This document shows, piece by piece, positions 1-17,336 of a stretch of DNA of 17,336 bases. The DNA is taken from the IMG/VR virus record IMGVR_UViG_2636416089_000002. One strand, 5' to 3'. Under the pieces are notes generated by a model that worked only from the letters and a program-made list of their open reading frames with translations, made no database searches and had not been told where the DNA came from. The stretch is from a virus. Lineage: Duplodnaviria > Heunggongvirae > Uroviricota > Caudoviricetes. A program made the position numbers and the translations under genes. How positions within the stretch are numbered: the stretch's first letter is position 1; the number at the start of each line of letters is the position of its first letter.

Positions 1-8520: not shown

Positions 8521-9446
8521 TCAGAATGTCAATTTGTTACTGGATTTACCGAATTTGTCAGACATGGCTCCCAGGCCAGCCAGGACATCGACCTGTCGCT
8601 GTCGCCCACCTCCGTGAGCGGCTGGCTGTTGCCAGTAATCTTCGAAGTGACGATCGGGTCCAAAGAACGTCGCAGCCTGCTTCACGAACTGTGTGCCGGT
8701 ATTTCCTGTAGCACGTACCCAGGCGGCATACCGCTTCACGCCATCAAGCATGGTCTCCGGTTTTATTCCCTCCCTGATACGGGCTTTCCAGGCTTTGAAG
8801 GCTGCTGACTTGGAATTGCCACCAGCACGTTTGGGATATTCCTGCCAGGCCTGTTCAAATTCCGGTGAATATTCCTGTCTGGCAGAACGCGCTGGTGCAG
8901 ACGCGTCAGCGGATGCGCCAATATCTTGCGGTTCATGTTTTGAATTTACTGGTGGTTCATGTTTTAAACCTTGTGGATCTGGAGTCAGATTCTGAAGGGT
9001 CAAACGCGTATTTTTGCCAGAATCTGAAGGGTCAAACACGCCTGAACATACAGATTCTGACGGTTCAGATTTTGAAGGTTCAGAATCTGAAGGGTCACGT
9101 AATACTGAAAGTCTGCGCTGCTGTTTCAGTTCTGCAACCTTATCCCGCTCAGTTCTGGCAAGCTGCTCAAGCCGATCAGCATTCAGATGATAAAGATTGG
9201 ACGTATTACGGTTACCTTTGCGGCGTGACTGACGCGTCAGCCAGCCATCAGCCTCCAGTTCGGAGATTGCCGTTCTGACTGTACTTTCTCCCAATCCAAG
9301 CTGTCGACATATGGTTTCAACACCCGGGTAGCACACCCGTCATCATTCGAATAATCAGCCAGGCGCGCCATAATCATCAGTTTTGCACCTTTGACGCCAT
9401 ATGCTGCGCATGCATCCCAGACATTACCGAGGATCTTGCTACTCAT
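8521..9446 (-). pseudogene. Replication initiator (O-like, N-terminal HTH) containing the origin iterons; apparently frameshifted near 9330
   Basis: 69-aa ORF (9237..9446, MSSKILGNVWDACAAYGVKGAKLMIMARLADYSNDDG) and the 271-aa ORF (8521..9336, starting at GTG) read as one protein if a single base is restored near 9325-9335. Confidence 0.65.
8949..9117. repeat. Iteron array, candidate phage replication origin inside the initiator gene
   Basis: TCAGAwTCTGAAGGGTCAaac at 9004-9024, 9037-9056 and 9098-9117 with degenerate copies between; ggttcatgtttt twice at 8949-8984. Confidence 0.65.
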
Positions 9447-9667
9447 ACGACACCTCCCAGACGCTTAAACATTTTTCCGGACTGAAACGCCACCAGCGGG
9501 TAACTCAGGGTATAAGTACGCCCCTGCACCTGGCAGACAACCTTCTGACTTTCTGCATTGACCAGGCAAACCCGCAGAACGAGGCCGTTGCTGGTGGTAA
9601 ACCACTGCCCCACTCGGGGGCAACGGTTGTATCGGTGATACAGGAAATTAACGATGTGGCGGATCAT
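9443..9667 (-). CDS. Hypothetical 74-aa protein
   Basis: ORF translationally coupled (4-bp overlap) to the initiator gene downstream and the 64-aa ORF upstream. Confidence 0.4.
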   Translation of the reverse strand: MIRHIVNFLYHRYNRCPRVGQWFTTSNGLVLRVCLVNAESQKVVCQVQGRTYTLSYPLVAFQSGKMFKRLGGVV

Positions 9668-9858
9668 GGACGCACCTCCGCCGTAGTTACGTATTTAACC
9701 GGGCTACCTTTCATTGAGATGGTTTCACACATCTCTGCCGCTTTCAGTTCCGCTGTTTTTCTGGATTTATAGCGACGGTGCCAGACAGATACATCCGTGC
9801 GAACTGATACATCGTTTCTGTATTCCGTAGTGGAGATGATGATTTCGTAACTAATCAT
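9664..9858 (-). CDS. Hypothetical 64-aa protein
   Basis: ORF with 4-bp overlaps to both neighbours. Confidence 0.4.
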   Translation of the reverse strand: MISYEIIISTTEYRNDVSVRTDVSVWHRRYKSRKTAELKAAEMCETISMKGSPVKYVTTAEVRP

Positions 9859-10706
9859 GGGCGAACCTCCTTGTCAGAACCATTCAGCCTGGAATCAACA
9901 AGTGCAGCGCCAAAAACAGCATCACCAACACGGTCGTACAGTTTGCTAGCCAGCGGAGATTCAACGGCCTTAAGCATTGGATAAAGCTGGCTTGTCCAGA
10001 TTTGATGGATTTCACGCAAATGCAGGTATACGCCTCTGGCGTTTCGTGCGACAGCTGACATATCAGACGTATCGGCACCTGATAAACTCTTCTCCATCAG
10101 GTTAAAGGCGTTGATGTATGCCTCTTTGAACCGGGCAGCACGTTTACCAGTGAAGCCCATGGCAAGGAACGCGAAGCCATCGCGGGTGATTTGATAGCAA
10201 GGTAGTTTGCGGCCTGATGCGTCGGTGTATTCACTTAACACAAAATTGTGTTCAGTAAATTCAGCGGAACATTCGAGGTTTCTAATTCTATCTAAAACCC
10301 GCTCATGCCGTTTAGTAAAGTAATTAGCTACTGCAAGAGATGTGGTGACAACGCGACCATTGATAATCGTGATTTCAGGGTGAGATTGGGTTGGGAGAGT
10401 AGTCATGGTGACAGCCCCTATGTTGAATTCAATGAACTCACCACCAAGGCTTTCCACGACCATATAGGTGGTGAGACGTACAGGGGTGGAAATACCGGTC
10501 AACATAGAACCCGGCCCAACCGAAATTGGCCCTGCACGCCACACCATAATTTGGGCGTAACGATGCTCATGACACGAAAAAACCGCATGAGCGCGGTTGT
10601 GCTCTATATTGAATTTCGGGTTTCCACGCCCGGCACCCGCTTTATAAGGTGCAGAGACAGTGTAACGTCCCGAAATTGCAGAATCAATATGCTGGTGGCG
10701 GATCAT
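9855..10706 (-). CDS. Rha-family phage regulatory protein (antirepressor-like) with 100-codon N-terminal extension
   Basis: Rha-like core begins at the internal Met (codon 101, ATG at 10406, preceded by AGGGG): MTTLPTQSHPEITIINGRVVTTSLAVANYFTKRHERVLDRIRNL. The full ORF starts with ATGA overlap to the upstream gene. Confidence 0.65.
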   Translation of the reverse strand: MIRHQHIDSAISGRYTVSAPYKAGAGRGNPKFNIEHNRAHAVFSCHEHRYAQIMVWRAGPISVGPGSMLTGISTPVRLTTYMVVESLGGEFIEFNIGAVTMTTLPTQSHPEITIINGRVVTTSLAVANYFTKRHERVLDRIRNLECSAEFTEHNFVLSEYTDASGRKLPCYQITRDGFAFLAMGFTGKRAARFKEAYINAFNLMEKSLSGADTSDMSAVARNARGVYLHLREIHQIWTSQLYPMLKAVESPLASKLYDRVGDAVFGAALVDSRLNGSDKEVRP

Positions 10707-11365
10707 AGGTGCACCTCCCGTTGATTACGACGGAACGCGGAGTGACCCTGGACGGTTTCAGCCTCATGGAATGCTTCAATACAGCTCTCGTAGTACCGCA
10801 TTGTGCGCAGACTTAACCCAAGCTGAAGCATCATCAGACCATCAAGGGTGATGTAATAACCACGCAGGGAGTCACCGTAGATGTGATAAGTACCCGGTAT
10901 GAAATTGCGGGTAAAAAACTCGCGTGAGCAGTTCAGATACTCGATTTTGTCGACGATGTTCTGGTGCATGCGCTTAAAGTGGCAGGCAACATGCAGGGAG
11001 AAAATAACGGCCTTGCCGTTGACAACTTCAATTTTGAGGAATGGGGAAGTTGGGACTGTAGCCATGATGGCAGCCTCCGTATGCAATGGATAACTTCCAC
11101 CACCGGAGCTGCGAAACTCACTGGTGGCAGACTGAACAGGGTTCGCAGTACCGGCGCATACGGAAACCGGCGAGCCTTTCGGCTCCCCTGCCCAGCCCAC
11201 CATAATTCTGGCGTGCGTGAGCGCGGACGATAAAAAAGACGCTGGCGCGTCGTATATCGCCGTATGCAATTCCGGGCTGCGACCCCCGGCACCCGCTTTA
11301 TAAGGTGCGGAGACAGTGTAACGTCCCGAAATTGCAGAATCAATATTTGGTCTTGAAATGATCAT
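10703..11365 (-). CDS. Rha-family phage regulatory protein, tandem paralog with 100-codon N-terminal extension
   Basis: Rha-like core from internal Met at codon 101 (ATG at 11065, GGAGG 8 nt upstream): MATVPTSPFLKIEVVNGKAVIFSLHVACHFKRMHQNIVDKI. The first ~60 nt are near-identical to the paralog. Confidence 0.65.
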   Translation of the reverse strand: MIISRPNIDSAISGRYTVSAPYKAGAGGRSPELHTAIYDAPASFLSSALTHARIMVGWAGEPKGSPVSVCAGTANPVQSATSEFRSSGGGSYPLHTEAAIMATVPTSPFLKIEVVNGKAVIFSLHVACHFKRMHQNIVDKIEYLNCSREFFTRNFIPGTYHIYGDSLRGYYITLDGLMMLQLGLSLRTMRYYESCIEAFHEAETVQGHSAFRRNQREVHL

Positions 11366-11450
11366 ATAGCTGCTGATATCTTTAGAACTGTTCTTGGATG
11401 TTTCGGAGCCGTTTTATGCGAAACAGCTCCCCGTTATTGATGTTGAGTGA

Positions 11451-11474
11451 GCCGGGTTACTCCCGGCTTTTTTT
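11451..11474 (+). terminator. Candidate plus-strand intrinsic terminator between two minus-strand Rha genes
   Basis: GCCGGG-ttact-CCCGGC followed by T7 on the plus strand. Confidence 0.45.
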
Positions 11475-12181
11475 CATCGCTGCCAACCAATAACCTGAAA
11501 TAACCCCATTTTCGGGTGATACCAGCGAGTCCCTCGCGGTTCTGCTTCCTCCATAACCCGATAAAAAGCAGCCATAAACGGTTCCACAGCAACAATTGCG
11601 CGACGTGACAACAATCCGTCCGGCGTCATGAACTCATGTGTGTCTGTAGGAATTTGATAGGCGTTCACCAGATTGCGGCATTTATCATCTGACAAACCGG
11701 TTTTTGCTTTCAGTTGGCGATATCCGGCATAGCCCTCACGAATAGTGCCCTTTTTAATTTGCTCGACTGTTTCAGCAACGTGGCTGACTTTTTCTTCCAC
11801 CTGAGTGATCCGTTTCTGTTGGCGAACGGCTTCAAGAGCCATCGCGGCAACCATTTCGATTTCGCTCATTGGCTTACGGATCTGTTCTTCCAGTTCGCGC
11901 CAGCGATCTACCAGGCGAGCTGTGAATTCAGGACAGAGCTGTGCGACGACAATGATGCTGTCGCGCTTACCTTGTTCGCCTTCGAAGATGTAAGCACCTA
12001 CATTTCGTTTTAATCCTAAGTTGTTGATTATTTCGAAATTCGCCATTGGCGCACTTCGAATAATCCCCTTATCCATGAGCCTTTCAATGCTGCGCTTAAC
12101 ATCTTTGTGTTGGCTGCCCACCAACTCTGCGATTTCAAGGCTGGTCATGGATGCTTTGCCGTTAAAAATTGCGGTGTTCAC
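11474..12181 (-). CDS. Rha-family phage regulatory protein
   Basis: NTAIFNGKASMTSLEIAELVGSQHKDVKRSIERLMDKGII matches the Rha N-terminal pattern. Start placed at GTG 12181 (AAGGAG 6 nt upstream); in-frame ATGs at 12187 and 12223 are alternatives. Confidence 0.7.
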   Translation of the reverse strand: MNTAIFNGKASMTSLEIAELVGSQHKDVKRSIERLMDKGIIRSAPMANFEIINNLGLKRNVGAYIFEGEQGKRDSIIVVAQLCPEFTARLVDRWRELEEQIRKPMSEIEMVAAMALEAVRQQKRITQVEEKVSHVAETVEQIKKGTIREGYAGYRQLKAKTGLSDDKCRNLVNAYQIPTDTHEFMTPDGLLSRRAIVAVEPFMAAFYRVMEEAEPRGTRWYHPKMGLFQVIGWQR

Positions 12182-12300
12182 TGCCATCTCCTTACGGATA
12201 AATTCTTTTAAGATTCCGCACATTCGTACTTATTGGTGCCGAACCTTCCTTCAGTTATCCTTTTGATCCCTATAAACAAAAGAACCAAAGGAGGTTCGAC

Positions 12301-12594
12301 ATGAAAGTTCAGGCCGTTGGTTTATTCTGGTTTCGCGATGCGATTCAGTATCATGAGCTCAAAAATATTTTTACTGATGCTGATGTGCTCTCCGACAGTT
12401 ACACCGAGTGGAAACACGACGCTGAAAAATTGATTAAGCGTGTCGAAAGAGGCGGGCAACGAGTTATTAAAGTTGAAGCGGATACAGCCGAGTTCATCGC
12501 TTGGTGTACAAGCGAAGGCATTGGAATCAATGCCGAAGGTAGAATGCAGTTCGCATCCTTTAAGGCTTACCAACAACTTCTCAGCGAACGCTAA
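12301..12594 (+). CDS. Hypothetical 97-aa protein on the repressor strand
   Basis: Strong RBS AAGGAGG 6 nt before ATG; no recognisable motif. A 110-aa antisense ORF (12322..12654) fully overlaps it and cannot be excluded. Confidence 0.5.
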   Translation: MKVQAVGLFWFRDAIQYHELKNIFTDADVLSDSYTEWKHDAEKLIKRVERGGQRVIKVEADTAEFIAWCTSEGIGINAEGRMQFASFKAYQQLLSER

Positions 12595-12664
12595 TGTGAT
12601 CGGGGCAATCGAAATGGTTGTCCCATCGTATTTAATAGTTATTTTTTCGCTCATATCACCACCA

Positions 12665-12874
12665 TCACTTCCCATCTTCCGTGTGCGCTAGGCTTGGGTG
12701 TGTATATGGAATGCTCGGATCCAAATGACAAAGAATGGCAACATCCTCCGGAACACCTCGCGTTTTCCACTTTCCAACACCTTGACTGCCACGAGGCCTT
12801 CCTTTCTTTGGGAACCTGCGACCAATAGCGGCATTGGTTTTAAATTGAATTTTTAATATTTCATAAAGGGTCAT
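12665..12874 (-). CDS. Hypothetical 69-aa ORF at the position expected for cro
   Basis: Only minus-strand ORF divergent from the repressor gene across a 112-bp region holding repeated motifs; no obvious HTH and a weak RBS, so this may not be a gene. Confidence 0.2.
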   Translation of the reverse strand: MTLYEILKIQFKTNAAIGRRFPKKGRPRGSQGVGKWKTRGVPEDVAILCHLDPSIPYTHPSLAHTEDGK

Positions 12875-12927
12875 TCTTTAGTCTCACACCAGATACTTTG
12901 TTATCCAACGATGTTAACCACAGGAAT

Positions 12928-12964
12928 CCAAAGTATCAAGAAATTCTGTTACTTTAGTATCAAC
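12928..12964. promoter_or_regulatory. Candidate operator/promoter region upstream of the repressor gene
   Basis: AGTATCAA at 12932-12939 and 12956-12963, sharing the motif found downstream of the repressor gene. Confidence 0.4.
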
Positions 12965-12985
12965 AGCCATGAGAGGAGAAGAAAA

Positions 12986-13642
12986 ATGAAGTCTTTAGGT
13001 GAACGTCTCATCAACGCACGGCAAAAAGCTGGGTTAACACAAGATGCGTTGGCTAAAAAAGCTGGGATCACCAGAGTTGCAATCAGTAAAGCCGAGCAAG
13101 GCCTTACAAAAAGTTTCAACGGTGACACCCTTTTTAAAGTTGCAGCTGCACTGCGGTGTTCACCGCAGTGGCTTCAGAACGGAGATGAAAAAGATAAGCA
13201 TTGGGAAAATAATGTTAAGAGCTGCCCACAGAGAGACACAGCACACTCTTACCCTGTAATTAACTGGGTTCAGGCAGGATTATTCGCAACTTCTGGTGAT
13301 GACTACAACATGTATGATCAGGATAATTGGAGGCATTCTGTAAAATACGCTGGTGAGAGGGGGTTCTGGCTGGAAGTGCACGGAGACTCAATGACTTCGC
13401 CCGTAGGAATAACATTTCCTGAAGGAATGTCGATCCTTGTCAACCCAGATAAAGAAGTTTTTTCAGGGTGTTACGTCATCGCCAGAAAAAAATCTACCAA
13501 TGAAGCAACATTCAAAAAATATATTTCTGACATGGGAAAGGCGTTTCTAAAGCCCCTTAATCCACAATATCCAATCATAGAAATGGACAATGATTGCGAA
13601 ATAGTAGGTGTTGTGGTTGATGCCAGGTGGGATATTTTCTGA
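12986..13642 (+). CDS. cI: CI-like prophage repressor (N-terminal HTH, C-terminal LexA/S24 autopeptidase domain)
   Basis: MKSLGERLINARQKAGLTQDALAKKAGITRVAISKAEQG, Ala-Gly cleavage site (VQAGLF), GDSM serine and downstream Lys. RBS GAGGAG before ATG 12986; the ORF track starts further upstream at 12911. Confidence 0.85.
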   Translation: MKSLGERLINARQKAGLTQDALAKKAGITRVAISKAEQGLTKSFNGDTLFKVAAALRCSPQWLQNGDEKDKHWENNVKSCPQRDTAHSYPVINWVQAGLFATSGDDYNMYDQDNWRHSVKYAGERGFWLEVHGDSMTSPVGITFPEGMSILVNPDKEVFSGCYVIARKKSTNEATFKKYISDMGKAFLKPLNPQYPIIEMDNDCEIVGVVVDARWDIF

Positions 13643-13670
13643 CCAGACACAAAACACAAAAAGAAACCAA

Positions 13671-13741
13671 AGTATCAAAAATCACTTGCCACACCTTGAT
13701 ACCTTAGTTACCATAAAACAAAGTTCGTAACTGAGGTATCA
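13671..13741. promoter_or_regulatory. Candidate operator cluster and promoter between the repressor gene and the downstream HTH gene
   Basis: AGTATCAA (13671-13678), inverted TTGATACC (13696-13703), GGTATCA (13735-13741); possible -35 TTGCCA and -10 TACCAT with 17-bp spacer overlapping the inverted site. Confidence 0.4.
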
Positions 13742-13745
13742 TCTC

Positions 13746-14162
13746 ATGATCAATAAAGCTACAACTCTTGACTGTCTCGAAGAACTGAAAAACCTCGGCA
13801 GCCTCATTACACTAATAGCAAAAGCAACACCTGATGCTACGCTCTCTAGCGATATAGAGTCATGCGCAGGACTGGCATGGGATATGACAAATAGCATATC
13901 CAGAAAGCTATCGTCAGCAATGCTTTTACAGAACAAAAATTCTGCAATCAACAACCGTCTTCGCACCCAACGCGAAGCCTGCGGCTTAACAACCGCCGAA
14001 CTCGCCAGGCTGCTCGATCTCGATGAAGAAATTATCATCCAGTGGGAGAGCGGAGAGTGTGAACCAACTATCAGTATGCTTATCCCACTGGCAAATATTC
14101 TTGGCTGCGATCCGATGTGGCTGTTAACTGGTAAACCAACAGGTGGGGATACTTGCGCATGA
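13746..14162 (+). CDS. XRE-family HTH protein with unknown N-terminal domain (138 aa)
   Basis: C-terminal LRTQREACGLTTAELARLLDLDEEIIIQWESGECEPTISMLIPLANILGCDPMWLLTGK is a Cro/C1-type HTH; GAGG upstream of ATG. Confidence 0.6.
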   Translation: MINKATTLDCLEELKNLGSLITLIAKATPDATLSSDIESCAGLAWDMTNSISRKLSSAMLLQNKNSAINNRLRTQREACGLTTAELARLLDLDEEIIIQWESGECEPTISMLIPLANILGCDPMWLLTGKPTGGDTCA

Positions 14163-14401
14163 AAAACTGTGATGCTTACCATATTTGTCTCATTGGTGAA
14201 TTGCTTGATTTCATACAAAAAAGCACTGCGCACAATAATAAAAATATAACATATGGTGATCTGGTAATAATTTCAGAGGATATAAAGAGCATCGCTCTTA
14301 AATTCAAGAGCGACGCGAGTATTGATGACGCTATTTACGCTTATCTTGCGAAAATAATTGACGGATCCAAAATCCAGCCTCTGGATGAACCTCGTCAGTG
14401 A
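14159..14401 (+). CDS. Hypothetical 80-aa protein, coupled to the upstream HTH gene
   Basis: ATG overlaps the upstream stop (ATGA); AT-rich; no recognisable motif. Confidence 0.5.
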   Translation: MKNCDAYHICLIGELLDFIQKSTAHNNKNITYGDLVIISEDIKSIALKFKSDASIDDAIYAYLAKIIDGSKIQPLDEPRQ

Positions 14402-14558
14402 AAAACTCCTTTGATGAAGATGAGAACTGCTTCATTAACTTTACTTTATCTTCAGGTGAAACTACCTGACGAATTAATGCGGAGATAGCAACTTTGTGCC
14501 AAATTAATTCTTTTTTGAGTTCTGAAATCTCTTTTTCGAGTTGCTCTGCGTTAATCAT
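14331..14558 (-). CDS. Hypothetical 75-aa protein, convergent and overlapping the preceding gene by 71 bp
   Basis: GGAGGA 4 nt before ATG; predicted helical (LEKEISELKKELIW). The overlap makes it doubtful that both are real. Confidence 0.3.
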   Translation of the reverse strand: MINAEQLEKEISELKKELIWHKVAISALIRQVVSPEDKVKLMKQFSSSSKEFFTDEVHPEAGFWIRQLFSQDKRK

Positions 14559-14737
14559 TTATCCTCCATTGAGAGCTGAATTGAAAATGGGGACCAACAC
14601 GCGGCTACGTGTGGTCGTGCGCCGGACACGGATAAGCATCCGGTAACTGATTATCAATCATTGCGGAAACAGTCTCAATATGAAAACACTTCTGAGACTC
14701 GCTATATAGCAGGACATATAAGTCAGCTGAGGAAGCC

Positions 14738-15103
14738 ATGAAAAAGTTCGAAAACATAACTGTTCTCCATGTTGATGACTTTGATTATACAAACCCGGAA
14801 CTTCTCCCGGAGGTTGTAAAGGCAATAGATGTTGCCGATATAGTGATTAGAGAAAAGAGAATTGTCAAAAACAGGCTCGCATGCACTTCAGGAGCAATGA
14901 CAGAAACAACCTCACAGCAAGATAATTACGAAGGCATTTGTCTGGAGCCTGATTCATTTGCGGTAAATGTTTATCATTTATTGCATGCAACACAGGTATT
15001 ACATATGTCCAGTAATCACGAAACGAAAACACTCGGCAGCGAAATTCTGAGTTTTGCATGTGAGTATACAAAAGCTGCTGCCGAAAAAGAATTAGCGCAA
15101 TAA
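14738..15103 (+). CDS. Hypothetical 121-aa protein
   Basis: ORF with AGGA upstream, AT-rich, no recognisable motif. Confidence 0.5.
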   Translation: MKKFENITVLHVDDFDYTNPELLPEVVKAIDVADIVIREKRIVKNRLACTSGAMTETTSQQDNYEGICLEPDSFAVNVYHLLHATQVLHMSSNHETKTLGSEILSFACEYTKAAAEKELAQ

Positions 15104-15181
15104 CAACAAATATGCCCTGAACGTTTATTGCGGTTTTATCGCCGGGGATTGTTACAACCTTAATCCACAGGAGGCTTTATT

Positions 15182-15295
15182 GTGACTTTTATAAAGAATA
15201 TGGCATCACACAAGACCGCCTGCCTTATTGCACAATACGGTGAAAATTACATGCATATTGCCTGCTTATTTCTGCGTAAAGCATACGGGAGATAA
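15182..15295 (+). CDS. Candidate 37-codon small ORF or leader peptide
   Basis: GTG start with AGGAGG 7 nt upstream; its stop sits inside the RBS of the next gene. Below the ORF-track size cutoff. Confidence 0.25.
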   Translation: MTFIKNMASHKTACLIAQYGENYMHIACLFLRKAYGR

Positions 15296-15297
15296 TA

Positions 15298-15486
15298 ATG
15301 CATCAGAAAACAGCAGAACACGAACAAACCAGAATATTGCTGACCATCAAAAACGGGAAAGTAATATTCATTCGCCATGTTCATGACGATGAACTTGTAG
15401 GAACTCTTTCAACATTCCTGTTTATTGCAGAAAAGGCAGGATATGACGTTATTGCACCAGCAGATGAAGATGAAGATGAGGAATAA
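15298..15486 (+). CDS. Hypothetical 62-aa protein with acidic C-terminal tail
   Basis: GGGAG 6 nt before ATG; ends ADEDEDEE; 5-nt gap to the next gene. Confidence 0.5.
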   Translation: MHQKTAEHEQTRILLTIKNGKVIFIRHVHDDELVGTLSTFLFIAEKAGYDVIAPADEDEDEE

Positions 15487-15491
15487 ATATC

Positions 15492-17336: not shown

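Follow-up and report, generated by a model that had tools for sequence, protein, structure and literature searches.

Two tandem copies of the phage IsrK and C4 RNA switch lie within open reading frames that continue into putative Rha-type antirepressor genes

The two N-terminal extensions of tandem Rha-type genes in a tailed-phage sequence (IMG/VR record IMGVR_UViG_2636416089_000002; the full 17,336-nucleotide stretch is referred to here as the window) each correspond to a copy of an RNA switch already known from phages, in which an IsrK-type RNA and a C4 antisense RNA precede an antirepressor gene. A putative promoter, a match to isrK (Rfam RF01394), and a match to C4 antisense RNA (RF01695) lie in that order on the minus strand ahead of either Rha gene. 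A sequence-only reading had suggested an RNA-level element such as the C4 and IsrK RNAs that control antirepressor genes, and Infernal bears this out: both families match both copies above their gathering scores, with isrK at 57.0 and 61.6 bits (gathering score, 50) and C4 at 80.4 and 74.8 bits (gathering score, 45) in copies 1 and 2, respectively. The C4 matches are full-length in both copies (model positions 1 to 87 of 87), and E-values of 4e-10 to 1e-14 for the four matches on the window place the observation beyond chance. Matches to snoR124 and mir-1231 were dismissed as sub-threshold noise. The earlier finding is thus correct yet mostly already known; what is unexpected is that the frame through the RNA switch is kept open.

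Both modules are encoded on the minus strand, and E. coli SCU-387 has a counterpart of the region at 99.9% identity. Module 1 has a long open reading frame (ORF) of 220 amino acids (positions 10703 to 11365), named "ash family protein" by PGAP, and within it a short Rha-like coding sequence of 120 amino acids (10703 to 11065; start codon at 11065-11063). Module 2 has a long ORF of 283 amino acids (9855 to 10706) and a short coding sequence of 183 amino acids for a Rha-family, antirepressor-type protein (9855 to 10406; start codon at 10406-10404), which matches Pfam Phage_pRha (PF09669) at 105.4 bits (cut-off, 29.9) and TIGR02681 at 100.8 bits (cut-off, 45.95). The 120-residue product of module 1 falls under both of these cut-offs (28.0 and 37.9 bits, respectively). 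The Rha domains of the two copies are nevertheless homologous, being 37% identical as protein (E 2e-22), and an antirepressor role is assumed for the short copy 1 protein, which sits just under the Rha thresholds. The internal methionine at which the Rha domain had been proposed to start is codon 101 in both copies, and each has its own Shine-Dalgarno (SD) sequence, the same one that is the b2 target of C4. The extensions are equal in length, at 100 codons, because two segment differences offset each other: the upstream ATG is 57 nt from IsrK position +1 in copy 1 and 54 nt in copy 2, and the gap from the end of C4 to the Rha ATG is 54 nt and 57 nt, respectively.

The near-identical 5' block shared by the two copies is present as claimed, although it is slightly longer than the 57 nt given for it: 61 of 62 nt are the same between positions 11346-11285 and 10690-10629 (columns 56 to 117 of alignment A1). 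This block is the putative promoter plus the first hairpin of IsrK. The proposed TTGATT-17-TACACT promoter is in place, occupying 11315 to 11343 in module 1 (-35 TTGATT at 11343-11338, a 17-nt spacer, and -10 TACACT at 11320-11315) and 10659 to 10687 in module 2 (TTGATT at 10687-10682 and TACACT at 10664-10659), and it ends 6 nt upstream of isrK model position 1. It matches the sigma-70 consensus at 8 of 12 positions, which is under the threshold of the promoter scan that left it unflagged, and its -10 hexamer lines up with the one annotated for the P1 c4 promoter (TATAGT).

The IsrK-type small RNA of module 1 (11232 to 11308) has a first hairpin and then a second carrying a1 (TCGCAG, 11282-11277) in its loop, followed by b1 (TGCATACGG, 11268-11260) in the linker and a terminator stem (11251-11238) with a T6 tract. 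That of module 2 (10576 to 10652) carries a1 as GTGGAAA (10627-10621), b1 as TCAATATAGAGC (10612-10601), and a terminator stem at 10598-10581, also followed by T6; a1 and b1 were located in both modules by their complementarity to C4. The hairpin plus T6 that had been seen in each copy is flagged by a terminator scan and reads as the IsrK terminator. Double compensatory changes are found in six IsrK pairs, all of them within hairpin 1. The Rfam c4-a1b1 family (RF03163; gathering score, 46.7) stays below threshold, with 23.8 bits in copy 2 and no match in copy 1; the a1/b1 complementarity is present despite this low score, and the isrK model spans the same element.

The C4-type RNA occupies 11120 to 11207 in module 1 and 10464 to 10551 in module 2, and each contains the conserved AUG of an orf45-like frame (11203-11201 and 10547-10545). 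It folds as a long closing stem around two hairpins, and 16 of 27 pairs show double compensatory changes in an RNAalifold analysis of 18 sequences that include both copies, P1, and P4. In module 1, the loop CCGUAUGCG (11163-11155) forms b' and CUGCGAA (11148-11142) forms a'; the target region (11063 to 11119) contains a2 (TTCGCAG, 11115-11109), a GGTGGTGGA box (11104-11096), and b2 (TGCATACGGAGGCTG, 11085-11071), which spans the SD sequence GGAGG. In module 2, the b' segment reads GUUCUAUGUUGA (10510-10499), with UUUCCAC (10492-10486) as a'; the target region (10404 to 10463) has a2 (GTGGAAA, 10457-10451), a GGTGGTGAG box (10445-10437), and b2 (TCAACATAGGG, 10426-10416), again spanning the SD sequence. 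Within each copy, then, C4 a' and b' are complementary both to a1 and b1 within IsrK and to a2 and b2 ahead of the Rha start. These pairings come from ungapped complementarity searches confined to the C4 loop region; RNAduplex predictions in which complete C4 was paired with complete IsrK or with the start region were set aside as long, uninformative duplexes, since intramolecular structure is ignored.

The three-way match of a sites (7 nt) and b sites (at least 7 nt, mostly 9 to 15) is present in all 50 unique leaders, where the a sites fall into 11 types and the b sites into about 19, reassorted between modules; in every one of these leaders b2 lies across the ribosome-binding site. Runs of b'/b2 complementarity average 10.7 nt within a module and 5.4 nt against modules with a different b'. 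Where the cores of b1 and b2 differ, b1 always has U and b2 always has C (16 of 16 configurations), so that the decoy site pairs with C4 by G.U and the target by G-C; this comparison is of position-matched cores, full-run G.U counts being confounded by the SD extension of b2. The a and b sequences (7 nt and about 9 to 15 nt) are completely different between the two cassettes of the window, which should therefore not cross-react. There is, however, partial cross-complementarity of the copy 2 C4 a' with GGTGGAAGT at 11101-11093 (9 nt) and of the copy 1 C4 loop with copy 2 a1 (9 nt including G.U), so full orthogonality is not certain. No b type is common to two modules of one array, which, given the many types, is not clearly beyond chance. 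When loci were found through the Rha domain only, isrK and C4 were immediately upstream of the start codon in 15 of the 20 genomes tested.

The P1/P7 immI region (c4, icd, and ant1/ant2), for which the leader comparison rests on experimentally annotated parts, has the same order of promoter, a1, b1, C4 with a' and b', a2, and b2. There too b2 overlies the ribosome-binding site of the gene that opens the antirepressor operon, and both C4 RNAs belong to RF01695. The systems differ in that the window has no separate icd-like ORF, b2 spanning the SD sequence of the Rha-type gene directly, and the downstream protein is of the Rha family rather than Ant. The a1/b1 element scores above the isrK threshold here, whereas the P1 leader reaches 51 bits with c4-a1b1 and a sub-threshold 35 bits (E 8.5e-6) with isrK. 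The window also has two tandem cassettes, each inside a long ORF of a lambdoid early operon, in contrast to the P1 leader with its in-frame stops. The immunity region of satellite phage P4 (CI RNA, seqA/seqB/seqC) resembles the window in carrying isrK (60.8 bits) and C4 (74.9 bits), in P4 upstream of the derepression gene epsilon rather than a Rha gene, and P2-like phages have the same cassette ahead of an epsilon-like gene. Both P1 and P4 score on the isrK and c4-a1b1 models. The P4 CI RNA acts chiefly through transcription termination.

In the isrK-orf45-anrP region of Gifsy-1, an IsrK that passes the Rfam threshold likewise precedes a C4-like region (STnc1160/orf45), into which transcripts read through, and then an antirepressor gene. 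At its 5' end the C4 region has a conserved AUG, also present in the window, which in Gifsy-1 starts orf45. There the stop codon of orf45 overlaps the start of anrP (AUGA), whereas in the window the orf45-type AUG continues in frame into Rha without a stop. A 287-amino-acid Shigella dysenteriae protein with the orf45-type AUG in frame and no stop was noted by Hershko-Shalev et al. 2016 (PMC4825925). In Salmonella, transcripts both terminate at and read through IsrK, the downstream RNA STnc1160 is a processed product, and IsrK in trans activates anrP translation about 140-fold (PMC4825925). Compensatory mutations pair IsrK G28 and G31 with nucleotides C162 and C159 (PMC4825925), which by our numbering of the sequence fall in the C4 a' segment. 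We found no mention of phage P1 or C4 antisense RNA in that paper, which apparently does not relate orf45/STnc1160 to the P1 C4 RNA.

We consider it highly probable that the region consists of two tandem, independently specified, RNA-controlled antirepressor cassettes. The analysis itself shows that the RNAs belong to these families, that their secondary structures and the three-way sites covary, and that the frame is conserved; the direction of regulation, the RNA processing, the decoy role of IsrK, the part played by Rho, and the use of the long ORF we infer. Each cassette would be driven by a separate sigma-70 promoter, and most transcripts would end at the intrinsic terminator, giving a 77-nt IsrK-type RNA that bears a1 and b1. 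Read-through transcripts would contain the C4-type RNA, whose exposed a' and b' may pair with a2 and b2 just ahead of the Rha start codon; because b2 overlaps the SD sequence, this pairing would block Rha translation, and by analogy with P1 it may also expose the message to Rho termination. IsrK a1 and b1 would then compete for the C4 segments as a decoy that relieves repression, a role proposed here by joining the P1 line of work (C4 as repressor) to the Salmonella line (IsrK as activator). To our knowledge, the P1 view, in which C4 represses, and the Salmonella view, in which IsrK activates through alternative structures, are not formally unified. Each Rha protein would respond solely to the RNAs of its own cassette.

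The whole cassette, including its promoter, lies within an ORF that is in frame with Rha. In 44 of the 50 unique leaders this frame is stop-free and a multiple of 3 in length, usually with an SD-ATG that overlaps the upstream stop, as in module 2, where the in-frame ATG (10706-10704), with the SD sequence GGGAGGTG ahead of it, shares bases with the module 1 stop codon (ATGA). The frame is open in all five loci with an adjacent co-oriented upstream gene, as well as in E. coli contigs, and it is also open in five divergent-context loci (L006 to L010) that have no such gene; it is not kept in two further loci (L012 and L014), in P1, or in Yersinia phage vB_YpM_39. A tie between frame conservation and an adjacent co-oriented upstream gene is suggestive only. 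Very long ORFs upstream in L006 to L010 were considered as fusions and rejected as antisense shadows of toxin-antitoxin-like genes. The 100-residue extension, used as a protein query, returned only 61 mostly partial proteins of no more than 175 amino acids and yielded none of the wanted domain architectures. With an open, multiple-of-3 frame and an in-frame SD-ATG conserved upstream of the promoter, a long isoform made from read-through mRNA is plausible but unproven.

Adjacent genes, a 61/62-nt identical block, and 100-codon extensions in both copies are what a recent tandem duplication or gene conversion would leave, with the hairpins functionless, but we regard this as extremely improbable. 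Outside the block, identity is just 38 to 60% across the remaining leader and 47% over the initial 330 nt of the Rha coding sequence, the proteins are 37% identical, and the equal lengths arise from the offsetting segments of 57/54 and 54/57 nt. The homologue set also contradicts an origin of the identity in recent duplication alone: nearly all E. coli-type leaders, irrespective of a/b type, have the block as their constant part, so its near-identity is no sign of recent duplication, and Citrobacter, Serratia, Edwardsiella, Pantoea, Endozoicomonas, P1, and P4 carry cassettes built in the same way. It is only slightly less improbable that the 100 codons are a genuine Ash protein domain fused to Rha and the RNA-family matches incidental. 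The long ORFs are annotated by PGAP, Pfam Phage_ASH (PF10554; cut-off, 26 bits) matches residues 15 to 111 of both at 60.1 and 32.9 bits, and most leaders have the open frame and upstream in-frame ATG. The leader nevertheless lacks codon periodicity (entropy by codon position, 0.62/0.72/0.68), unlike the adjacent Rha coding sequences of the same 44 loci (0.42/0.35/0.92), and its variation is patterned as RNA base-pair and three-way a/b covariation. A promoter and an intrinsic terminator fall within the "domain," and stops interrupt the frame in the cassettes of P1 and Yersinia phage vB_YpM_39. The model also matches the obsolete P4 "cI protein" ORF exactly over the C4-family CI RNA, and does not match the P4 epsilon protein, which belongs to PF25738. 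The PF10554 family behaves like a conceptual translation of the isrK-C4 cassette.

A stronger contender, to which we give somewhat short of an even chance, is that the leader has no coding role at all and the long ORFs are artefacts of annotation, with only the short Rha (or forms started at the orf45-like AUG) made and the open frame a by-product of common ancestry and the known need for the orf45 frame. The missing codon periodicity fits this, as do the frames left open in L006 to L010, and transcripts from the cassette promoter begin downstream of the long-ORF ATG, which in copy 1 has no recognisable SD and lies 108 nt past the preceding gene. In the 5' half of the leader, moreover, the other frames hold only about 1 to 2 stops per leader, so the open-frame signal is weaker there. 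Against it, frame 0 has no stops in the 44 leaders, compared with stops at 42 distinct alignment columns in the two remaining frames, even though each leader retains about 26 one-step routes to a frame 0 stop. The distance from IsrK +1 to the Rha ATG is 240, 243, or 246 nt in all 44 open-frame leaders, and non-triplet indels cancel out in five indel profiles (e.g., -1/-2, +1/-1, and -1/+1). At least five distinct junction sequences place an ATG 12, 15, or 18 nt upstream of the ATATTGATT motif, which includes the -35 hexamer; these ATGs are in frame without exception, and mostly have an SD sequence and an ATGA overlap with the upstream stop.

Rather more tentatively, we raise the possibility that the IsrK-C4 cassette of lambdoid prophages sits by design within a translated ORF and has two modes of use, Ash being a translated-through RNA switch rather than a protein domain. 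In the lysogen, the internal promoter alone would be active, and as its transcripts lack the upstream ATG, antirepressor would be set by the balance of C4 and IsrK. After induction, early-operon transcripts would come in from upstream, and ribosomes coupled to the preceding gene (through the ATGA at 10706) could traverse the IsrK terminator, C4, and a2/b2. Translation would thereby melt the RNA switch and give a long, C4-independent Ash-Rha isoform, and the sole coding constraint on the Ash "domain" (PF10554) would be to stay open and in frame.

Regions of this kind are routinely annotated as "ash family protein," "peptidase," or "transcriptional regulator," or as Rha with an unexplained Ash domain, and no RNA is named in the annotation of the phage rows examined (PMC8951638). 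Recognising the cassette gives the correct gene starts and identifies what actually controls the antirepressors of E. coli, Stx, and Salmonella prophages, and these antirepressors matter for prophage induction and cross-induction. As an RNA code, the a/b repertoire is both compact and programmable, and the arraying of two to three cassettes per prophage suggests several antirepressors, each gated independently. If the open frame reflects real translation, a single 300-nt segment would serve as a promoter, two regulatory RNAs, and a translated sequence, and a widely used Pfam family would describe an RNA.

The two Rha-family ORFs are adjoining minus-strand paralogs, copy 1 (220 aa) at 10703..11365 and copy 2 (283 aa) at 9855..10706, and an Rfam search of the whole window, run at gathering thresholds, places two known RNA families in the leader of each. 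isrK (RF01394) matches on the minus strand at 11308-11232 in copy 1 (57.0 bits) and 10652-10576 in copy 2 (61.6 bits), and the C4 antisense RNA (RF01695), beginning 25 nt past the isrK end, matches on the same strand at 11207-11120 (80.4 bits) and 10551-10464 (74.8 bits). The sequence-only reading had proposed an RNA element of the C4/IsrK type here, and covariance models of both families bear it out in each copy (57.0-80.4 bits). Its other structural claims also hold. The shared 5' block of the tandem paralogs is slightly longer than the 57 nt noted, with 61/62 identical positions in a pairwise alignment of the two copies (11346-11285 and 10690-10629), and the remainder of the extension has indeed diverged, with 38 to 60% nucleotide identity in the remaining leader, 47% over the initial 330 nt of the Rha coding sequence, and 37% between the Rha domains at the protein level. 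The Rha domain opens at an internal Met at codon 101 in both ORFs (ATG at 11065 and 10406), with its own ribosome binding site. The extensions are both 100 codons long because two segment-length differences offset each other: the upstream ATG is 57 nt from IsrK +1 in copy 1 and 54 nt in copy 2, and the gap from the C4 end to the Met-101 ATG is 54 and 57 nt, respectively. The hairpins followed by T6 (11251-11238 and 10598-10581, both minus strand) are flagged as terminator-like by a terminator scan and are the predicted IsrK terminators. The suggested promoter, TTGATT-17-TACACT, is present in both copies, but matches consensus at 8/12 positions and falls under the promoter-scan threshold. The isrK model starts 6 nt after the TACACT hexamer, and the shared block thus corresponds to the promoter, IsrK hairpin 1, and the beginning of hairpin 2.

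Each cassette (an ORF with its leader) has two sets of complementary sites, with a1 and b1 in IsrK, a' and b' in C4, and a2 and b2 as targets before the Rha start. In copy 1, b' (CCGUAUGCG, in the C4 hairpin-2 loop) is complementary both to b1 (TGCATACGG, 11268-11260) and to b2 (TGCATACGGAGGCTG, 11085-11071), which includes the GGAGG Shine-Dalgarno sequence of the Met-101 start; a' (CUGCGAA, in the C4 3' linker) is complementary to a2 (TTCGCAG, 11115-11109) and to TCGCAG, which lies in the hairpin 2 loop of IsrK. The copy 2 sites are b' (GUUCUAUGUUGA), b1 (10612-10601), and b2 (TCAACATAGGG, 10426-10416), with a' UUUCCAC facing GTGGAAA at 10627-10621 (a1) and 10457-10451 (a2). These differ from copy 1 at matching positions, and the recognition sequences of the two cassettes are therefore distinct at both sites. 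Full orthogonality is not guaranteed, because there are two 9-nt partial cross-matches, one between C4-2 a' (AUUUCCACC) and GGTGGAAGT in the copy 1 leader (11093-11101), and one, with G.U pairs, between the C4-1 loop (GGUUUCCGU) and copy 2 a1 (10619-10627); these could reflect chance or limited cross-talk. A GGTGGTGAG-type box, conserved between a2 and b2 (10437-10445 and 11096-11104), has its complement in the 3' strand of the stem that closes C4 (CTCACCACC) and shows covariation in one homologous locus (L011). An alternative hairpin enclosing a2 and competing with C4 folding could form through this box, which may be the counterpart of the alternative structures reported at the Salmonella locus.

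Using the Rha domain (183 aa) as sole query, we obtained homologous loci from species-representative genomes (n = 46) and IMG/VR (n = 80). Of the 20 genome loci tested, 15 have isrK and C4 directly ahead of the start codon, 13 of them under enterobacterial names (one, L009, filed as Martelella alba) and two from Endozoicomonas, and a C4 profile search finds C4 at the same position in the IMG/VR loci. For 18 diverse C4 sequences, RNAalifold gives a fold of 27 pairs, of which 16 have double changes that compensate each other; the IsrK fold has six such pairs, all in hairpin 1. In all 50 unique aligned leaders the 7-nt a site is matched three ways (a1/a'/a2), as is the b site (b1/b'/b2; at least 7 nt, mostly 9 to 15). 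The a sites fall into 11 types and the b sites into about 19, with a and b types reassorted among cassettes, and the mean b'/b2 run is 10.7 nt for a module's own partner and 5.4 nt for modules of different b'. Of all the evidence for functional pairing, this covariation across three sites is the strongest. Among 29 distinct b configurations compared (L003-L128 and P1; 10601-10612 versus 10416-10426 in the window), core pyrimidine differences place T in b1 and C in b2 in 16/16 configurations, spanning about 10 b types. Thus, b1 would pair with C4 via G.U where b2 pairs via G-C, consistent with weaker binding by the decoy than by the target.

With the C4 profile, a second or third cassette also turns up in many contigs, and arrays of two to three are thus common. 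Such isrK-C4-Rha arrays are frequent in E. coli prophage contigs and are present in Symbiopectobacterium and Erwinia too, with three cassettes each in L063, L064, and L127, two each in L049, L053, L073, L076, L085, L086, L094, L097, and L122-L126, and arrays also in L013 and L041. Within one array the b type is never repeated between cassettes, and the a type is sometimes common to them. The window's tandem pair is present at ≥80% coverage in 91 of 5,426 complete E. coli genomes, and at least a portion of it is matched in 1,314.

The same layout is seen in the immI region of P1, whose experiment-based annotation, with site roles stated in the sequence record, lists a promoter, a1, b1, c4, a2, b2, icd, and ant. 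The P1 leader scores 68.8 bits for C4 and 51 bits for c4-a1b1, with isrK sub-threshold (35 bits, E 8.5e-6), and the similarly arranged P4 immunity region (L129) scores 60.8 bits for isrK and 74.9 bits for C4. The IsrK element is therefore the P1 a1/b1 element with an attached terminator. Work by Citron and Schuster in 1990 and Biere et al. in 1992 reportedly found that C4 of P1 prevents the first gene from being translated and causes Rho-dependent termination before ant. Cassettes also precede an epsilon-like 'derepression protein' in P2-like phages (L130, P88-like, and L132, Citrobacter phage Shae_phiSM; about 1500-1770), and a small ORF in Yersinia phage vB_YpM_39 (L131, about 1478-1720), in a divergent intergenic region with stops in all three frames. 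In Salmonella, IsrK either terminates or is read through, a processed RNA, STnc1160, comes from the orf45 region, IsrK in trans lifts anrP translation about 140-fold, and IsrK G28/G31 pair with C162/C159 (PMC4825925), which by our numbering lie in a' of C4.

The extension has been annotated as protein. In both long ORFs, Pfam Phage_ASH (PF10554) matches residues 15-111, covering the -10 hexamer, IsrK, C4, and a2/b2, and PGAP keeps these ORFs as 'ash family protein' and 'Rha family phage regulatory protein.' Ash is described as a domain of unknown function (PMC8951638), and PF10554 has been taken as an epsilon/Ash marker (PMC8628076). Set against 10404-10706 and 11063-11365 of the window, the P4 match falls on the obsolete 'cI gene product' ORF (8168-8584, minus strand), precisely over the C4-family CI RNA; P4 epsilon matches a separate family, PF25738. 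Column variability by codon position is 0.62/0.72/0.68 across 44 leaders, without codon periodicity, and 0.42/0.35/0.92 in the Rha coding sequences of the same loci; unlike the adjoining Rha sequence, the extension thus does not evolve in the manner of a protein domain. PF10554 appears to be a conceptual translation of the isrK-C4 RNA cassette. Phage records label the region peptidase, antirepressor, transcriptional regulator, Rha protein, or nothing, and none of the 40 annotation rows listed for it names an RNA.

The leader nonetheless stays open in the Rha frame, without a stop codon in 44 of 50 unique leaders, even though single-base routes to a stop number about 26 per leader; in the other two frames, these 44 leaders average about 4.4 and 2.5 stops, which occupy 42 separate columns of the alignment. 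All 44 have 240, 243, or 246 nt from IsrK +1 to the ATG, with non-triplet indels cancelling out in five indel profiles (e.g., -1/-2, +1/-1, and -1/+1), and extra cassettes of arrays behave likewise in 17/21 cases. An in-frame ATG lies 12, 15, or 18 nt ahead of the ATATTGATT motif, which holds the -35 hexamer, in at least five junction contexts, usually with a good Shine-Dalgarno sequence and as an ATGA overlapping the preceding gene's stop (e.g., GGGAGGTG-N6-ATGA at 10706 in copy 2). The exceptions are L012, L014, L041 (a degenerate Erwinia copy), Endozoicomonas, P1, and vB_YpM_39; in P2-like phages another frame is open. A co-oriented gene abutting the cassette always goes with an open Rha frame, a divergent upstream gene only in some cases, which is suggestive, but not conclusive, of a tie between the two. 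The long ORF cannot be translated from transcripts that start at the cassette's own promoter, and would therefore need mRNA from upstream, from the cro/cII-side early operon. The position of the copy 2 ATG would suit translational coupling to copy 1; the copy 1 ATG has no clear Shine-Dalgarno sequence and lies 108 nt past the preceding gene. Translation of the long frame is plausible, with at best an even prospect. Long ORFs of L006-L010 (479-588 aa; about 300-1250) begin far upstream, cross the cassette, and continue into Rha; ahead of the cassette they are antisense 'shadows' of toxin-antitoxin-like genes that lie in divergent orientation, and the leader frame is intact despite this. Starts at 10706 and 9667 (minus strand) share a junction, GGAGGTGC-N4/5-ATGATCCGCCAC (about 10695-10723 and 9656-9684), their products both begin MIRH, and related junctions precede cassettes of other contigs behind different genes; the junction looks like a recombination linker for inserting or stacking cassettes at gene boundaries.

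The window is a lambdoid E. coli prophage, with a LexA-like (S24) repressor (plus strand), cro/cII-like ORFs, a DnaC-like loader, DnaB helicase, a DUF968/HNH protein, a DNA methylase, and a DUF1737+SASA esterase (1683-2822, 6214-8519, and 12911-13642). Directly upstream of both cassettes is a third Rha-family gene (249 aa; 11474-12223, minus strand; PF09669, 34 bits), for which the Rfam scan finds no isrK/C4 leader of its own. A tR1-like terminator (12282-12297, minus strand) separates it from the cII-like ORF, and a strong terminator-like hairpin (11449-11469, plus strand), with no annotated plus-strand gene seen directly upstream, separates it from cassette 1. An STnc100 sRNA homologue (139 bits; 3045-3235, minus strand) and three tRNA genes (3315-3561, minus strand) lie downstream of the replication and Nin-type genes.

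RNA family membership, covariation of structure and sites, the position of b2 over the Shine-Dalgarno sequence, the predicted terminator, and frame conservation are shown here. In the mechanism we propose, C4 would occupy a2/b2 and repress the antirepressor, IsrK, through a1/b1, would act as a decoy competing for C4, and read-through of the terminator would set the IsrK:C4 ratio and so gate the antirepressor, with cassettes 1 and 2 gated separately. P1, P4, Gifsy-1, and Rfam already document these RNA elements, what they target, and their link to antirepressors; new at this locus are two further tandem members with distinct specificities. In the literature searched we did not find the 'Ash domain' equated with the isrK-C4 cassette, a conserved open frame through that cassette, or the b1 wobble asymmetry, and these three are modest but real additions.

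Follow-up and report, generated by a model that had tools for sequence, protein, structure and literature searches.

The window analysed here (the whole stretch of 17,336 nt) is a lambdoid prophage of Escherichia coli, phiP27/Stx-phage-like, with Stx2a-converting phages and phiP27 as close relatives. Its early-right operon is encoded on the minus strand in the order cro-like gene, cII-like gene, Rha-family regulator, antirepressor-type genes and replication genes. The PR-type orientation is assigned from the opposite placement of the cI-like gene, which is on the plus strand. Between the Rha-family regulator (here Rha-249; its product is named ‘Rha family transcriptional regulator’ at RefSeq) and the gene downstream of it (here the Ash-Rha ORF) is an intercistronic spacer occupied by two hairpins, one of which is an intrinsic terminator directed against the operon. 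RefSeq annotates no feature within the spacer. The features discussed are collected in Table 1.

Table 1. Annotated and predicted features around the Rha-249/Ash-Rha spacer (window coordinates)
Feature	Position	Strand	Basis or remark
cI-like repressor gene	12911-13642	plus	
cro-like gene	12665-12874	minus	early-right operon
cII-like gene	12322-12675	minus	early-right operon
Rha-family regulator (Rha-249)	11474-12223	minus	ORF of 249 aa (RefSeq 235 aa); Pfam Phage_pRha, E = 3.7e-08
Intercistronic spacer, 108 nt	11366-11473		between two minus-strand genes (Rha-249, Ash-Rha)
Intrinsic terminator	11449-11474	plus	stem-loop 11449-11469 (GAGCCGGG-UUACU-CCCGGCUU); T7 11468-11474
U-rich single-stranded linker	11431-11448	plus	CCGUUAUUGAUGUUGAGU; from the fold; GTTGAG invariant among alleles
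Hairpin 2	11405-11430	plus or minus	GGAGC-C-GUUUU / GAAAC-A-GCUCC
ORF of 31 aa	11398-11493	plus	passes through the terminator
5′ block	11390-11399	plus	GTTCTTGGAT; 10/10 identical in three alleles
Predicted small RNA, ~85-88 nt	11387-11474	plus	5′ end (11387-11390) placed from the -10; 3′ end in the T-run
Extended -10 (predicted)	11374-11382	plus	TG 11374-11375, one base, TATCTT 11377-11382; promoter scan; 18 nt to the -35
-35-like hexamer	11353-11358	plus	TTGAAA; promoter scan, also called at the same place in the SE11 allele
Ash-Rha ORF, 220 aa	10703-11365	minus	ATG 11365-11363; RefSeq ‘ash family protein’
isrK promoter	11315-11343	minus	-35 TTGATT 11343-11338, 17 nt, -10 TACACT 11320-11315; read by eye
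isrK-like RNA	11232-11308	minus	Rfam RF01394, 57 bits (gathering 50)
C4 antisense RNA	11120-11207	minus	Rfam RF01695, 80.4 bits (gathering 45)

The stretch 11300-11520 (221 bases) and the shorter 11340-11480 (141 bases) are both identical in E. coli O55:H7 RM12579. The longer one is found in 223-268 of 5426 complete E. coli genomes, in every case in the chromosome, and the strains bearing the spacer include O157, O145, O111, O55 and ST131. Individual carriers are O145:H28 RM13516, which like RM12579 has allele A (see below), O157:H7 F6294 and Z866, and ST131 strain 4993. No RNA at the position of the spacer was found in the literature searched, namely the IsrK paper, a 2025 review of phage sRNAs, the EHEC Hfq-CRAC data, the Pas sRNA preprint and the Salmonella prophage transcriptome.

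A first-pass annotation of this DNA, made from the letters alone, had the spacer flanked by two Rha genes. This holds for the gene upstream; in the downstream ORF the Rha domain is confined to the final 120 aa, with a start of its own at 11065 and a Shine-Dalgarno (SD) sequence, GGAGG, at 11074-11078, and the first 100 codons overlap the Rfam isrK and C4 RNA genes of the minus strand. The Ash ORF nevertheless stays open and in frame across isrK and C4 in 46 distinct variants. Elsewhere its start overlaps the stop codon of the preceding gene (phiP27 BRO-N, Lar and a tandem second module), so that it is probably translated from PR-derived transcripts. Since in most other contexts it is coupled translationally to the preceding gene and has no spacer, the 108 nt are an optional added module and not a requirement of the operon.

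The isrK promoter is 29/29 identical between alleles, and the Rfam isrK match begins at 11308, 7 nt past the -10. It is missing from our promoter scan because its score is only 8/12; its counterpart in Gifsy-1 has been described experimentally (PMC4825925). The isrK-like RNA has a called terminator of its own, a hairpin at 11251-11238 followed by a T-run. The C4 loop CCGUAUGCG (11163-11155) is complementary to GCAUACGG, which occurs in isrK (11267-11260) and again at the Rha-domain SD (11084-11077); this is the logic of P1 immI and of Gifsy-1 IsrK (PMC4825925). The Rha-domain start at 11065 is under C4/isrK control, by a module that the first-pass annotation lacked.

The terminator is built from G11449 and AGCCGGG (11450-11456), the loop TTACT (11457-11461), CCCGGC (11462-11467) and the T-run, whose last base, T11474, doubles as the first base of tca, the TGA stop of the minus-strand Rha-249 ORF. 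The terminator scan calls it on the plus strand only, with eight pairs of which six are G-C, and ranks it second strongest among the terminator-like sites of the whole window. Such sites are more numerous than in shuffled sequence, both locally (9 observed, 2.8 in shuffles, sd 1.9) and over the whole window (34 against 17.3, sd 4.2). Read on the minus strand, the hairpin has A7 before it and UCACUCAAC after it, with no U-tract behind, and is therefore no canonical terminator for the upstream Rha-249 gene. The T-run is kept as T7-T8 in all variants of the three alleles described below, and the terminator in all 223 E. coli genomes with the region; we consider it likely to be functional. The first-pass annotation had noticed a clean plus-oriented hairpin with T7 at 11451-11474, had judged that it does not terminate the upstream Rha gene, and had remarked that no plus-strand gene ends here. 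These observations stand: the hairpin is present, plus-specific and conserved, and the sole plus-strand ORF reads straight through it.

Other explanations of these elements were considered and dropped. A small plus-strand protein is not indicated, since the ORF at 11398-11493 crosses the terminator, allele C lacks its ATG and the allele B peptide is entirely different. A nut site calls for the same boxB hairpin in both the early-left and the early-right operon, and the window holds no second copy of the hairpin at up to 3 mismatches, except an unrelated stem inside STnc100; the loop AGUAA is moreover not of the GNRA-like type of boxB. Nor is the terminator a fixed companion of Rha-249: 13 homologues in other genera are coupled to the next gene and have no hairpin, and in Stx1a phages the Rha-249-type gene is likewise coupled to the next gene without a hairpin.

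Three alleles of the spacer, about 70% identical, were distinguished: A is that of the window, B is of the SE11 type, and C is a third form. Between A and B, identity varies from block to block in the pattern expected for an sRNA gene. It is complete in the -35 (6/6), the TG (2/2), the 5′ block (10/10) and the T-run (7/7), and high in the -10 (5/6) and the terminator (18/20); the linker (11/16), the spacer within the promoter (8/15), the start region (5/13, with a 6-nt indel) and hairpin 2 (13/33, still a hairpin) are more diverged. The -10 reads TATCTT in allele A and TATTTT in B and C, with the TG conserved, and the scan calls the same extended -10 site in A and B. On the plus strand the folds of A, B and C share one architecture of 5′ arm, hairpin 2, U-rich linker and terminator (z = -3.5, -4.5 and -3.3). 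A metagenome search with the pattern GTTCTTGGAT-N25-55-GTTGAGYG recovered only alleles A and B; the pattern was too loose, 118 of 120 matches being due to chance.

The second hairpin, which the first-pass annotation had also seen just upstream of the terminator (GGAGC...GCTCC, about 11405-11430), is confirmed in position and folding. In its outer helix GGAGC (11405-11409) pairs with GCUCC (11426-11430), and the inner helix is GUUUU/GAAAC; the position between the two is a C.A mismatch in plus-strand RNA and a U.G pair in minus-strand RNA. As indels misalign hairpin 2 in the MAFFT alignment given to RNAalifold, it was judged allele by allele. The stems of the three alleles are unrelated (GGAGC.GUUUU, GGC..ACUUC and GGC.CUGC), and each allele still folds. 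In allele A the stem is a perfect 10 bp on the minus strand only, and two allele-A polymorphisms (GGAACC, AGAGCC) preserve pairing on that strand only; the allele-B polymorphism GAGG does the reverse, and in alleles B and C the plus-strand fold is slightly the better one. For the region as a whole the fold beats shuffles on both strands, at z = -3.0 for plus and z = -4.15 for minus. The base-pair asymmetries of hairpin 2 thus do not clearly favour the plus strand, and because of this ambiguity the T-run and the promoter, not hairpin 2, are taken as the strand-specific evidence. A role of hairpin 2 as an additional C4 target or mimic was rejected: its loop carries UAUGC/GCAUA in alleles A and C and not in B, the C4 loop CCGUAUGCG is identical in all three, and no covariation was found between the two loops.

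About 60 nt separate the promoter-like site (11353-11382), the sole plus-strand call in the spacer region, from the terminator hairpin downstream of it. Its predicted -35 falls within the first Ash/Rha codons and its -10 just upstream of the Ash ATG, and the antisense -35 and the isrK -35 stand back to back, 9 bp apart. Promoter-like matches occur in the window at chance density (21 found, 20.8 expected), and the argument for this promoter therefore rests on its conservation in three alleles. Some of the conserved positions could owe their constancy to the Ash start codon, which overlaps the site, or to the isrK promoter next to it. If, as we infer, the promoter fires, the -10 would place the 5′ end of the RNA as given in Table 1, at a distance of some 22 nt from the Ash ATG (11365) and of 300 nt from the start of the Rha domain (11065); its 3′ end would coincide with the stop codon of the upstream Rha gene. 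The first-pass annotation expected a transcript starting in or near the 5′ end of the adjacent Rha gene. A conserved promoter-like site is indeed located there, and the predicted start is displaced from the ATG by those 22 nt.

Within the predicted RNA the 5′ block may be a seed, a partner of the linker motif GUUGAG, or an mRNA signal on the opposite strand. RNAalifold does join the block to the linker, in a long-range helix that is without covariation or compensatory changes. A U-rich linker followed by a terminator hairpin is the usual layout of the Hfq-binding 3′ module in enterobacterial sRNAs, and the predicted RNA would, by this analogy, fit it. At gathering scores Rfam has no family match in the spacer, and a permissive scan of the spacer gave only weak matches driven by the terminator, the best being sroD at 24.5 bits (gathering 50).

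The first-pass annotation likened the putative transcript to the sar antisense RNA of P22, which controls ant. In layout and orientation the likeness is close. In the P22 immI record the Rfam sar match (532-599) fills exactly the interval between the arc stop codon (529-531) and the ant ATG (600). As with sar (RF00262), the element in the window is an antisense gene in the spacer between a regulator gene and an antirepressor-type gene, its predicted promoter sits at the 5′ edge of the antirepressor-type gene and points backwards, and the 3′ end of its RNA would abut the stop codon of the preceding regulator (arc in P22, Rha-249 here). The differences are equally plain. A permissive cmscan of 11250-11600 (E up to 10) gave no match to the sar model, with a library that finds P22 sar itself at 97.8 bits, so that the element is to be regarded as analogous to sar but outside its family. 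P22 sar is 68-69 nt long and covers the SD of ant, whereas the RNA predicted here is about 85 nt and would leave the SD uncovered; with its predicted 5′ end at those distances from the Ash ATG and from 11065, it would probably not mask a ribosome-binding site in the manner of sar, and in this respect the earlier comparison is incomplete. The window has a canonical T7 terminator where P22 sar has a weak tail, its upstream gene encodes Rha and not Arc, and its target gene additionally bears the C4/isrK module.

At the level of layout, lambda oop is also comparable: an RNA of about 80 nt with two hairpins, directed against the PR operon, with its promoter in an intergenic gap and an intrinsic terminator at the 3′ end of a regulatory gene. 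The neighbouring genes differ, and while oop overlaps some 55 nt of the cII coding sequence, the RNA predicted here overlaps Rha-249 by a single base of its stop codon, so that the overlap with the coding 3′ end of a target that marks the oop type is lacking. The oop RNA acts through a perfect duplex and RNase III (PMC12197685). The C4/isrK systems of P1, P7 and Gifsy-1 share with the spacer element the locus and, to all appearance, the purpose of controlling an antirepressor-family gene through RNA. C4 and isrK sit 60-250 nt downstream of the element and work on the sense strand by loop-loop pairing within the same transcript, whereas the element is on the opposite strand. Against the C4 and c4-a1b1 models (Rfam CL00128) nothing matched inside the spacer; the matches were C4/isrK themselves at 11120-11308 and a weak c4-a1b1 at 11269-11321.

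The same arrangement recurs with other sequences. phiP27 and 26 E. coli genomes have the same Rha gene with a different plus-strand terminator (GGCCGG...CCGGCC, then TTTCTTATTT), which in phiP27 stands at the Rha stop, with only 52 nt between it and the GTG that starts a BRO-N antirepressor gene. A promoter can be read there by eye (TTGATT-18-TGaTATTGT, 8/12, without a call in the scan); judging from its sequence, it would start an RNA at the BRO-N start codon that runs over the SD. Scanning viral contigs with the window terminator returned many Pseudomonas-phage contigs in which GAGCCGGGTCACTACCCCGGC-T7 lies just upstream of an ant/Rha gene. One Pseudomonas subtype, with GAGCCGGGTCACTACCCCGGC-T7, has nearly the same stem and loop as E. 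coli alleles B and C, with GAGCCGGGTCACTACCCGGC-T7.

To avoid the bias of a terminator search, an unbiased sample was drawn by choosing loci with the Ant protein of phiPSA1, giving 75 unique loci. Of these, 69 were flagged and about 60 have an antisense hairpin followed by T5-T8 just upstream of ant, with at least 12 different, fully compensatory antisense stems; sense-strand terminators are found at only 10 of the 75. The best promoter score upstream of these hairpins is 8.53/12 for the antisense strand, against 6.81 for the other strand and 6.72 for shuffles, and scores of 9 or more occur at 34/68 loci on the antisense strand and at 2/68 on the other. The -10 overlaps the ant ATG in 55 of 68 loci, with a median distance of 26 nt from -10 to hairpin. 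These cassettes would, as predicted from sequence, give RNAs of about 45-55 nt lying over the ant ribosome-binding site.

The phiPSA1-type cassettes resemble the window element in their position and orientation relative to an antirepressor gene in the early-right operon, and in the nearly identical terminator stem and loop of the one subtype. They differ from it in the shorter RNA, which has no hairpin 2, and in that the -10 overlaps the ATG and the RNA covers the SD; the promoter position in the window is not homologous to theirs. Rfam holds no family for the Pseudomonas cassettes, those of phiP27 and phiPSA1 do not match the sar model at E <= 0.01, and the literature searched yielded no description of such cassettes in phiPSA1 or other Pseudomonas phages. 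The promoters of phiP27 and phiPSA1 are not called by the scan; since the same promoter and terminator scan misses the experimentally known Psar and the sar terminator of P22, it is conservative and its silence on these two weighs little.

The reading that we prefer is that the spacer carries a probable sar/oop-like cis-antisense sRNA, outside the sar family. It would be a self-contained plus-strand small gene, antisense to the early-right (PR-type) operon, in which a sigma-70 promoter (TTGAAA-18-TGaTATCTT), back to back with the isrK promoter, drives an RNA of about 85 nt. This RNA would consist of the 5′ block, an internal hairpin and the U-rich linker, and the strong terminator would stop it at the Rha-249 stop codon, thereby keeping antisense transcription out of the Rha-249, cII-like and cro-like genes. 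It would accumulate independently of PR, perhaps constitutively, and pair perfectly with the intercistronic part of PR read-through transcripts. Such pairing would limit the downstream Ash-Rha antirepressor-type gene, through occlusion of an upstream standby region or through cleavage of the perfect duplex by RNase III, the latter being the mode of action of oop; the RNA could also destabilise the Rha-249 message, as oop does for cII. It would form a third RNA layer on top of the C4/isrK control of the same gene. We put the probability that the locus produces a dedicated, cis-acting sRNA of about 85 nt at roughly 0.55; our confidence in the exact target is lower. The conserved 10-nt 5′ block counts against this reading, being unnecessary for a purely cis-antisense function. 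So do the stretch left uncovered before the Ash ATG, the distance to the Rha-domain start, which C4 already controls, the allele-A asymmetries of hairpin 2 and the lack of covariation in the long-range helix.

The hairpins might instead belong to the operon mRNA, stabilising the processed 3′ end of Rha-249 or shaping Ash translation, with the T-run incidental and no part played by any plus-strand RNA. Any read-through from PR surely produces a minus-strand copy of the spacer, the fold of this copy is no worse than that of the plus strand, and the perfect allele-A stem of hairpin 2, with its two polymorphisms, is found on that strand alone. We nonetheless regard this as an unlikely account of the element: the minus strand has no known need for the T7-T8 that every variant of the three alleles keeps, hairpin 2 pairs better on the plus strand in alleles B and C and with the GAGG polymorphism, and the account offers no reason for the conservation of the promoter hexamers. 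In phiP27 and some 60 Pseudomonas loci, too, the hairpins vary in sequence, yet a T-run follows each of them on the antisense strand and not on the other. Structure in the mRNA and an sRNA on the plus strand are in any case mutually compatible.

The terminator could, further, be nothing but an insulator. Antisense transcription that strays from the divergent face of the isrK promoter region, or comes from further left, would be halted before entering Rha-249, cII, cro and the PR/PRM switch, and the RNA would be a targetless by-product. The position of the terminator exactly at the border of the regulatory genes, the back-to-back divergent promoters and the lack of a trans target within the window all suit this idea. 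It does not require the 10-nt block and hairpin that are kept through three versions of the sequence, and in Pseudomonas phages and P22 the equivalents lie exactly over the antirepressor ribosome-binding site; we think it quite unlikely. Alternatively the RNA would be an Hfq-type sRNA acting in trans on host or phage mRNAs, with the 5′ block GUUCUUGGAU as its seed (a target site near host start codons would read AUCCAAGAAC) and its antisense position secondary. In favour of this, the block is identical at 10/10 positions in a body that otherwise diverges, and the predicted RNA ends in a U-rich linker, a hairpin and U7; trans-acting sRNAs encoded by prophages are also common in pathogenic E. 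coli (PMC4104026; bioRxiv 10.64898/2026.05.13.724894). The 10-mer has, however, no second complementary site elsewhere in the 17-kb window, the full-length RNAduplex scan across the window was uninformative (unrealistically long duplexes, no useful outlier), and the Pseudomonas cassettes, at about 45-55 nt, are too short and too variable for a common seed. Of the three alternatives this one seems to us the most improbable.

Antirepressors can trigger prophage induction without repressor cleavage, so that the ease with which a prophage is induced depends on how they are controlled; this applies also to Shiga-toxin phages of this type. If the cis-antisense reading is right, one antirepressor-type gene would be under three RNAs: C4, isrK and the antisense RNA. 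The sar principle, known to our knowledge from one phage group, would then be a common design that extends to Pseudomonas phages, with about 60 of the 75 sampled ant loci. A bolder proposal, which we regard as rather doubtful and offer tentatively, is that the window element and the Pseudomonas cassettes represent a widespread, uncurated sar-like class that guards Rha, BRO-N and Ant genes in lambdoid early operons across Gammaproteobacteria. The E. coli form would be an enlarged one whose 5′ block has a trans target, and the three-RNA circuit would decide antirepressor output and hence induction. Besides the C4/isrK module adjoining the spacer, the window contains a second isrK-C4-Rha module, at 10464-10652.

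The ORFs annotated as 'ash family protein' are the isrK and C4 RNA genes in translation, fused in frame to the Rha domain. Across 46 distinct variants the 'ash' reading frame is never interrupted, and in several contexts it begins within the stop codon of the gene before it; the same DNA therefore seems to serve both as RNA genes and as a translated ORF. The complement of the C4 loop is found within isrK and again directly at the SD sequence (GGAGG) of the Rha-domain start, an arrangement that fits a block of translation by C4, with isrK as the decoy.

Features of the window and of comparison sequences (L-numbers)
Feature	Position	Strand	Details
'ash family protein' ORFs	10703-11365 and 9855-10706	minus	Pfam PF10554, E = 9e-08
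Rfam matches (isrK, C4) inside 'ash' ORFs	11120-11308 and 10464-10652	minus	
C4 loop	11155-11163	minus	CCGUAUGCG
Sites complementary to C4 loop	11260-11267 (in isrK), 11077-11084 (Rha-domain SD)	minus	GCAUACGG
Tandem isrK-C4-Rha (immI-like) modules	9855-11343		two
Antisense promoter-terminator cassette, Pseudomonas phages	L143 (phiPSA1) 1590-1700; L044 9940-10025; L225-L304		
Long inverted repeat	L044 9870-9930; L143 1560-1600; relatives		CGCGACACGTTTTC...GAAAACGTGTCGCG
IS element	L020 (E. coli ETEC4090) ~1440-1500		integrase-core transposase
STnc100 sRNA	3045-3561 (with tRNA genes)	minus	139 bits
ORF	12301-12594	plus	97 aa
ORF in cII-like position	12322-12675	minus	117 aa

The two tandem modules differ in their C4 and isrK sequences, and the ORF of the second begins at an ATGA, its start codon sharing bases with the stop codon that ends the first. 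In some related contigs, such as L028, the isrK promoter is present in three copies. In ETEC4090 the IS element occupies precisely the gap between the isrK promoter and the predicted -35 of the antisense promoter, and there the spacer module and the isrK/C4 module are split apart.

In Pseudomonas phages a predicted antisense promoter-terminator cassette is conserved over the ribosome-binding site of the antirepressor gene ant (approximately 60 of 75 unique loci), with many compensatory stems among its variants. No Rfam family covers this cassette, and no account of it was found in the papers searched. Within the initial ~25 codons of the same ant ORF lies the long inverted repeat, both arms of which retain double changes (GACACG/CGTGTC, GCCACG/CGTGGC and TCCACG/TGTGGA). 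The repeat may act as an operator or form an RNA hairpin, perhaps as the equivalent of the isrK/C4 module.

Elsewhere in the prophage, the STnc100 sRNA adjoins three tRNA genes at a late-region site typical of Stx-type prophages. At 12301-12675 two ORFs overlap on opposite strands, neither with a Pfam match; RefSeq annotates the plus-strand ORF in SE11-type prophages and the minus-strand one, as a 'transcriptional regulator', in the RM12579 type.

Follow-up and report, generated by a model that had tools for sequence, protein, structure and literature searches.

A putative leftward control region and a moron-like cassette in a phiP27-like prophage

In lambda and HK022, the first open reading frame behind OL/PL, at the head of the lambdoid early-left operon that leads toward xis and int, encodes N and Nun, respectively. 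In phiP27 (AJ298298 / NC_003356), the corresponding stretch carries L11 (cI), L10, L09, and L08, all of which are labeled "unknown" or "putative" in the record, and a search of the literature on phiP27 L10 found nothing specific. A further early-left operon, dicA / ydfABC-dicF-dicB, is that of the Qin prophage of E. coli K-12. Finally, a moron is an independent unit of transcription that has been inserted into a phage genome (PMC3594210). Here we compare with these systems a locus in a 17,336-nucleotide stretch of DNA from a Caudoviricetes virus (IMG/VR record IMGVR_UViG_2636416089_000002), which is referred to throughout as the window.

The window is a phiP27-like lambdoid prophage of E. coli. 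The closest match to the locus is phiP27, which has the same gene order and is 95.5% identical to the window at the DNA level over positions 12800–14800. The annotated genes run cro, cI, an HTH gene, and a minus-strand hypothetical gene, followed by xis and int at yecE. The phiP27 L10 protein is the same 138-aa protein as that of the window apart from a few substitutions, and the phiP27 names are used below. The two genomes differ in the minus-strand gene: in phiP27 the 75-aa ORF is truncated by a one-base insertion in an A-run, and L09 is annotated on another minus-strand ORF. The features of the locus are as follows.

12892–12961, no strand: OR region between cro (minus strand) and cI (plus strand), with three predicted 14-bp operators
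12986–13642, plus strand: cI repressor, 218 aa, with an HTH and a LexA-type S24 autopeptidase domain
13663–13740, no strand: OL region, with predicted operators at 13663–13676, 13698–13711, and 13727–13740
13746–14162, plus strand: L10-family protein, 138 aa, with an N-terminal helical hairpin (residues 2–78) and a C-terminal five-helix HTH of the Cro/C2 type
14159–14401, plus strand: putative 80-aa ORF, the ATG of which overlaps the TGA stop of L10 (ATGA)
14289–14316, minus strand: predicted intrinsic terminator for the 75-aa gene, located within the 80-aa ORF and made up of a 12-bp stem and then a U-rich tail
14331–14558, minus strand: predicted helical protein of 75 aa, read as moron cargo (PGAP WP_000606214.1; phrog_20080; phiP27 L09 region)
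14559–14643, minus strand: conserved leader, comprising the SD GGAGGA, hairpin I (14592–14616), a core (14617–14631), and hairpin II (14622–14643)
14650–14678, minus strand: promoter-like site of the 75-aa gene, TTGAGA-17-GATAAT, 10 of 12 matches
14738–15103, plus strand: L08-family protein of 121 aa (phrog_5451), product of the next early-left gene

The protein encoded upstream of L10 matches PF00717 (78.8 bits) and PF01381 (54 bits), and it is named "LexA family protein" by PGAP and "putative lambda repressor" (L11) in phiP27. Both the HTH and the S24 peptidase domain are present, and repeated dyad operators are predicted at both OR and OL, which identifies the protein as a lambdoid cI / LexA-like repressor with a predicted tripartite operator. 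The repeat unit is a 14-bp pseudo-palindrome, GWWWC-N4-GWWWC. Five exact matches are found in the window, all beside cI (12924, 12948, 13663, 13698, and 13727), against a chance expectation of 0.95; five were reached in 1 of 200 shuffles. The OR sites lie at 12892–12905 (with one mismatch), 12924–12937, and 12948–12961. These blocks are invariant in the Stx2_12E129 phage (85% identical), where GATACTTAAGTATC, a perfect palindrome, forms the first site. The predicted OL operators bracket and overlap a PL-like promoter, TTGCCA-17-TACCAT, at 13686–13714, and OL1 covers the Shine–Dalgarno sequence of L10. In the diverged but homoimmune Stx2_12E129, the OL operators and both PL hexamers are invariant while the spacers vary. 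At the same place before L10 in heteroimmune relatives, a terminator for cI is found together with a consensus promoter, TTGACA-17-TAATAT, that has operator repeats specific to those relatives.

The initial annotation had suggested repressor control from three upstream copies of AGTATCA. The count proved to be wrong, as only a single exact copy (13671) is present in 13643–13745; the remaining two read GGTATCA instead, one at 13735 and the other, in inverted orientation, at 13697, and two further AGTATCA copies sit in the cI–cro intergenic region. The suggestion of repressor control is nevertheless well supported by the three predicted operators that surround the promoter-like site and are conserved in the diverged relative. 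With these operators upstream of it, L10 would be the first gene transcribed from a PL-type promoter under cI control. The promoters and operators at this locus are called from consensus matches and conserved blocks.

As the initial annotation recognized, L10 occupies the slot that lambda gives to N, the first gene behind OL/PL, and it is not an arginine-rich antiterminator. In contrast to N and Nun, it has no arginine-rich motif at its N-terminus and is instead a predicted DNA-binding HTH protein. No boxB-like element was recognized between PL and L10, where Rfam gave nothing, and an Rfam search of the whole window at E ≤ 1 returned nothing between 12600 and 15300. An antiterminator RNA like put of HK022, that is, a ∼70-nt two-stem RNA homologous to putL/putR and located just downstream of PL, was considered and rejected: blastn gave no match to HK022, putL is unlike the two hairpins of the window, and these hairpins lie ∼900 nt from PL. 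Identification of L10 as DicA was likewise rejected, with the match to NCBIfam NF007257 covering the HTH alone at 45.6 bits against a curated cut-off of 101; the window also differs from Qin in that DicF and dicB are both absent from it. A PADLOC search for RexAB or another defense system returned generic HTH segments for L10 (RmrA, capH, HTH_VI), nothing for the 75-aa ORF, and a weak, sub-significant DUF2290 match for the 80-aa ORF (E = 0.0062).

The L10 gene lies directly after cI, and the C-terminal Cro/C1-type HTH that had been assigned to its product is borne out by a match to PF01381 (residues 72–126, 38.4 bits versus a cut-off of 23). The N-terminal domain had been described as unknown, and family searches indeed gave no match there. 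The protein matches phrog_4739 (5e-84) and is under purifying selection (permutation P = 0.002). In the AF2 model (mean pLDDT 80), the C-terminal 63 residues superimpose on P22 C2, 434 repressor, and 434 Cro (XRE/HTH_3) at 0.8–1.5 Å; for the P22 C2 DNA-binding domain the rmsd is 0.8 Å, with a TM score of 0.90 and 32% identity. Foldseek searches of the PDB and BFVD matched the HTH half alone, and no counterpart was found for the hairpin. The resemblance to these regulators ends outside the HTH fold. In L10 the HTH is C-terminal, behind a helical hairpin, whereas in the P22 C2/434 type an S24 or oligomerization domain follows the HTH; the L10 gene is downstream of PL rather than PRM or PR; and the sequence of the L10 HTH, unlike that of its comparators, is constant across immunity types.

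L10 belongs to an E. coli/Salmonella prophage family, that of phiP27 L10. The 156 homologues found are almost all from E. coli and fall into about five hairpin types, with a second HTH in some. The HTH is nearly invariant across relatives, while the N-terminal hairpin switches with the cI type, the two types matching in six of six loci. No L10 binding site common to six heteroimmune loci was found, and the sole shared 11-mers are coding sequence. The inverted repeat AGTCTCA-N15-TGAGACT (14671–14699) was considered as an L10 operator and set aside, as it accompanies L08 and not L10.

With moderate confidence, we favor reading this locus as the region that controls leftward transcription in a phiP27-like prophage that lacks N but has Q, and the segment immediately downstream of it as an inserted moron cassette. 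In a lysogen, cI bound to OL1–3 would hold L10 off, and the 75-aa gene would be transcribed from its own promoter toward L10, stopping at its own terminator before reaching it. On induction, PL would fire and L10 would be the first product made. L10 probably binds DNA as a hairpin-held dimer and may act as an immediate-early transcription regulator, the targets of which would not be immunity-specific. No plus-strand terminator was found between 14162 and 14737, and transcription from PL would cross the cassette in the antisense direction, enter L08, and continue toward xis/int, which should shut the moron down.

A different role for L10 is conceivable, namely that of a second repressor or exclusion factor in the rexAB/nun slot, expressed in the lysogen by co-transcription with cI from PRM, with its conserved HTH acting on related superinfecting or co-resident prophages. 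PRM read-through into L10 is possible in a lysogen because no terminator-like site is present in the window between the cI stop (13642) and L10. The L10 HTH is closest to the DNA-binding domains of P22 C2, 434 repressor, and 434 Cro, and its near-identity across heteroimmune prophages is what would be expected if the target were shared. In relatives, however, cI is followed by a clear intrinsic terminator and L10 has its own consensus promoter, and every would-be target phage encodes the same HTH. In the window, moreover, the three predicted operators cover −35 to +20 and the L10 Shine–Dalgarno sequence, an arrangement suggestive of classic silencing in the lysogen. We therefore judge a second-repressor role to be unlikely.

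The stop codon of L10 overlaps the start of the 80-aa ORF, as originally described, and an SD-like stretch, GGTGGGG, lies 8–9 nt before that start. The ORF had also been called AT-rich; the GC content across 14100–14600 is indeed lower than in the flanks, but the difference is modest (0.36–0.40 versus 0.39–0.48). Evidence on whether this putative ORF is a gene points both ways. It is open in all haplotypes at ∼7% nucleotide divergence, with pN/pS of ∼0.35, and AF2 models it as a bundle of three helices (pLDDT 70, pTM 0.53) from a near single-sequence alignment. On the other side, PGAP does not call it, and in its non-overlapping part the substitutions number 5, 6, and 7 by codon position, with no third-position bias. 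The synonymous excess is not significant (permutation P = 0.13) in a test that is low in power, as shown by a P of 0.18 for L08, an accepted gene, and the dN/dS of 0.3–0.4 obtained for both overlapping ORFs does not discriminate between them. The ORF is an ORFan, and the 75-aa gene's terminator hairpin lies within it. A word-indexed homology search recovered the same module alone, no true homologue was found among 1.84 billion representatives, and a Foldseek search of the model against the PDB gave nothing below E = 6. Two long repeat proteins matched in an exhaustive HMMER search (P0132 and P0134) were rejected as compositional matches that are incompatible with the helical prediction.

The initial annotation had taken L10 and the 80-aa ORF to be a two-gene operon resembling a regulator–effector or toxin–antitoxin module. 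In such a translationally coupled pair, L10 would serve as HTH antitoxin or as autoregulator and its partner, the 80-aa product, as effector, with the 75-aa gene or its mRNA modulating the pair by antisense overlap. The ATGA overlap and its SD-like stretch, the frame kept open in every haplotype, and the three-helix model are all consistent with a pair. So are the block of "GKPTGGDTCA tail + 80-aa ORF + 75-aa ORF," which stays together behind L10 genes at loci representing three hairpin types and as many cI types, and the weak resemblance of the L10 HTH to type II antitoxins, although these matches are below cut-off (couple_hipB, 25.5 versus 71.65; MqsA, 25.1 versus 61.8). What decides against this interpretation is that L10 commonly occurs without the 80-aa ORF, which is missing from most L10 relatives, including PhiR49_2, phi467, and the 215–232-aa double-HTH forms, some of these on ∼1000 contigs. 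No toxin–antitoxin or defense family in PADLOC, Pfam, or NCBIfam reaches threshold for any of the three proteins; the 80-aa and 75-aa ORFs match no known toxin family, and most L10 homologues lack both. The predicted operators at the L10 promoter are those of cI rather than an autoregulatory palindrome. The flat distribution of substitutions in the 80-aa ORF, its nonsignificant permutation result, its want of true homologues, the opposite gene's terminator within it, and its omission by PGAP weigh in the same direction, and the 75-aa ORF is better seen as cargo carried by an expression platform that is separate and widely shared than as an addition to such a pair. A toxin–antitoxin or regulator–effector pair is accordingly improbable. 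In the favored reading, coupling to L10 may allow translation of the 80-aa ORF, on which L10 would not depend for its function.

The 75-aa ORF is preceded by GGAGGATAAATG and converges on the 80-aa ORF, with which it shares 71 nt (14331–14401), in agreement with the initial annotation. Its substitutions number 2, 3, and 13 by codon position (permutation P = 0.015). The promoter-like site predicts a start at ∼14643, which is the first base of hairpin II, and both of its hexamers are conserved in phiP27. The predicted terminator folds at −22.9 kcal/mol (z = −3.84), with none of 200 shuffles folding as well, and the sole phiP27 substitution in it improves the pairing. In PhiR49_2, the L10 gene is joined to the region upstream of L08 without the 75-aa segment. 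As with described morons, the 75-aa gene has its own predicted promoter and terminator, points against the surrounding operon, and separates two genes that a close relative has side by side; a moron is therefore the best reading of the ORF. In sizable lineages (phiP27; L055–L058), it is cut short by one of two independent insertions of a single base in A-runs, with the 80-aa ORF remaining intact, suggesting that the moron is dispensable or decaying there.

Where the cassette departs from other morons is in its leader, which is not private. Among 5426 E. coli genomes, 972 contain unannotated copies of the leader, the core of which is GTGCGCCGGACACGG, at 82–92% identity. Complete E. coli genomes contain ∼1600 copies of the element in all. 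In Qin-like and other prophages, the leader fronts at least 12 unrelated small ORFs of 57–101 aa that start a fixed 55–60 nt from the core, each with a strong minus-strand SD, GGAGGATAAAATG or AGGAGGGTGAAATG, at this spacing. Because the two-hairpin leader and SD front so many unrelated small ORFs, the 75-aa locus looks like a shared cassette site. In Qin itself, the hairpin II core lies between ydfC and dicF, and the equivalent site in O157 and other strains bears minus-strand small ORFs. A search next to the leader in Qin-type prophages gave no good minus-strand promoter, and nothing specific emerged from literature searches on the ydfC–dicF element and on a cassette of small ORFs in PL operons.

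Both hairpins fold on either strand. Identity of hairpin II with a REP element was considered and set aside, the resemblance being only partial. The two-hairpin element could act on the plus-strand early transcript, as a REP-like intercistronic stabilizer or processing signal, with the adjacent minus-strand ORFs being incidental or secondary. Action on the other strand is suggested by K-12, where the element stands in a plus-strand operon, between ydfC (+) and dicF, with no minus-strand ORF. The element also falls between plus-strand genes in P13374 and phiSTEC1589, again with no minus-strand ORF annotated, and one closing pair of hairpin II is G-U on the plus strand only. A stable ydfABC fragment has also been reported to end upstream of dicF (bioRxiv 10.1101/2023.04.14.536235). 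We nonetheless consider this the least likely of the alternatives, given the dozen or more unrelated ORFs at a fixed distance with a strong minus-strand SD each, the coding-type substitution bias of the 75-aa frame, and a hairpin I variant that is G-U on the minus strand only; nor are plus- and minus-strand roles mutually exclusive.

The gene that follows the cassette offers one more comparison. In pairs of the SinR/SinI type, an HTH protein is accompanied by a small protein that shares its helical interaction domain. The C-terminal half of L08 is homologous to the type-B hairpin found in other L10 proteins (residues 24–70 of P0064; 47 aa at 43% identity, E = 1e-9), and the L10 and L08 genes are adjacent in PhiR49_2. 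The likeness to SinR/SinI is a resemblance only: the L10 hairpin of the window is of type A, which has no detectable similarity to L08.

Returning to the leader and to L10, it is possible, and we propose it tentatively, that the leader is a dedicated, recombination-prone platform for small proteins and, separately, that L10 is an immunity-linked early regulator. In E. coli lambdoid prophages, the platform would reside in the early-left region and would carry exchangeable small proteins expressed in the lysogen, the 75-aa protein being one of them. Its cargo could include defense, anti-defense, or host-modulating factors, and would be silenced by antisense PL transcription on induction. The fast-evolving hairpin of L10 would provide a partner-specific surface for cI, for L10 itself, or, by analogy with SinR/SinI, for L08-like hairpin proteins.

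Should the overall reading hold, it would speak against a toxin–antitoxin label for this locus in annotations, and GTGCGCCGGACACGG together with an SD at a fixed distance would offer a simple handle for a family of unannotated small prophage genes in about a fifth of complete E. coli genomes. N-less phiP27-type prophages, including Stx-converting phages, would open their early-left operon with a DNA-binding regulator, the DNA-binding domain of which would be common to immunity groups, with the hairpin forming part of the immunity module. L10 would then represent an unstudied layer of control over induction in polylysogenic pathogenic E. coli.

Phage phiP27 matches 12800–14800 over its full length at 95.5% identity by megablast, and 32 complete E. 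coli genomes match the same interval at about 99%. The minus strand of annotated relatives carries, in order, Q antiterminator, DUF968, helicase, loader, and Rha-family genes and a cro-like gene; the plus strand then runs from cI (annotated as "LexA family protein") through an HTH-domain protein, a minus-strand hypothetical, and several small hypotheticals to a far end of ea22-like genes, xis, and int, adjoining yecE/yecN/cmoA. This gene order places the locus at the immunity region's left edge, in a lambdoid prophage with a Q-type, and without an N-type, antiterminator. The three ORFs proposed in the initial annotation are all present as open reading frames, and the principal features are:

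13746–14162, plus strand: 138-aa ORF (L10, after its phiP27 namesake), open reading frame confirmed
14159–14401, plus strand: 80-aa ORF, counted from ATG, with an ATGA overlap with the 138-aa ORF
14558–14331, minus strand: 75-aa ORF, with GGAGGATAAATG directly before the start
13686–13714, plus strand: promoter-like site of the 138-aa gene, TTGCCA-17-TACCAT
14678–14650, minus strand: promoter-like site of the 75-aa ORF, TTGAGA-17-GATAAT, 10/12 positions
14558–14650, minus strand: two-hairpin element, core GTGCGCCGGACACGG; also at 3001–3093 and 3080–3135 of the compared loci L006 and L010

Of the three AGTATCA copies reported upstream of the 138-aa gene, only one has that sequence; the other two read GGTATCA, and one of these is inverted. 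The recurring unit beside cI is not this heptamer but a 14-bp pseudo-palindrome, GWWWC-N4-GWWWC. Five exact matches occur in the 17-kb window against a chance expectation of 0.95, all beside cI (two in its gap to cro and three in its gap to the 138-aa gene), and a sixth operator at 12892 has one mismatch. In the Stx2_12E129 phage (85% identical), a diverged relative with the same immunity, the site matching 12892 is a perfect palindrome, GATACTTAAGTATC. Between this phage and the window the operator blocks and both promoter hexamers are invariant while the intervening spacers have changed, which amounts to a phylogenetic footprint. The three left-hand operators sit just upstream of the −35 of TTGCCA-17-TACCAT, across its −10, and from roughly +6 to +20, the third also spanning the GAGG Shine-Dalgarno of the 138-aa gene. 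In the heteroimmune relatives PhiR49_2 and phi467, cI ends in a clear intrinsic terminator, and the L10 homologue has a consensus promoter (TTGACA-17-TAATAT / TAACAT) set among the respective phage's operator-like repeats. The operators and promoter-like site, with this matched layout in heteroimmune relatives, point to the 138-aa gene as the first of a PL-type early-left operon, in the slot of N in lambda, as had been suggested. Repressor control is likewise supported by three operators around a promoter-like site, conserved in Stx2_12E129, and the gene would be silent in a lysogen. Alternatively, PRM read-through may reach it, since no terminator is predicted after cI within the window.

L10 belongs to phrog_4739, a family of unknown function (5e-84), with a further match of the C-terminal two thirds to phrog_4836, labeled "CII-like regulator". 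HTH_3 exceeds the Pfam threshold at residues 72–126, in agreement with the predicted HTH and with the proposal that the protein is not of N type; L10 falls below the curated cut-offs for the DicA, HipB-type, and MqsA-type families. A search of 5.8 billion proteins gave 156 relatives; one is a Salmonella sequence, and practically all the rest come from E. coli. Their alignment shows a near-invariant HTH (RTQREACGLTTAELARLLDLDEEIIIQWESGEYEPTISMLIPLANxLGCDPMWLLTG) behind N-terminal segments of about five highly dissimilar kinds, and many relatives of 215–232 aa carry a second HTH after the first. The AlphaFold2 model built on this alignment (mean pLDDT 80) consists of a helical hairpin (helices 2–27 and 31–78) running into a five-helix HTH. 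The suggested homology and structure searches succeeded for the HTH half, for which the best Foldseek match is the P22 C2 DNA-binding domain (rmsd 0.8 Å, 32% identity), followed by 434 repressor and Cro, controller proteins, SinR, and HipB; the N-terminal half has no Foldseek match, and the first 70 residues none in Pfam.

Across six loci with four cI types, hairpin type tracks cI type without exception, and the HTH does not. Within one type the hairpin is 70–74% identical, compared with 88–94% for cI, and it is also more diverged than the HTH. On this co-variation we assign the hairpin, but not the DNA-binding domain, to the immunity module. A comparison of six heteroimmune loci revealed no shared non-coding motif as a candidate L10 operator. 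L10 is best read as a putative immediate-early dimeric transcription regulator, with the hairpin plausibly a candidate partner-specific interface. The next early-left gene, L08 (14738–15103, plus strand), shares 43% identity over 47 residues of its C-terminal half (E = 1e-9) with the type-B hairpin (residues 24–70 of the L10-family protein P0064); therefore, the hairpin also exists within a separate neighboring protein. L08 shows no similarity to the hairpin type present in the window. At 14671–14699, a perfect 7-bp inverted repeat, AGTCTCA-N15-TGAGACT, overlaps the −35 hexamer in the promoter-like site of the 75-aa gene; the repeat co-occurs with L08 everywhere and is missing from L10 loci lacking L08.

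Whether the 80-aa ORF is a gene is less clear. In favor are its ATGA coupling to the L10 stop with an SD-like GGTGGGG, its openness in all haplotypes, a pN/pS of about 0.35, and a three-helix AF2 model (pLDDT 70). Against it, the non-overlapping part shows no third-position bias (5, 6, 7), with a permutation P = 0.13 in a test that is weak (P = 0.18 for the accepted gene L08, 0.002 for L10); no credible homologue was found among 1.84 billion representatives, nor a structural neighbor by Foldseek in the PDB; the ORF contains the predicted terminator of the opposite-strand 75-aa gene; and PGAP omits it. On balance, we lean mildly against its translation. The toxin–antitoxin or regulator–effector reading of the initial annotation is not supported, because L10 often occurs without the 80-aa ORF, cI operators lie at its promoter, and no toxin–antitoxin or defense family was matched.

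The 75-aa ORF, which overlaps the 80-aa ORF by 71 nt, is annotated by PGAP. Its predicted terminator, a 12-bp stem, begins 14 nt past the stop (z = −3.84). Outside the overlap, the haplotypes differ by 18 substitutions, 13 of them at third positions, and synonymous changes are in excess (permutation P = 0.015). PhiR49_2 lacks the whole of segment 14163–14650, and there L10 directly adjoins the region upstream of L08. A moron is an independent transcription unit (PMC3594210), and the predicted promoter and terminator, the absence from PhiR49_2, and the coding bias are consistent with that definition. No homologue was found outside its own module. The ORF is dispensable, or decaying, in two sizeable lineages (phiP27 and L055–L058), as evidenced by its independent truncation there through one-base insertions in A5/A6 runs at 14505–14535 on the minus strand, near its 5' end (seen in loci L002 and L055–L058). 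Slippage at these homopolymers might be conceivable.

Rather than forming a module with L10 and the 80-aa ORF, as first proposed, the 75-aa ORF is the cargo of a cassette site that is separate from them and widely shared. Of 5426 complete E. coli genomes, 972 carry the 93 nt directly upstream of its start codon (14558–14650) at 82–92% identity, mostly unannotated. These 93 nt are predicted to fold as two hairpins with GTGCG between. Qin-like prophages of O157:H7, E24377A, and ATCC 25922 carry this leader between dicF-dicB and a minus-strand small ORF (69 and 64 aa) unrelated to the 75-aa protein. Among 120 viral contigs with the core, 84 true element copies had usable flanks. Beside these copies lie no fewer than 12 mutually unrelated ORFs on the minus strand (57–101 aa), all of which start 55–60 nt from the core and are preceded by GGAGGATAAAATG or AGGAGGGTGAAATG. 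One is GhoS-like at the Pfam threshold; the others matched no Pfam family. The variable segment has its left boundary within a conserved plus-strand gene, and the C-terminal part of that gene differs from cargo to cargo. The window offers a parallel: its L10 tail, 80-aa ORF, and 75-aa ORF form one travelling block behind three L10 hairpin types. Alternatively, the element may act on the plus strand, because K-12 Qin has the hairpin II core between ydfC and dicF without a minus-strand ORF, two other phages carry the element intergenically among plus-strand genes, and no convincing minus-strand promoter was found beside the Qin-type copy. The element has no Rfam family and is not described in a paper on dicBF regulation (bioRxiv 10.1101/2023.04.14.536235); its identification with HK022 put was rejected, as sequence comparison shows no similarity.

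Elsewhere in the window, Rfam places C4 antisense RNA and isrK Hfq-binding RNA above gathering score in two tandem copies (10464–10652 and 11120–11308, minus strand), and each copy marks the 5' end of one of two Rha/antirepressor-like ORFs (283 and 220 aa); the pair resembles a P1 immI-type antirepressor control module, duplicated within the rightward operon. A 97-aa plus-strand ORF (12301–12594), flanked by the minus-strand Rha gene on one side and the cro-like gene on the other, opposes this operon, has an equal-sized counterpart in heteroimmune relatives L055–L058, and may be another moron. Downstream of the Q/methyltransferase region, an STnc100 sRNA (139 bits; 3045–3561, minus strand) adjoins three tRNA genes. 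Two overlapping ORFs at 3611–4659 (minus strand; 151 and 240 aa) jointly resemble one DNA methyltransferase gene, a single CDS in the close relative L001, and may reflect a frameshift in the window's copy.

Overall, the most fitting classification of the locus is a PL-proximal, uncharacterised regulator of Cro/C2 type together with a moron. It is slightly unusual in two respects: a conserved HTH bears a hairpin that is linked to immunity, and a conserved leader fronts small ORFs that are exchanged as its cargo.
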